Of a DNA stretch of 60,517 bases, positions 1 through 60,517 are shown one piece after another. A program made the translations under genes and the position numbers. This DNA comes from Candidatus Peregrinibacteria bacterium. Its GTDB lineage: Bacteria; Patescibacteriota; Gracilibacteria; CAIRYL01; GCA-016699755. Numbering within the stretch: position 1 is the stretch's first letter; the number at the start of each line of letters is the position of its first letter. The stretch covers positions 1 to 60,517 of the forward strand of contig JANTGK010000003.1 of NCBI GenBank assembly GCA_024762935.1, written 5' to 3'. The notes beneath the pieces were generated by a model, which saw nothing but the letters and a program-made list of their open reading frames with translations, had not been told where the DNA came from and did no database searches.

Positions 1-96
1 TAATTTGTAATTTGTAATTTGTAATTTGTAATTTGTAATTTGTAATTTGTAATTTGTAATTTGTAATTTGTAATTTGTAATTTGTAATTTGTAATT
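1..96. repeat. Perfect heptamer tandem repeat (TAATTTG)n, about 13.7 copies, truncated by the window edge
   Basis: Read directly; it starts 3 nt after the stop of the minus-strand gene at 100 and reads (AATTACA)n on that strand. Confidence 0.98.
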
Positions 97-99
97 CCC

Positions 100-1227
100 C
101 TACACCTTCTTCCCCTTCTTCAAAGCAAGATACAGTCCCCGATGACATCGTCCAAGCGTACCGAGTGAAATTAAAAAGATAAGGAATGCAGCAAGATTCC
201 CGATATATGGAACCAGTGGCAACAAATAAATAATAAGAGACCCCAGTGTAAAGAGTCCAAAGATATGCCAATATGAAGATTTTTTTGAAACAGGGAACAG
301 AAAACTTCCCACAACAAGACCATCAACAATCGAGGCCACCAAAAGAGCAGCAAAATACACCAAAATTGCTAATCCCGCGAGCGGGATTCCCAATACTGTT
401 AGCGCCAGAAAAAGAGCCCCAATAGGAAACGTAATAAACATAAGAAATCCGATTCCCATACTCACAAAGGGGGATGATTTTGAGAGCTCAGCATATCGGA
501 TGAAATAATTTCTTAAAAAATGAATCAAAAGCCCTCCAACGGCAAGAATGGTCAAAAAGAAAACGAGTGAAAAAGGAGACCAGAGCCATCGGACTTTTCT
601 TTCAAAAGAACTCTGCTCGTATTTATAGACATCTCTGCTTCCATTAAAAGTGTATTCTCCTCCAACATTAACCTCTGACACCTTGTTGGGGGCAGTAAGA
701 TCCAAATCTCCAGCAATATATCCTGCCTGACCAAAAATCAATGTCTTCGCCGAAATCTTTGCATTTCCAGCAATACGGTCATTTATCTCTACCACTTCTC
801 CTGCAAGTCGCACATCTCCTTCTACAGGTCCATTGAGTTGAATAGACTCAGCCCCTATCCAGGCATCTCCTCCGATAGTACTCCCACTTCGCACAATTAC
901 ATTTTGAGCAGCGGCAATAAGACTATCCCCAATATTTCCAGCAACAACCACATCATAGCCCCCGATACGGGCATCATCCCCAACATCTCCAAATACCTTC
1001 ACTACAAACCCAGCCGCCGTCAAATCCTGACCTACTGATTCACGAACTTCCATAGATCGACCAGCAAGCATAAGATCACCAGGTACATATTTACCAATCT
1101 CTTCAATTTCTCCAGAAATATACACATCATTTCCACTCGAAGTTGTCTGCACATCAGAGAGGGCAAAAACCGAAGGAAGAAAAAGGAAAAAAGCGGGAGC
1201 AATAAATGAAAAAACTGCAGTTTTCAT
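100..1227 (-). CDS. Membrane protein with bactofilin/polymer-forming-like beta-helix repeats and C-terminal TM helices
   Basis: Signal peptide MKTAVFSF..VFA, repeated V-x-G-D-L/A-x-x-A/G-G units, about 5 C-terminal TM helices; start moved from 1440 to ATG 1227. Confidence 0.7.
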   Translation of the reverse strand: MKTAVFSFIAPAFFLFLPSVFALSDVQTTSSGNDVYISGEIEEIGKYVPGDLMLAGRSMEVRESVGQDLTAAGFVVKVFGDVGDDARIGGYDVVVAGNIGDSLIAAAQNVIVRSGSTIGGDAWIGAESIQLNGPVEGDVRLAGEVVEINDRIAGNAKISAKTLIFGQAGYIAGDLDLTAPNKVSEVNVGGEYTFNGSRDVYKYEQSSFERKVRWLWSPFSLVFFLTILAVGGLLIHFLRNYFIRYAELSKSSPFVSMGIGFLMFITFPIGALFLALTVLGIPLAGLAILVYFAALLVASIVDGLVVGSFLFPVSKKSSYWHIFGLFTLGSLIIYLLPLVPYIGNLAAFLIFLISLGTLGRCHRGLYLALKKGKKV

Positions 1228-1519
1228 ACATTTCAAAAAGAGGCAGTTATGATTGTAATGACAACTGCCTCTCGGGTCAATTTTCATATACCCCGAAAGA
1301 AACAAGAAACACTGAATTGATGATAAACTACCATACGAGTCCTCTTCCCAGTTGTGCTCCTCCCCACCTTTCCTTACAAATGGTGAAAGTTCTTGGAGTG
1401 GAATATCAATTTTCTCTTCTTTTACCTCTTTTTGCTCCACTTACGCTTGATTACTTTTTGTGGAGATGTGTTTTTTGAGAAAACATTAAAATTCCTATGT
1501 GATAAAAAAAATATCAGTA

Positions 1520-1547
1520 TTGACAGCAATAAAAATTTCGATATGAT
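1520..1547 (+). promoter_or_regulatory. Sigma70-type promoter of the arg leader/argGH
   Basis: TTGACA (1520-1525), 16-nt spacer, TATGAT (1542-1547). Confidence 0.7.
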
Positions 1548-1555
1548 TGGAGGTA

Positions 1556-1612
1556 ATGAAGAGACAAGAAAATATCTTCGGCTTCCGCCGCCGCCCCTTA
1601 GCTCTTTCTTAG
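1556..1612 (+). CDS. Putative arginine leader peptide MKRQENIFGFRRRPLALS
   Basis: ATG 1556, tandem CGC CGC CGC at 1586-1594, TAG 1610-1612; lies between the promoter and argG. Confidence 0.7.
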   Translation: MKRQENIFGFRRRPLALS

Positions 1613-1648
1613 GGTAGTATTTTTTGCTTTCTTCTTTTTTGCAAAACA

Positions 1649-1684
1649 GCCTTAAGAATATCTTAAGGTCTTTTTTACTTTTTT
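1649..1684 (+). terminator. Attenuator intrinsic terminator upstream of argG
   Basis: Stem GCCTTAAGA/TCTTAAGGT (1649-1657/1661-1669) followed by a U-rich tract. Confidence 0.7.
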
Positions 1685-1693
1685 CATACACCA

Positions 1694-2947
1694 ATGTCCG
1701 ATACAACTTATAAAAAAATTGCTAGTCATGAAGCGAGAAAGGGAGAGTTCTCAAAATGCCTCCTCCTCTATTCTGGAGGACTTGATACTTCTGTTATGCT
1801 CAAGTGGATTCAAGAACAGTACGAAGCTGATGTCATTGCTCTCACCATCAATATTGGGCAGACAGCAGATGATCTTGTTGCCATCAAAGAAAAAGCCATT
1901 CAACTCGGAGCAAAAGATGCCATTGTCTATGATGCAAAAGAAGAATTTGCTGATCTTTGCGCTATGGCTATTAAAGCAAATGCAGATTACCAAGGAGGGT
2001 ATGCACTCGGATGCCCACTAGGGAGGGTAATGATTTCACAAGTGGCAGTTGAAATAGCAAAAAAAACTGGCTGTGAAGTAATTGCTCACGGTGCAACGGG
2101 GAAAGGGAATGACCAAGTCCGATTTGAAAGTTATGTAACAACACTAGACCCAAAATTAAAAATCATCGCCCCCGTCCGAGAATGGGGCATGGGTCGAGAT
2201 GAGGAGCTCGCATATGCTGCAAAAAATAACATACCTGTTAAACAGACAAAAGATTCACCCTATAGTTATGACGAGAACATGTGGGCAAACACAGGAGAAG
2301 GAGGAGAAATCGAAGACCCAAAACTCATCCCACCGCTCAAGAATATTCTCCAATGGTGCAAGACAAAAGAAGAAGCAAAAGACGAAGCTGGAATCCTCGA
2401 AATCGAATTCAAAAAAGGAATTCCCACTTCTCTCAATGGTTCATCTAAAAAACTCAGTGACCTTATTATGGAATGTAATGCTATCGGTGCAGAACACGGT
2501 GTGGGAGTCTTTCATCTGATTGAAGACCGACTCATCGGGCTTAAGGTAAGAGGAATCTACGAAAATCCTGCCGCTTCTATTCTCATTGCTGCCCACCAAA
2601 ACCTAGAACAGCTCGTCTCCACACGAGAGGAAAACGAGATGAAACGATTCATCGATACAAAGTGGGCATATCTCACCTACGATGCGAGATGGTTTGAACC
2701 AACCATGCACCATATTCATAGCTATATCGATAGCCAAAATGAAAAAGTCACCGGAACAGTAAAAGTAAAACTCTATAAAGGAAATATAGATGTTGTTGCT
2801 GTCGAATCACCATACTCACTTTTTGATGCCGATCTCGCCACATTTGATAAAAATGCAGCATTTAATCAAAATGCCTCCGCCGGTTTCATCGAACTCTGGA
2901 ATCTTCCCCAAAAAACTGCACGACAATCATTTAACTACGAATCATGA
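1694..2947 (+). CDS. argG: Argininosuccinate synthase
   Basis: LYSGGLDTS, HGATGKGNDQVRFE and YSYDENMW motifs. Confidence 0.97.
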   Translation: MSDTTYKKIASHEARKGEFSKCLLLYSGGLDTSVMLKWIQEQYEADVIALTINIGQTADDLVAIKEKAIQLGAKDAIVYDAKEEFADLCAMAIKANADYQGGYALGCPLGRVMISQVAVEIAKKTGCEVIAHGATGKGNDQVRFESYVTTLDPKLKIIAPVREWGMGRDEELAYAAKNNIPVKQTKDSPYSYDENMWANTGEGGEIEDPKLIPPLKNILQWCKTKEEAKDEAGILEIEFKKGIPTSLNGSSKKLSDLIMECNAIGAEHGVGVFHLIEDRLIGLKVRGIYENPAASILIAAHQNLEQLVSTREENEMKRFIDTKWAYLTYDARWFEPTMHHIHSYIDSQNEKVTGTVKVKLYKGNIDVVAVESPYSLFDADLATFDKNAAFNQNASAGFIELWNLPQKTARQSFNYES

Positions 2948-4146
2948 GACTCTGGGATACAGCGAGCACAAGTGACTCTCACCATGAATTTGTTGATCAC
3001 TTCACCGTCGGAGATGACTACCAGTGGGACAACCAACTCTTAGAGGCAGATGTTCGGGCAAGTAAAGCACACGCGCTCATGCTCCTCAATGTCGGGGTTA
3101 TTACAGATAAAGAAAACAAGATGCTTCAAAAATCACTTGATGAAATTCTTCTGCTTCACAAAAAAGGAGAATTTCTTATCACTCGTAATCATGAAGATTG
3201 CCACACAGCCATAGAAGAATACCTCACCATGAAATGTGGTGATACCGGCAAAAAAATTCATACCGGGCGAAGTCGAAATGATCAAGTTCTCGTAGCCATG
3301 AGAATCATCATGAAAGAAAAAATGGATGACTTTCATGACCAAATTCAGGAGCTTTCAAACAGCTTTTCTCAACAAAGCAAAAAATGGAGCTCCCAAATAA
3401 TGCCAGGATACACACATATGCAAAAAGCAATGCCAACAACAGTAGGAATCTGGTTACAGGCTTTTGCTGATGGACTCTCAGACCAAATACCTCCTCTTAA
3501 ATCCGTAAGAACTCTCATCGACCAAAACCCACTCGGATCAGCAAGCGGCTTTGGAATCAGAAACTTCAAAAATAATCGCCCGCTCACAACACGAGAATTG
3601 CATTTCCAAAAAACCCAAGAAAATCCAATATACTGTGGTCTTTCACGTGGCCTGTTTGAGTATCAATGTATTGAAGCACTCACGCCAAGTATACTCATTC
3701 TCAGTCGATTTATTGCCGATATTCTTTTTTTTACTGCTGACGGAAAAAAGTATTTTACCCTCCCTGATTTTTTGACCACAGGAAGTTCCATCATGCCCCA
3801 GAAAAAGAATGTTGACCCCGCAGAGATATTTCGAGGAAAAGTATCACAATTCCTTGCCATCAAACATGAAATAGAAATAATCTACAACGGACTTCCCTCT
3901 GGATACAATCGGGATATTTCTCTTATAAAACAATCGTACTTCCGGGCGAGCACTCTTGCAGAAGAACTCATGCAAATGGCACAGATTTTTGCAGAAAATG
4001 TCACTCCAAATGCTGAAGCACTCCAAGAAAGTATGACCGAAGACCTCTTTGTCACCGAAAAGATTTATAATCTCGTAAAAATAGGAGTCCCATTTCGAGA
4101 AGCGTATCAACAGGTAAAAGAAGAGTTTATGACCGGAGACTTGTAA
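2944..4146 (+). CDS. argH: Argininosuccinate lyase
   Basis: HTGRSRNDQV, MPGYTHMQKA and GSSIMPQKKN signatures; ATGA overlap with argG. Confidence 0.95.
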   Translation: MRLWDTASTSDSHHEFVDHFTVGDDYQWDNQLLEADVRASKAHALMLLNVGVITDKENKMLQKSLDEILLLHKKGEFLITRNHEDCHTAIEEYLTMKCGDTGKKIHTGRSRNDQVLVAMRIIMKEKMDDFHDQIQELSNSFSQQSKKWSSQIMPGYTHMQKAMPTTVGIWLQAFADGLSDQIPPLKSVRTLIDQNPLGSASGFGIRNFKNNRPLTTRELHFQKTQENPIYCGLSRGLFEYQCIEALTPSILILSRFIADILFFTADGKKYFTLPDFLTTGSSIMPQKKNVDPAEIFRGKVSQFLAIKHEIEIIYNGLPSGYNRDISLIKQSYFRASTLAEELMQMAQIFAENVTPNAEALQESMTEDLFVTEKIYNLVKIGVPFREAYQQVKEEFMTGDL

Positions 4147-4711
4147 GCATATTATTATCCTTTAGCCACTTCTGCACCATGACTCCGAGTTCAAAAGCAA
4201 AAGGAGAATTTATAATAGGGCTTCCATTGCTCATGTCGATTTTATCTTGAGGAACAAGAATATACCCGATTGGTGGGTATACATCTGGCAAAATATTTGA
4301 AATATTCATTACGGGACCTTCATCACCACATCCAATGAGCCGTAACTCTTCCAACAGAGAAATCCTTCCTGTCTGTGTAGTGCTACGCATAGTTGGCTGA
4401 ATCTGTAATTTTCTAATACGATCATAAAGAGCCATCTGCTCATCAACACTTTCACTATTATCATATCTTTCACGAAGATTTCCAAGTGTTGATTTAAGAG
4501 CCGCTGTATACACATCATGCAGGATGACAACAATCGCTGGATGAATCACCTCTTTCTGTTTCTCAGGCTCAATATCGGTAGAAAATGGATGTGATGAAGC
4601 GATGACATTGACTTGTCTCCCAAAACCATTGTTGTCACAATACGCAAACATATCTTTTCTCCACTGTACCGGAATAGTAAATCGTCTCTTGTCATCTATT
4701 TTTATATTCAT
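4127..4711 (-). CDS. Divergent MraZ/AbrB-like protein
   Basis: N-terminal IDDKRRFTIP resembles the MraZ DxKGRxxIP motif; weak second motif QTGRISL. Confidence 0.45.
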   Translation of the reverse strand: MNIKIDDKRRFTIPVQWRKDMFAYCDNNGFGRQVNVIASSHPFSTDIEPEKQKEVIHPAIVVILHDVYTAALKSTLGNLRERYDNSESVDEQMALYDRIRKLQIQPTMRSTTQTGRISLLEELRLIGCGDEGPVMNISNILPDVYPPIGYILVPQDKIDMSNGSPIINSPFAFELGVMVQKWLKDNNMLTSLRS

Positions 4712-4763
4712 TCTTAGATAAAAAGTCCTGCACTATACCCTGGTCTTCTATTTTTTAGCAACT

Positions 4764-4803
4764 AAAAATCCCGTACTTGTGGAGAAGTACGGGATTTTTT
4801 TTT
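4764..4803. terminator. Intrinsic terminator after the DsbA gene (bidirectional shape)
   Basis: AAAAATCCCGTACTT-gtggag-AAGTACGGGATTTTT. Confidence 0.85.
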
Positions 4804-4819
4804 CAGTGTATACAATGAC

Positions 4820-5719
4820 CTACTCTTGAGCAGCGAGTTCTTGCTCAATATACTTCTCAAATTCTTCGTATGGATATGCTCCCTTAATCTGCCATCCGTT
4901 AATGAAAAATCCAGGAGTTCCTGAAATTCCGTACTCAGAACCTTGTTTCATATCTCCTTCGATTTCAGCAGTATCATTTGCATCAAGACATGCTGTAAAT
5001 GCTGCTTCATCAAGTCCAAGTTCTTTTGCATACTTAATGAATGTCTCCCTATTAAGACTCTTCTGGTTAGCAAAAAGCTTATCATGCATTTCAAAGTACT
5101 TTTCATTACCACCTTGCTCTAGAACACAGTTTGCTGCAACAGCTGCAGGCATAGCGTCTGGATGAAATCCAAGAGGAAAATCTCGGTATACATATTTTAC
5201 TTTTCCTGTATCAACATATTTTTCTTTAATCTTTGGGTAAACGGAGTTCACATGGCGAGAGCAAAATGGGCACTCAAAGTCTGAAAATTCAACAATAGTC
5301 ACTGGTGCATCTGCATCACCAATAAAGGGGTCATCATCCACAGAAATGCCCTCCATTTTCTTCGGCTTGTTGGCCTCTTCTTGTGCTTTTTTTGCCGCTG
5401 CTTCTTGTTCAGCAATAAAAGCTTGAATTCCTGCAGCTACTTTTGCATTAAAATCTTCATCGGTCATACCTACTGAATCCGCAACAATCTTCTCTGAAAT
5501 CATCTGCTGTACATCCTCTTTAGTGGCAAAACCAGCATCTGTAAGCTGACTTTTGACTATTTCTTTAATTTTTTCTTCAGAAACACTCTTTTTTAACTCC
5601 TTCTGGACAATCTTTGAAACTCCAGCTTCAGAGAGACCCGAAGAATCACTGACTCCTGGTACACACCCAGAAAGAAACATGCCAGAAACGGCAAGAACGG
5701 AAAGAAAATACTTATTCAT
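4820..5719 (-). CDS. DsbA-family thioredoxin-fold lipoprotein
   Basis: Lipobox LSGC; EFSDFECPFC; GISGTPGFFING. Confidence 0.9.
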   Translation of the reverse strand: MNKYFLSVLAVSGMFLSGCVPGVSDSSGLSEAGVSKIVQKELKKSVSEEKIKEIVKSQLTDAGFATKEDVQQMISEKIVADSVGMTDEDFNAKVAAGIQAFIAEQEAAAKKAQEEANKPKKMEGISVDDDPFIGDADAPVTIVEFSDFECPFCSRHVNSVYPKIKEKYVDTGKVKYVYRDFPLGFHPDAMPAAVAANCVLEQGGNEKYFEMHDKLFANQKSLNRETFIKYAKELGLDEAAFTACLDANDTAEIEGDMKQGSEYGISGTPGFFINGWQIKGAYPYEEFEKYIEQELAAQE

Positions 5720-5927
5720 AGTCGATAAAAAAAATACCCATGCATTTTATAGTAAACTCCCCCCAAAAGAAAGGTTCGCGCATTTCTCAAATTTAGTAAT
5801 ATTTTATAATCCTATTTGATAGAGAGAATCATTTACGAGATATGTACCGTTTCATGTACTCCTCCCAAATGCAATGCGGTTACTTGTCGGGAGCAATCAA
5901 CTCACGAGATGAGAAGATATTACAGAA

Positions 5928-8573
5928 TTACTCCTTTCCCTTTTCACAGTGTGAAAATTGAGGATTATCACTGCATACAATCTCTCCACCAAAGTTTCGT
6001 TCACACTGGCTTTCATTAAAGTACACCGCTTTACACTCACTTCGACTGATGCACTCATTTTCAGTTCGAATTTCCGAGCAGGTCTTTTCATCAAGGGTAA
6101 TACGGTTTTTAAGGCTCAGATCATCCCACGAAAGAGCACTGATAATGTTCGGAGAAATCGAAAAGAAATTCTTCCCGATATAAATGATTCTCTGAATATT
6201 TTTATCAGCATCTCCATAAAAATACTCACCAGACTTTAAAAACGAATCATCATCGGCATCATAGTGGCTCACTTCTCCCCGAAGAGTAAATCCATCTTTG
6301 ACGCTTACATCATATACTCTCGCACCAGAAAAGACTGTTTCAATATCTGCTTCATCTCCTGTTTTGTTATTTTTGTTCTCAGTAATAGTAACCGGGAACC
6401 CTAGAATGCCTTTTTTCTCGTCAAAAAGAAGAGCCTTATGATTTGTAAGGACCTCACTCGTCGTTCCTCGAGACCCGATGACTTCCTTTTGAATCTCTCT
6501 TGGATTTGCTAGGTCAGAAACATCAAAAAGGGAGAGTTTCATTCCAAGAACAGCAGTGTAGTATACAGCTGAATCAGAGTGGACCTTGTCGGCATCGATA
6601 GATTCATCAACCTCCTTTCCAAAACCAATCAAATACTTTTCACCAAAAGGTTGTAAATAATCTGACCATCCGGGAATTTTTAATTTCCCAAGAATTTTTG
6701 GTGCTGTCGGAGTAAGGTCTATGACAAACAGTGGATCAACTGTTTTAAAAGTAATGAGAAATGCTCGTTTCCCCATAAAACGAGCTGACTTCAGATTCTC
6801 TCCAGGTGCAATACCATCAATCACTCCTGTCTGCTTCAGGTTAGAATCGAGAATCGTTACCATACTTTCGGAAAGATGAGATCCCCACGCCTGACCAACT
6901 TGTGTCGCTACTCGAAAGTAATCATTATATTCACTCATTGAAAATTGATTTAAAAGTCGCCCCCGAACTCGCCCCTTTCCATCAAATGCGATATCACCAT
7001 TAGAAAGTGAAAATTTATAAATATCTGTTCCTTCTGTGTTTTCCCAACCAGAATCATTTCCCCTCTCCCAAAAAATTTCATCCCAAGAAGAATTTGTCAC
7101 ATAGAGATTCTTTTGAGAGGCATACACCTGATTTCCTCCTCCAAGAACAACCTCTCGTTTTGCTTTCTCTGATGCATCTCTCGTATTTACTGAGGCAACA
7201 ATAAGGTAGTTCTGATACTGGAAATTTGGTATATACCGCACCTCATCACATCCGGCAACAGTTACTTCATCAGGATGAGTGGAATCTGAGAATGCAGGAA
7301 GAAGATCATCAAGAGGTATTGGCTCTGGACCCCCTCTAAAAGCATTCCATCCTTTATTCACCACGACATATACCATCTCATCAATTCTACGGGAAGAAAC
7401 ATATTCCCCTTCTACAGCAACGGTACGAAGTTTTTTTGGATTCTCTCTATCAGAAACATCATATACAAGAGTAACCACCTCAGTTGCACCAGAGTAATAC
7501 GGCATATCCGGCATTATTGTCGTTCGAATAACATCTTCGTAAGGAGAAACCGTCATGCCGTTTTTCTCTCCAATAAGAGTAAGTCGATCTCCATCAAGAA
7601 ACATCTCACGAGGAAGTATTTTCTCTTCATCAAGTGAAATCCGTGCCACCTCCTTCATTGTATCTGTCGGTATAGCTGAGATAATACGAACAGTTTTTCC
7701 CTTGAGAAGAAAAATATGTGACCCATCATTTTTGATGATATCTGCTTCATCAACTCCTTCCTCTTGAATATTTGTTTCTGAAAAATCATCTGCCGCTGGA
7801 GCCATTGTTTTTTCTTCGACCATTGCGCTTACACCTGCCGAATCACCATCAGTGACAGCAAAATCTGCAAATTCCATTTCGCTATCAACCATTGCATTTC
7901 TTGTTTGCAAAGCCCCTGTATTGAGCCGTTTTTCTGCTTTTTGTAACTGTGCTTCAAGCTCATCACATGAGTTGAGTGTTGGAAGGTCTCCAAGAGAAGT
8001 ATTCTCTACTTCATTTCCGGTAACAATACCCCAAACCATTTCTGACATCTCACCACGTGTAAGCAGATCAGCTGTATCAGTAATGCTTCCCGGCATGACT
8101 CGCTCCCTTTGTAATGCCCCTATATACCCCTCAAACCACTCCCCTTGTTTTGATGCTGGGATAGAGAGCCCTTGAACTTCACTCACAATTTTTGCTGCAT
8201 CACGAACGTTAATTTGTTCATGAGGCCGAAACGTTCCGTCGGCATATCCCATTATAATCCCATTATTAGAGGCATCGCACACGACGTTATAAAACCAATC
8301 ATCAGGATGCACATCTGAAAATGTTTTTCCCTCCCAGATACAAGAATCATCACCATAATCTTCTGATGTCTTCAATGCAATCTTCAAAAACTCTGCTCTC
8401 GTAATATCTTTATCAGGTCGAAATGTCCCATCTGAAAATCCTTCTACAATACCATTATTCAAAAGATATTCAACTGCCTCTCTCGAGCTCGTACCATGAG
8501 TATCAGAAAAATCTGCACTCACAATCGGCGACAACACGAGGGCAAAAAATGAAACAAAAAGTATTTTTTTCAT
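5928..8573 (-). CDS. Secreted SLH-domain plus beta-propeller-domain protein with Cys-rich tail
   Basis: SLH motifs GFSDGTFRPDKDITRAEF; TNIQEEGVDEADIIK, FKTVDPLFVIDL and LKIPGWSDYL of the Beta_propel family; start ATG 8573. Confidence 0.85.
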   Translation of the reverse strand: MKKILFVSFFALVLSPIVSADFSDTHGTSSREAVEYLLNNGIVEGFSDGTFRPDKDITRAEFLKIALKTSEDYGDDSCIWEGKTFSDVHPDDWFYNVVCDASNNGIIMGYADGTFRPHEQINVRDAAKIVSEVQGLSIPASKQGEWFEGYIGALQRERVMPGSITDTADLLTRGEMSEMVWGIVTGNEVENTSLGDLPTLNSCDELEAQLQKAEKRLNTGALQTRNAMVDSEMEFADFAVTDGDSAGVSAMVEEKTMAPAADDFSETNIQEEGVDEADIIKNDGSHIFLLKGKTVRIISAIPTDTMKEVARISLDEEKILPREMFLDGDRLTLIGEKNGMTVSPYEDVIRTTIMPDMPYYSGATEVVTLVYDVSDRENPKKLRTVAVEGEYVSSRRIDEMVYVVVNKGWNAFRGGPEPIPLDDLLPAFSDSTHPDEVTVAGCDEVRYIPNFQYQNYLIVASVNTRDASEKAKREVVLGGGNQVYASQKNLYVTNSSWDEIFWERGNDSGWENTEGTDIYKFSLSNGDIAFDGKGRVRGRLLNQFSMSEYNDYFRVATQVGQAWGSHLSESMVTILDSNLKQTGVIDGIAPGENLKSARFMGKRAFLITFKTVDPLFVIDLTPTAPKILGKLKIPGWSDYLQPFGEKYLIGFGKEVDESIDADKVHSDSAVYYTAVLGMKLSLFDVSDLANPREIQKEVIGSRGTTSEVLTNHKALLFDEKKGILGFPVTITENKNNKTGDEADIETVFSGARVYDVSVKDGFTLRGEVSHYDADDDSFLKSGEYFYGDADKNIQRIIYIGKNFFSISPNIISALSWDDLSLKNRITLDEKTCSEIRTENECISRSECKAVYFNESQCERNFGGEIVCSDNPQFSHCEKGKE

Positions 8574-8687
8574 ACGGAGAAAAACAGCAGAAAAAGAATA
8601 GACTTTCGCAGAAAAATGGCAAGTCAATAGAAAGCAATCACCCTTTGAGCCCTAAAATCATATCACATCCTGCTGATGCGAATAATA

Positions 8688-9164
8688 CTATCGTAAAACA
8701 GCTTTCAATGATTCCGAGAAACAATCACTAAAAAAGAATGTCTGTATAAAATACGGAACATCTTCTCGACAAACAAAAGGGGCAATCAGCGGGAATACGA
8801 AATTCCAAATAATGGCCCCAAGGATCATGATTCCAAAAAATCCTCCAATCACCAGTACAATCTGCCTTCTATTTGCTCCAGCACTTTTTAAATCGTTCCG
8901 CATAAAAAAAACAAAAATGATGATGCCTATTACCCCCTGTATGACAATGGACAGAACATCAGCCAGCAGGGTTATTATAAGAGCAATAACAAGAGGAATA
9001 ATAATGAGGATAAACAGAATATTTTGTATTGGATAACGCACAAATACTCCCTCAGCATTTATTTTTCCCACTCGCATGTATCGAACGAGAAAAAAATAAA
9101 CAACAAAAGACACAAGAAGCGTAAAAAGAGGTCTTGCAAGACTCACCAAAAGAAATCCACCCAT
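8688..9164 (-). CDS. Hypothetical membrane protein
   Basis: 158 aa with about 4 hydrophobic helices. Confidence 0.6.
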   Translation of the reverse strand: MGGFLLVSLARPLFTLLVSFVVYFFLVRYMRVGKINAEGVFVRYPIQNILFILIIIPLVIALIITLLADVLSIVIQGVIGIIIFVFFMRNDLKSAGANRRQIVLVIGGFFGIMILGAIIWNFVFPLIAPFVCREDVPYFIQTFFFSDCFSESLKAVLR

Positions 9165-9312
9165 TTAAATGAAATAGTAATAATCACAATCTTACACTAA
9201 TACAAACCCACATGAAATGCCTCAAGGCTTCATCATGGAATAAATATCATGAGAGTGATACCCAAAATAGTAGAGTCATAAACTCTTGCACATTTTTAAT
9301 TCTCATGCGCTA

Positions 9313-9438
9313 CTACGTAATAAAACTTGTGGCACCAAGCCAGGCAAGGTCAAATATTGCTTTTTGAGTTTGGTAGAGTTCTGGATTTTCAATCAGTACT
9401 CCAATAGGATTTTTTTTATTCAGATTTGCAATAGCGTA
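9313..9438 (-). pseudogene. C-terminal remnant of a TrmB-like regulator
   Basis: Manual translation YAIANLNKKNPIGVLIENPELYQTQKAIFDLAWLGATSFIT*; the HTH N-terminus is absent. Confidence 0.55.
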
Positions 9439-9572
9439 TGTCTCTCCGGAACCCAAGAAAACTCTATACAAGGAGTTTTGATAATTGTTCTAAAGTAATA
9501 GAAACGACATTTGCTCCAGAGAGACCAGAGAAAGTGTTTTGTGAAGAGTGTTATCTCCAAGTCATTCAATAA
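9438..9572 (+). pseudogene. C-terminal remnant of a CPR Cys-rich (CxxC-x17-CxxC-type) protein
   Basis: MSLRNPRKLYTRSFDNCSKVIETTFAPERPEKVFCEECYLQVIQ*; first Cys replaced by F; in-frame TAG just upstream. Confidence 0.6.
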
Positions 9573-9684
9573 AACCTATTGTGTCAGTTCCATCAGCTCC
9601 CCATTGGATTGAAAGTGGTTTATGCTTTGAGAAAATACAAGAAAAAGAATGTATTAAAAAAATATTTCTATACACCATATTTAT

Positions 9685-10311
9685 CTAAGAGATCTTTTCA
9701 AAAATTTGACTCTCCCTATTATAATTGAGCACCTTGCCCGTTAAAATATCATAGTACCAACCAAAAACTTGTAGTGCTCCCTTTTTATATTTCTCTGCAA
9801 TAAACGGATATGTAAAGAGATGATTCATCTGTTCGATAATATTTTCCTCTTCGACCATACAATCAAACTCATCTGGAGAAATATTTTTATCTGTCTTTTT
9901 TTTTACGATTCTTTTTGCTTGTTTTGCTAATTCTAGCCATTTCATGGTATGAGGAATATCTTGTGTATCTTCATCAGGGAGAGAAAGAGCCCTGCACCCA
10001 CCACAATTTGAATGGCCGCAAACAACAATATTTTTTACTCGAAGTATTTTTACAGCGTATTCAATAGCAGAGGTGGTAGAATAGAATTCACCACTTTTTC
10101 GAAAAGGAGGAACAATATTCGCTATGTTTCGTACAACAAAAAGATCACCAGGCATACTCTTAGTGATTAGATCAGGAACTACTCGAGAATCTGAACATCC
10201 AATAAAGAGCGTATGTGGATTTTGAGTAACTGATATTCTCTGAAACAGATCTTTGTGATGATGAAAATCTAAATCACCAAATTGCCGAATTCCCTTTATG
10301 AGTCTATCCAC
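9685..10311 (-). CDS. can: Beta-class carbonic anhydrase
   Basis: CSDSRV, PGDLFVVRNIAN and GHSNCGG motifs. Confidence 0.95.
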   Translation of the reverse strand: MDRLIKGIRQFGDLDFHHHKDLFQRISVTQNPHTLFIGCSDSRVVPDLITKSMPGDLFVVRNIANIVPPFRKSGEFYSTTSAIEYAVKILRVKNIVVCGHSNCGGCRALSLPDEDTQDIPHTMKWLELAKQAKRIVKKKTDKNISPDEFDCMVEEENIIEQMNHLFTYPFIAEKYKKGALQVFGWYYDILTGKVLNYNRESQIFEKIS

Positions 10312-10341
10312 GTTCTGATAATAAATTTTAGCACCAGAGTA

Positions 10342-10899
10342 TTAGTCTTCGATTTTTTTGATTCCTGATTCCGTCACAAATCCATCAACAGGTATATCAA
10401 AGGATTCCATAGGAAGTTCATCAAATTTCTGAAAATCAAATATCACCCCTATTTTTTGAATGAGAATATTCCGTAAAAACCGGTCATAGTATCCCCCTCC
10501 AAAACCAAGACGATTCCCCTTTTTATCAATGGCAAGGGCCGGTACAAAAACAAGGTCAAACGCATTTGGATTTACATCTGGAAGATCAGCAGATGGCTCC
10601 ATAATCCCAAAGCTTCCCCGTGATAACTCAGTAACAGATTGCACTTCTTTAAAGAGGAGATTCTCTTGAGAAACACGAGGGAAAGCAATAGTTTTCCTTG
10701 TTATAAACATCTCTGCTAACTGAAGAATATCAGGTTCTCCAAAGGCAGGTGCAAAAAAGAGAATCTTATCAGCAGCAGGGAAAAAAGAAGAGTGCTGAAT
10801 ATATTCAGAGATAGCTCTACTTTTTTGTCTTCGCACTTGTTCTGGAAGCTCACTTCGTTTACGTTTTATTTCTTCCCGAAGGATTTTTTTATAATTCAT
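10342..10899 (-). CDS. ygfA: 5-formyltetrahydrofolate cyclo-ligase
   Basis: DLVFVPALAID..GNRLGFGGGYYDRFL. Confidence 0.93.
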   Translation of the reverse strand: MNYKKILREEIKRKRSELPEQVRRQKSRAISEYIQHSSFFPAADKILFFAPAFGEPDILQLAEMFITRKTIAFPRVSQENLLFKEVQSVTELSRGSFGIMEPSADLPDVNPNAFDLVFVPALAIDKKGNRLGFGGGYYDRFLRNILIQKIGVIFDFQKFDELPMESFDIPVDGFVTESGIKKIED

Positions 10900-12467
10900 G
10901 AGGTTGATTTACTACCAAAAATTTCAGAAATAACCGAAGGGTCAGTAACAGCTTCATCATCACCATTGGAGGCTGGTATTTTTTTCTCAATGGGCTGCAA
11001 GATAACCGACTGAACTTCTGTAACGATATTTATTTGTGGTCCAAAAATATTCTGCACTCCAGCAAGAAGCTTCTGAAAACGATTTGCTTCTTCTACCTGC
11101 TTTTTCCAAGAATCAGCTGAAAATGTGATTTTGAGGGAATTTTCTTTCCCAACCGATGCAGAACTCTGCCCCAGTGCGGCACGAAGCATTCCATCATCCA
11201 ATGTATCAAGAATCTTCCCCCAATTCTCTTGGAGGGTCTCAGCAGTAAGGGCTACTGCTTGGCTGACAATTTCATCTTCTGTTTTTTCTTCCTCTTTTTT
11301 TTCCACTGGTGGCTTTTTTTCGATTCCTTTTGATTCATTTTTTTCTTCTTTCTCTTTTTCTTTCTTCTCCTTGTTCAGAGAGTCATCATCCTTCTTTCCA
11401 AAGAGATGCCACCCTCCATCCTTTTTTTCTTTTGAAATCCCTTCCACAAGCTCTGTTGTTTTAATAATCGCAATTTCAATCGGAAGAGTGGGGATTGAAG
11501 CATCTCTCATGGCTCGACGAGCAAAATCGAAGTTTTCAATATACCCTAATATTGCAGAAAGAAGATCTGGGTTTTTTTCTTCTACAGAGAATTGCAACAT
11601 TTTTTCTCGTAAAAATCCTAGGAGTTGCTCCAAAAAATCATCCAGAGAAAGACCTTCTGATGATATTTCACCGATAAATTCAATGGCACGAGCGGCGTTT
11701 TTTTCAACCAGAAGTCCAAAAAAATCTTCCAGTTGTGATTTCGATGCCAGCCCAAGTTCTTTTTGTAAATGTTCTACTGATACTACTCCTGCTGCAGAAG
11801 CCTGTTCAAACAGACCAATAGCGTCTCGCAAACCTCCTCTCGATTTATTGGCAATAAGCAAAAGAGCCTCTCTGTCGGGCACAGATATACCCTCTCTGTC
11901 AGCTATCTCCTGGAGTCTACCGGCAATTTGCTGAGGGGTAAATCGATGAAAAGTAAACGTCTGACACCGACTCCTAATCGTTTCGGGAACCTTTTGGATT
12001 TCAGTAGTAGCCAAAAGAAAATATGCATGCTCCGGTGGCTCCTCAATAGTCTTTAGGAGAGCATTAAATGCCTCTTTTGTGAGCATGTGAACCTCATCAA
12101 TAATGTAGACTTTTCGTTTTCCGAGAGTAGGAGCAAAATTTATTTTTTCAATCAGTGCCCTTGCATGTTCTATTTTCCGATTACTCGCTCCATCTATTTC
12201 GATGAGATCAACAAAACTTCCGGCATCAGAGGTGGTACAAAATTCACATTCATTACAAGGACCTCCTGCTTCTGTTGGATTTTGACAGTTTAACGCTTTC
12301 GCAAGAATTCGGGCAGTACTCGTTTTTCCAGTTCCTCGAGACCCAAAAAAAAGATAAGCATGAGAGACCTGCTGACTCTTCAGAGCAGATTCAAGTGTTT
12401 GCCTCACAAATTCCTGACCAACAAGGTCAGTAAGTGACTTTGGGCGATATTTCTGATAAAGGGCCAT
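10896..12467 (-). CDS. dnaX: DNA polymerase III subunit gamma/tau
   Basis: LYQKYRP, GSRGTGKTS, Zn-binding Cys cluster, IIDEVHML, SRC. Confidence 0.97.
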   Translation of the reverse strand: MALYQKYRPKSLTDLVGQEFVRQTLESALKSQQVSHAYLFFGSRGTGKTSTARILAKALNCQNPTEAGGPCNECEFCTTSDAGSFVDLIEIDGASNRKIEHARALIEKINFAPTLGKRKVYIIDEVHMLTKEAFNALLKTIEEPPEHAYFLLATTEIQKVPETIRSRCQTFTFHRFTPQQIAGRLQEIADREGISVPDREALLLIANKSRGGLRDAIGLFEQASAAGVVSVEHLQKELGLASKSQLEDFFGLLVEKNAARAIEFIGEISSEGLSLDDFLEQLLGFLREKMLQFSVEEKNPDLLSAILGYIENFDFARRAMRDASIPTLPIEIAIIKTTELVEGISKEKKDGGWHLFGKKDDDSLNKEKKEKEKEEKNESKGIEKKPPVEKKEEEKTEDEIVSQAVALTAETLQENWGKILDTLDDGMLRAALGQSSASVGKENSLKITFSADSWKKQVEEANRFQKLLAGVQNIFGPQINIVTEVQSVILQPIEKKIPASNGDDEAVTDPSVISEIFGSKSTS

Positions 12468-12481
12468 ACAAAGAGAAAATA

Positions 12482-13324
12482 TTACTGCTGTGTTTTATCT
12501 TTTTGAATCCTCTCGAGGAGACTATTATCTCTCCGGAAAATAAGAAATATAAGAGATCCAATCGCTATTGAAAGGCCAAAAAAAATGGGGAGGCGAATAC
12601 CAAACAAATGCGTCACACTATCACCTCTAAAAAACTCTAAAAAAGCATTTACAATACCGAGAACAAAGAGCATCACTGCAAAAAATTTTCCTTCCTTCCA
12701 CCTTCTCCAAATCTTTCTTTTCCAGAGATACCACCCAATAAGAAAAATTATAGACAGCAGTACTGTTGCGTAGAGTTGTACTGCATATAACGAACCAGAA
12801 TATCTGACATCCGTCATATTATATTCAATAACAAAAGGATACTTCAGCCAATCTGGAGCTGGCTTTCCATATCCCCAACCAGAAAAATATCCTCCAAGAG
12901 AAACAAAAATTGAAATAACAACACCGGGGAGTATAAAAGCATCAAGCCAAGCAAAATGTTTTTGTTTTCTCCAAAATGCGAGAACAAAAAAAACAACGAA
13001 AAATCCTCCTACTGCCCAATCAGACCGAATACCGCTATTCCCAAACAGGAAAAATGAGCGGAAAATTTCACCAATATTCGTATACCATGGTCCAGAAAGT
13101 CGAAATTCTATTGAATTCCAAAGCGATAAAAAAGCGCCGAATCTTCCCAAAAAAAGTGGAATAACAACAAAGAGTAAAAGATGGTCACTCAAAAACTTTA
13201 ATGAGACCTCTTCATCACGAACAGTACGAATCAACACCCAAGAAGCGAGTATAATACCAATAAAAGTAATAATTCCTCCCACAGAGACAATAAAAGGGCC
13301 CACAGGAAAGGAATCAAAGTTCAT
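12482..13324 (-). CDS. lgt: Prolipoprotein diacylglyceryl transferase family protein
   Basis: Multi-TM; GR-x-G, YG-K-P, QLY and EFFRGD motifs; divergent. Confidence 0.75.
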   Translation of the reverse strand: MNFDSFPVGPFIVSVGGIITFIGIILASWVLIRTVRDEEVSLKFLSDHLLLFVVIPLFLGRFGAFLSLWNSIEFRLSGPWYTNIGEIFRSFFLFGNSGIRSDWAVGGFFVVFFVLAFWRKQKHFAWLDAFILPGVVISIFVSLGGYFSGWGYGKPAPDWLKYPFVIEYNMTDVRYSGSLYAVQLYATVLLSIIFLIGWYLWKRKIWRRWKEGKFFAVMLFVLGIVNAFLEFFRGDSVTHLFGIRLPIFFGLSIAIGSLIFLIFRRDNSLLERIQKDKTQQ

Positions 13325-13493
13325 TTCGAAGTAAAAAAACTCCACTGAAATATGCCAAAAGAGAGATGAAAAAGCAAACCACCATTACAAATTTTATACG
13401 GCGAAAAAAGATTTCACCTTTCGAATACTTTTTACAAGGTATGCATACGGTGATATTTCTTTTTTTTAAAAGAATAATCTACACTCATTGTGC

Positions 13494-14594
13494 ATGAGAA
13501 TTTTCCCATTTATTTTGGCATCCATCCTTCTTTTTTCAGGGTGCCACTCCACCACTTCAAATCCCGATTCGATTGTCAAAAAGAAAAGAGAGAGTTCTAT
13601 TCTTTTTCTTGGGGACACAAGCTTTGGTGAAAACTATCAAGAAAAGTTAAAAACAAATATTTTAGAAACAAAAGGATATGATTACCCCTTTCGAAATTTT
13701 GATTCCATTCTTCAATCAGTAGATCTCACCATTGCAAACCTTGAAACTCCGATTGTTGACAAAGGCACCTCCCCTCTAAAAGATAAAAAAAAATATATTC
13801 ACTGGGTCAATACAGAAAAAACCCTCATAACCCTCCTCAAACATGGGATACATACCTTTATACTCGCCAATAATCACAGCATGGATTTTGGTAATGAAGG
13901 ACTTGATTCGACTCTCGATTCTCTTCAAAAATACAATATGACAGGATTTGGAGCCGGTAGAACAACAGAAGAAGCGAAAATGTACTTTACGTACCAGTGG
14001 CAGAATGACCTCACATTGGCTGTACTTACTGGATTTCCTTACAATAAAACATACAATGAAAAGTATAACTTTTACACGAATAATGAGCACGGTGGAGTCA
14101 ACATGCTCGATTCAGAAGAACTACGACGCCAAATACAAGAAATTCACAAAAATTATAAAAATCCTTTTATTGTTGTTTCTCCCCATTGGGGTAACAATTA
14201 TAAAAAAATAACAAAATCACAAGTCGATATGGCACACAAAATTATTGATGCTGGTGCAGATCTCATCATCGGACATGGAGCACATATTGCTCAACAAACA
14301 GAAGAATATAAAGGAAAGTGGATTATCTATAATCTTGGGAATTTTATCTTCAATTCACCAGGAAGATATCAAAAATTAAATGTTCCTCCTATTAGTCTTA
14401 TAGCACGACTTACGAGTACTGAAGAAGAAATATTACTCCGTCTCTATCCTATTTTTACTGACAACCTGATAACCAACTATCAAAGCCGCTTTGTAACAAA
14501 AACAGAATTTCAACGCGCGACAACAATACAAAATGGTCAAAAAGGTCGAGATGAATATGGGTATTATATGGAAATAAACCTCAGCAGATTATAA
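13494..14594 (+). CDS. CapA-family (PGA_cap) metallophosphatase-fold lipoprotein
   Basis: Lipobox FSGC; GD, NLETP, LANNHSMDFG, HWG, GHGAH and YNLGNF motifs. Confidence 0.88.
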   Translation: MRIFPFILASILLFSGCHSTTSNPDSIVKKKRESSILFLGDTSFGENYQEKLKTNILETKGYDYPFRNFDSILQSVDLTIANLETPIVDKGTSPLKDKKKYIHWVNTEKTLITLLKHGIHTFILANNHSMDFGNEGLDSTLDSLQKYNMTGFGAGRTTEEAKMYFTYQWQNDLTLAVLTGFPYNKTYNEKYNFYTNNEHGGVNMLDSEELRRQIQEIHKNYKNPFIVVSPHWGNNYKKITKSQVDMAHKIIDAGADLIIGHGAHIAQQTEEYKGKWIIYNLGNFIFNSPGRYQKLNVPPISLIARLTSTEEEILLRLYPIFTDNLITNYQSRFVTKTEFQRATTIQNGQKGRDEYGYYMEINLSRL

Positions 14595-14644
14595 TCTTGG
14601 TGAAGCTTGTGGCTATTATCTAGAAGCTCTCCTCTCCATTCTTA

Positions 14645-14724
14645 TCACTTTGTCACTTTGATACTCTGTCACTTTGCAGCTTTGAAACTTTGTATCTTTG
14701 TATCTTTGCAGCTTTGTAACTTTC
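14645..14724. repeat. Degenerate octamer array (NNNCTTTG) x10
   Basis: tcactttg tcactttg atactctg tcactttg cagctttg aaactttg tatctttg tatctttg cagctttg taactttc. Confidence 0.9.
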
Positions 14725-14737
14725 AAACATTAAAAAT

Positions 14738-15319
14738 TTAAAATTGGGAATTTTGATTAATAAAATTCCCCACCACCGTCACATTTTGTCCTGAAGATAA
14801 ATCCCCCTGCCTTCTCCAACTCGCCCATTTTTCATTTTCAAAAGTAGATTCACCATGAAATTCACTGCCGGAAGGCAATACAGACTGTACAGCATCTAAA
14901 AATTGAAACTGCACTATTCCCCCACTCTCATCAAAAAATTTTTCTCCAAAACGACTCTTAATCTGCTTATGGCAATCATCTCTCTGTATCTCAAATTGAG
15001 TATGAAGTGGTCCAATCCAAATTTTTTGTAATGGATCATCAATAAACGCATCCAACATTTTTTCAAGGATTCCAGTAATGAGACCTCTCCAACCAGCATG
15101 AGCAATACCATATTTCTTTTTTCCTATAAAGACCACTGGAGCACAATCTGCAGTCTTTATCCCAAGACAGAATTCTCTATTTTGAGTAAAAAGGCCATCG
15201 CACATATCTACATTTTCATCACCTGTCACAACCTCCATAATCCTATTTGAATGCGTTTGTTTTGGAAAAATAATATTCTCATCCAACTGGGAACCCGGAG
15301 GAAATGTTTCGTAGTACAT
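14738..15319 (-). CDS. pgeF: YfiH/PgeF (laccase-domain) family protein, short form
   Basis: QTHS, CDGL, TADCAP, AHAGWRG and IGP motifs. Confidence 0.85.
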   Translation of the reverse strand: MYYETFPPGSQLDENIIFPKQTHSNRIMEVVTGDENVDMCDGLFTQNREFCLGIKTADCAPVVFIGKKKYGIAHAGWRGLITGILEKMLDAFIDDPLQKIWIGPLHTQFEIQRDDCHKQIKSRFGEKFFDESGGIVQFQFLDAVQSVLPSGSEFHGESTFENEKWASWRRQGDLSSGQNVTVVGNFINQNSQF

Positions 15320-15410
15320 AGAAAAAAAATATCATAAATTGGTATTTTTTTCGATGAAATATTGACAATCGATAAAAAAGGATAGAAAATAGTTTCCTTT
15401 TTTCATCTCT

Positions 15411-15878
15411 ATGACTACAGAAACACAAAACGAAGAATCCCAATTGTTAAAAATAAAATTAGAAAATGGTGATAATCAGGCAACGATACTTTATAAGGCA
15501 TCTCGTATGATTCAAGAGGTCTTTAGAAATAGCATTCCCATTGAGATGAAACCATTACTATCCACATTGGAAGAACTCACAGCACAAAAGGACGGAAAAA
15601 TACCAGAAGAGGATATCGATTCACTTACTCAAGCCATTAAAAGTCTCTCCTCTTCTTTACCTGAACAAGTAAATGCAGAGACCCAAAAAAGGATACGGCA
15701 GTATCTCGAAAATCTTATAATCAGTACTGGAGATATTAATTACCAATATACGTGGTTTGAAACCATAACAGAAACAGGAGGAAACTATCCCCCCATTAGA
15801 AACAATGCCAGTGTCACACCAAAAGGCATCATTGATAATTACAATGGAAGACTTCTCTATTCCGTAAATAATGGATAG
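15411..15878 (+). CDS. Hypothetical protein
   Basis: 155-aa ORF with normal composition; TTGACA upstream at 15362. Confidence 0.6.
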   Translation: MTTETQNEESQLLKIKLENGDNQATILYKASRMIQEVFRNSIPIEMKPLLSTLEELTAQKDGKIPEEDIDSLTQAIKSLSSSLPEQVNAETQKRIRQYLENLIISTGDINYQYTWFETITETGGNYPPIRNNASVTPKGIIDNYNGRLLYSVNNG

Positions 15879-15959
15879 AAAAAGCGATTGTTCCATGATT
15901 TACAGATAATTTGCTTTTTTTAATATATTATGTTATAGTAAAATATTCATAAAAATAAA

Positions 15960-16802
15960 ATGAATAAAAAAAATATCGTTGCTTTCTCAATTGCAACAAT
16001 CATATTGCCAGTAATGGCTTTCTGGCAGTTCGTATCCTATGAAGAAGGAACTTCTCTTTCCATAGAAAAACTCATGGCAAATACTATGAATGAAACGAAC
16101 GGAAAAAAAGCAAAAAAACTAGCAGATATCACATGGATATCATGTGAAGATACAGACGGAGGAATGAACGCAGAAGAAAAAGGTGAAATAGAAGTCATGT
16201 TCTCAAAACATGAAAAAGTATATTCAAAAAAACTTTCTGACCAAAACTTTCAATGGAAGGGAAAGACTGGTATTGCAGAACTTGGATGCAATGGTTCTGT
16301 TCCAAGAATTCGCTTTATTGCATGTGTGCCGATTTCAAATGGACTCTGTCCATCAAAAGAAAAAAATATTTCTGAAGATACCATTGCTGATACAGATAAA
16401 ATATCACTTTCAATAAAGGTCTCTAAAAATCGAACAGAATTTTCAAAAAGTCTCACCGTTACAGCAACTGATGACTACCTTGAAGTCTTCACCCCTTTTT
16501 ACTACGAGGTAAAGATTTTAAATGATGGAAATACGGTAAGAGATATTATTCTCACAAAAAACTCTCAAGAAAATAAGAATGTAAGAGATATTCTCTATGA
16601 AGGAATGTTCTGCCCTGAAAACACGCAGTGTACTGGAAGTCTCAGTGAAGGGAGCGTTTTAATAGAGAATTTACAGCCAGGTGAAGCAGTTTCTATACAT
16701 TATGAACGTGATGTCAGTACGCATGAAAAATTCATGTATGCTGAAAAGATCTCTCTTGATGATGGGCAAAAAAATGCCGCAATCCTAAGAGTGCAAGAGT
16801 AG
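15960..16802 (+). CDS. Secreted Cys-containing protein with a CxDxDGG motif and a DUF11-like Ig module
   Basis: N-terminal hydrophobic leader; CEDTDGG; YEVKILNDG..IENLQPGEAVSIHY. Confidence 0.6.
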   Translation: MNKKNIVAFSIATIILPVMAFWQFVSYEEGTSLSIEKLMANTMNETNGKKAKKLADITWISCEDTDGGMNAEEKGEIEVMFSKHEKVYSKKLSDQNFQWKGKTGIAELGCNGSVPRIRFIACVPISNGLCPSKEKNISEDTIADTDKISLSIKVSKNRTEFSKSLTVTATDDYLEVFTPFYYEVKILNDGNTVRDIILTKNSQENKNVRDILYEGMFCPENTQCTGSLSEGSVLIENLQPGEAVSIHYERDVSTHEKFMYAEKISLDDGQKNAAILRVQE

Positions 16803-16824
16803 TAATATATAAGATTTTTTTCTT

Positions 16825-18414
16825 TTACAAAAGTGATAAAACTTTTTTGATATCTCTCTGTTCCTGCGTTTTTAAAAGGTTCGAAAGGGTCTGCTGAGAA
16901 AATCGTTCACCAGAGTTTTGTAAAACTCTCTCCATTCTTTTTACTATTTTTCTTTTCTGAGCATCATGCGTTTCATAGAGGATATTCTCCTTCGATGAAT
17001 ACAACTCTACTCGTCCTTTTCCCTCCACTATTTCCTGCAGCCCTTCTCTCTGCCTATCCAGATCTTCCCCCTCCACGGCTCCCTCTGAAAGATCGACTGT
17101 AAAAATATCTGAATTCTCTGGAAATTTTGTTTCTTGAAGACGCGATATTTGCCTATCTGAAAGTACCTTTTCTCCTGTTCCCTCCATCTTTTCAATTTTT
17201 GCCTTCTCTTTGATTTGTTTACAGCAACAAAGATAGAGAGAATACAGATATGCAAAGTGATTATTTCTTTCTGAAAGAGATAAAAGCTGGTCCTTTTTTG
17301 TGGCAACCTCCTGCAATTCATCACTGTCCTCACCTCTTTCCTCGTCTTCTGTATCAAGAGTATCTGAACTACTATAGACTTGCTTGTCTTTGAGAATGTA
17401 TTTCCTACACTTGGAAATATTTTTAATAACTTCAGAACGAATTCCTTGCACTTTTACCCTATTTTTATAAGTTAAGAGTTGCAAATTGACAGCAGATACT
17501 TCTAAAAACAAATCTGTATGAGTCGCAAGAGACTCTTTCCATCCTTCTTCCCTGAGAGCATAATCAATACTTTGTCTCGCATCTGAAACGATATCTTTAC
17601 TCTTTTTATTCTCACAACACACTCTTATACTCGTATCAATTTTACCAATAAGAACCTCCATTCCAGGCACCTGAGATGAAAGAATCTTGCCCCGAAGTGC
17701 TTCATATTTTTCAAGAACACTCACCCATTTTTCTTGTGAATCCAAAAGTTGATTATATTCGGCATGAAATGAAGCGATTGCAATATTATCGTGCATCTCC
17801 CTCGCTTTCTGAAGAAAAAGAGTTTTGTACTTCGGAATCGAAGTAGTATTCGCAGCCATTTTATATTCCGTTTCCAACTGCCTCCAAAGAGAGACCGAAG
17901 GGTTCCAGTCTTTTTTCAGAATCTTATTTTCTTTCTGCAAAAGAAGTGATTTCTTTTCTTTTGCATCAAGGTTTTTATGTGTTATTTCAAGTGCATCCTC
18001 GAGTTTCTTTCTTAAGTCGGCCTGATATGCCACGGGAACATTTTCTCGTGTAACCCTCCTGAGAAGATCTGTATATATTTTTTCTGATTCCTTCCAACTT
18101 CTATTTGATGTAATGGTCTCTTTGAGAGAGACATGTATCTCAGCTACATTTATCTTTTGCCTGATCTGAATAAGCTTTTTTTCAGCAAAAGAAGATCCTC
18201 TTTGTGAGAGCTGTTCATATTCTTTGTAGAGAATCTCCCAGAGAGGAATCGACTCCTTCCATCCAACCCCCATAATGTTATTTTCCTGAGACTTGAGTTC
18301 AAAAAGCTTCTGATGATATTCGCTCTTTTCTCCCAGAGAATCTCCCTGATTCGGTGATGACAATTCCCATCTAGGCAGTTCTCTAAAAGCCAAAGGTGAT
18401 ACGTTTCCATTCAT
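16825..18414 (-). CDS. Hypothetical helical/coiled-coil protein
   Basis: 529-aa charged ORF with recurring W-K-E-S-like helix starts; no family recognised. Confidence 0.65.
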   Translation of the reverse strand: MNGNVSPLAFRELPRWELSSPNQGDSLGEKSEYHQKLFELKSQENNIMGVGWKESIPLWEILYKEYEQLSQRGSSFAEKKLIQIRQKINVAEIHVSLKETITSNRSWKESEKIYTDLLRRVTRENVPVAYQADLRKKLEDALEITHKNLDAKEKKSLLLQKENKILKKDWNPSVSLWRQLETEYKMAANTTSIPKYKTLFLQKAREMHDNIAIASFHAEYNQLLDSQEKWVSVLEKYEALRGKILSSQVPGMEVLIGKIDTSIRVCCENKKSKDIVSDARQSIDYALREEGWKESLATHTDLFLEVSAVNLQLLTYKNRVKVQGIRSEVIKNISKCRKYILKDKQVYSSSDTLDTEDEERGEDSDELQEVATKKDQLLSLSERNNHFAYLYSLYLCCCKQIKEKAKIEKMEGTGEKVLSDRQISRLQETKFPENSDIFTVDLSEGAVEGEDLDRQREGLQEIVEGKGRVELYSSKENILYETHDAQKRKIVKRMERVLQNSGERFSQQTLSNLLKTQEQRDIKKVLSLL

Positions 18415-18631
18415 ATATCCCTATTCTACATGTTTATCATAATTGTAAACACTCTCTTTACCCAGGAACTTCAATCTATGCCTCTGCCAAGTAGGTGTTT
18501 GCAAAGCAAGCTGAATATTCTCTCGAGTACAATTAATGTTGATCCATAGTCAAGTAAGAAATTTCTTATAAAAAAAATGTTTCCTATAGAATCATGAATA
18601 TAAAATGTTCATTCCTCATTTCCAATGCGTA

Positions 18632-19630
18632 TTAGCTTCTCAAAAGGAGTTCATGTGCTTCGAGGGCACAAATAGCTCCTTCAGCAGCAGCTACTACCAC
18701 TTGTTTATGGACCTGATTACTACAGTCACCTCCTGCAAAAATTCCTTTTGTTTGTGTTTCGCATCGAGATGAAGTAATTATTTCCCTTCCCTCATTGAGC
18801 TTCACCACCTTTTCCAAAAATTTTGTAGCTGGCTTTTGACCAATTTCTTCAAAAATACCCTCACACAAAAGTTCATGCATGGCACTATCCTTTTTGTATG
18901 AAACGGCGCGTACTTTATCATTGGCATCCAAAAGTACCTCTTTTGTATCAGCATTGGTAATGACTTGTATATGCGGAGATTTTTCAATTTTTTCTCTCAT
19001 GCATACTTCTCCAATGAGTTCATCATCATAAACCAAGAGGGTAATATCATCGGTAAATTTATCAAGTTGAAGCGCAACATCCATGGCAGAATTGCCGCCA
19101 CCAATAACTACCATTTTTTTATCCTTATAGAGTGGAGCATCACATGTAGCGCAAAAGCTGAGTCCATTTCCCTGCATGGCAATTTTTTCTCCGGGGACCT
19201 CCAGCGTTCGAGGGATTTTCCCTGTCGTACATATAATTGTTTTGGCAGAAAAAGTCTGGTTTGTATCAGTTTTTATCTGAAAACCAGTTTCAAACGTTCC
19301 ATCAACACAAGTCGCCCGTTCATTTTCCCGAACCCAGAGATCAAAATGAGCATTGTCATTATCCACTGTACGAACATGATCAAAAAACTGTTTTGTGAGC
19401 TCTGGTCCAGTAGCCTGTGCAACCCCTGTCCAGTTCTCAATATCTGATGACCACATCATCTGTCCTCCCACTTTTCCACAAATAAGAAGAATTTTCATCT
19501 TTCTTCGAGCCGCATAAATAGCAGCCGTCATTCCAGCAGGCCCGGCACCGATGATAATCGTATCAAATACTTCAGGGTATGTATTTTCATCAGTTTCACA
19601 GTTTATGCATGACCAATCTCTTTCTTTCAT
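18632..19630 (-). CDS. trxB: Thioredoxin reductase (AhpF C-terminal-like)
   Basis: GAGPAG, CATCD, GGGNSA and GIFAGGD motifs. Confidence 0.9.
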   Translation of the reverse strand: MKERDWSCINCETDENTYPEVFDTIIIGAGPAGMTAAIYAARRKMKILLICGKVGGQMMWSSDIENWTGVAQATGPELTKQFFDHVRTVDNDNAHFDLWVRENERATCVDGTFETGFQIKTDTNQTFSAKTIICTTGKIPRTLEVPGEKIAMQGNGLSFCATCDAPLYKDKKMVVIGGGNSAMDVALQLDKFTDDITLLVYDDELIGEVCMREKIEKSPHIQVITNADTKEVLLDANDKVRAVSYKKDSAMHELLCEGIFEEIGQKPATKFLEKVVKLNEGREIITSSRCETQTKGIFAGGDCSNQVHKQVVVAAAEGAICALEAHELLLRS

Positions 19631-19757
19631 ATTTTTTATATATATTTTACAGAGGAGTATAACAAATAATACACTTTTTTACAATATATCTTGAATTTAT
19701 CAATTCATATAATTATGAGCTCAAAAGCCAAATGTAGCGTTTACGAATCGTATTCAC

Positions 19758-20180
19758 CTATCGAGCACAAAGAGTCTGACACCCCTTTCGATTCCAAGCA
19801 CTCATTCCTCCCTTAAGGTCATGCACATTTGTGAAGCCCATCTTCTTCATCATCGAAAGAGCCGCTGAGGTTCTATTCCCACTCCGACAATAGATAAGAT
19901 AAGGAGAATTTTTATCAAGTGCTTGTAATCTCCTTTGAAAATCAGGGGCATAAAAATCCATTTCCAGAGCAGCATCAATAGCTTTTCCTCTTGCAATTTC
20001 CTGTGGTGTTCGAATATCAATGACGATTACTCCGTTCTCTTGAGATTTTTTCTGAAATTCATAGGGAGAGAGGGAGGCAAAGGCTTTAAATTGATTGTTA
20101 GCATCTTCTGGAGGTGTATTTGATACTTTTGCACATCCGGCAGTAATCATAATCGTCAGAAAGAGAAGAAACAATCTCAT
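19758..20180 (-). CDS. Rhodanese-like lipoprotein
   Basis: Lipobox TAGC; IDIRTPQE, YCRSGNRT, LKGGMSAW. Confidence 0.88.
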   Translation of the reverse strand: MRLFLLFLTIMITAGCAKVSNTPPEDANNQFKAFASLSPYEFQKKSQENGVIVIDIRTPQEIARGKAIDAALEMDFYAPDFQRRLQALDKNSPYLIYCRSGNRTSAALSMMKKMGFTNVHDLKGGMSAWNRKGCQTLCAR

Positions 20181-20237
20181 AAATCTAAAAAATAGCACCA
20201 GTACGCTACCATTATAACAATACAAGAAACAAACTCC

Positions 20238-20576
20238 TTATACCATCACGTGGTGAATCCATTGTGAAACAGTCTTCAGTAAATACGCCGTAATAGCATC
20301 TTTGTCGGTTTCAATACGCTCGGGTATTTCAATCACAATCTGCATACTTCTGAAATCACCTTCATGAAATATCTGCAGCCCCGGAATACCACTCTCTTGC
20401 GCAAGTCCCATAATATCCTTTCTTGTTAGTATGAGAGCTATATTCGTCACCTCTCTACTTTTCTCTAGTGTTATAGCCCTCATTGCATCTAGACTCTCAA
20501 CGCGTAAATGAGGAAGATCAGATATATCGAACTTATGTTCAAGGATGTTGAAAAAAAGTAACACACTTTGCATCAT
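20238..20576 (-). CDS. Hypothetical protein
   Basis: 112-aa ORF that fills the gap, co-oriented with its neighbours. Confidence 0.45.
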   Translation of the reverse strand: MMQSVLLFFNILEHKFDISDLPHLRVESLDAMRAITLEKSREVTNIALILTRKDIMGLAQESGIPGLQIFHEGDFRSMQIVIEIPERIETDKDAITAYLLKTVSQWIHHVMV

Positions 20577-20685
20577 GTTATTTTTTTATGCAAGTTTTTT
20601 TATGGACAAAGAGCATTCATTTCTAAACACGTATCAAGAGCCCAACTCAGAAGAGAAGCAGCATTTATATAGGATCAATAAAATA

Positions 20686-20713
20686 TTGACTTACACCATT
20701 TATTTATTATAAT
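20686..20713 (+). promoter_or_regulatory. Sigma70-type promoter of hflKC
   Basis: TTGACT, 16-nt spacer, TATAAT. Confidence 0.7.
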
Positions 20714-20774
20714 AAATTTGAATCACAAGATTCATTTCGTGAAACTCAATATCCAAAAATCATTGAGCTTCCGT

Positions 20775-20786
20775 TGCTCTTTGACA
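20775..20786 (+). promoter_or_regulatory. boxA-like antitermination site
   Basis: TGCTCTTTGACA versus rrn boxA TGCTCTTTAACA; preceded by a hairpin at 20741-20771. Confidence 0.55.
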
Positions 20787-20814
20787 TTTTGGAAAACGTA
20801 AATAGGAGAGAAAA

Positions 20815-21795
20815 ATGAGAGACAATGAAAATCAGATAGAACCCCGATGGTTTCTAAGACCATTCTTTGATAGTAATGGTCGGCCATTGTTACTGAACAT
20901 TACTATTGCATTACTTATTATCACAACTGGTTGGTCTGCATTCGCTATCGTTCAACAAGATGAGGAAGCACCGAGATACCGATTCGGAAAGTACATTGAA
21001 ACACTTGGTCCGGGATTTCATATAAAAATTCCTTTTCTTGAAAGTATTGTGTCAACCAAAATCACAAAAATTCGTCATAGTCAGTTTGGCTATCGGGTTG
21101 AAGATGATGGAAGCCACACTACAATCATGGCAGAAGCTGAAATGCTAACGCAGGATGAAAAGCTTGTTGATCTTGACGGCGTACTGCAATATAAAGTGGC
21201 AGATGCCTACAAGTGGCAAACGAAAGTGGAGAATCCTGACCTTGTCTTAAATCTGTTGATTCAATCAGCAATGAGACAAGTGATGGGCAAGACCCCGTTT
21301 GAACTCGTCATTACGACAGATCGAAATCGGATTCAGGCAGAAGCCTTAGCTCTGATGGAAGCCTTAACAAATAAACTCGACTTTGGAGTTCAGTTAATTT
21401 CGTTCAACCTACAAGGAGTACATCCTCCAAAGCCGGTTCAAGATGCATACGATGATGTTGTTCGTGCAGGAGAAGACCGTGAAAAATCGATTGAGAATGC
21501 AAACAAATATCAGAATGATATTTTGCCAAAGGCCGAAGGATATGCCGCAAAAATCCTGAACGATGCAAAAGGCAAGGCAGCTGAACGAGTTGCCCTTGCA
21601 GAAGGTGATGTGGCCAAGTTTTTGGCAATTGCGAAGGAGTACAAAAGAGCCCCGGAGGTTACCAGGCAACGTCTCATTTATGAGGCTCAGCAAGTAATCT
21701 TTCCTGGGAAAAAGATTGTTATCGATCACGACACCACAGGGCTCTTGAAGCTCTACAACCTAAATCAAACGAAGTTACCTGGAGGTGATAAATGA
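20815..21795 (+). CDS. hflK: FtsH protease modulator HflK (SPFH family)
   Basis: TM, RFGK..PG.H, MLTQDEKLV, PPKPVQDAYDDV, APEVTRQRL. Confidence 0.9.
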   Translation: MRDNENQIEPRWFLRPFFDSNGRPLLLNITIALLIITTGWSAFAIVQQDEEAPRYRFGKYIETLGPGFHIKIPFLESIVSTKITKIRHSQFGYRVEDDGSHTTIMAEAEMLTQDEKLVDLDGVLQYKVADAYKWQTKVENPDLVLNLLIQSAMRQVMGKTPFELVITTDRNRIQAEALALMEALTNKLDFGVQLISFNLQGVHPPKPVQDAYDDVVRAGEDREKSIENANKYQNDILPKAEGYAAKILNDAKGKAAERVALAEGDVAKFLAIAKEYKRAPEVTRQRLIYEAQQVIFPGKKIVIDHDTTGLLKLYNLNQTKLPGGDK

Positions 21796-22715
21796 GTACT
21801 AATGAAAATTTACCAAAGCGTAAGCGTATAACTTCCTATAGGGTAAACCTATTTGGGTTTATAACCTTGATACTACTAGCAATCACGTACTTTGGATTCA
21901 CTTTTCAAGTACATGAAAGTGAGCAAGCAGCGGTATACCGAATGGGGAAACCACTCCGTAATGTTACGGAGGCAGGTCTTCATTTCCGCTTGCCCTACCC
22001 GTTTAACGAAGTGAAGAAGGTTACGAAAAAAATCTATCTTCAAGGAGTCGGAAGTGGGTCGAAAGCCCGAGACATTCTCACGGCAGATAAAAAAACGTTA
22101 GTGTTTGATGATTTTCGTCTTGTTCAAGTGCCTGGAAACCCTATCAAATTCATCCAGACCGTAAAGTCTGTGAGGGGTTCAGCTGATAAAATTGATCGGA
22201 TTGTAGGGTCGCAGGTGAGGAACACCATTGGTGAGTATAAACTCAGTAAAGTCATCGACGCAGGTCGAGAGCAAATACTGAGAACTATCACCAGCAAGAG
22301 CAGAAAGCAGTTATCTCCATTCGGCATCGAACTGGTGATGGAGCGAATCAATCGGCTTGACTTCACTCCGTCAATCAAACAATCAGTCGTCGGTCGGATG
22401 CAGGCTGAACGCCAACAGGAGGCGGCTGGAATCCGTGCAGACGGAGAAAAGCAGGCGCGTCTGATTACATCCAATGCCGACCGAGAAAGAACAGTTCTCA
22501 TCTCAACAGCAAAGAAGCAGGCGCTTCAGATTCTCGGAAAAGCCGATGGAGAAGCTGCTCGCATCTATGCGGCAGCTTATGAAAATAATGCCGAGTTTTA
22601 TGCCTTCTACGAAGGACTCAACACAGCAATGCTTACCCTCGGACCAGATTCTGGTACCGATGTAAAATTGCTGATGTCCGGCAATGAAGGTCTGCTCAAA
22701 GGACTTCTGCAGTAA
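21792..22715 (+). CDS. hflC: FtsH protease modulator HflC (SPFH family)
   Basis: TM, LTADKK, RMQAERQQEA, GKADGEAARIYAAAY, EFYAFY. Confidence 0.9.
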   Translation: MSTNENLPKRKRITSYRVNLFGFITLILLAITYFGFTFQVHESEQAAVYRMGKPLRNVTEAGLHFRLPYPFNEVKKVTKKIYLQGVGSGSKARDILTADKKTLVFDDFRLVQVPGNPIKFIQTVKSVRGSADKIDRIVGSQVRNTIGEYKLSKVIDAGREQILRTITSKSRKQLSPFGIELVMERINRLDFTPSIKQSVVGRMQAERQQEAAGIRADGEKQARLITSNADRERTVLISTAKKQALQILGKADGEAARIYAAAYENNAEFYAFYEGLNTAMLTLGPDSGTDVKLLMSGNEGLLKGLLQ

Positions 22716-22743
22716 TATTTTTTGTTTTCCAAATGTCGACTGT

Positions 22744-22772
22744 GACCCCGCTTTTGGCGGGGTCTTTTTTTT
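22744..22772 (+). terminator. Intrinsic terminator of hflKC
   Basis: GACCCCGC-ttttg-GCGGGGTC followed by T8. Confidence 0.9.
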
Positions 22773-22787
22773 GCACCCATTTCCAAA

Positions 22788-22810
22788 TGGTCTAGGTGAC
22801 ACCTAGACCA
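22788..22810. repeat. Perfect 11-bp inverted repeat with 1-nt spacer
   Basis: TGGTCTAGGTG-A-CACCTAGACCA. Confidence 0.8.
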
Positions 22811-22861
22811 AGAAAATATATATGGGGGGAATAAAAACAACTCTTAAAGTTTCAATCTCTC

Positions 22862-25017
22862 TTACCAAATCGTTACGCGATCATCTTTATTCATCCACAT
22901 CCCATCCCCTTCTTCAGTCCCAAATGCATCATGGAACATATCGAGATTCTTTGGTACCTGTGTTCCACGGATATCAGCTGGGGAATGTACATCTTTTTTT
23001 AGCGCTGTTACTACCGCTTCTTCCCGTAATTTTGCACGCCATGCAACAGTCCATGCCACAAAAAATCGCTCTTGTTGGGTCATTTCGTTTATTTTTTCAT
23101 CCACAGGGTTGTCTTTTAAATACATTTCTAACGCATCGAAAGCAATGGCAAGTCCACCAATATCTGCAATATTCTCACTGAGTGTTAATTTGCCATCTAT
23201 AAATGTTTCTGGAAGATATTCAATATGACTAAATTGTTCTACCAGCTTTTGACTCTGCTCTTTAAATCGAGTTCTATCTTCATCGGTCCACCATTCCTGA
23301 AAACTTCCGTTCTCATCATATTTTGATCCAAGTTCATCAAATCCATGGGTAATTTCGTGTCCGATAATCGCCCCCATTGCCCCAAAATTTCGTGCCGGAT
23401 CAGCATTAATATCAAATAATGGCGGCTGTAAAACTGCAGCAGGAAAAAGTATCAGATTTTTTTCTGGAAAATATGCTGCATTCACTAAGTGCGCCGGATA
23501 CTCCCATTCTTCGTAATTTACTGGTTTTTTCAACATTCCAAATTCTCTTATCTTGTTTGCCTTTGCAATGGCAATAACGCTATCAATGTAACTTCCGCCT
23601 TCCTTGGCAGAAATTATTTTTAGCCCCGGATACTCCTTCCATTCTTCAGGATATCCAACAAGCCGCCGTACATTTGAGAGCTTCTGAACTGCTTTTTCTT
23701 TCGTTTCATCCGAGAGCCAAGTATTTTGTAATATTCGGTTTTTATAAGCGAGCAAAATATAATCGATCATTGTATCTGCCAACTCTTTTACCTCGGGAGG
23801 GAATTTCTCTGCAATATAAATTTGAGAAAATGGATCACCAAAACTCAACAGATGATGCGTTAGAATTCGCTCTCCGTTAGAAGGCATCTCCTTCATTCCT
23901 CCAAAAATTTTTCCAAATAAATTGTAGTACTTCTCTTCTATTGAAGAATCGATATATTTTGCAGAAGCATGGACAAGGCGTATTTGAAGATACTCTTTCC
24001 AAGTTTCAAGAGGTACTTCAGAAAGCATCGTTTCAATATTCTTATTATACTCCGGATTTGATACAACAATAACATCACTTTTCACACCCACATCATTAAA
24101 AAATGACGTCCAATCAATCGATGGTGTTAATTCCTGTATCTGATTAATAGTCATCTGATTATATGTTTTTTCTGGATCATATTGCTCTGCCCTTGAAAAT
24201 CCTTTTTTTACCATTTTCTGCTCAAGTGCAAACACATTTTTTGCTTTTTTTAATGAGTCTTCAGTATCATTCCCAATATAAGAAAATAAAGCAGAGACAT
24301 AATCTCTATACCCACTGACAAAAGGTGAGTCTTCTTCCATTTCATAAAAATCTTTTACCTTCAAGATGGGAGTAGACTCAGAAAGCTGCAATGAATATTT
24401 CGTATTTTCCTTTGCATCTACAGCAACGTGTACATTCCAAATGGCTTCAGTGAAAAAGTTTGTTTCTGCTATAAATTTCTGCAAATCTTCAAGAGTTGAA
24501 ATACTGTCAATTTGTTTGAGCCGATCTTCTAAAGGCTGTTTTGAAAGATTATCTCTTCGCTGAGTATCATTTCCAAGGGCATACAGCTCCACAGCATTCC
24601 ACGCATCAGAGTCTTTCTCATAGGGATTTCCTTCACGAATCATTTTTTCAATAGTAGTACTCAAGCCATTCAGATTGTCCGCATGCATAGCATAGAGAGT
24701 TCCCCATTGCTTTTTATCATCTGGAATTTTTGTTCTTTCTAGCCATCCACCATTCGCAAATTCATACAAGTTGTCCTTTGGAGAAATGGTTCGATTAAAA
24801 TCCTCTGCTGGAAAATCAACAAATTTCTGCACATGACTGGGCACTTCGTCTTTGCTATTTTGGACGACATCCATATCAGAACTCTTCCTTATGTTTTCCT
24901 TTGATTCCTGTAAAACAGATACCTGCTCTGGTGGTATTTTAGACGACTCCTCTATATGCTGACACCCCATAATCACAAAGGAAAGAGGAGAATTAAGAAC
25001 TGAAGATTTTTTTGCAT
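22862..25017 (-). CDS. pepO: M13-family metallo-endopeptidase (PepO/neprilysin-like), with an apparent 1-nt frameshift in the signal peptide
   Basis: VNAAY, GHEITHGFD, ENIADIGG and HSP motifs; the ORF 24976-22862 starts VIMGC while the hydrophobic leader from ATG 25017 is in another frame. Confidence 0.88.
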
Positions 25018-25207
25018 ATTTATTTTTTTATACCGAATTATTATAGAATAAATATTAGTAATTGTAAATGTTTCGATTCTCAAATCATATAATTTTATAG
25101 TTTTTTGTACTCTGAGGCAAGAGTAGATGTGAAAATAACCCACCTGCTCCACATATTTGTTTTCTGAGAGATAATCGGCACCTTATTAATACTTTCCAAA
25201 ATATCAA

Positions 25208-25239
25208 GGATGGGGTGTGGCTGTAGCCACACCCCATCC
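25208..25239. repeat. Perfect 15-bp GC-rich inverted repeat (REP-like or terminator)
   Basis: GGATGGGGTGTGGCT-gt-AGCCACACCCCATCC. Confidence 0.8.
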
Positions 25240-25252
25240 AGCAAAGAATCTA

Positions 25253-25293
25253 GCATTTCTCATTCACAATTCTTCATTATTAATTCTTAATTC
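25253..25293. repeat. Degenerate heptamer array downstream of clpB
   Basis: Minus strand reads GAATTAA GAATTAA TAATGAA GAATTGT GAATGAG AAATGC. Confidence 0.65.
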
Positions 25294-25320
25294 CCCCTTC
25301 ATCCTTTTTTAATTCTCCCT

Positions 25321-27918
25321 TCACCCCTTCTCAATCACCAACTTATCTCCCTTCATTGAAACCTTAGCGGTAGAACCTTCCTCAATCTCCCCTTCTATCA
25401 TCTTTAATGAAAGCGGATTTAAGAGTTCATTCTGCAATACTCTTTTTAGTGGTCTCGCACCAAAGGCAGGATCATATCCACGTTCAGCAAGAAAGTCTTT
25501 TGCCTTATCATCAATTTTGAGAGTAATTTTTTGTTCTGCAAGTCGGGTAAATATTTTTTTCAACTGGATATCAAGAATCTGTCGAATCTCACTTTTCTTG
25601 AGTGGATCAAATATGACCGTTTCATCAATTCTGTTTAAAAACTCGGGTTTAAAATTCTGTTGTAGAATTTTATGTATAGATGCATTTCTCTCCTCCAAAG
25701 CTTTTGCATCTGGTTTTTTATCAGAATATTTTTCAGAAAAACTCTGCAAAATATCACTTCCAAGATTACTCGTAAGAATAATCACCGTATTTTTAAAGTT
25801 CACTGTTCGCCCCTTACTATCGGTGAGTCGACCATCATCAAGAAGCTGCAAGAGAATATTAAATACCTCTGGATGTGCTTTCTCAATCTCATCAAAAAGA
25901 ATTACTGAATAGGGCTTCCTTCGAACAGCTTCAGTGAGCTGTCCTCCCTCATCATGTCCGATATATCCTGGAGGTGATCCGATAAGTTTTGCGACAGAAT
26001 GTTGCTCCATAAATTCACTCATATCTATTCGGATAAGTGCTTGTTCGTCGCTAAACAAAAAAGTACTTAATGCCTTTGAGAGTTCCGTTTTTCCAACTCC
26101 AGTCGGACCAAGGAATAAGAAACTCGCCAGTGGCCTGTCTGGCTCATTGAGCCCTGCACGCGCCCTTCGAACAGCATTACTTACTGCAGAAACAGCTGTG
26201 TCTTGTCCAATAACTTGTTCATGAAGATGCTTTTCCAAGAGTGCTAGCTTCTCTGATTCCTCCAGAAGCATCTTCTGTACCGGAATTCCTGTCCAACGAG
26301 AAACGACTTCTGCAACCTCTTTCTCCGTTACTTCTTCAGCGACCATCCGTTCTTTTCCATCTTTTTTTGAAGATTTCTTCTCCAATTCAATAAGCTCCTC
26401 TTTTAACTTTGGCATCTCTCCGTAACGGATTTCAGCCATGCGTTGTAAATTTCCTGCACGCTCCTGAACCTGAAGCTCATTCTTGAGCGCATCAAGTTTT
26501 TCTTTTACCTCTTTGATTTTTACAATCCCCCCTCTCTCAGCTTCCCATTTTGCACGAAGTGAGTTTGCTTTCTCTTCCAAATTGGCCAATTCCTTCTCGA
26601 GAGTCGCAAGACGATCTTTCGACTCCTGTGATTTCTCTTTCTTCAGAGCCTCTCTTTCTACTTGCAATCGGCGAACTTGACGAGAAAGTTGATCAAGCTC
26701 TGCAGGTTCACTTTCTATTTCCATCTTAAGTCCTGCTGTCGCCTCATCCATAAGGTCGATAGATTTATCAGGATTCTTCCGGTCAGGCAAATATCGAGTA
26801 GAGAGTTCTGCAGCAGCTACCAGAGCATCATCAGTAATACGAACCCCATGATGTACTTCATATTTCTCCTTAATTCCTCTCAGAATAGCGATAGTATCTT
26901 CTAAATCTGGTTCATCGACCATAACAGGTTGAAAACGACGCTCAAGAGCGGCATCTTTTTCTATGTATTTCCGATATTCACTCAGTGTCGTTGCGCCAAT
27001 AACTCGAATATGACCACGAGCAAGCGCTGGTTTTAAGAGATTACCAGCATCCATTGACCCCTCTGATGCACCAGCACCAACGATTGTATGAAGCTCATCT
27101 ATAAAAAGAATAATCTGACCCGAAGACTCTTCGATCTCTTTTAAAACCGATTTGAGACGCTCTTCAAATTCCCCTCGAAATTTTGTACCCGCTACCAGTG
27201 CCCCCATATCAAGAGCAAGGAGGGTTTTATTCTTTAATGTTTCTGGAACATCTCCGGCAACAATCCTCTGAGCAAGCCCCTCAGCAATTGCTGTTTTTCC
27301 TACTCCGGGATCCCCCACAAGAACAGGATTATTTTTTGTCCGACGGGAAAGAATCTGAATGGATCTCCGTATTTCACTATCACGTCCGATAATAGGATCC
27401 CCTTTTCCCTTCCGTGCCTCTTCGGTCATGTCCTGTGTAAACTTTTTCAATGCATCTCGCTTCCCTTCTGGATTCTGATCAGTAATTTTTTCATTTCCAC
27501 GAAGTGCTTTTAGTTTTTCTTGAACATCTTTTTTGTTCAATTGAGAAAGAATTTCTGATGCAGAATTCTTTGCTTCGAGTAATCCTATAAAAAGGTGCTC
27601 AACAGAAAGGTACTCATCTCCAAGTTTTTTTTGAAATTTTTCAGCTGCATCAAAAACCCCCTGCATTTCTCCCGAAATATTTCTCTGCCCCCCCGATACA
27701 CGCGGAAGCTGAACAAGCTTTGCTTTTGCTTTTTGCAAAAGATCATTTGGATTCTCATTCAGACTTTCAAGCAGTGGCGAGACAATAGTGTCTTGCTGAG
27801 CAAGAAAAGCAACAAGAAAATGAAGCCCGGTTATTTGTCCATGTTCCATCTGCTGTGCCAGTGATTGAGCTGCTTGAAAAGCTTCTGAAGTTTTTTCTGT
27901 AAATGTATTTGGATTCAT
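25321..27918 (-). CDS. clpB: Chaperone ClpB
   Basis: Two AAA+ modules ([16 protein letters not shown]), long middle coiled coil, [14 protein letters not shown]; start ATG 27918. Confidence 0.97.
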
Positions 27919-27938
27919 AGTATTAAAAAAATAAATTT

Positions 27939-27979
27939 TTAGCACTCATTAGTATAGAGTGCCAATTTTAAAAATTCAA
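27939..27979 (-). promoter_or_regulatory. CIRCE (HrcA operator) overlapping the clpB promoter
   Basis: TTAGCACTC-N9-GAGTGCCAA at 27939-27965; minus strand TTGAAT-17-TATACT with the -10 inside the spacer. Confidence 0.92.
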
Positions 27980-28137
27980 GAAAAAAATGGAAGAAAATTT
28001 TCCTCCCCTCTGATTTCCTTTTTTAAACCCATCACCCATTATGATAATAAAAAGATTCCACATCTTGTCTTAACATTCATTATTCTTTCTTCTTCAATTT
28101 TTATTCGTTACTCTTCTTTTAGTATTCATTACAACTA

Positions 28138-29055
28138 ATGTACGACTTCTATTTTTCGATATTTGCACTGTACGGCTTTATTCTTGGAGGATTTATTCTC
28201 AAAAAAATCTTCAAAGAAAAGATTGATACGAAATCAATGACTCTTACAACTATCTTCTTCTTTCAACCAATACTTGCATTTTGGGGATTTACGAAGGCCC
28301 CAATTCAGTTAAGCCTCATTGGGAGCGGTGGTCTTTATTTTTTAACCCTTGTTTTGGCAATGATGCTTCTTTTTCTTGCCTCAAAACTCATCACCTCAAA
28401 GCCAAAAGAAATAGCTCTCCTCTCTTTTACGGCAACAAGTGGAAATACTGGAAACCTTGGAATACCTCTCTCTGGTTCGCTTTTTGGTCCAATCGGTATT
28501 CTGGCAGCAACTATGTTTAATTTTATGAATATCATTTGGAATGTTACTCTCGGAGTATTTTTTTACGCTCGTGGAGATTTTTCTGTAAAAGACTCTCTCT
28601 TAAAAATTTTCACCATGCCTCTTCTCTGGGCGAGCATTGCTGCTATAATATTCAATATTCTCAAGATTCAGATTCCTGAGAGAACTGGTGAATTTCTGGA
28701 ACTTGGTGCCCATGCATCTATTGTTGTCCAACTCTATCTTCTTGGTTTGTTCTTAGCGGATATTAAACTCAAAAAAATGTCACTCCTCTATAATATATGG
28801 GTCAATACTGGAAAATTTCTTATTCTCCCGGGGCTTGGATTCCTCATCCTCTTTCTGGTCTCCCCATATATAGAAATTCCAAAAATCGTACAGAGTGTTT
28901 TCCTTCTTGAACTCATGGTTCCCCTTGCAGTAAACAATGCAAACCTCGCCAATCTTTACAATTGCAAACCAAGACAAGTCTCTGAGACCATTTTTACTTC
29001 TTCTCTTGTTTTTCTCCTTCTTGTTCCTCTCCTGTTTTGGCTCTTCCTCAAGTAA
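28138..29055 (+). CDS. AEC-family (auxin efflux carrier-like) transporter
   Basis: About 10 TM helices; GNTGNLGIP and PLAVN motifs. Confidence 0.85.
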   Translation: MYDFYFSIFALYGFILGGFILKKIFKEKIDTKSMTLTTIFFFQPILAFWGFTKAPIQLSLIGSGGLYFLTLVLAMMLLFLASKLITSKPKEIALLSFTATSGNTGNLGIPLSGSLFGPIGILAATMFNFMNIIWNVTLGVFFYARGDFSVKDSLLKIFTMPLLWASIAAIIFNILKIQIPERTGEFLELGAHASIVVQLYLLGLFLADIKLKKMSLLYNIWVNTGKFLILPGLGFLILFLVSPYIEIPKIVQSVFLLELMVPLAVNNANLANLYNCKPRQVSETIFTSSLVFLLLVPLLFWLFLK

Positions 29056-29311
29056 CAGCCAAAAGAAAGAGTGGGATTCCAATAGCAAGAAAGAGTATTC
29101 GACATCTTTTTCCGAGATCTATTCCAAATGCCCGATACAAAAAATCACTTCCAGGTGGGAGATAAATAATTGCAAGAATAAAAAGAACAAAAGCTGCAAG
29201 CGGATTTAAGAACATATAAAAACACGCCCCAAAGAAGAATAGAAATCCAAAAACCCATAAAAATGGGTGGTGTGGTTTTTTTGTCCGATTACCTGTATTT
29301 TGTTTTTTCAT
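29048..29311 (-). CDS. Small hypothetical membrane protein
   Basis: 87 aa, 2-3 TM helices. Confidence 0.55.
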   Translation of the reverse strand: MKKQNTGNRTKKPHHPFLWVFGFLFFFGACFYMFLNPLAAFVLFILAIIYLPPGSDFLYRAFGIDLGKRCRILFLAIGIPLFLLAVT

Positions 29312-29357
29312 ATCTTCTCATTGTAGCGAAAACTAATAGAAGAGGAAAGGCTCAATA

Positions 29358-29386
29358 TTGACAAAATCATGTTTCCACAATAAAAT
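29358..29386 (+). promoter_or_regulatory. Sigma70-type promoter
   Basis: TTGACA, 17-nt spacer, TAAAAT. Confidence 0.7.
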
Positions 29387-29409
29387 CCCTCATCATAATC
29401 GAGACTAAT

Positions 29410-29739
29410 ATGAGGCTTGAAGAAATATTTTTCCCTGGTGAAAATCCCTATCGGCTCAGCAAAGAACAGATTCATACTCTCGCAAGAAAAACTCTTTTGT
29501 TACTTCAATGTCAATCGAGAGAGAGTATACACGGTGTTTTTACGTATAATCGAAAAATTGATGGAACGGAACACCAGAATTATTGTCCTTTCAGTAATGA
29601 TACATTTAAACATGTTCCATACTTCATTCTCGATCACAGATCATTTAAAGGAAATCTTCCGGAGGAAGTCTCTCGCAGACAATATTTTGCTGAGTACCTC
29701 CAAAAACTTGTTGAACAAGAAATACTACGTGATAAATAA
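29410..29739 (+). CDS. Hypothetical protein
   Basis: 109-aa ORF behind a near-consensus promoter. Confidence 0.55.
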
Positions 29740-29828
29740 TTATTATTTGGCTTTCAATAGCCTATTTATATATTTATTGTATACCGTCTGGTGAATTTTC
29801 CTTTAATTCTTCCAATAATTTACGTAGC

Positions 29829-30734
29829 ATGCATTCACTATTTTCTAAATCTGTGAAAAAAGGAACCATGCAACTAAAAATCGGACTCGCTGAAATGCTA
29901 AAAGGTGGAGTTATAATGGATGTCACCAATGCTGAACAGGCAAAAATTGCGGAAAAGGCTGGTGCTGCAGCTGTTATGGCACTTGAAAGGATTCCATCAG
30001 ACATCAGAAAAGACGGTGGAGTCTCTCGCATGTCTGACCCCAAAATGATTGCCGAAATTCAAGAGACAGTCAGTATTCCCGTCATGGCAAAATGTCGAAT
30101 TGGCCATATTGCAGAAGCAAAAGTACTAGAGGCAATGGGAATTGATTTTGTCGATGAAAGTGAAGTTCTTACTCCTGCAGATGATAAAAATCATGTCAAT
30201 AAGGAGGGTTTTGCCGTCCCGTTTGTCTGTGGTTGCCGAAACCTAGGAGAAGCCCTCAGAAGAATCGGTGAAGGAGCGGCCATGATTCGAACAAAAGGAG
30301 AGGCTGGAAGTGGAAATATTGTAGAAGCTGTCCGACATATGCGTCAGGTACAAAGAGATATGAAAAAGCTCACAACTCTCGATGTACACGAACTCATGGC
30401 AGAAGCAAAAAATATGGGGGCTCCATATGACCTTGTCGTCAAAGTATCAAAAACAGGAAAACTCCCTGTTCCCAATTTTGCTGCCGGGGGTATTGCTACT
30501 CCAGCAGATGCTGCTCTTATGATGGAACTCGGAGCCGAAGCAGTTTTTGTAGGATCAGGAATTTTTGCATCAGATAACCCAGATATACGTGCTCGTGCAA
30601 TTGTAGAGGCGGTAACACACTGGAACGATCCAAAAAAACTTCTCGAAATTTCAACTGGACTCGGAGAAGCAATGGTTGGACTCGAAATGAGTGATCTTTC
30701 TGAGGAAGATAAACTCCAAAATCGTGGTTGGTAG
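29829..30734 (+). CDS. pdxS: PLP synthase lyase subunit
   Basis: [35 protein letters not shown]-terminal RGW. Confidence 0.97.
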
Positions 30735-30767
30735 GAATCAATTGCAAATCTGTAAATTACGAACTAC

Positions 30768-31343
30768 ATGAATACGCCAAAAAAACGAATAGGAGTACTC
30801 TCTCTCCAAGGCGGCTTTGCGAAACATATTCAAATGATTACCAATTGTGGTGCTACTGCTCTTGAAATCAGGAATCCAGCAGAACTCAAACAGTGTGATG
30901 GACTCATTCTTCCTGGTGGAGAGTCAACAACCCTTACAAAACTCATAAACCGATATCAATTTCGAGCTCCTCTCCTTGAATTTGCAAAATCAAAACCGAT
31001 TCTCGGAACCTGTGCCGGTGCGATTCTTCTTTCAAAACACGCACATGATGATCGGGTACAACCACTTGGTCTTATAGATATCGATTCACATCGAAATGCG
31101 TATGGGAGACAGGTGGAGTCCTTCTCAACCACAATTGATATTACCGGACTTTCGTCTCCTTTTGAGGCCATTTTTATACGTGCTCCACAACTCACACTTC
31201 TTACAAATAGAGGAGAAATTCTTGCTCAAAATAAGGGAAAACCCGTATTCGTACGACAAAAAAATATTTTTGCTCTCACATTTCATCCGGAATTAACACA
31301 TGACTCAAGGATTCATGAACTTTTCTTAAAATTCCTACCATAA
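30768..31343 (+). CDS. pdxT: PLP synthase glutaminase subunit
   Basis: PGGEST, GTCAG, RNAYGRQVESF, FIRAP, FHPE. Confidence 0.96.
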   Translation: MNTPKKRIGVLSLQGGFAKHIQMITNCGATALEIRNPAELKQCDGLILPGGESTTLTKLINRYQFRAPLLEFAKSKPILGTCAGAILLSKHAHDDRVQPLGLIDIDSHRNAYGRQVESFSTTIDITGLSSPFEAIFIRAPQLTLLTNRGEILAQNKGKPVFVRQKNIFALTFHPELTHDSRIHELFLKFLP

Positions 31344-31563
31344 AGAATCTGTAATCACTCACTCAACCCGAATCTCTTTGAGAGTGTTTTTGGTGTGGAG
31401 AAAAAATATCCGGAGACAAAGTAAAATATAAAAAAACACTCTCTTTAGTACTCCAATAAAGGGTATCTGCAGAACTTCTAACTCGTAAGTAAGGAGCTAC
31501 AGGAATCTTGGTTGATAAAATCACATAAAATGATATAATAGAGTCATATTTTCTTTCCTCCAT

Positions 31564-32499
31564 ATGAAAAAGTCGATATTTATTGTCCTTTCAGTAATCA
31601 TGTTTTCCGCATGTGGAAATACAGAATATTCTTCCGTAAAAACAGAGAAAAAAACAACAGCACTCCCGGTAGCTCAAGAGGATTCTCAAGATGCAGCACA
31701 AGCAGATATTCCTCCAAAAGTTTCAAAAAAAGAACTCCAAAAAATTGTTTTTGAGAGCGGCTTTGAAGATTCAGAATATTATAACCGGATGAAAGAAATT
31801 GCTTTGAATATTCAACTTGATATCGCACAACAAAAGGCACAAGAGACCAGTAACGAAAAAGAGTGTGAAAAAATTAGTGACACCAATATGCAAAACAAAT
31901 GCCTCTCTCATTCATTAAAACAGATAGCAATAATCAATAGTGATGTCACCAAATGTGACCCTCTCCCAAAAGAAGAGAAAAACAAATGTGCGGATCAGGT
32001 TCTCTATAACCTTTCTATGTCAAAAGAAGACAGAGAAGTCTGTGCAAAAATAAATGATGAAGAGATACGAAACCGATGTAAAAATCAAATTACTCATCGA
32101 ACAGCCCTCAGAAGGAAAGATGAAACTCTCTGCGAAGAGATTCCCGATGAAAAGGTAAAAGAAAGATGTGTAAGTGAAGTTGTACAAGAAAAGAAAATTG
32201 ACCAACAAAGAGCAGAAAGACAAAAACAAATGGAAGAAGATGTAAAAAGAGAGCGAGAAAAAAGAGAGGCAAGAAATCAGAGAAAAAACCCAGAGCAGGA
32301 AATCATTCCTGAACAACCGGAAAAAGGAGAACAAAACCCATCTCTCGAAGAAGGCACTTCTGAGACCTCTCAAGAGACTTCCATCACAGAGGAAACACAG
32401 CCTGAAGAAACAAATCCTGTGATTGATGAAGCTGCCGAAGATACTCTAGAGAATGAAGAAGTACTAGGTGAACAAGCCCCTCCACCAGAAGGAGAATAA
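31564..32499 (+). CDS. Lipoprotein with four Cys-pair repeats and an acidic tail
   Basis: Lipobox FSAC; CEKISDTNMQNKC, CDPLPKEEKNKC, CAKINDEEIRNRC, CEEIPDEKVKERC. Confidence 0.75.
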   Translation: MKKSIFIVLSVIMFSACGNTEYSSVKTEKKTTALPVAQEDSQDAAQADIPPKVSKKELQKIVFESGFEDSEYYNRMKEIALNIQLDIAQQKAQETSNEKECEKISDTNMQNKCLSHSLKQIAIINSDVTKCDPLPKEEKNKCADQVLYNLSMSKEDREVCAKINDEEIRNRCKNQITHRTALRRKDETLCEEIPDEKVKERCVSEVVQEKKIDQQRAERQKQMEEDVKREREKREARNQRKNPEQEIIPEQPEKGEQNPSLEEGTSETSQETSITEETQPEETNPVIDEAAEDTLENEEVLGEQAPPPEGE

Positions 32500-32517
32500 G
32501 AAGAAGAGATAGTGAAG

Positions 32518-32550
32518 AAAAAAACCCTTCCTTTTCAGGAGGGTTTTTTT
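32518..32550 (+). terminator. Intrinsic terminator
   Basis: AAAACCCTTCC-ttttca-GGAGGGTTTTTTT. Confidence 0.75.
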
Positions 32551-32603
32551 ATATGAGAAAATAGTATAGTGCAAAAGGATGTATTTATATCAAGTATGTA
32601 TTC

Positions 32604-32632
32604 TTGCGTTCTAAAAGGGAAAAACGTATAAT
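32604..32632 (+). promoter_or_regulatory. Sigma70-type promoter of the ABC efflux operon
   Basis: TTGCGT, 17-nt spacer, TATAAT. Confidence 0.65.
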
Positions 32633-32656
32633 TACAAGATTTTTTCAGAAGGAGAA

Positions 32657-34612
32657 ATGTCAGAAAGAAAGAGTGACAGTTCATCACCACAGGCGCTGAT
32701 TTCATTCCGCAAAAAGAAAATAAAAAAATGGGGAAAGAGAATCCTTCTCTTTGTCGGGATAGGGGTATTACTTTGGTTTTTCTTCGGCAGACCCGATGCA
32801 CCCATTGAATATGTCACAGAGAAACCAAAAATAGGACTGGTGCGACAAACAGTTGAAGTAAACGGAACGGTTGAGTCTGATATGAAAATGAATCTGGTGT
32901 TCCAAAAAAATGGAAAAATTGCTGCCATCCCTGTTTCCGTAGGAGAAAAAGTACATCAAGGAGATATTTTGGCAGTCCTTGATCCAGGAATTTTAGGAAT
33001 AGAAGTCGAACGTGCTGCAGCAGCATTACAAATGGCACAAGCTGAACTTGATCTCAGATATGCAGGACCTGCAAATGAAGATATTGCTATCTCAAAAACA
33101 CAGATTGAGGAGGCTCAACTGGAACTTACCCACACTTTTAAAAGACTCCAAGATACAAAACAGGCAAACGCAAAACAACTCGAACGCGCTCAGCAAGAAC
33201 AAAAAAATGCTGAAATTGATGTACAAAATGCTAAAATTGCCCTTGAGAATATCAAGGGATCAGGAGGTATCACTCAAATCAAAGCAGGAAAAGAGCTCTT
33301 GGATAATCTCGAAGAAACGAAAAAAATAACTCTCTCTTCTCTCGACACCATTCGAAATGCCCTCTTTCTCGCAAAATCAATTATTAACCCAGATGGAGAT
33401 GCCGAAAAAAGACGGCTTGTCTATATCGGATTTGATAACCAGCAGGAAAAAATAACAGCCCTTAATACCTACAAACAAATAAAAAGTGAGTTTATGATTC
33501 TCGAAAATCAATACTATCACGAAGAGCAGACATGGAACCAATCGTCTGCAGATACAATACTCGGGTCGCTTGAAGAAAGAATTCTCGAAACCAAAAAACT
33601 TACAGATATGATTTTCGGATTACTCAGCTCATCCATAACTGGTGTAAATCTCACAGCATCTGAAATTAGTACCCTAAAATCAGAAGTGAATATTCAGCAA
33701 AATAACCTCATCCTTCAGCTTGATGCACTGAGAGATGCACGACAATACATACAAGATGCCGATATAGGAATAGAAAACAGTGATATCACAACAACAACAC
33801 AGGAAGATGCAGCCCTCGCAAATCTGGATACTGCAAAAAATATCCTCGCACTTTCTCAGGAAAATATTAAAAACATAAAGACACAAAATAAAACAGCAGT
33901 AAACTCTATAAAAAGAGAAATCGAAACAAAAAAGCTAATGATAAAAAAAGCAAAAGAGAGCTATAACAAGCTCATTGCAAAGCCAAGACATGTTGATGTT
34001 GCCTCTCTACAGGCAAATGTTCAGCAAACAATGGCATCGTGGAAACAGGCACAAAAGAATATTGAAGACACACTCATAATCGCACCAGTTGATGGAATCA
34101 TCACAGATATAAACGGAGATCCTGGAGAAAACGTAACAACTGTTCAAAATGTCATCACACTCATGACACCAGGATTACAAATGAAAGTGAATGTCCCAGA
34201 AACAGATGTTACTAAAATTGCAGTGGGCGACAGTGTTGAAACAACACTCGATGCCTTCCCTCAGGATAAAATTTTCACGGGTCACGTTCTGAGTATCGAT
34301 CCTGCGGAAACTGTCATACAGGGAGTTGTATACTATCAGGCAACGGTAAGTTTTGATGGGGATAATGAGGGTATACGATCAGGTATGACGAGTGATATCA
34401 ACATTCTTTCTGCTGAGAAAACCGATGCTCTTTCCATTTCTCCTGAAGCAATTCGATACGAAGGTCTTCAACCATTTGTGTTTGTCCTTAATAATGGGGA
34501 ACAGATTAAAACGGATGTTGTTCTCGGGCTCGAAGGTGATGATGCCGTTGAAATTCTTTCAGGTATAGGAGAAACAGATCGCATTGTCCTCTACGAAAAA
34601 TCAAAAGATTAA
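32657..34612 (+). CDS. MacA/HlyD-like periplasmic adaptor with a long coiled coil
   Basis: N-terminal TM, lipoyl halves (VGEKVHQGD, IIAPVDG), VPETDV, RSGMT. Confidence 0.88.
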   Translation: MSERKSDSSSPQALISFRKKKIKKWGKRILLFVGIGVLLWFFFGRPDAPIEYVTEKPKIGLVRQTVEVNGTVESDMKMNLVFQKNGKIAAIPVSVGEKVHQGDILAVLDPGILGIEVERAAAALQMAQAELDLRYAGPANEDIAISKTQIEEAQLELTHTFKRLQDTKQANAKQLERAQQEQKNAEIDVQNAKIALENIKGSGGITQIKAGKELLDNLEETKKITLSSLDTIRNALFLAKSIINPDGDAEKRRLVYIGFDNQQEKITALNTYKQIKSEFMILENQYYHEEQTWNQSSADTILGSLEERILETKKLTDMIFGLLSSSITGVNLTASEISTLKSEVNIQQNNLILQLDALRDARQYIQDADIGIENSDITTTTQEDAALANLDTAKNILALSQENIKNIKTQNKTAVNSIKREIETKKLMIKKAKESYNKLIAKPRHVDVASLQANVQQTMASWKQAQKNIEDTLIIAPVDGIITDINGDPGENVTTVQNVITLMTPGLQMKVNVPETDVTKIAVGDSVETTLDAFPQDKIFTGHVLSIDPAETVIQGVVYYQATVSFDGDNEGIRSGMTSDINILSAEKTDALSISPEAIRYEGLQPFVFVLNNGEQIKTDVVLGLEGDDAVEILSGIGETDRIVLYEKSKD

Positions 34613-34645
34613 ATTTTTTATTTCTACCTGGTACCCCTTATTAAA

Positions 34646-35323
34646 ATGTCCGGCATTCACAAAACCTACCATACCGGTTCGGTGCAGGCGCATGTGCTAA
34701 GAGGGATCTCTGTTGAAATAAAAAAAAATGAATATGTAGCCATTATGGGGCCATCCGGTTCAGGGAAATCAACCCTCATGAATATTATGGGATTTTTAGA
34801 TGTTCATGATGCTGGTGAATATTTATTCGACAACAGACCTGTAGAAGGATATGACGAAGAAGAACTCGCAGAAATCCGAAACAAAAGAGTCGGATTTGTC
34901 TTTCAAATGTTCTACCTCCTCCCAAAAATGTCCGCTCTTGATAACGTTAAACTCCCGATGCTCTATGCAAATATCCCAGAAAAAGAGCAGGAAGAAAGAG
35001 CAAAACAAGCGCTCATATCTGTAGGACTTGAAGACCGAATGCATCATAAACCAAATGAACTTTCAGGGGGCCAACAACAGCGAGTCTCTATTGCTCGAGC
35101 ACTTGTAAACGAGCCAAAAGTCATCTTTGCAGATGAACCGACCGGAAACCTTGATACCCATTCCGGAAACGAGGTCATGGAAATTTTTACCCGCCTCAAC
35201 AGAGAGGGAAAAACCATTATCATGATTACTCATGAAGATGAGATAGCTGCGTACACAAAACGAAAGATTATTATCCGAGATGGGCTCATCACATCTGATG
35301 AAATAAATCACTCCCAAAAATGA
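34646..35323 (+). CDS. MacB/LolD-type ABC ATP-binding protein
   Basis: [27 protein letters not shown]; true start may be the in-frame CTG at 34628 (..VPLIKMSG). Confidence 0.95.
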
Positions 35324-36552
35324 GATTCCCCCTCAGTCTACGGCTCGCTTTTGCTGGAATTTTTGAAAACCGTATCCGTGCCTTTCTCACAATGCTTGGT
35401 ATTATTATAGGAATCGGTTCTGTTGTAGCTATTATGGCCATTGGTGCTGGTGCAAAAAGCCTTATTACCGGTTCTATAGAAAAAATGGGGACAAACCTGA
35501 TAGGAGTCATGCCAGGAGCAGCAAGTGATTCAGGTCCTCCAGTTTCAGTAATGGGCATAACTATTACCACTCTTACCTACGATGATGCAATGGTCATTAA
35601 AAGTCTTCCGAATGTTCTCGGAATCTCAGCATATGCCAATGGAAGTGGTGAAATAACAGCAGGAAAACAATCGACTGACGGGACATTTAGCGGAGTCACA
35701 GCCCAATACCCTTTTGTAGAAAACCACAATATTGAAAAGGGAAGGTTTTTTACAGAAAACGAAGAACGAACATCTAAAAAAATAGCCGTCCTTGGTGTTG
35801 ATATGAAAGAAAAACTCTTCCCATATACGAACCCCATTGGACAAGATATAAAGATTAAGAATATCAATTTTACTGTTATTGGCATCCTTGAAAAAAAGGG
35901 ATCATCAATTGTTAGCAACCCCGATAATCAAGTACTTGTTCCTCTGAATACCGCCCAAAAACTCCTTTTGGGACAAAAACACCTCGGACTTATTCGCATT
36001 AAGGTAGATGGAGAAGAAAAAGTCCCTGTTACTATGGAGCAAATCAAACGAACCCTTCGGTATCGACATGAGATTACATCCCCAGAAGATGATGATTTTA
36101 CCGTTCGTTCACTTGATCAAGCAGTTGATATGCTTGGGGGGATTATGGAGGGACTGCAATTTTTTCTAGCGAGTATTGCAGCCATATCCCTCATTGTCGG
36201 AGGCATTGGAATTACAAATATTATGCTCATGACAGTAAAAGAGCGAACCCGTGAGATTGGGCTCAAAAAAGCTATTGGAGCGACACCCGTGCAAATTAAA
36301 AATCAATTCCTTCTTGAAACACTCATTCTCACCGGAATCGGAGGCTTGATTGGAATCATATTTGGATCCCTCATCTCATGGATTATTGCCTTTGGGGCAC
36401 AAAAAATGGGCTACACATGGAACTTCTATATATCCCCGATCTCTATTATTATATCAATAGGAGTAGCTTTTTTTGTTGGTATCAGTTTTGGCATGTATCC
36501 AGCACGAAAGGCATCAAAACTCAATCCAATCGATGCACTCCGCTATGAATAA
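35320..36552 (+). CDS. MacB/FtsX-type ABC permease
   Basis: LTMLGIIIG, VGGIGITNIM..ERTREIG, NPIDALRYE. Confidence 0.95.
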   Translation: MRFPLSLRLAFAGIFENRIRAFLTMLGIIIGIGSVVAIMAIGAGAKSLITGSIEKMGTNLIGVMPGAASDSGPPVSVMGITITTLTYDDAMVIKSLPNVLGISAYANGSGEITAGKQSTDGTFSGVTAQYPFVENHNIEKGRFFTENEERTSKKIAVLGVDMKEKLFPYTNPIGQDIKIKNINFTVIGILEKKGSSIVSNPDNQVLVPLNTAQKLLLGQKHLGLIRIKVDGEEKVPVTMEQIKRTLRYRHEITSPEDDDFTVRSLDQAVDMLGGIMEGLQFFLASIAAISLIVGGIGITNIMLMTVKERTREIGLKKAIGATPVQIKNQFLLETLILTGIGGLIGIIFGSLISWIIAFGAQKMGYTWNFYISPISIIISIGVAFFVGISFGMYPARKASKLNPIDALRYE

Positions 36553-36557
36553 GAAAT

Positions 36558-36592
36558 AATGGAGAATTGAGGATTAAGAATTGAGAATTACA
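36558..36592 (+). repeat. Left heptamer array flanking the four-helix-bundle gene
   Basis: AATGGAG AATTGAG GATTAAG AATTGAG AATTACA. Confidence 0.8.
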
Positions 36593-36606
36593 TATTTTAT
36601 AACCCT

Positions 36607-36954
36607 ATGAAAAAAAACATCATTCAAGAAAAGTCTTTTTGTTTCTCATTGGCAATAATTTCGCTCTACAAAACACTTAGTGAAAAAAGAGAGTTTATAA
36701 TTTCCAAACAACTTTTACGAAGCGGAACCAGTATTGGAGCTAATGTTCATGAGACACTCAGTGGTGAAAGCCGAAAGGATTTTATTCACAATATATCGAT
36801 TTCGCTCAAAGAAGCACATGAAACGGAGTATTCATTAAAACTTCTTGAAGAAAGCAAGAGAGTACCCTTTGATTATGGTTCGCATCTAAATGGTATAAAT
36901 GAAATTATTTCGATTCTCACAAAAATAATTAAAACATCAAAGAAAAATTCTTAA
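36607..36954 (+). CDS. Four-helix-bundle protein (23S rRNA IVP family)
   Basis: QLLRSGTSIGANV.E, SRKDF, SLKEA.ET.Y.L.LL. Confidence 0.92.
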   Translation: MKKNIIQEKSFCFSLAIISLYKTLSEKREFIISKQLLRSGTSIGANVHETLSGESRKDFIHNISISLKEAHETEYSLKLLEESKRVPFDYGSHLNGINEIISILTKIIKTSKKNS

Positions 36955-36977
36955 CTCTTAATTCTAAATTCTCAATT
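36946..36977 (-). repeat. Right, inverted heptamer array flanking the four-helix-bundle gene
   Basis: AATT CTTAACT CTTAATT CTAAATT CTCAATT; near reverse complement of the left array. Confidence 0.8.
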
Positions 36978-36983
36978 TTTCTC

Positions 36984-38237
36984 ATGTACTTCCATATCCT
37001 CAAAATGTCCCTTCGCGCACTTCAAGACAATAAAACAAGATCAGTTCTTACGGCCCTTGGAGTTATCGTTGGAACCGCAATTGTAATCATTGTTCTCTCC
37101 GTAGGTGCTGGCGTACGTGGACTCATTCTCCATCAACTCTCAAGTATCACTCCAGAAACCCTTTGGATTGAAGTCCAAATACCACTAAAAGGAACACGAG
37201 CAGAAAAAGATGCTGCTACAGGGCAGGCTATCTCTTCGGGAGTCCAAATTAAAACCCTAAAAATCGATGATCTTGATGACCTTAAAAAAATACCGAATAT
37301 AGAAGATGGCTATGCTGTTGTCATTGGTCAAGAGAAATTCACCTACCATTCAGAAGAGAAACGTGCCATATACTGGGGGGTTTCTCCACAATATCAAAAA
37401 ATGGAAAATCTCAAGATGAGTTCTGGAAGATTTTTTAGCATGAAGGATGATAACTCACTCTCAAAGATGGTAGTACTCGGAAAAGATATAAAAGAAACGC
37501 TCTTTGGAAATCAAGAAGCTGTCGGAAAAAAAATAAAAATTAAAGGTCAAAGTTTTACTGTCATCGGTGTTGCAGAACAAGTCGGGACAAAATATTTTAT
37601 GGATATGGATGAAATGGTTTATATTCCCGTTCAAACAGCACAGAAAAAAATTCTCGGACAAGATCATCTCCAAGGGATTTCCTTAAAAATGAAGAATAAA
37701 GACCTTCTTCCAACGACAAAATCACAAATCGAAAGGTCATTACGGAGGAATCACCACATAGATGATCCGGAAAAAGATGATTTTGTTGTTCGTACTCTTG
37801 ATGAATCAATGGAAATCATCGATATGGTCACCGATGCTATTTCTATTCTTCTTTTTGCCCTGGCAAGCATCTCTCTTGTTGTCGGAGGCATTGGAATCAT
37901 GAACGTTATGTATGTTGCCGTGACCGATAGAACCCAAGAAATTGGTCTTAAAAAGGCAATTGGAGCAAGTCCATTTGCCATTCGATTTCAGTTTCTTTCG
38001 GAATCTGTAGTCATCTGCACCATTGGTGGTATTCTCGGTATTGGGCTTGGAATTAGTATTTCATGGCTCGTCAGTTTTATTGCAGGTCATCTCCAGTATT
38101 ATTGGCCTTTTATCTTGCCCACATCTTCAGTGCTACTCGCTTTTTGGATATCTGTGGGAATTGGAATTGTATTCGGATACGCACCAGCAAACAAAGGTTC
38201 AAAATTAAATCCTATCGAAGCTCTTCAAAAAACATAA
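36984..38237 (+). CDS. MacB/FtsX-type ABC permease (paralog)
   Basis: LTALGVIVG, VGGIGIMNVM..DRTQEIG, NPIEAL. Confidence 0.95.
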   Translation: MYFHILKMSLRALQDNKTRSVLTALGVIVGTAIVIIVLSVGAGVRGLILHQLSSITPETLWIEVQIPLKGTRAEKDAATGQAISSGVQIKTLKIDDLDDLKKIPNIEDGYAVVIGQEKFTYHSEEKRAIYWGVSPQYQKMENLKMSSGRFFSMKDDNSLSKMVVLGKDIKETLFGNQEAVGKKIKIKGQSFTVIGVAEQVGTKYFMDMDEMVYIPVQTAQKKILGQDHLQGISLKMKNKDLLPTTKSQIERSLRRNHHIDDPEKDDFVVRTLDESMEIIDMVTDAISILLFALASISLVVGGIGIMNVMYVAVTDRTQEIGLKKAIGASPFAIRFQFLSESVVICTIGGILGIGLGISISWLVSFIAGHLQYYWPFILPTSSVLLAFWISVGIGIVFGYAPANKGSKLNPIEALQKT

Positions 38238-38256
38238 TTCTCAAAAGAATTAATCA

Positions 38257-41151
38257 TTACCTCCTCTCCCCTACTATTCCCACCTCAAATCCATCACGAT
38301 TGTCAGGAAAATATCCATGAAGAAGCGTATCTGGTGTCCCAAAGGTCTCTTCCTGACAAGCACCTTCAGTAATATCAAAAAAGAGTGGAGATATTTTTAA
38401 TCGCTCCCCATCCCCCTTCCATTGAAAGCGGGACATAATCACCTGAGGATCGACAATTTCGAGTTGGTAAAATTTCTGCTCGTCTATCAATTGTGAAGAA
38501 AGCTCACTATCAACAAGCGCACTCTCTTTAGATGTGAGACCAAGTTGCTGGGCAAGAAAGACTGAATACTGAGAAATATCAGTTGATTTTATACAACTGC
38601 GTGCCATTCGATTCCCACCTATCGAATCAAGAGATTCATACCGATAGTATATGGGGGATTTCTCCCCAACGGGGAGTCTCCATCCTTCTTCTCCATCTGA
38701 AAATCTCTCTGAAACTCGCGTTATCCGAATATCAGAGAATTCTGGCTGCAAGAAGACCTCCTTTTCCATATCTAAGATGATTGCCGGTGTGGAATAGCCA
38801 TTTGCGTAGACTGTATTCCACTGACAAATATCCCGCGGAGAATGAGTACCATCTCCATTGTCATAAAAATTCTTTCGCATTTCCAATTCATCTTCTTGAG
38901 CAATAAGACACTCATTTGCGACTGTGTCTCCCGTCCAGAGTTGTAAGACTTTCAAAAAATCAGATGACCAATATGTCTCACTCTGTGAAGAAGGAATCAG
39001 TACTTGTGCATCAGAGGAAACCCCAGTAGAAAGCAAAGCGATATTATTGATTTCTGAAACAACATGGAGAGGAACAGTATCTGCATTTGAGGTTTGCACA
39101 TACGAAATAGTTACTGAGTCCCCCGGACTAAGAGCATTCAAACTCACCCCTTCTCCCCACAGAAACCCGTTGCATGTTGCCCCTCCCGGACAATCAGTCG
39201 CATATTCGCGTGGAGCACTTAATGATCCTCCATCTGATGGCGGACTTACTGTATCAAGAACAGTGACATCACCAGTCGTATTGCCATCATTTGTGACAAC
39301 AATATGATAGTACACATCAGTACCATCTTCCGCCTCAACCGAATGAGAATATGTTACTCCGTCTAGTGAAACTTCTTTTGTCACGGAAAAATCTGAAAGA
39401 GCTGGATCAACAGTAATGGTGGCTTCACAAGAGCTATTTCCTCCTGAACCACTGACGGAAAGAACATATGTTGTTGTTCCAGATGGAGTGACACTCTCAG
39501 AACCACTGGGGAGAGTTACTGACCCAATTCCATTATCAAGAGATGCAGAGGTAGCATCTGTCGTCGTCCAAGAAAGATCAACGGTATCTCCATCAACAAT
39601 TTGGCTCGGATTTGCTGTGAGAGTACATGTCGGCGGAGAAGCTGTAGTAGCCTTTTTTAAACAAATCCGTTTTACATGAACACTCTCAGTATCCAATGCA
39701 ACAAGAGTGACATGATTATTCCCAGCAGCATACGAAAATGTTCCAATATGATCCTGTCGACGACTCAAAAATTGTTCGGGTGGGCCGGTATACCAACTAG
39801 GGATTATATCATCATATGATGCAACACCTGTCTGTGTTCCGACTCGGAAAGAACAATCCTCATGTGTTCCCCAACTCAGCCCTCTATGCGGCTGGATAAT
39901 CGTGTCATACTCTCCTCCTTCTGGAACATAAATGTTGATAGTGTGTTCTATATGACTCCAATCAACCCCCATATCAACATCATAGTTATAGTCACCAGTA
40001 CATATACCCTCATCAAGGTCCCAATATCCACCACCTGCATTTGTTTGCATATCCCCATTGCTATTTGGTGCAACTGCTCCGCTTGTGTAAGGGAGAATTT
40101 CATCAAGAATATCTTTTGTTGGAAGAACACACTCAGGTTCATTACATGAAATAGTCTTCAGAATAAGACTCAAAATAGTATCAATGGCTGACTCTCTTTC
40201 AGCACTGCCCGACTGGTTCTCCATTACATCCCCAATAGCACTGAGAATTTCTTGGATGTCTCCAGAGTATGCTTCACCCGATATTGCTGCTTGAATTGAA
40301 GCAGTTGTGATCTCATCCATAGGAGTCTCCGCATCTCCATATGTACCGAGGAGATACTGTTTTAATGTCTCAATAACCAGTGATTTCAGAGGAATTTGAG
40401 CCAATTCTGATGCATCGACACCCGAATCTTTCGATCCAGCATACAAGGTATGTTGCAGTTTAGAAACAGCAATATCCTCGTTTCCTGCAAAATCAAAATT
40501 TGAACCACTCACCGTCGGAAATGCACTCGGACGAATTATATGAGCTTTTTTTAAAGGCAAAAGAGAATTTTCTTCACAGAGTATCTCGCAGTCGTCATCC
40601 GAAACATCATAGCCGATATCAACAGCAAGAGGCTGAATATTTGTCCCGATAAAAAAGTTTTGATTTGTCTCTTCAGCATTCTGTTGAGCCCAATTCTTCT
40701 GCATATGAAAAAATGCATCCACAATAACCTCCTCACCCGCCATATCCCAAAGGATATTCGGATGGATTTCCGCCCGAAAAAAGCCACTCGAATCTGCAGT
40801 AACGGTCCACAGACATGTTCCTGAACTTGGTGGTAAAAGCTTTCCAAAAGCATCTTCCTCAGGAGCAAAGAGGTATATTTGCACTTCAGAATATGGATCT
40901 GCAGTCCCCTTTACTACTACACGCTCATCTTCTGAGAGCTGGAGAATGCCTGTTGGTGAAGAAATAATTGCCCTCTGCCATTTTGAAGAATCCTCAGCCC
41001 GAATCATATACTCTCCCCTCCAATCAGAACCAGCACTCAACCCACTCACAAGATCAGTAGAGCACCCTTGTTCATCAGCAAAAGCAGCTGGTAAAACAGC
41101 AAATGCCAACAGAAAGGCGACAGAAGAGAGAAGTTTTCTCAAGAATATCAA
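38257..41151 (-). CDS. Large secreted multidomain protein (Ig-like, DUF11-like and unknown C-terminal domain)
   Basis: Signal peptide ending AFA; CTLTANP..LSW..TTTYVL module; YHIVVTNDG module. Confidence 0.75.
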   Translation of the reverse strand: MIFLRKLLSSVAFLLAFAVLPAAFADEQGCSTDLVSGLSAGSDWRGEYMIRAEDSSKWQRAIISSPTGILQLSEDERVVVKGTADPYSEVQIYLFAPEEDAFGKLLPPSSGTCLWTVTADSSGFFRAEIHPNILWDMAGEEVIVDAFFHMQKNWAQQNAEETNQNFFIGTNIQPLAVDIGYDVSDDDCEILCEENSLLPLKKAHIIRPSAFPTVSGSNFDFAGNEDIAVSKLQHTLYAGSKDSGVDASELAQIPLKSLVIETLKQYLLGTYGDAETPMDEITTASIQAAISGEAYSGDIQEILSAIGDVMENQSGSAERESAIDTILSLILKTISCNEPECVLPTKDILDEILPYTSGAVAPNSNGDMQTNAGGGYWDLDEGICTGDYNYDVDMGVDWSHIEHTINIYVPEGGEYDTIIQPHRGLSWGTHEDCSFRVGTQTGVASYDDIIPSWYTGPPEQFLSRRQDHIGTFSYAAGNNHVTLVALDTESVHVKRICLKKATTASPPTCTLTANPSQIVDGDTVDLSWTTTDATSASLDNGIGSVTLPSGSESVTPSGTTTYVLSVSGSGGNSSCEATITVDPALSDFSVTKEVSLDGVTYSHSVEAEDGTDVYYHIVVTNDGNTTGDVTVLDTVSPPSDGGSLSAPREYATDCPGGATCNGFLWGEGVSLNALSPGDSVTISYVQTSNADTVPLHVVSEINNIALLSTGVSSDAQVLIPSSQSETYWSSDFLKVLQLWTGDTVANECLIAQEDELEMRKNFYDNGDGTHSPRDICQWNTVYANGYSTPAIILDMEKEVFLQPEFSDIRITRVSERFSDGEEGWRLPVGEKSPIYYRYESLDSIGGNRMARSCIKSTDISQYSVFLAQQLGLTSKESALVDSELSSQLIDEQKFYQLEIVDPQVIMSRFQWKGDGERLKISPLFFDITEGACQEETFGTPDTLLHGYFPDNRDGFEVGIVGERR

Positions 41152-41208
41152 AATATCTTATTATTGTACTATCAATAGCCATAAAATACAACTTATTCTT
41201 TATATATT

Positions 41209-42054
41209 TTATATTTTCTGCTGCATTTTTGAAGCAGACACTCTCTGACTATGAAAAAACCAAAAAAGAAAAATCCAAAGAGTAAAAACATATTGAACAA
41301 TCCACTGAATCCATTCTGGCTTAGAATACCAACCAACAAGAACATTTAGTGGGAGTCCTACTATCCCTTCTTTATGATTAAAAAGTGTTCCAGAAAGATT
41401 GAATGCCTTCTGAAAAAGGATATTTTCTGTGCCCAAATATCCAAGAGACGTAAGAGCTGAAATGCTTTCATGAATCCCATACCCCAAAAGATATCCTGCT
41501 TGAAGGATAAGATAGATGAGGGTAATTCGGAACAGACTCGTAAAATTGATTCGAACCAAAGAATACGAAACGAGCAAAGAAACCAGAAGTGCAAATCCTG
41601 CACCGATTCCAATCGAAAGAAAATTATATTTACCAGCAAGGGCAAACAAAACAATTTCGACTCCTTCACGAAGAATCAATACAAAAGAAACAAAAAAGAG
41701 ACCCCAAGAAGAAAGATGAAGGGCTGCTTTTTTTTCAATCTGTGCTTTGATTTCTTTACTATGAGTAATCATCCAAAATATAAATGTTACAATCATTCCG
41801 ACAGCAACGAGACTAAAAACTGATTCCCAAATTTTTCCGATTTCACTCGTTTTTCCCAATGCATCTGCGAGAACAGTCAACAAAAAACCAAAAATGAAAG
41901 AAAGGACAATACTCACTATTGCCCCCCAAAGAACACTCTTCCGAAGATGACGATTTTTTGTTTTTTCTAAAAAAGCGAAGAGCAGAGTAAGAATTAAAAA
42001 AATCTCAAGCCCCTCACGAAACACCATAATAACACCTGGAATAGCAATATTCAT
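41209..42054 (-). CDS. FTR1/EfeU-family iron permease
   Basis: Two RExxE motifs (REGLE, REGVE); multi-TM. Confidence 0.9.
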   Translation of the reverse strand: MNIAIPGVIMVFREGLEIFLILTLLFAFLEKTKNRHLRKSVLWGAIVSIVLSFIFGFLLTVLADALGKTSEIGKIWESVFSLVAVGMIVTFIFWMITHSKEIKAQIEKKAALHLSSWGLFFVSFVLILREGVEIVLFALAGKYNFLSIGIGAGFALLVSLLVSYSLVRINFTSLFRITLIYLILQAGYLLGYGIHESISALTSLGYLGTENILFQKAFNLSGTLFNHKEGIVGLPLNVLVGWYSKPEWIQWIVQYVFTLWIFLFWFFHSQRVSASKMQQKI

Positions 42055-42056
42055 GT

Positions 42057-43214
42057 TTATACTTCAAAAAGAAAATACCACCCATACCCCACAATAAGTG
42101 CTGGGACAGCTGTATAAAGCGTTGCAAAAAAAGCAACTCGTGGTGCGAGAGCAATGGCCGGAAAAAGGGCATCGCCATCATTTGAGAGAGAGTTAGAAAT
42201 TTGAGCAGAAAATGGAACAATTCCCTGAAGATAGAGAGTCGTGAAAATAATCTGAGGCCCACATCCAGGAAGAAATCCAATGAGCGTTCCCGCAAGAGGC
42301 ATAAAGAGAACAAAACCTGAAAGAACTCCTGTGAATTCATACCCAGTCCAGTGCACCGGAAGATTAAATGAGAGGAAGGCAAAAAAGACCCACACAAAAA
42401 CAAAATTCGTATCAAAAATGACCTGTCCAAAAAACTGACGATGACTTGTTCGGTGTGTAACGAATTTTGGTGTCAGATACGAAGATGTCCCCCATAGGAG
42501 AAGTGACGTAATACCACCGACAAGTGACACAGAAAAGACAAGGGGGAAACCGAGCATTCCATCAATATCAATTTGAAATGCGTCGAAAAACTCAAAAATG
42601 AGACCTGGAATAAAAAGAAAAAGCCAAAATTGTTCACCTCGTGAAAACCGAAAAACTCCATCACAGGATGTTTCTTTTGATCCTTGATCTACTCGAAGAA
42701 AATCATATCCATGAATCCATTCCGTCAAATACCCAAAGACAATCCCAGAAATAAATCCAATCCCAAATATCAGAGCAGCATCTTGAGGTCTCTGAGAAAG
42801 CAGAAGGAAAGCCGCATCACCCATTGTTGAGGTAAGCACTGCCACCACAGACCCAAACCCCAACCGCCCTGCGACAAACTGTGTAATAACCATGATGGCT
42901 CCCCCACACCCGGGGAGAACTCCTAAAAATGCAGAAATAGGCACTTGATATTTTTTATTCTTTTGAAAAAACTGGTGAGTATCAAAATTGAAGAAATACT
43001 CTGCGCCGTAAAAAAGAAAAAGTGTAAGCCCCACAAAAATACTCACACCCAAATATGCATCAGCGAATGTTTGAAGAATGATATGAAATGTATCTCTGTA
43101 CCAAAATCCAGTAATGAAAAAAAAGATAAAAAATGTAAGCGTCACAACAAAATGAAGGTATTGATTTATATTTCGGCATCCGACACCAAGACAACTTTTT
43201 ATTTGTTTTGTCAT
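42057..43214 (-). CDS. Putative manganese/metal transporter (DUF2899/ArsP-like)
   Basis: Duplicated LPGCG motif, TMGDAAF, SNDGDALFP. Confidence 0.82.
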   Translation of the reverse strand: MTKQIKSCLGVGCRNINQYLHFVVTLTFFIFFFITGFWYRDTFHIILQTFADAYLGVSIFVGLTLFLFYGAEYFFNFDTHQFFQKNKKYQVPISAFLGVLPGCGGAIMVITQFVAGRLGFGSVVAVLTSTMGDAAFLLLSQRPQDAALIFGIGFISGIVFGYLTEWIHGYDFLRVDQGSKETSCDGVFRFSRGEQFWLFLFIPGLIFEFFDAFQIDIDGMLGFPLVFSVSLVGGITSLLLWGTSSYLTPKFVTHRTSHRQFFGQVIFDTNFVFVWVFFAFLSFNLPVHWTGYEFTGVLSGFVLFMPLAGTLIGFLPGCGPQIIFTTLYLQGIVPFSAQISNSLSNDGDALFPAIALAPRVAFFATLYTAVPALIVGYGWYFLFEV

Positions 43215-43219
43215 TTCTA

Positions 43220-43238
43220 ATTGATAATCGTTATCAAT
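43220..43238. promoter_or_regulatory. Fur-family operator
   Basis: ATTGATAAT-C-GTTATCAAT, a near-perfect TGATAATnATTATCA, between the metal transporters and bolA-grx. Confidence 0.75.
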
Positions 43239-43327
43239 ATTGTCCTCTCCTTATGACCGAAAAGCAAGAAAATAAATATTTGAAAAGTCACCTCTCATAT
43301 TCAAAAGATAAAAAATATGATACATTC

Positions 43328-43609
43328 ATGATAATGAAGCTTGTACAATCTTTTGAAGATCACCTCCGGCAATCTTTCTCTGAAATATACGTCATCGATG
43401 AACGTGGAGATGGGCATCACATTGAAGTCATTGCTATTGATCCCCTCTTTGAAACAATGAGTCGATTAGAAAGAAGTCGGCATATTCTTAATATTCTTGG
43501 CGGATTTCAAAAAACAATTCACGCTTTAAGTATAAAAGCCTATACACCTGAACAATGGAAAGAAAAGAAATCAAATTTTCAGCCCACAAGATATGTTCAT
43601 CTCCATTAA
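43328..43609 (+). CDS. bolA: BolA-family protein
   Basis: GDGHH, F..MSRLERSR, IHALSIKAYTPEQW; start moved to ATG 43328. Confidence 0.88.
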   Translation: MIMKLVQSFEDHLRQSFSEIYVIDERGDGHHIEVIAIDPLFETMSRLERSRHILNILGGFQKTIHALSIKAYTPEQWKEKKSNFQPTRYVHLH

Positions 43610-43621
43610 TTTTTTTTACCC

Positions 43622-43933
43622 ATGACCGAATCAGAAATCATACAAATAATAAAAGACAACCCCGTAGTCCTGTTTGGAAAAGGTGAGAAGGGGGCACCCC
43701 GTTGTGGCTTTACCGCAAACATGCAGAATATATTTGATGAACTCTATCCCGAATATGTAGCCGTAAATGTACTCGGAATCGAGGGAATCCGAGATATCAT
43801 AAAAAATATCTCCGATTGGCCAACATTTCCTCAGATATTTATCAATGAAAATTTTATTGGTGGTGGTGATATTGTCACTGAAATGTATGAAGAGGGCGAA
43901 TTACAAAAACTCTTAATAGGAGAAGAGGAGTAA
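43622..43933 (+). CDS. grxD: Monothiol glutaredoxin (Grx4 type)
   Basis: PRCGFT, SDWPTFPQ, GGGDI. Confidence 0.9.
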   Translation: MTESEIIQIIKDNPVVLFGKGEKGAPRCGFTANMQNIFDELYPEYVAVNVLGIEGIRDIIKNISDWPTFPQIFINENFIGGGDIVTEMYEEGELQKLLIGEEE

Positions 43934-43974
43934 AATAATATTTTTCAGATTGAGTCAATCATTCTTTATACATC

Positions 43975-44538
43975 ATGAAATATCACATAATGATTATCGG
44001 GACTATTCTTCTCGTACTGAGTGGTTGCAACAGTCAGAAAAATGACACCCTTATCGATAAAGAAACAGGAGCCATCATCCATACAGAGGTCCCAAATGAT
44101 ACACTTCAAATCGATAAGGAAACAGATGTTGTTTACTTCTACCTTATTGCTCACCCAGGAAATGATATGAGTAATATCGATCAGTACCTCGAAAGAGTAC
44201 CGTTTTCACTAAAGAGTAAAATCTTCACAAAATCAGATATGGTATATCAAGCCCTAAAAGCGCTCTTTGATGTTAAAAATGAATTTCACGAAGATTCAGG
44301 ACTACAAAATGCACTCTACTCCTCTTCTCTTCGAATAGTAAAAACTGATCAAGAAGATGACACCATGGGCATATTTATCAAAGGAAGAATGAGAGGAGGA
44401 GGAATCCTCTCTGACGATTTCATAAAGCGTCAAATAGAAAAAACTATTGAGCAATATGCTGGGAATTATAAAATCTTCCTCAATGGTTCAGAAAAGGAAT
44501 GGAGATGTGCACTGGATGAAAGCGGTATATGTGATTAA
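43975..44538 (+). CDS. Hypothetical lipoprotein (possibly GerMN-like)
   Basis: Lipobox LSGC; ALKALF and QIEKT..Q..IFLNG pattern. Confidence 0.6.
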   Translation: MKYHIMIIGTILLVLSGCNSQKNDTLIDKETGAIIHTEVPNDTLQIDKETDVVYFYLIAHPGNDMSNIDQYLERVPFSLKSKIFTKSDMVYQALKALFDVKNEFHEDSGLQNALYSSSLRIVKTDQEDDTMGIFIKGRMRGGGILSDDFIKRQIEKTIEQYAGNYKIFLNGSEKEWRCALDESGICD

Positions 44539-44571
44539 AAAGTTACGAGAAAAAAAATATATGTATCAATT

Positions 44572-45390
44572 ATGTTCACTATCATTTCTCCATCAAAAAC
44601 CCAAGATTTTAGTCGAGACTTCTCACAACAGGTTTCTGAGAAAGATTGTAGTCCTCCCTTTTTTCCTGAAGAAACAGAAGTCTTAGTAAACATGATAAAA
44701 ACAAAATCTACCAAAAACCTAGAAACTCTCATGAACATTTCTCCCCAGCTCGCAGAAAAAACCGCTGCATATTTCCAAAATTGGAACAGAGATTTCACAC
44801 AAAAAGATATATCTGTTGCGGCAAAGCAACAACAACCTTTTTCACCAGCAATTTTTGCCTTTTCTGGAGCTGTCTACAAAGCCCTAGAACATGAAAAATG
44901 GAAGAGAGATGATTTTCTCTTTGCCAATAAACACCTGGGGATTCTCTCTGGATTATATGGACTCCTCTCTCCTCTCACTTCTATAAAGCCATATCGATTA
45001 GAAATGGGAACGCGTCTCTGTTGGAAAACAGCTCAGAGAACATACGAAAACCTGTATGAGTATTGGAGAGAAAAAATCACTGACACAATGAATGCCATTC
45101 TTCAAAAAGAATCTGCTGTGATCAACCTTGCTTCACAGGAATACAGTAAGGTCATTAACCCAAAAAAACGAAAAGGGATATATATCGATGTTGATTTTAA
45201 AGTCCTCAAAAATGGAACACTAAAGACCATTGGTATTTTTGCAAAACGAGCGAGAGGTCATATGGTGAGTGAAATCATAACGAAAAGAATACAAACCCCT
45301 GAAGATATAAAAAAGTTTTCAAAAGACCATTGGAAATATCAAAAAACACTTTCCTCACCAAACACGTTTGTCTTTGTAAAAGAAATGTAA
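44572..45390 (+). CDS. yaaA: Peroxide-stress protein YaaA
   Basis: ISPSK, LSGLYGLL, PYRLEMG, NLASQEY, AKRARG. Confidence 0.92.
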   Translation: MFTIISPSKTQDFSRDFSQQVSEKDCSPPFFPEETEVLVNMIKTKSTKNLETLMNISPQLAEKTAAYFQNWNRDFTQKDISVAAKQQQPFSPAIFAFSGAVYKALEHEKWKRDDFLFANKHLGILSGLYGLLSPLTSIKPYRLEMGTRLCWKTAQRTYENLYEYWREKITDTMNAILQKESAVINLASQEYSKVINPKKRKGIYIDVDFKVLKNGTLKTIGIFAKRARGHMVSEIITKRIQTPEDIKKFSKDHWKYQKTLSSPNTFVFVKEM

Positions 45391-45400
45391 AGAAATAGTC

Positions 45401-46846
45401 CTACTGTATTTCTCGTATCTCTTTTGGGTCTTTTGCATGAAGTCGTGCCTCTTTAACATCAATGAGTCCATCATTAACGAGTTTCTGAAGGGCCTGATCA
45501 AGAGTCTGCATTCCATATCTCATTCCAGTAGAGATAGTAGAGGGGAGCTGAAAAATTTTATCTTTTCGAATAAGGTTTCTTACGCTCACTGTCCCGAGCA
45601 TCACTTCATATGCAGCGATTCTCCCCTTTCCATCCCTTCGTTTACAGAGAACCTGCGAAAGAACACATTGAACTCCTTCAGCAAGCATGGCCCTGATTTG
45701 AGATTGTTCCCCTGAGGGAAAAACATCAATAATACGGGTTATTGTATTCGGTGCACTTGACGTATGGAGTGTTCCAAAAACAAGATGCCCTGTTTCCGCT
45801 GCTGTAAGTGCCAGTGAAATTGTTTCGAGATCACGCATCTCTCCAATCATAATACAGTCAGGATCTTCTCGAAGAGCTGATTTAAGTGCCCGAGAAAATG
45901 ACTTTGTATGGGTGTTTACCTCCCTATGATTCACAAGAGATTTTTTCGATGTATGAAGTATCTCTACAGGATCTTCTATCGTTAAAATATGCCCCTCATC
46001 CTGCTCATTCATCATTTCTACAAGTGTTGCCAGTGTTGTTGATTTTCCGCACCCAGCTGACCCCGTTACGAGAATGAGTCCTTTCTTAAACTTCATAATA
46101 TCTCGAACACACTCGGGAAGATGAAGTTCTTCAAAACTCATAATTTTTTCTGAAATAATCCGGTATACCCCAACAATTCCTTTTAGAGTATCCATCGCAT
46201 TACATCGATACCGTCTTCCTTTGCTATCAACATAGCTAAAATCAACATCTTGTGTTTGTTTAAATTCTTTCCATTTTTCAGCAGTCATTGTCGCACGAAT
46301 CATTTCTTCCGTCTGTTGCTTTGTCAGGTTTGGTGCGCCGGGCAAACTCTCTATTTCACCAAAACGTCGCATTTTTGGAGGATGATTTGAAGTGATATGC
46401 ATATCAGAACCAGCATTATCACGAATATAATCGAAGAGACTCATAATCATTTGTTTTCCGACTTCTATCCGATCAGGAGGAATATCATCTGAATCTTCTT
46501 CTGTACATGAAAAATGACTTTCCTCAAGTGGGTTTTTAATATTTTTGGGAAGAGGCGGTGGAGAAAGTGATGATGACTCCTTACTGATAGGCTCCTCTGG
46601 AAGCTTCTCCTCAGCTTTCGCTAACGGAGAATCTCTTTCAACGGGAGGTTCTTCAATGGCAACGTCATCGACATTATTTTCATCTGTTTTCTGCAAATCA
46701 ATATCCTCAGCCGAAAGAGCGTCTTCCTGCAGAGAAATCGAAACCTCAAATTCCTCTTTCTCAGGAGCAGTATTGCTCTGCATAGGTGCAGGAATATGAA
46801 ATCCTTGAGAAGTATTCTGCTGAGTGTGTTGTGAGTTATCAGACAT
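45401..46846 (-). CDS. PilT/PilU-family retraction ATPase with an acidic/Pro-rich N-terminal extension
   Basis: GSAGCGKST, TIEDPVE, ALREDPD, GEMRD, GTLHT, SVRNLIR. Confidence 0.92.
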   Translation of the reverse strand: MSDNSQHTQQNTSQGFHIPAPMQSNTAPEKEEFEVSISLQEDALSAEDIDLQKTDENNVDDVAIEEPPVERDSPLAKAEEKLPEEPISKESSSLSPPPLPKNIKNPLEESHFSCTEEDSDDIPPDRIEVGKQMIMSLFDYIRDNAGSDMHITSNHPPKMRRFGEIESLPGAPNLTKQQTEEMIRATMTAEKWKEFKQTQDVDFSYVDSKGRRYRCNAMDTLKGIVGVYRIISEKIMSFEELHLPECVRDIMKFKKGLILVTGSAGCGKSTTLATLVEMMNEQDEGHILTIEDPVEILHTSKKSLVNHREVNTHTKSFSRALKSALREDPDCIMIGEMRDLETISLALTAAETGHLVFGTLHTSSAPNTITRIIDVFPSGEQSQIRAMLAEGVQCVLSQVLCKRRDGKGRIAAYEVMLGTVSVRNLIRKDKIFQLPSTISTGMRYGMQTLDQALQKLVNDGLIDVKEARLHAKDPKEIREIQ

Positions 46847-46854
46847 AAAGAATG

Positions 46855-47943
46855 TTATATGGTAGCAAGTTCTTGAAGAATCTCAGGAGGAGCAAATCTA
46901 TTGAGAAGATTAATATTCACGGCATATATAGAAGCCTCCTCATATGTAATAAGTCCTTGTTCAAGGAGTTCAATAAGTGCCTGATCTGTGGTCTTCATAC
47001 CAATATCACTGCCCCCCTGAATAGAAAGAGGTATCTGATACACTTCGCCTTTTCGCACCTGATTACGAATAGCATCATTTGCTATTAATACTTCTAGGGC
47101 AGCAACTCTTCCTCCTCCTTTTTTCTTTAAGAGTGCTTGTGCCACAATAAATTGGAGAGATTCAGCAAGCATTGCCTGAATTTGGTTTTGTTCTTCGGCA
47201 GGAAAGACATCGACAATTCGATTTACCGTTTTTGCAGCACTGGAGGTATGAAGGGTACCAAATACGAGTGCTCCTGTCTCAGCAGCAGTAAGGGCCAAGG
47301 ATATCGTCTCGAGATCACGCATTTCCCCCACGAGAACAATATCCGGATCTTGTCTCGTCACCGCTCGTAAAGAAGCAGAAAATGACGCTGTATGTTTTTT
47401 AACCTCTCTATGGGAAATAATACATTTATTGGGAGTATGGACAAACTCAACCGGGTCCTCAATAGTAACAATATGCCCCTTTCGCTCCCTATTAAAAAGA
47501 TCGACGATGGCAGCGAGTGTTGTTGATTTTCCACTTCCTGTTGGACCTGTCACAACGACGATTCCCTTCTTGAGATTTAATATTTTTCTGAGACTATCAG
47601 GAAGACCGAGTTTTTCAAAAGGAATGATTTCATTGGGAATAATTCGAAAAACAGCATTTACACCCTTTGTCGTAAAGAAGGTGTTCACACGAAATCGGGC
47701 AATATTTGGTATTTCGATTGCATAATCAAGATCACGCTCTGCTCGATAATGTGATTTTTTTTCTGAGTCCATTGTTTGTTCCACAAGTGCAGAAGCCATT
47801 TCATAGGTCAAAACAGGATACTTCTCTTGCACTACCATTGTTCCACTGACACGAAATCGAGGTTTCTCTTGAGTACTAATATGAATATCAGATGCTCCTT
47901 GAGCATTTGCTTCGGTCAGGAGAGAAAAAATATCAAAATCCAT
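46855..47943 (-). CDS. pilT: Type IV pilus retraction ATPase
   Basis: ASDIH, GPTGSGKST, GEMRD, AIRNQVR; start moved to ATG 47943. Confidence 0.92.
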   Translation of the reverse strand: MDFDIFSLLTEANAQGASDIHISTQEKPRFRVSGTMVVQEKYPVLTYEMASALVEQTMDSEKKSHYRAERDLDYAIEIPNIARFRVNTFFTTKGVNAVFRIIPNEIIPFEKLGLPDSLRKILNLKKGIVVVTGPTGSGKSTTLAAIVDLFNRERKGHIVTIEDPVEFVHTPNKCIISHREVKKHTASFSASLRAVTRQDPDIVLVGEMRDLETISLALTAAETGALVFGTLHTSSAAKTVNRIVDVFPAEEQNQIQAMLAESLQFIVAQALLKKKGGGRVAALEVLIANDAIRNQVRKGEVYQIPLSIQGGSDIGMKTTDQALIELLEQGLITYEEASIYAVNINLLNRFAPPEILQELATI

Positions 47944-48239
47944 AAATGGGAATATGTTCACAATAGTATATCGTAAAATATGTTCTAACACAATTAAAAT
48001 AAATGTAAATACATCTCCTGCATGAATACAAAAAGACAATCTCAAGGAATCATTCTGTACAGAATAATGCTCTCAAAACATGCAAGAAACATAGGCATGG
48101 TGGAGCACCCTTCTTGGAACCATACACACTCTCAATCCTAACAATGATTAGAAAAGGACATGGAGAAAAAATAGTTTTTGGAAGGATTCAAAAAGTAAGT
48201 TTTAGAAATTATTTTACAATGTAGAATTCAAAATTTCTC

Positions 48240-50042
48240 CTATTTTTTCTTTTCATTTCGTTTTCGGTCCGTTTCATTTCTCCACTTTTTTCGAATACGA
48301 ATATTTTCAGGGGTCACTTCCACATACTCATTCGCATCAATATATTCGAGTGCTTTTTCGAGAGTCATCTCCAGAGGAGGAACAAGATTAATGGCATCAT
48401 CTTTTCCACTCGCACGAACATTGGTAAGCTTTTTTCCTTTTAAAGGGTTTACCACAAGATCTGTTCCCTGATTATGCTCTCCGATAATCATTCCCTCATA
48501 CACACGTGTTTGCGGATGAATAAACATTGGACCACGTTCCTGAAGATTCCAAAGTGAATAAGCAACTGCCTCTCCGTCGACCCCCGAGATGAGAGATCCC
48601 ACTTGCCGTTTTTCAATCTTCCCCATATGTGGAACAAATTTTTCAAATGAATGATAAAGCGTTCCCTCTCCTTTTGTAAGAACAATAAAAACCCCACGAA
48701 AACCCAAAAGTCCGCGAGTAGGAGCAAAAAATTCGAGGACAGTTGTGCCACTGTCTGTTTTCATATTTTGCATTTCCCCTTTTCGTTTTGAAAGAGCTTC
48801 AATAACCGTTCCACTCATTTCTTCTGGAACATTGATGACAACGTGTTCAAGCGGCTCATGGATTACTCCATCAATTTCTTGAGTAACGACTTGTGGTTGA
48901 GAAACTTGTAACTCAAAGCCTTCACGACGCATATCTTCAATAAGAACTGCCAGATGCATTTCTCCTCGCCCATACACTTTAAAAGTGTCAGAATCATTAC
49001 TGAATTTTACCTGTAAGCCGACATTTGTTTCGAGTTCACGCTCAAGTCGTTCTCGAATATTCCGAGAAGTCACGAGCTTTCCTTCCTGACCAGCAAGTGG
49101 TGAATCATTCACCATAAAATCCATAGCAAGTGCTGGTGGATCAACTTCAATAGCTGGAAGAGGCTCAGCGGTATCATCGGTGGTAATGGTTTCTCCCACA
49201 AAAATATCAGAAATACCAGCGATAGCAACAATATCACCACAATGAACCTCATCAACTTCTTCCCGTTTGAGTCCTTGAAAAGAAAACGTTTGAGAAATCT
49301 TCCCCCTTCGTTTTTCGCCTTCAGGTGTAAGAATTGTCACCTGTGCCCCTTTTTTTACTGTTCCCTCATAAACACGACCAACAGCAATGCGTCCCAAAAA
49401 TGAATCATACGAAAGGGTTGCTGGCTGAAATCGGAAGGGTTTGTTTTCATCCATTTTTGTCACTGGGACCTCCTCTAACACCCAATCGAGCATAGGAGTG
49501 ATATCTTTTTTTTCATCATCAAGTTCTCGTATCGCTACACCATCACGTGCAACAGCATAAATGACTGGGAAATCAAGTTGCTCATCACTCGCTCCAAGTG
49601 TTCCAAACAGGTCAAAGACTTCATCGACGACCTCGTCTGGACGAGCAGCTGGCTTATCAATTTTATTAACGACCACCAATACCTTTAATCCCAATTCAAG
49701 GGATTTCTGGAGGACAAACTTTGTTTGAGGCATCGGCCCCTCATACGCATCAACAACGAGAAGTGTCGCATCAACTGTTCGAAGCATACGTTCGACCTCA
49801 CTTCCAAAATCAGCATGCCCGGGAGTGTCAATAATATTGATTTTTGTTCCTTTATAAGAAATAGCAGTATTTTTGGCATAAATGGTAATCCCTCGTTCTT
49901 TCTCCTGATCATTACTATCCATACAGCGCTCCTCTACATGTTCGTGTTCAGAAAAGGTACCACTTCCTTTCAAAAGAGCATCTACAAGTGTTGTTTTCCC
50001 ATGATCAACGTGGGCGATGATGGCAATATTTCGGATATCCAT
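48240..50042 (-). CDS. typA: Translational GTPase TypA/BipA
   Basis: [32 protein letters not shown]; start ATG 50042. Confidence 0.97.
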
Positions 50043-50160
50043 TTTTTTAAAAAAACGAAGGAGAGTATATGGTGTGTTTGTGAGAATAACAAGCCTTTTT
50101 CTTTCTCCTTCCATTTTTTAGAAGAATTCCTCGAAAAGAAAAGAGAAAGAATGAAGAAGA

Positions 50161-50189
50161 TTGAAGAAAACAAAAAAAACCTTTATAAT
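50161..50189 (+). promoter_or_regulatory. Sigma70-type promoter, probably giving a leaderless mRNA
   Basis: TTGAAG, 17-nt spacer, TATAAT; ATG 50196 lies 6 nt after the -10. Confidence 0.7.
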
Positions 50190-50195
50190 AACCTG

Positions 50196-50594
50196 ATGAC
50201 ACAATTTTGCACACAATGCGGGGAGAAAATTGAAGACGAAAGCATATTTTGTCCATACTGTGGAGCAAAAATAAAAGAGGAGAGAGATGAAAATCCAAAT
50301 ACCGATTCCAAAAATATTGAAAAAGAAGAACAAAAGATTCCTGAAGAAAAACCAAAAGGAAAAAATATAGGATTCGGGGTGATTATTTTGATGTATCTCA
50401 TTGCTACGGTTGGAGCCGTAGCAAATCTCAGCCTCGTAGGAATTCTCTCAGGAGGGTATTATTGGCTCAGTAAAACAAAAAATCAAGAAGGGAAGAAAGA
50501 AAAAAGGTATAATAGTCGATCTCGAAAACATGGGCTCGCTATTGTTATCCTTTCATTAATAAGCATGTTTGTCGTTCTTCTGTTAAGAGTCTAA
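50196..50594 (+). CDS. Zinc-ribbon membrane protein
   Basis: FCTQCG..FCPYCG plus 2-3 TM helices; the track's 49725 start is an antisense extension into typA. Confidence 0.8.
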   Translation: MTQFCTQCGEKIEDESIFCPYCGAKIKEERDENPNTDSKNIEKEEQKIPEEKPKGKNIGFGVIILMYLIATVGAVANLSLVGILSGGYYWLSKTKNQEGKKEKRYNSRSRKHGLAIVILSLISMFVVLLLRV

Positions 50595-50597
50595 ATC

Positions 50598-53500
50598 ATG
50601 AGCATCTGCCCACAATGCCAAGCATCAAATAAACAAGAAAGCCGATTTTGCAAAAAATGTGGGTCGCCGATTCCTGCAAAAAAGCAAATCCCCACAGAAG
50701 AGCCGACTCCCCCTCCTACAACACAGTGGACTTTCAAAAAGCTCATAACACATATTCTCAAAGAAACATTTCGTTCACTGATAAAGAGTATCCCCATGTC
50801 GATTCTTTTTTTTGTACTGGGAATTCTTCTTCAGATTTTTATTCCTCTCGAAGGCGGAATTCTGGGGAAGCTAGGGAACAGTATTGTTGGATCACTCTTT
50901 TGGACCTTTATTTCCGGTTCATTTTTTATACTGATTGGTTCTTTTCGGAAAAAGGGAATATTTGGAACCCTTAAAGAATTTTTCTGCATTCCAAGAGATA
51001 TTATTCGATATATGTGGAGCACTGGAATTGGGTCATTTATTATTATTTTTAGTGGAATAGGTCTCGCTCTCACAACAGGAAGTATGGTACAAGGCAGTAG
51101 CAGCGTCCTTATCGCCCTTGGTCTGACCATGACATTCTCTTCCGCCTTTGGTCGTGGATTAGCAGTACTCATCCAAACAACATGGGGAACCATCAGTCAG
51201 ATACGAGGGAAAAAAGATTCAAATCCTCAGATGAACTTCGGACTTGCCGCTTCATATGTCGTTATGATTGGAAGTATTCTTGGTTTTATTGCAAATTCCC
51301 TTTTTATACAAGACTCCTTCATTCAGCTGGCTTCAGGAATTACACTCCTTGTTTTTTCTTTTATTCTCCTGAGCAGAAAAGGACACTCTCAATCAGCACA
51401 AGCACTTGGTATTCTCTTTGGAGGAGTAGGAGTCTATCACTGTCTCGAAGTTATCCCTACCTTGGCTATGTCTCTTGGAGATATTGATAAAAGCTTACAA
51501 GTTTGCCAAATAGGAGATCCTACTTGTGACCCTTCGGCACATACAATCCCCGATACCCCCACCAGCCCTCCACAAGATGATAGCTCAGAAACAGTTGAAT
51601 ATATTTGGGATACCCATGACATTCCCGGATACGAAGAAGCCATCGATACATCTGTGCCCACATCTGCAGGAGGATGGTCGACTCTCAACAATGGCGAGCG
51701 CATATGCTGCAGCATGAATGGGTGTGTCTTTCCGGAAGGTTCGTTTGATAGTCGATGCAGCGGTGGTTCATCATCGGGAAATTTTATAGACTTTGAAAAT
51801 ATGACTTTTCTCGGAAGTGATCTTTTTTCTGTTCCAGAAACAGTAGAACAGGCAACTGAGCGTGCGGTCTATGGGACTCCATCAGGCATTGGGATAGCTC
51901 TTGGACCACTCGTGGGAAATGCCCTGAGCAATATCGGTCTTTCTGCTGGCGCATTACCTCTTTCTCCTCCACCGACTCCACCAACAGATACACCCCAAGG
52001 ACCAGAACCAAGAACTCCCGAAGAACAAGCAAGCTATAATGCACTTCGGTCCCTCGTCTCAAAAGTAAAGAAAATAGAAGACAAGACCCTCCGAAAGCTC
52101 CTTCTTCAAAAAATTAAGAAGGCTGCACAGCTTGATCAGCGAAGAGTCCCTTGTGGAGATATAAAGAGTATTGCAGAGAAAACAAAACAATATATCACCC
52201 GATGGAACGCTAAAAAACAAGCTCGACAAAAAGATGGGCTCCATGAAGCCATAGAAAAACTCAAAAATATTGATGTTGATGTCGATACAAAAAATCATCT
52301 CATAAAAGCAGTTAAAAAAGCTTCAAAAATCGATAAAAACCTTGTTCCACACGGAAACATGGAGCAAATCAATAGGATGCTTGATGCACAAATACGAGCC
52401 AGTCAAGATAAGCCAGGAAAATCATATTGGAAAGAAGTAGGGAAAAACTTTTCAAAAAATGTCGTAAAAGATGTCAAAACGCTCCCTGATTATGTTGTCG
52501 ATACGACAAATACGCTTATCGAGACAAGCAAAAAAGTGGGAGAAAATATATACAGAGAGGCAACAGACATAGATAACTACACAGCCCTCAAGACTGCTGC
52601 TGGACAAACCCTAAAAGATGTTCTCGGAAGTCCCATAAAATCTGCGAAAAAAGTGGGGAACTTTTATAAAACTGGTGCAGAAAAAACAGGTGAAATCCTC
52701 GGGAATATCACCGCAGCTATTGAGAAGGATCCGAAAATACTTCTTGAAGTGGGGAAAAACATAATTGGTCTCGATACATGGGAAAAAGTTATTGACCCCA
52801 ATAAACCTCTTGGTGATCGAATAGGGAATGCCATTTATGGAGCGGTAGATACAGTGTTAAACTTTGCTTCAGGAGGGTCTGCAAAAGCAGCCAAACTCGA
52901 TCATATTACTGACACACTGAAAACTGTTGAAAAAGTCGACGATGTTATTGATTCTGGGAAAATCACTACAACCGTCGCGAAAACAGGAGAAAAAATGAAA
53001 GAACTCTCTATTGCAGAAAAAGTCGAACAGAAACGAAAAATGATTCGTAAACTTGATGAAACAGAATATGACATGCTCAAAAAGGCAGATCGACTCGCCG
53101 AAAGCGAAGCAGACCTCAAGATAAAATCATTTGAAAGAGCTCTTAAAAAAGGAGACTCCGAGGCAACAAAACGGGCAGCCCTTGAAATTCAGAGAGACCC
53201 CCTTGCAAAACAAAAATGTAACATCCACGATGAAATTACCGATAGTGCTGGAAACATTACCGATCGGAAATTTGAAGTTGATGAAACAGTAAGGAAAGGA
53301 TTCAAAGATGAAATGAATGGAATCTATCATGAAGTCGACCACGAACTCACAAAAGGGCTTCGAAAACAAATGACTGAAAATCCGAAACAATTTAAAAAAG
53401 ATTTTGGCATTGATCCTGACACCGTCATCGATGAAAAGTTTATAGAAAAAATCGAAACAGGACTCAAAGAAAATCCTAAAGAATTTAAAAAAGAATTCTC

Positions 53501-54281
53501 AAAAAAATATGGAATGGACCCCGAAGAAGTCACAGACATAAAAGTGCAGACTCTCAGCGGAAAAAGAGAGTACGTAAAAGTAGATGCCGATCGAGATGCA
53601 GCTGTTCATGTAACGGTGATAGATAAAGATACAGGCATGCTGAAAAAAGTAGAAATAGCTGATAGAAAAGGTGTCCTCCAGAAACAACATGATGAAATAT
53701 TCTATGACAAAGCAGGAGGCGAAAAACACTATTCACATCTCTCAAAGAGTGAATTTGCAGAAGATATGGAACAAACAATCATCCACGCAAAACATAACGA
53801 AGGCTTTGGAAAAAATGCGAAACAAGTCCTCGAAGGAGACATTCGTGCTGAAAAAGATGCTTCTGCTATTAAGGGAGCCATGGAATTCAAGGGCACAAAA
53901 TTCCACAATGAGGCTGATGACCTTTTCGCTTCTGGAAACCTCGGAGCTGCATCCAAATCTCGTGGTGAAGCCATGCGTATGACCGTAAAGGAATCTGAAA
54001 TCGTTCAAATGCATATAGATTCCGTTTCTGATGAACTCACAGCCATGGGGAAAGTGGCTCCAAAAATGCCAGACCGCATTCAGAAGGGACTCGATATCAT
54101 GAAGGAAATCGGAAAACCACTTAAGGAGGGTGGGAAATTTAGCCCAGCCGATGCAGAGAAGGCACTTCGTGAAATAGGGATTACCTCCCGAGAAGTCACA
54201 AGCGGAGTTGCTGAAACATATGAGTCTCTCTATACATTGATGCCGAACAAACAAAAAATATTCTCTTCACTTCAGCCATAA
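50598..54281 (+). CDS. 1227-aa zinc-ribbon, multi-TM protein with a pre-toxin-like helix and an unknown C-terminal domain
   Basis: CPQC..CKKCG; about 7-8 TM helices; Cys/Pro-rich linker; internal repeats; RIGNAIYGAVDTVLNFASGGSAK; DADRD. Confidence 0.8.
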   Translation: MSICPQCQASNKQESRFCKKCGSPIPAKKQIPTEEPTPPPTTQWTFKKLITHILKETFRSLIKSIPMSILFFVLGILLQIFIPLEGGILGKLGNSIVGSLFWTFISGSFFILIGSFRKKGIFGTLKEFFCIPRDIIRYMWSTGIGSFIIIFSGIGLALTTGSMVQGSSSVLIALGLTMTFSSAFGRGLAVLIQTTWGTISQIRGKKDSNPQMNFGLAASYVVMIGSILGFIANSLFIQDSFIQLASGITLLVFSFILLSRKGHSQSAQALGILFGGVGVYHCLEVIPTLAMSLGDIDKSLQVCQIGDPTCDPSAHTIPDTPTSPPQDDSSETVEYIWDTHDIPGYEEAIDTSVPTSAGGWSTLNNGERICCSMNGCVFPEGSFDSRCSGGSSSGNFIDFENMTFLGSDLFSVPETVEQATERAVYGTPSGIGIALGPLVGNALSNIGLSAGALPLSPPPTPPTDTPQGPEPRTPEEQASYNALRSLVSKVKKIEDKTLRKLLLQKIKKAAQLDQRRVPCGDIKSIAEKTKQYITRWNAKKQARQKDGLHEAIEKLKNIDVDVDTKNHLIKAVKKASKIDKNLVPHGNMEQINRMLDAQIRASQDKPGKSYWKEVGKNFSKNVVKDVKTLPDYVVDTTNTLIETSKKVGENIYREATDIDNYTALKTAAGQTLKDVLGSPIKSAKKVGNFYKTGAEKTGEILGNITAAIEKDPKILLEVGKNIIGLDTWEKVIDPNKPLGDRIGNAIYGAVDTVLNFASGGSAKAAKLDHITDTLKTVEKVDDVIDSGKITTTVAKTGEKMKELSIAEKVEQKRKMIRKLDETEYDMLKKADRLAESEADLKIKSFERALKKGDSEATKRAALEIQRDPLAKQKCNIHDEITDSAGNITDRKFEVDETVRKGFKDEMNGIYHEVDHELTKGLRKQMTENPKQFKKDFGIDPDTVIDEKFIEKIETGLKENPKEFKKEFSKKYGMDPEEVTDIKVQTLSGKREYVKVDADRDAAVHVTVIDKDTGMLKKVEIADRKGVLQKQHDEIFYDKAGGEKHYSHLSKSEFAEDMEQTIIHAKHNEGFGKNAKQVLEGDIRAEKDASAIKGAMEFKGTKFHNEADDLFASGNLGAASKSRGEAMRMTVKESEIVQMHIDSVSDELTAMGKVAPKMPDRIQKGLDIMKEIGKPLKEGGKFSPADAEKALREIGITSREVTSGVAETYESLYTLMPNKQKIFSSLQP

Positions 54282-54284
54282 AAT

Positions 54285-55187
54285 ATGAAGGCAGATTCAT
54301 ACATTTTCTATCGGCCAAAAAAAGAATTCCTGCAAGAAATATCTCTTCCCGAGATAATATTCCCCGTGCGAAAAGAAAATGAGAAAAAGATATTTTCAAC
54401 AAAAAACCTAAAAATTGACCTTCTCTTCGAAGAACTTCTCTGCTTTCTCGATGCTCATCCCCAATATAAGAATCAGTACCGAGATCCTGTCGGCAAGCTG
54501 GCCTACCATATCGGCGTTCAACTCGGGAAACAAGGCAAACATGATCAAGCAAAAGAAATACTCGGGAATGGACTTGCACTGAATACGAACAATATCTCGC
54601 TTCGTACAAACTATGCCACCGCGCTCTTAAGTACTGGCGAAAAAGAAGCAGCAACAGTTGAATTTCTGAAGGTTATTCAGGACCCAAATGTTGGAGTCTC
54701 ACCACATGTTTGGATTCTCACAGCAAGACTCCTCGCAGATCAAAAGCAGTACAACACCGCTCAAGAGATCCTCGAAGAATGCAGTACCTTTTTTCCTGAA
54801 TCAGAAACTGACTTTTGGAATTTCTACAATTTTATCGATAAAAAATCAGACATCAAAAGAACTGAAGAAGAGAACATTGACGCTCTTTTTCAAGAAAATG
54901 AAATACCTGAAGAATATGATCTCAGCAAAAACGAAGATCCATTTAATGAGGAAGAAGGTAGTGCATTAGGAGAGAAAAAATCTTTCGCATCAGAAAAAAT
55001 TCTTTGTTCCCAATGTGGCACCCCTCTATCTGCTCACGAAAAGTTTTGTAAAAATTGTGGAACAAAAAAAAAGAGCACTCCTATAGCAAAGAAGGAGATA
55101 TTATTCTGTCCTCGGTGTGGAGCAAAAGTTATAAAAGGTGCCAAATTCTGTCAGAAATGCGGATATAGTCTCTACCAAAAGAAATAA
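54285..55187 (+). CDS. TPR-like plus double zinc-ribbon protein
   Basis: Helical TPR-like repeats (AYHIGV..QAKEIL, NYATAL..AATVEF); CSQCG..CKNCG and CPRCG..CQKCG. Confidence 0.8.
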   Translation: MKADSYIFYRPKKEFLQEISLPEIIFPVRKENEKKIFSTKNLKIDLLFEELLCFLDAHPQYKNQYRDPVGKLAYHIGVQLGKQGKHDQAKEILGNGLALNTNNISLRTNYATALLSTGEKEAATVEFLKVIQDPNVGVSPHVWILTARLLADQKQYNTAQEILEECSTFFPESETDFWNFYNFIDKKSDIKRTEEENIDALFQENEIPEEYDLSKNEDPFNEEEGSALGEKKSFASEKILCSQCGTPLSAHEKFCKNCGTKKKSTPIAKKEILFCPRCGAKVIKGAKFCQKCGYSLYQKK

Positions 55188-55249
55188 GAAAGCCTCATTT
55201 CTTCCTCTCTTTCTCCTCTTCTGGTACTATAGAGATGCTTTTTAAATCT

Positions 55250-55834
55250 ATGGAAATAATCGGTGGTCTTATCGGCCTTCTTGCAGCAGGTATAGGAATA
55301 TATATTGCTATCAAATTTACTATTGGAGTAGCTTTTCGAACAAAACCAAATCCAGATGCTTTGGTATTACCAGCTCATGAACTCAAATCAAAATTTCTTC
55401 TTTTAGGCCGAAAAAATCCTTTTGATGTCATGGAATCACCGGACAAAGATTTTGATATACAGGTCAGATGGGAAATTGTTGATGCGAAATGGAGAGAGAT
55501 TCTTGGAAAAGCATGGAAAAACCTTACCTACACCGCATACATTTCATTCGATGAAGAAAAAAAGGCAGTCAAATATTACGAGAGACTTATAGAAAAAGAT
55601 ATATCAATGGCACCCCTCCGCATTGAAAAAGAATCATATGTTCAAAAAGGCTTTCAAATAGATAAACGAATTCGGTCATTTCTTTATGGAATCAAAGAAG
55701 ATGGATCGATTGGTGAAGTGTATTCTTACGATTTTAATCCGAATGATATCAAAGGGGTTATGCGACAGATAGCAAATGAAAATGGCTGGTTTTTTGAACT
55801 CCATCTCTCTCGAAGAGGGGCAAAAAAGAAGTAA
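55250..55834 (+). CDS. Conserved hypothetical protein with an N-terminal TM anchor
   Basis: WEIVDAKW and GEVYSYDF..K..GW motifs; TGnTACTAT at 55222-55230 favours ATG 55250 over 55235. Confidence 0.65.
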   Translation: MEIIGGLIGLLAAGIGIYIAIKFTIGVAFRTKPNPDALVLPAHELKSKFLLLGRKNPFDVMESPDKDFDIQVRWEIVDAKWREILGKAWKNLTYTAYISFDEEKKAVKYYERLIEKDISMAPLRIEKESYVQKGFQIDKRIRSFLYGIKEDGSIGEVYSYDFNPNDIKGVMRQIANENGWFFELHLSRRGAKKK

Positions 55835-55851
55835 TACATTTTTTAAAAACT

Positions 55852-56169
55852 ATGAAAAATAGAGCAGAAAAAGTTATTTTTTGGATTCTCTTTGGGTATC
55901 TCATAGGGGGTCTTGCCTATATCCTCATAGAAGAATTTTTCTTTATCTCTTATCCAAATCAGCTCTCACTATTTTTTTCACCCGTTTACAACATCCCAGG
56001 AATTATTTCTATTTTTATAGCAGGTCTTTTTCCTTCATTAACAATAGGCTCTGAACTTGCCCTTTTTGGTTTTACCGTCATCGGAAACATCATCATCTTC
56101 CTTCTCTCGCTCTGTATTGCATACGCCATTGCTCGTATTGGATCTCTTTTGGGGAGACTTCTTCACTAA
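55852..56169 (+). CDS. Small hypothetical membrane protein
   Basis: 105 aa, about 3 TM helices. Confidence 0.6.
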   Translation: MKNRAEKVIFWILFGYLIGGLAYILIEEFFFISYPNQLSLFFSPVYNIPGIISIFIAGLFPSLTIGSELALFGFTVIGNIIIFLLSLCIAYAIARIGSLLGRLLH

Positions 56170-56508
56170 TGCAATGTACTGGCGTTACAAAACATATCTC
56201 TCCCCCTTTTTTTTAAAATTCCACTCTGCATTTGACACCCCCTCTTTTAAAAAGAGAGGTGAGGGGAGATTTTATAGCAGACCCAAAACTCGAACAATCT
56301 TAAATCTTTTTTTCTCCTGTCCCGAATATTAACGTATCGATAAGTCATTCCATATTCCATATTCTCTACCCCCACTCTACAGAGTACTGAATTTTTTATG
56401 GCATTAAAAATTGAGATTTATTTTAAAATTTAGAATTTTAAATTGGTGCTTTTTCTTACTCCGTAAATCTTCAATCCTTTTTCATTAATCGACCGTAAAC
56501 CTCCCACT

Positions 56509-57459
56509 CTACCCATTCATGTACTGGACAAAAAGCACTACAACAACAGAAATCGCAAGCCCAAAAATTACTTTCAACATATCTTTCCCAACAATCGGGA
56601 AGAGGTTCCTAAAGTGATAGTCTTTATTGGTAAGCGAAATAGCAAATTCTCTTCCAGCGAGAAGACCGACAAATACCCATGTTGTCGACATCGGAATATC
56701 ATTATACTGCTTAAAAAAGAGAAGCAAGAAAGCGTATGTGAGATCAATAAATGTAGCAGCTTTTACATAGGCGACATTTGTTTTTGTCAGAACGATATTC
56801 TGAATTTTCCCACCCCTCTTCCAGAAAATGTAACCGAGAGCAGCAGTAAGAATCACCAGAACAGTTACAAGTGTTTCAAACGGAAGAGCACGAGGAAGAA
56901 AGACAGCAATATTTGCTACATCATGTGAGAGCCAAGACCACCATAAAAAACCCGTTGCACACCATTGTGCCACCCGCCAAGTTTTTTCAGAAGAATGAGT
57001 CTCAGTTGTATTTTTTGTATTTTTTACAAAATGAAGAACCAGTATCCAAAGAGTGAAAGCCACCAATGCCGAGAGTCCATATCCAAGGAAAGACTTTACG
57101 AGAATCTTTTCAAATACAAGTGAAGATGCAAATGCTGAAAAAATAAGGAGTGAGGTAGAAACTGGAATTCCAAATTGGGTCAGCAGAACAAGCCCCAAAG
57201 GGGCAAGGGCATGATACCATTGAATTTCTTGATAAGGAATTTGTGAAAGTCTTCCATAAGAAATATCTCCACCATGCGCCACCCAACTATACGTAAGTGT
57301 AGCGATAAGAACAGCTGAAGCAGCAAGCCACAGATACTGCCATCGAACTTTTGCGTTTGATGCCATAAAAGTTCCAAGAGTCTGTACACTATCATTGGCA
57401 ATCACTGAATAAGCGGTGAGAATAAATCCAGTAGCCATTAATACAAAAGCGAAATCCAT
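56509..57459 (-). CDS. Multi-TM protein, distant PiT/PHO4-like transporter
   Basis: ANDSVQTLGT and SHDVANIA resemble the two PiT ND-x-AN motifs; PVSTS and PMSTT. Confidence 0.55.
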   Translation of the reverse strand: MDFAFVLMATGFILTAYSVIANDSVQTLGTFMASNAKVRWQYLWLAASAVLIATLTYSWVAHGGDISYGRLSQIPYQEIQWYHALAPLGLVLLTQFGIPVSTSLLIFSAFASSLVFEKILVKSFLGYGLSALVAFTLWILVLHFVKNTKNTTETHSSEKTWRVAQWCATGFLWWSWLSHDVANIAVFLPRALPFETLVTVLVILTAALGYIFWKRGGKIQNIVLTKTNVAYVKAATFIDLTYAFLLLFFKQYNDIPMSTTWVFVGLLAGREFAISLTNKDYHFRNLFPIVGKDMLKVIFGLAISVVVVLFVQYMNG

Positions 57460-57576
57460 TTCAAAAGTAAAATTATCCCCATAGTACTGTAAAGAGGAGA
57501 GAAATCAAGAAATAAATACAATGAGAAAAAGGAACCTCATCCATATTCAATACATTATTTTAGAGAGCTTTTTCCT

Positions 57577-57894
57577 CCATTTCATTTCGTAAAAAGTTCC
57601 TCCTCGTTCGCAGAAAATACAGAAACCTTGTTTCCTATTTCTGCTCTCTCGTCGTCATCGAACCATGGTTCTACTAAAAAATAGAAGATACTGGTTCATA
57701 AAACTATCTGTTCGGGCTGGATATTCTCACTCGAATATTCCATTTCATTTCATATTCAGCTCCGAGTTCTCGAATAATCGTCACTCAATTTTTTGCAAAA
57801 ATTGGCTTCTCATTTCTCGAGGCGAACCAGCTGGTTCGAATCTAAGGCAGGGCAAAACAAAACCCCTGAATCCCCTTTAGGAGTTCAGAGCTTT
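57577..57894. repeat. Degenerate tandem tRNA-linked repeat units
   Basis: CCATTTCATTTC at 57577 and 57740; CGAACC..GGTTC at 57659 and 57823; CGGGCTGGAT at 57713 matches tRNA 57903. Confidence 0.6.
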
Positions 57895-57969
57895 TGGCTG
57901 CCCGGGCTGGATTCGAACCAGCGAATGCGGGATTCAAAGTCCCGTGCCTTACCACTTGGCGACCGGGCA
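57895..57969 (-). tRNA. tRNA-Gln(TTG)
   Basis: TGCCCGGTCGCCAAGTGGTAAGGCACGGGACTTTGAATCCCGCATTCGCTGGTTCGAATCCAGCCCGGGCAGCCA; cloverleaf with encoded CCA. Confidence 0.96.
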
Positions 57970-58049
57970 ACGGTCACACTCATAAAATATGCCGGAACAT
58001 TCTTGCAAATGTGAAGAAAAAACTCAAGAATAAATATGTTCTTTCATAT

Positions 58050-58436
58050 CATAGGTGCAGATATCTGATTGCTGAGTCCAAATTGGACTTGGAGGAAAGT
58101 CCGGGCAACTTCGAATAAATGTGACGGCTAATGACCGTAGCTGGCGATGACAAGTCGTCGGTATGGAAAGTGCCACAGAGACAAAACGGAGTCTCGCAAG
58201 AGACTCCTAAGGTGAAAAGCCCGTATTGTGAAATATCCAAAACCGCATTCGGGAGTCTCCGAGTAATCGAAGACACTTGGTAAACCCCACATGTTGCAAG
58301 GCGGGATGGGAATGATGTTTTTATATGGTGATTCGACCAGAAAATATCATTGCCCGCCGCGAGAGCTGATATGCGAATATCAGCACAAGAGAGATAATCA
58401 GACATGACAGAACCCGGCTTATCGTCTGCACCTATG
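58050..58436 (+). ncRNA. rnpB: RNase P RNA (bacterial, type A-like)
   Basis: P1 CATAGGTGCAGA/TCTGCACCTATG; GAGGAAAGTCCGGGC; GAAAGTGCCACAGA; GGTAAACCCC; ACAGAACCCGGCTTA. Confidence 0.96.
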
Positions 58437-58589
58437 TACTTATCAACAAAAAGAAGTGAAAAAAATTACATAACTTTTTTGATTTATAAATAAATATCAA
58501 AATATTAATTTTGAACCTTTTTTTAAAAAAGTCTAGACATCAAACACTGAGGTGGTCTACTGTAGCTTTTGTCTTATTTTTTCCCTTTT

Positions 58590-60517
58590 ATGAACCTACG
58601 ATTTTACGTAATCGCAACATTCATGTTAGCGATGAGTGTTGTATCACCTGCTTCTGCAAATGTGTTTACACCACTTCCTTCAGATATTTCTGAACCAGAT
58701 GGTATCTACCTCCCTCTTTCATCGTCAGCAGAAAGAGTAGATGTCGCTACTGCTATTAGTAGTGGACCATGTACCGTAGATGATTATTCTGGATGCACTC
58801 TTGAAGATGTCAACAACGACACAAACCCACGGGATGATTTTAAACCCGAAGTAAAAGTTCACCTCACGATGGATTCTTTCCCCGATGATGGAAAGGCAAC
58901 AAATGCAACTCTTCGACAACGAGGAAATTCTGCACGTTTTCAGCCTCAAAAGTCCTATCGAATAAAACTCGATAGCAAAAAGGATCTCTGGCGAGGAGAG
59001 CGAAAGCTTCAACTCAATAAACACGCCCTTGATTTGAGTCGAGTTGCGAACAAATTGAGTTTTGATCTCATGGAAGGTATTCCAAATCTCCCGAGTCTCA
59101 GAACTGATTTTATGCACCTGTTTATTGATGATGAAGACTATGGCCTTTTTACTCACGTCGAATATGTGGGAAAAGAATATTTGACTCGCCGTGGTTGGGA
59201 TAAAGATTCTGGCGTTTATAAGGCGAATGACTTCGATTTTACTATGAACGATGCCCTGAGGCTTGATGCAAATGGGAAACCACTCGATGAAAAAGCCTTT
59301 GAAATAATTATGGAGATTAAGCGTGGAGACAATCATCAGAAACTCCTCGAAATGTTAGATGCTGTAAATAACACAGGAAATGACTTTGCCAGTAATGTAA
59401 TGGGGAAATATTTTAATAAGAATAACTACCTGAGCTGGATATCTGCAAATCTCCTTTTTGGAAACAAAGACATCATTCGAGCTGACTCTTCTAATTTTTA
59501 TCTTCTCAACCAAAAAGGAGAAGATACTTTTTTCTTCCTCCCTTGGGACTACGATGAGGGATGGGTAGAAAATCCCTATGATACACTCATTAATAGTCAT
59601 CAGTCTCGTGCCTGGACAGGTATTAGTTCATATTGGTCTGTCATCTTACACAAACGGTATCTTGAACAGCCTGGTGCTCTAGATGAATTACGTGAGGCAG
59701 TACTCTATGTCAAAAATAACTATCTCACGCCAGAAATAGTGGCCAATAAGCTCGATGCATATAAACCTATTGTCAGACCATTTGTGAGCACATCGCCAGA
59801 CTTTCAACATCTCCCCGATTCTGGAAGCATTCCTACAATGGAAGAATACGATGCCTACTACCAAGATATGTACACCGCAATAGAAAAGAACTACCAATCA
59901 TTTATTGAGAATAGTGAATACCCAATGGGATTCTGGATTCAATCAGCTGACCTCACAAACGGCGTCCTTACAGTTGCTTGGTCTCCATCATACGATCTTC
60001 AGGGAGACGCCATCACCTATGATGTAGAAGTAGCTTCTTCACCGACATTTCGACCAGAAACAATTGTTTGGAAAACTCTAGGACTCACCGTTACCCAACT
60101 CACGGATGAACCAGGATTACCAGAAGGGAAATACTATGTTCGTATTGTAGCAAGAGATTCTGCTGACCCTGTTCATCATTGGCAGATTTCATACGATGAA
60201 TATGATGTTTTTGATAGAAAATACCATGGTGTTGTCGCACTTCAAACCGCTCAACCTGACCATGAAAATGACCCGACATATTTTAATCCTATTGAACCAG
60301 TTAATCCGGTAGATCCGGTTGATCCTGTAGTAACAAATACCTTCTGTGAAATGGGGGCTGACCCTCAGAGTATTACTGCTGGTCAAGGAACTGCCCTCTG
60401 GTGGTGGACTGAAGAAGTATCGTCAGCAAGTATCGATAATAGTATTGGTGATGTAAGCGTATCAACTCCAACAAACTATGTCTGGATTCATCCAACTCAA
60501 ACAACAACGTATACTAT
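58590..60517 (+). CDS. Secreted CotH-kinase-family protein, 3'-truncated by the window edge (not in the ORF track)
   Basis: Manual translation: signal MNLRFYVIATFMLAMSVVSPASA; RQRGNSAR..QKSYRIKL; LNKH; FFLPWDYD; PVNPVDPVDPV linker; Ig-like module. Confidence 0.85.
   Translation, partial: MNLRFYVIATFMLAMSVVSPASANVFTPLPSDISEPDGIYLPLSSSAERVDVATAISSGPCTVDDYSGCTLEDVNNDTNPRDDFKPEVKVHLTMDSFPDDGKATNATLRQRGNSARFQPQKSYRIKLDSKKDLWRGERKLQLNKHALDLSRVANKLSFDLMEGIPNLPSLRTDFMHLFIDDEDYGLFTHVEYVGKEYLTRRGWDKDSGVYKANDFDFTMNDALRLDANGKPLDEKAFEIIMEIKRGDNHQKLLEMLDAVNNTGNDFASNVMGKYFNKNNYLSWISANLLFGNKDIIRADSSNFYLLNQKGEDTFFFLPWDYDEGWVENPYDTLINSHQSRAWTGISSYWSVILHKRYLEQPGALDELREAVLYVKNNYLTPEIVANKLDAYKPIVRPFVSTSPDFQHLPDSGSIPTMEEYDAYYQDMYTAIEKNYQSFIENSEYPMGFWIQSADLTNGVLTVAWSPSYDLQGDAITYDVEVASSPTFRPETIVWKTLGLTVTQLTDEPGLPEGKYYVRIVARDSADPVHHWQISYDEYDVFDRKYHGVVALQTAQPDHENDPTYFNPIEPVNPVDPVDPVVTNTFCEMGADPQSITAGQGTALWWWTEEVSSASIDNSIGDVSVSTPTNYVWIHPTQTTTYT

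Follow-up and report, generated by a model that had tools for sequence, protein, structure and literature searches.

A probable arginine-sensing leader-peptide attenuator upstream of argG-argH in a Candidatus Peregrinibacteria bacterium

The leader of the argG-argH operon in a Candidatus Peregrinibacteria bacterium is probably a ribosome-mediated (leader-peptide) transcription attenuator that senses charged tRNA-Arg. Judging from its sequence and modelled folds, we put the probability of this reading at about 0.8. The leader lies within a 60,517-nucleotide stretch of contig JANTGK010000003.1, called the window throughout. An attenuator of this kind had been proposed in a first-pass annotation, and the proposal is supported by the enrichment of Arg runs in mini-ORFs upstream of relatives' argG genes, by a recurring leader geometry, and by the failure to find ArgR. 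The features that mark trp/his-type attenuators were found for this leader: an upstream ORF with cognate codons, a terminator, an antiterminator that excludes the terminator in silico, and recurrence in relatives. Most likely, then, the argG-argH leader is a new form of classical attenuation, with arginine as the putative sensed amino acid.

Leader layout and operon context

Re-reading the sequence confirmed that the leader features are real. The promoter, the 18-aa upstream ORF, the three CGC codons and segments 1 to 4 all lie where the first-pass annotation had placed them (Table 1).

Table 1. Positions in the window of the features of the argG-argH leader and operon
Feature	Positions	Strand	Basis and remarks
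-35 hexamer TTGACA	1520-1525	+	Top promoter-like match in 1-6000
-10 hexamer TATGAT	1542-1547	+	16-nt spacer from -35; 8 nt before the mini-ORF ATG
Leader mini-ORF MKRQENIFGFRRRPLALS, 18 codons and stop	1556-1612	+	ATG 1556, TAG 1610-1612
Three tandem CGC Arg codons, proposed sensor	1586-1594	+	Read from sequence
Segment 1 CCCTTAG, weak partner of segment 2	1595-1601	+	Folding
Segment 2, antiterminator 5' strand, includes stop TAG 1610-1612	1606-1615	+	Folding; core TCTTAGGGT 1607-1615
Small inner hairpin in antiterminator loop	1623-1645 (1623-1627 with 1641-1645)	+	Folding
Segment 3, strand common to antiterminator and terminator	1649-1658	+	Folding; core GCCTTAAGA 1649-1657
Segment 4 TCTTAAGGT, terminator 3' strand	1661-1669	+	Listing of terminator-like sites
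U-rich tract CTTTTTTACTTTTTT, 3' of the hairpin	1670-1684	+	Read from sequence
argG, argininosuccinate synthase, 417 aa	1694-2947	+	PF00764, PF20979, NF001770, TIGR00032
argH-like argininosuccinate lyase, 400 aa, short C-terminus	2944-4146	+	Lyase_1, TIGR00838

With 11 of 12 consensus positions matched, the promoter (1520-1547) ranks first among the 15 promoter-like sites in positions 1-6000 of the window, a number of sites not above the shuffle count (15.2 +/- 4.2). TTGACA likewise precedes most of the relatives' leaders. Their promoters match at 9/12 or better in 30 cases, and 15 of these have 7-10 nt between the -10 box and the ATG. Because the -10 box of the present leader stands so close to the ATG, the layout suggests that the transcript starts at the ATG or 1-3 nt before it, making the mini-ORF leaderless or nearly so. 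A GGAGG that ends 2 nt before the ATG was considered as a ribosome-binding site and rejected, since it is too near and transcription probably starts beyond it. Shine-Dalgarno sites are not enriched in this genome (60/774 upstream regions vs 91/774 control stretches). CGC is the rarest Arg codon of the genome, at 2.7 per 1000. The tRNA that decodes CGC and CGU, tRNA-Arg(GCG), is encoded in it.

The genes behind the leader bear out their earlier assignment as argGH. The argG product scores well above the cut-off of NF001770 (490.9 bits, cut-off 334) and above that of TIGR00032 (454.5 bits), and the argH-like product falls slightly under that of TIGR00838 (273.3 bits, cut-off 279.5). The start of the argH-like gene overlaps the argG stop (ATGA). 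The upstream gene, at 100-1440 on the minus strand, is divergent and its 3' end is far off, so the leader hairpin is not its terminator. The ornithine carbamoyltransferase gene of the same genome, on contig C18, has no Arg leader upstream.

The first-pass annotation had raised the question of whether argR is missing here. The ArgR domains PF01316 and PF02863 had no match in this 95.84%-complete genome, and control genomes were matched. Across the class, PF01316 exceeded its cut-off in just 1 of 301 genomes. Positions 1300-1900 of the window gave no T-box match upstream of argG at E-values up to 10. An Rfam search of the same positions returned five matches up to E = 10, all far below gathering and none to a leader family, and Rfam on 18 CPR loci matched tRNAs only.

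Alternative RNA structures

The pairings that define the switch were recovered by folding. The cores of segments 2 and 3 pair at all 9 positions, two of them G-U, just as first described, and folding adds a tenth pair (U1606-A1658) to give a 10-bp duplex of -12.8 kcal/mol. The whole antiterminator element (1605-1660), inner hairpin included, reaches -14.4 kcal/mol. The competing hairpin of segments 3 and 4, with its U tail, was also present among the terminator-like sites. It spans 1649-1669 and has 9 pairs (3 G-C), a 3-nt loop and an energy of -9.1 to -9.8 kcal/mol. It is thus a short, weak and A+U-rich predicted terminator. Segment 1 does form an imperfect hairpin with segment 2, and it is weak at -5.2 kcal/mol. 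With so weak a 1:2 hairpin, the ribosome itself would be the main anti-antiterminator.

Folding of the alternatives in silico agreed with the roles assigned to the ribosome. When the nascent transcript was cut before segment 4 and a ribosome placed at the first or last Arg codon, segment 2 stayed open and all 9 bases of the terminator 5' arm paired with 1607-1615. A ribosome placed at the stop codon masks segment 2, and the constrained folds for the stalled and stop positions came to -14.4 vs -3.3 kcal/mol. For the full leader free of ribosomes, blocking segment 4 or segment 2 gave equal energies of -27.3 kcal/mol each, and the switch is therefore balanced. The minimum-energy fold of the full-length leader with a stalled ribosome still holds the terminator, so antitermination would depend on the order of synthesis.

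From these parts we propose the following sequence of events. Transcription would begin a few bases past the -10 box, on the ATG or immediately upstream of it, and the 18-codon mini-ORF would be translated without a Shine-Dalgarno site. When arginyl-tRNA(GCG) is plentiful, the ribosome should pass the three CGC codons and reach the stop codon, covering segment 2. Segment 3 would then pair with segment 4, and the hairpin and U tract would end transcription some 10-25 nt before argG. When arginyl-tRNA is scarce, the ribosome is expected to stall on one of the three CGC codons, which would occupy its A site, with its front edge no further than about 1599-1605. The stall would free segment 2 to pair with segment 3 as soon as the latter is made. 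This pairing would block the terminator, and RNA polymerase could read into argG-argH. The arginine response of the operon is likewise a prediction. A search for RNA sequencing runs that cover positions 1440-3200 of the window listed none.

Recurrence among relatives

The window alone offers modest statistics. The whole leader is more stable than its shuffles (z = -3.1, with 1 of 200 shuffles equally stable), and as evidence the single locus is suggestive. The strength of the case therefore comes from recurrence in relatives.

Our sample of the class comprised 301 genomes with 70 argG loci that had a usable start. Mini-ORFs were counted if they lay upstream, began with ATG and had 8-45 codons. 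An RRR mini-ORF occurs upstream of 25/70 argG loci. The reverse complement has 2/70, and 20 dinucleotide shuffles average 2.1, with at most 4. For RR the corresponding figures are 49/70, 26 and 16.8. No run of any of the other 19 residues was enriched in mini-ORFs upstream of these loci. A stricter Arg cluster is found at 39/70 loci, vs 10 on the reverse complement and a shuffle mean of 8.1 (max 15, 50 shuffles), and with a strand filter added it remains at 38/70, spread over 13/18 families. The strict leader is absent from 32/70 class loci, including 10 of the 11 in family f18. Kin are not independent, so these counts overstate the number of separate events. In some relatives the leader precedes argF-argG (L003, L013, L075, L116) or genes of the Pfam AA_kinase family upstream of argG (L118, L119). 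It tracks the operon, not argG itself.

The rest of the architecture recurs along with the Arg run. Of the relatives' 45 Arg-cluster mini-ORFs, 39 have a terminator with a U-run behind them. By an automatic pipeline, 30 of these terminators have 5 or more bases of the 5' arm captured by a segment that is masked when the ribosome sits at the stop codon. Eleven leaders and their terminators were also picked by eye; the stall/stop geometry recurs in 9-10 of these, and their sequences are unrelated. Their energy gap between stalled and stop positions was matched by 0-1 of 300 shuffles in nine leaders, by 4/300 in L012 and by 10/300 in the leader of the window itself.

No relative could be aligned to this leader among 61 relatives, genome contigs and metagenome contigs, with a best argG identity of 76-82%. 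The best match was 82% over a partial argG, at a locus with argF directly upstream. This element therefore has no base-by-base covariation. Of the two kinds of conservation that the first-pass annotation had expected, the Arg-run ORF upstream of argG was borne out by the RRR counts; the conserved pairing was borne out as a recurring stall/stop geometry and not as covariation of the stems in this leader. Within a sub-family of relatives with ..VSQLRRR.. leaders, the conserved residues coincide with RNA pairing, and a MAFFT alignment places the sub-groups' 3' arms in different registers.

Alternative explanations

The Arg run might act through the nascent peptide or free arginine, in the manner of the fungal arginine attenuator peptide, and not through a shortage of charged tRNA. 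A polybasic RRR stretch, or a nascent chain with arginine bound to it, would then halt the ribosome and thereby select one of the hairpins. The basic run is the sole conserved feature of the peptides and is often followed by Pro (RRRP is found in the window, L107, L133 and the Balneolaceae leaders discussed below), and the folds imply that a high-arginine stall at or near the stop codon would also favour termination. However, the relatives' peptides range from 14 to 37 residues, and across families they have only the Arg run in common, which does not fit a specific sensor peptide; a conserved peptide beyond the regulatory residues, of the arginine attenuator peptide type, was not found across families. 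Codon choice argues the same way. CGC and CGT make up 133 of the 199 Arg codons in the relatives' leaders, and CGC is the rarest Arg codon here; this bias points to selection on the codons, and hence on the tRNA, rather than on the residues alone. In Balneolaceae, the PxGV residues that follow the Arg run are accounted for by the RNA pairing of segments 1 and 2. We consider an effect of the peptide or of free arginine improbable.

A second possibility is that the switch is mainly post-transcriptional, with the hairpins exposing or hiding the argG start or a Rho loading site, and so affecting translation or stability of the argG mRNA, or Rho, instead of causing intrinsic termination at 1669-1684. 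A terminator of about -9 to -10 kcal/mol with 3 G-C pairs, ending so near the argG ATG, is compatible with this. So is the genome's lack of Shine-Dalgarno use, given which initiation may depend on unstructured A/U-rich RNA. Yet the argG start lies outside the hairpin, and the U tract behind it has its counterpart in the U-runs of the relatives' terminators. Those terminators often stand 80-1500 nt before the next gene, a distance in keeping with termination but not with a masked start codon. We regard a mainly post-transcriptional switch as very improbable.

Coincidence would mean a constitutive or leaky hairpin beside a meaningless mini-ORF that happens to carry three Arg codons. When the spacer of the window's leader was shuffled, the terminator 5' arm was still fully captured in 25/300 cases, and the 10/300 that matched its energy gap came from the same kind of shuffle. 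A six-frame scan of the genome with lax criteria found a terminator-like hairpin behind 13 of 132 RRR mini-ORFs, and the promoter-like sites of the region are no commoner than in shuffles. Against this, with eight of the other 12 examined for context, the leader in the window is the only one of the 13 to precede an arginine gene. One intergenic candidate upstream of same-strand holA (codons CGG AGG AGA) was taken as chance. The enrichment upstream of arg operons in 13/18 families, which does not extend to the opposite strand, the shuffles or other residues, leaves coincidence strongly disfavoured.

Leaders of the mgtL type sense proline or EF-P, and in the +1 frame, open from 1393 to 1617, the bases of the Arg run encode Pro-Pro-Pro-Pro (CCG CCG CCG CCC; ATG 1543, stop 1615-1617); we reject a proline or EF-P sensor in this frame, as its sole ATG lies inside the -10 hexamer with no later ATG, GTG or TTG before the run, relatives' runs such as CGT CGT CGA and CGC AGA CGC give no proline in another frame, and the downstream genes make arginine.

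Relation to known systems

Read as an attenuator that senses charged tRNA-Arg, the argG-argH leader resembles enterobacterial trpL, hisL, pheL, leuL, thrL and ilvL in that its short mini-ORF carries, in tandem, codons for the amino acid that the operon makes. Like them, it has a terminator hairpin with a U tract, and an antiterminator 5' strand at the stop codon of the mini-ORF. The spacing of regulatory codons, stop codon and hairpins resembles that of trpL. Unlike them, it would sense arginine, which is absent from the amino acids that we found named for the mechanism. It also differs from the enterobacterial attenuators in having no Shine-Dalgarno site, a probably leaderless mini-ORF, a weak 1:2 hairpin and a CPR host. 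It has no sequence relation to the Trp_leader (RF00513), Leu_leader (RF00512) or Phe_leader (RF01859) families and does not reach an Rfam gathering threshold.

Leaderless leader peptides have precedents in Actinobacteria. According to the accessible text of the sources, these include leuL, trpL, ilvL, thrL and alaL of Streptomyces lividans (PMC8079986) and leaderless polycysteine short ORFs of mycobacteria (bioRxiv 10.1101/834739). As described there, they too have a mini-ORF at the 5' end of the transcript, a run of regulatory codons and the cognate operon downstream, and in several a hairpin and U stretch follow as they do here. They serve other amino acids (the list available from PMC8079986 has no Arg leader) and belong to another phylum. 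The transcription start of the present leader is placed by promoter spacing only, unlike those of the actinobacterial leaders.

Runs of Arg codons are known to report arginine in other settings, as far as the available parts of the two reports go. In the Salmonella speF leader ORF, consecutive Arg codons do so through ribosome speed and alternative mRNA conformations (PMC6386406). Unlike the argG-argH leader, it controls ornithine decarboxylase, a polyamine gene, and not arginine biosynthesis (PMC6386406). In Staphylococcus aureus rbfL, rare Arg codons make ribosome pausing depend on the supply of arginine and tRNA-Arg (PMC13009471). There the control acts on translation, with the paused ribosome covering the ribosome-binding site of rbf. 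The leader uses AGA/AGG codons, decoded by tRNA-Arg(UCU), and the target is a biofilm regulator (PMC13009471). Low arginine represses in rbfL (PMC13009471), whereas it is predicted to induce here.

The proposed attenuator shares its purpose with ArgR and the T-box, namely that arginine genes are off when arginine is plentiful. ArgR/AhrC repression and Arg T-boxes control bacterial arginine genes. ArgR acts as a protein on DNA, and a T-box by direct binding of uncharged tRNA. The fungal arginine attenuator peptide, encoded by the upstream ORF of arg-2/CPA1, is a conserved peptide that stalls the ribosome on free arginine; it is eukaryotic and translational. It likewise ties an arginine-pathway gene to arginine by means of an upstream ORF, but the peptides described here are not conserved beyond the Arg run. 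Arginine is among the T-box specificities given in the portion of PMC1262725 that was available.

A leader-peptide attenuator of arginine biosynthesis was not found in the open full-text literature, although comparative genomic work on attenuation (Vitreschak, Lopatovskaya) may hold one. Rfam 15 has no Arg leader for arginine biosynthesis. In the accessible portions of the sources, PMC2965389 makes no mention of arginine, supplementary file 8 of PMC9723704 lists leaders for ilvE and hisG and none for Arg, and PMC8632094 contains no leader-peptide attenuator of arginine biosynthesis genes. In their available text, the sources on leader-peptide attenuation deal with trp, his, leu, thr, phe and ilv and with a few further cases, none of them arginine.

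A counterpart in Balneolaceae and wider meaning

A conserved ..LRRRRPxGV leader stands upstream of argF-argG in 51/60 Balneolaceae/Ekhidna-type loci. A terminator follows 45 of the 47 Balneolaceae-set leaders examined, with compensatory changes. In this set the antiterminator pairing holds in 80% of cells, and sliding it gives 27-58%; just 15/45 leaders capture at least 5 bases of the terminator arm. PF01316 was not found in any of 5 leader-bearing Balneolia/Cytophagia genomes. Rfam gave no matches on 8 Balneolia loci, and the Rhodohalobacter counterpart scored 21.3 bits on Trp_leader (cut-off 41). The first-pass annotation had thought an Arg leader in a CPR-like genome unusual. This holds for the sensed amino acid, given the literature and Rfam 15, and fails for the host, since the Balneolaceae leaders show that the arrangement is not peculiar to CPR.

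A broader reading is about as likely as not, in which Arg leader attenuators would be an unrecognised, widespread class that replaces ArgR in at least two distant lineages. Their mini-ORFs would often be leaderless and free of Shine-Dalgarno sites, and they would mainly read CGY codons. The element in the window would be a working member and a first hint that coupled transcription and translation regulate biosynthesis in CPR bacteria. The two lineages are the Gracilibacteria/Peregrinibacteria class of CPR and the Balneolia/Cytophagia of the Bacteroidota group. In the present genome, the CGY codons would be read through tRNA-Arg(GCG).

Arginine biosynthesis is a textbook case of control by the ArgR repressor, and the lineages that carry Arg leaders appear to manage without it. 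If these elements work, arginine joins the amino acids under leader-peptide attenuation. Almost nothing is known of gene regulation in CPR bacteria; the attenuator would give them a first concrete mechanism that can be tested, and would imply that transcription and translation are coupled in them. In metagenome annotation, an Arg leader could be a simple flag for operons that respond to arginine.

Some of the Balneolaceae records come from isolates and not from MAGs, among them Rhodohalobacter sulfatireducens WB101 and Rhodohalobacter sp. 8-1. With a counterpart in isolates, laboratory tests of the mechanism are within reach although the CPR host is not culturable.

Leader anatomy

The element ahead of argG-argH is predicted to be a working trp/his-type attenuator tuned to arginyl-tRNA, a reading to which we assign a probability of about 80%. 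The promoter, upstream ORF, arginine run, pairing segments, terminator and argGH described in the first-pass annotation are all present where it placed them. The ATG of this mini-ORF lies 8 nt past the -10 box. Its promoter ranks best of 15 promoter-like sites in window positions 1-6000, a count that equals the shuffle level (15.2 +/- 4.2). The hairpin at 1649-1669 was picked up by a terminator scan. Because the upstream neighbour gene is divergent, the hairpin cannot terminate it, and that role is ruled out. The neighbour's 446-aa product has no family match.

Two minor features were also seen. Relative to the TIGR00838 model, the argH-like lyase lacks about 55 C-terminal residues. Read in the +1 frame, the Arg run encodes Pro-Pro-Pro-Pro; the open frame extends over 1393-1617, and its sole ATG, from which the reading would span 1543-1617, falls within the -10 box.

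Features of the leader, its surroundings and related loci
Feature	Location	Strand	Description
Promoter-like site	window TTGACA 1520-1525, TATGAT 1542-1547	+	16-nt spacer; 11/12 match
Leader mini-ORF	window ATG 1556 to TAG 1610-1612	+	18 codons; peptide MKRQENIFGFRRRPLALS
Arg run CGC CGC CGC	window 1586-1594	+	inside mini-ORF
Terminator hairpin	window 1649-1657/1661-1669	+	9 pairs, 3 G-C, 3-nt loop; then CTTTTTTACTTTTTT
argG	window 1694-2947 (start 1694)	+	NF001770, 490.9 bits (cut-off 334)
argH-like lyase	window 2944-4146	+	TIGR00838, 273.3 bits, just under cut-off 279.5; overlaps argG stop codon
Upstream neighbour gene	window 100-1440	-	446 aa; divergent from leader
tRNA-Arg, own genome (G000)	contig C11:31709-31784		bears on window 1586-1594
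Conserved ORF, 140-155 aa	L116:2278-2712	-	between Arg leader and argF/argG; one family
Conserved ORF, 140-155 aa	L118:2478-2903	+	same family
Conserved ORF, 140-155 aa	L119:1645-2067	-	further member
Conserved ORF, 140-155 aa	L126:1312-1776	-	further member

Alternative folds in the window

Nascent transcripts were folded with the RNA cut before segment 4 (1661-1669), mimicking RNA polymerase mid-hairpin, and with the ribosomal A site at the first or last Arg codon. The folds gave the two states that had been proposed: a stalled ribosome leads to pairing of segments 2 and 3, and a ribosome at the stop codon covers segment 2. In the stalled state all 9 bases of the terminator 5' arm pair with 1607-1615, and U1606-A1658 forms a tenth pair. 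This antiterminator, with a small inner hairpin (1623-1627/1641-1645), reaches -14.4 kcal/mol. A ribosome at the stop codon masks the upstream strand and leaves a structure of just -3.3 kcal/mol. By itself the terminator reaches -9.1 to -9.8 kcal/mol; the hairpin of segments 1 (1595-1601) and 2 is worth only -5.2 kcal/mol.

For the entire leader the fold energy is -32.4 kcal/mol, with z = -3.1 relative to 200 shuffles. Without a ribosome, full-length folds with segment 4 blocked or with segment 2 blocked both have -27.3 kcal/mol, so the two states are balanced. When full-length RNA carries a stalled ribosome, the terminator is still in the minimum-energy fold. Antitermination would thus hinge on the order in which the segments are made, as it does in classical attenuators.

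As a chance control, the spacer from the Arg run to the terminator was shuffled 300 times. The terminator arm was fully captured in 25 shuffles, and the window's stall-versus-stop energy gap was attained in 10. Across the whole genome, six frames hold 132 ATG mini-ORFs of 8-45 codons that contain three consecutive arginines (RRR), 13 of them followed, under lax criteria, by a terminator-like hairpin no more than about 110 nt away. Only the window's candidate has an arginine gene downstream. Among 8 of the other 12 whose context was taken, one is intergenic, ahead of a same-strand gene (holA), with codons CGG AGG AGA. Because of these shuffle and genome-wide counts, the window locus by itself is suggestive, not decisive.

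Conservation in the class

Relatives came from two sets: 61 genomes, 19 of them with an argG match, and 301 genomes sampled evenly over the class (Gracilibacteria/Peregrinibacteria), of which 80 exceeded the Pfam cut-off; up to 3 kb upstream was taken for 53 further loci. A usable argG start was found at 70 of 71 loci (L132 has no in-frame start), and the partial loci L019 and L020 were excluded. TGA was taken as sense at L141, L142 and L152 because of in-frame TGA in their argG. Upstream stretches of 60 nt or more that no ORF of 110 aa or longer covers, together 51,396 nt, were searched for mini-ORFs with an ATG start and 8-45 codons.

The Arg-run mini-ORF is kept in relatives, as the first-pass annotation had anticipated for a real attenuator. 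RRR occurs at 25/70 argG loci, against 2 in the reverse complement and a mean of 2.1 in dinucleotide shuffles (maximum 4, n=20). RR occurs at 49/70 (reverse complement 26, shuffle mean 16.8), and a stricter cluster, RR plus at least 3 R in 6 residues, at 39/70 (reverse complement 10; shuffle mean 8.1, maximum 15, n=50). The other 19 residues showed no difference from controls in the upstream mini-ORFs of these loci. When leaders separated from the operon by an opposite-strand gene are filtered out, the stricter cluster stands at 38/70 loci, in 13 of 18 families; it is missing at 32/70, including 10 of 11 loci of a family (f18) whose argG has only about 36% identity to that of the window. Arg codons of the relatives' leaders are CGC (70), CGT (63), CGA (24), CGG (19), AGA (18) and AGG (5). 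Examples of the peptides are MNVWILVSQLRRRRQ, MKLIIKTLARRRTLKILWG, MNFVFRRRGLSHKRRA, MKIKNFVFVASRRRPR, MQNTFLISIRRRRAI and MNRFRLVSRRRRRH.

The alternative pairings recur as well. In a set of 11 leaders chosen by eye, the stalled fold captures most of the terminator 5' arm in 9 (partly in L021, not at all in L010), and the capturing partner is always at or directly past the mini-ORF stop codon. Out of 300 shuffles each, those that matched the stall-versus-stop gap numbered 0-1 for 9 of the 11 leaders, 4 for L012 and 10 for the window. An automatic pipeline, free of choices by eye, was run on all 45 Arg-cluster mini-ORFs; it mis-picked a few terminators (L123, L133). A hairpin with a U-run follows 39 of the 45. 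For 30 of these 39, a segment that a stop-codon ribosome would mask captures 5 or more bases of the arm. Between families the helix sequences are unrelated, so conservation lies in the architecture rather than in the sequence.

Other regulators, tRNAs and translation start

Whether the genome lacks argR had been left as a question. Neither ArgR domain (PF01316, PF02863) was found in this 95.84%-complete CPR genome (1.38 Mb, 82 contigs, 38.4% G+C); the domains match in 8-9 of 14 control genomes. PF01316 exceeds its cut-off in 1 of 301 class genomes, in a 361-aa frame. Rfam 15 gave no leader, T-box or other family at window positions 1300-1900, with 5 matches up to E = 10 far below gathering, and at 18 leader-bearing CPR loci it gave tRNAs alone.

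CGC is the rarest Arg codon of the genome (2.7 per 1000). The tRNA-Arg anticodons are GCG, UCG, UCU and CCU, and the ACG (inosine) tRNA is absent among the only 35 tRNAs detected in the draft assembly; by the established decoding rule, CGC and CGU are therefore read by the dedicated tRNA-Arg(GCG).

Long ORFs with crudely set starts show no upstream enrichment of Shine-Dalgarno-like 4-mers (60/774, against 91/774 intragenic control stretches), and translation in this organism seems to initiate without such motifs. They precede only 2 of 39 leaders examined. For 15 of the 30 among these with a promoter match of at least 9/12, the distance from the end of the -10 box to the ATG is 7-10 nt, most often 8, the window's own value. 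From this spacing we infer that many of the relatives' mini-ORFs, and the window's, are translated leaderless or nearly so. With such a start, the GGAGG two bases ahead of the window ATG would probably sit outside the transcript.

A counterpart in a distant lineage

The window argG has 70-76% identity to argG of the Bacteroidota-related Balneolaceae, Rhodohalobacter and Ekhidna. Such closeness across distant phyla is unusual and suggests horizontal gene transfer, perhaps with the leader idea carried along with argG. An Arg-cluster mini-ORF stands directly before argF-argG at 51 of 60 loci (L022-L099 records), about 1140-1470 nt before argG. The peptides nearly always contain ..LRRRRP[LMW]GV or ..RRRRRSGV. 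Metagenome contigs supplied more Arg leaders, such as MKDISATVSLRRRRL and MNIKSTTSLNRRRRLS. The argF assignment was confirmed in L028; judged by their titles, this record and L058 are isolates rather than MAGs.

A strong terminator was found in 45 of 47 such leaders put through the fold pipeline, and only 15 of the 45 reach 5 captured bases. RNAalifold on 31 leaders gave a hairpin of segments 1 and 2, formed between the Arg codons CGCCGCC and GGGCGUG, and the terminator, where 8 of 13 pairs show compensatory changes. In the proposed antiterminator 80% of cells are paired, a share that drops to 27-58% on sliding, and one of its pairs switches between G-C (22 sequences) and A-U (8). PF01316 was not found in any of 5 leader-bearing genomes of this type. 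No Rfam family matched at 8 Balneolia loci searched; the best sub-threshold match, of a Rhodohalobacter counterpart, was Trp_leader, at 21.3 bits with a cut-off of 41.

Relation to known systems

Searches of the open full-text literature yielded no case of arginine biosynthesis genes under a leader-peptide attenuator; subscription papers could hold one. A comparative study of Actinobacteria gives T-boxes as the RNA-level control of arginine genes (PMC1262725), a survey of premature terminators leaves arginine unmentioned (PMC2965389), leaderless leader peptides of S. lividans cover Leu, Trp, Ala, Ile, Met and Thr (PMC8079986), and a Flavobacterium transcriptome has leaders of ilvE and hisG and none for Arg (PMC9723704). 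Arg-codon sensing has precedents in the Salmonella speF leader ORF (PMC6386406) and S. aureus rbfL (PMC13009471). Both act on non-arginine genes, unlike the leader of argG-argH, and rbfL acts on translation, whereas the window leader is a predicted transcription attenuator.

By its predicted architecture the window element is a member of the leader-peptide attenuator class, and it belongs to no described sequence family. Its novelty would lie in the amino acid, the host lineage and the Shine-Dalgarno-free, probably leaderless mini-ORF.

Leader position and neighbouring genes

The leader goes with the operon rather than with argG as such. Where an ornithine carbamoyltransferase gene lies ahead of argG, the leader precedes that gene (L003, peptide MKTLFCNTSARRRSQI; L075; L116, whose argF was confirmed by TIGR00658 at 292 bits). 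In L013 two leaders stand in tandem ahead of argF-argG, at about 1256 and 1103 nt from argG, and each has its own terminator. L118 and L119 carry a first leader before an amino-acid-kinase gene and a second before a 140-aa ORF and argG. The conserved 140-155-aa ORF has no Pfam or NCBIfam match and presumably encodes an arginine-pathway protein not yet recognised. In L005 and L085, at about 200 nt from argF, an in-frame TAA breaks the leader (MKLL*KIISCKISTRRCSQI) and there is no alternative start codon; this leader may be decayed, use a non-canonical start or reflect an assembly error. The host's own ornithine carbamoyltransferase gene (contig C18:17216-18148, L234; PF02729, PF00185) has no Arg leader upstream and may be catabolic or otherwise regulated. 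An A/T-rich inverted repeat, GAATATTCT..AGAATATT, lies just before its start.

Several smaller observations concern these loci. L012 has two terminators at most 300 nt before argG. A second tiny ORF, 60-110 nt before argG, is conserved in one genus (L003, L005, L011, L006), either in the argF-argG interval or immediately ahead of argG, with peptides MITF[RK]FYYQKR, MIPLEFYYKKRE and MQPFLFYYQK. One family (L004, L124, L131) has 1-3 tRNA genes about 100-800 nt from the Arg leader. Elsewhere in the window, an 899-aa protein (5928-8627, minus strand) with SLH domains and a beta-propeller is a candidate S-layer protein in a small genome.
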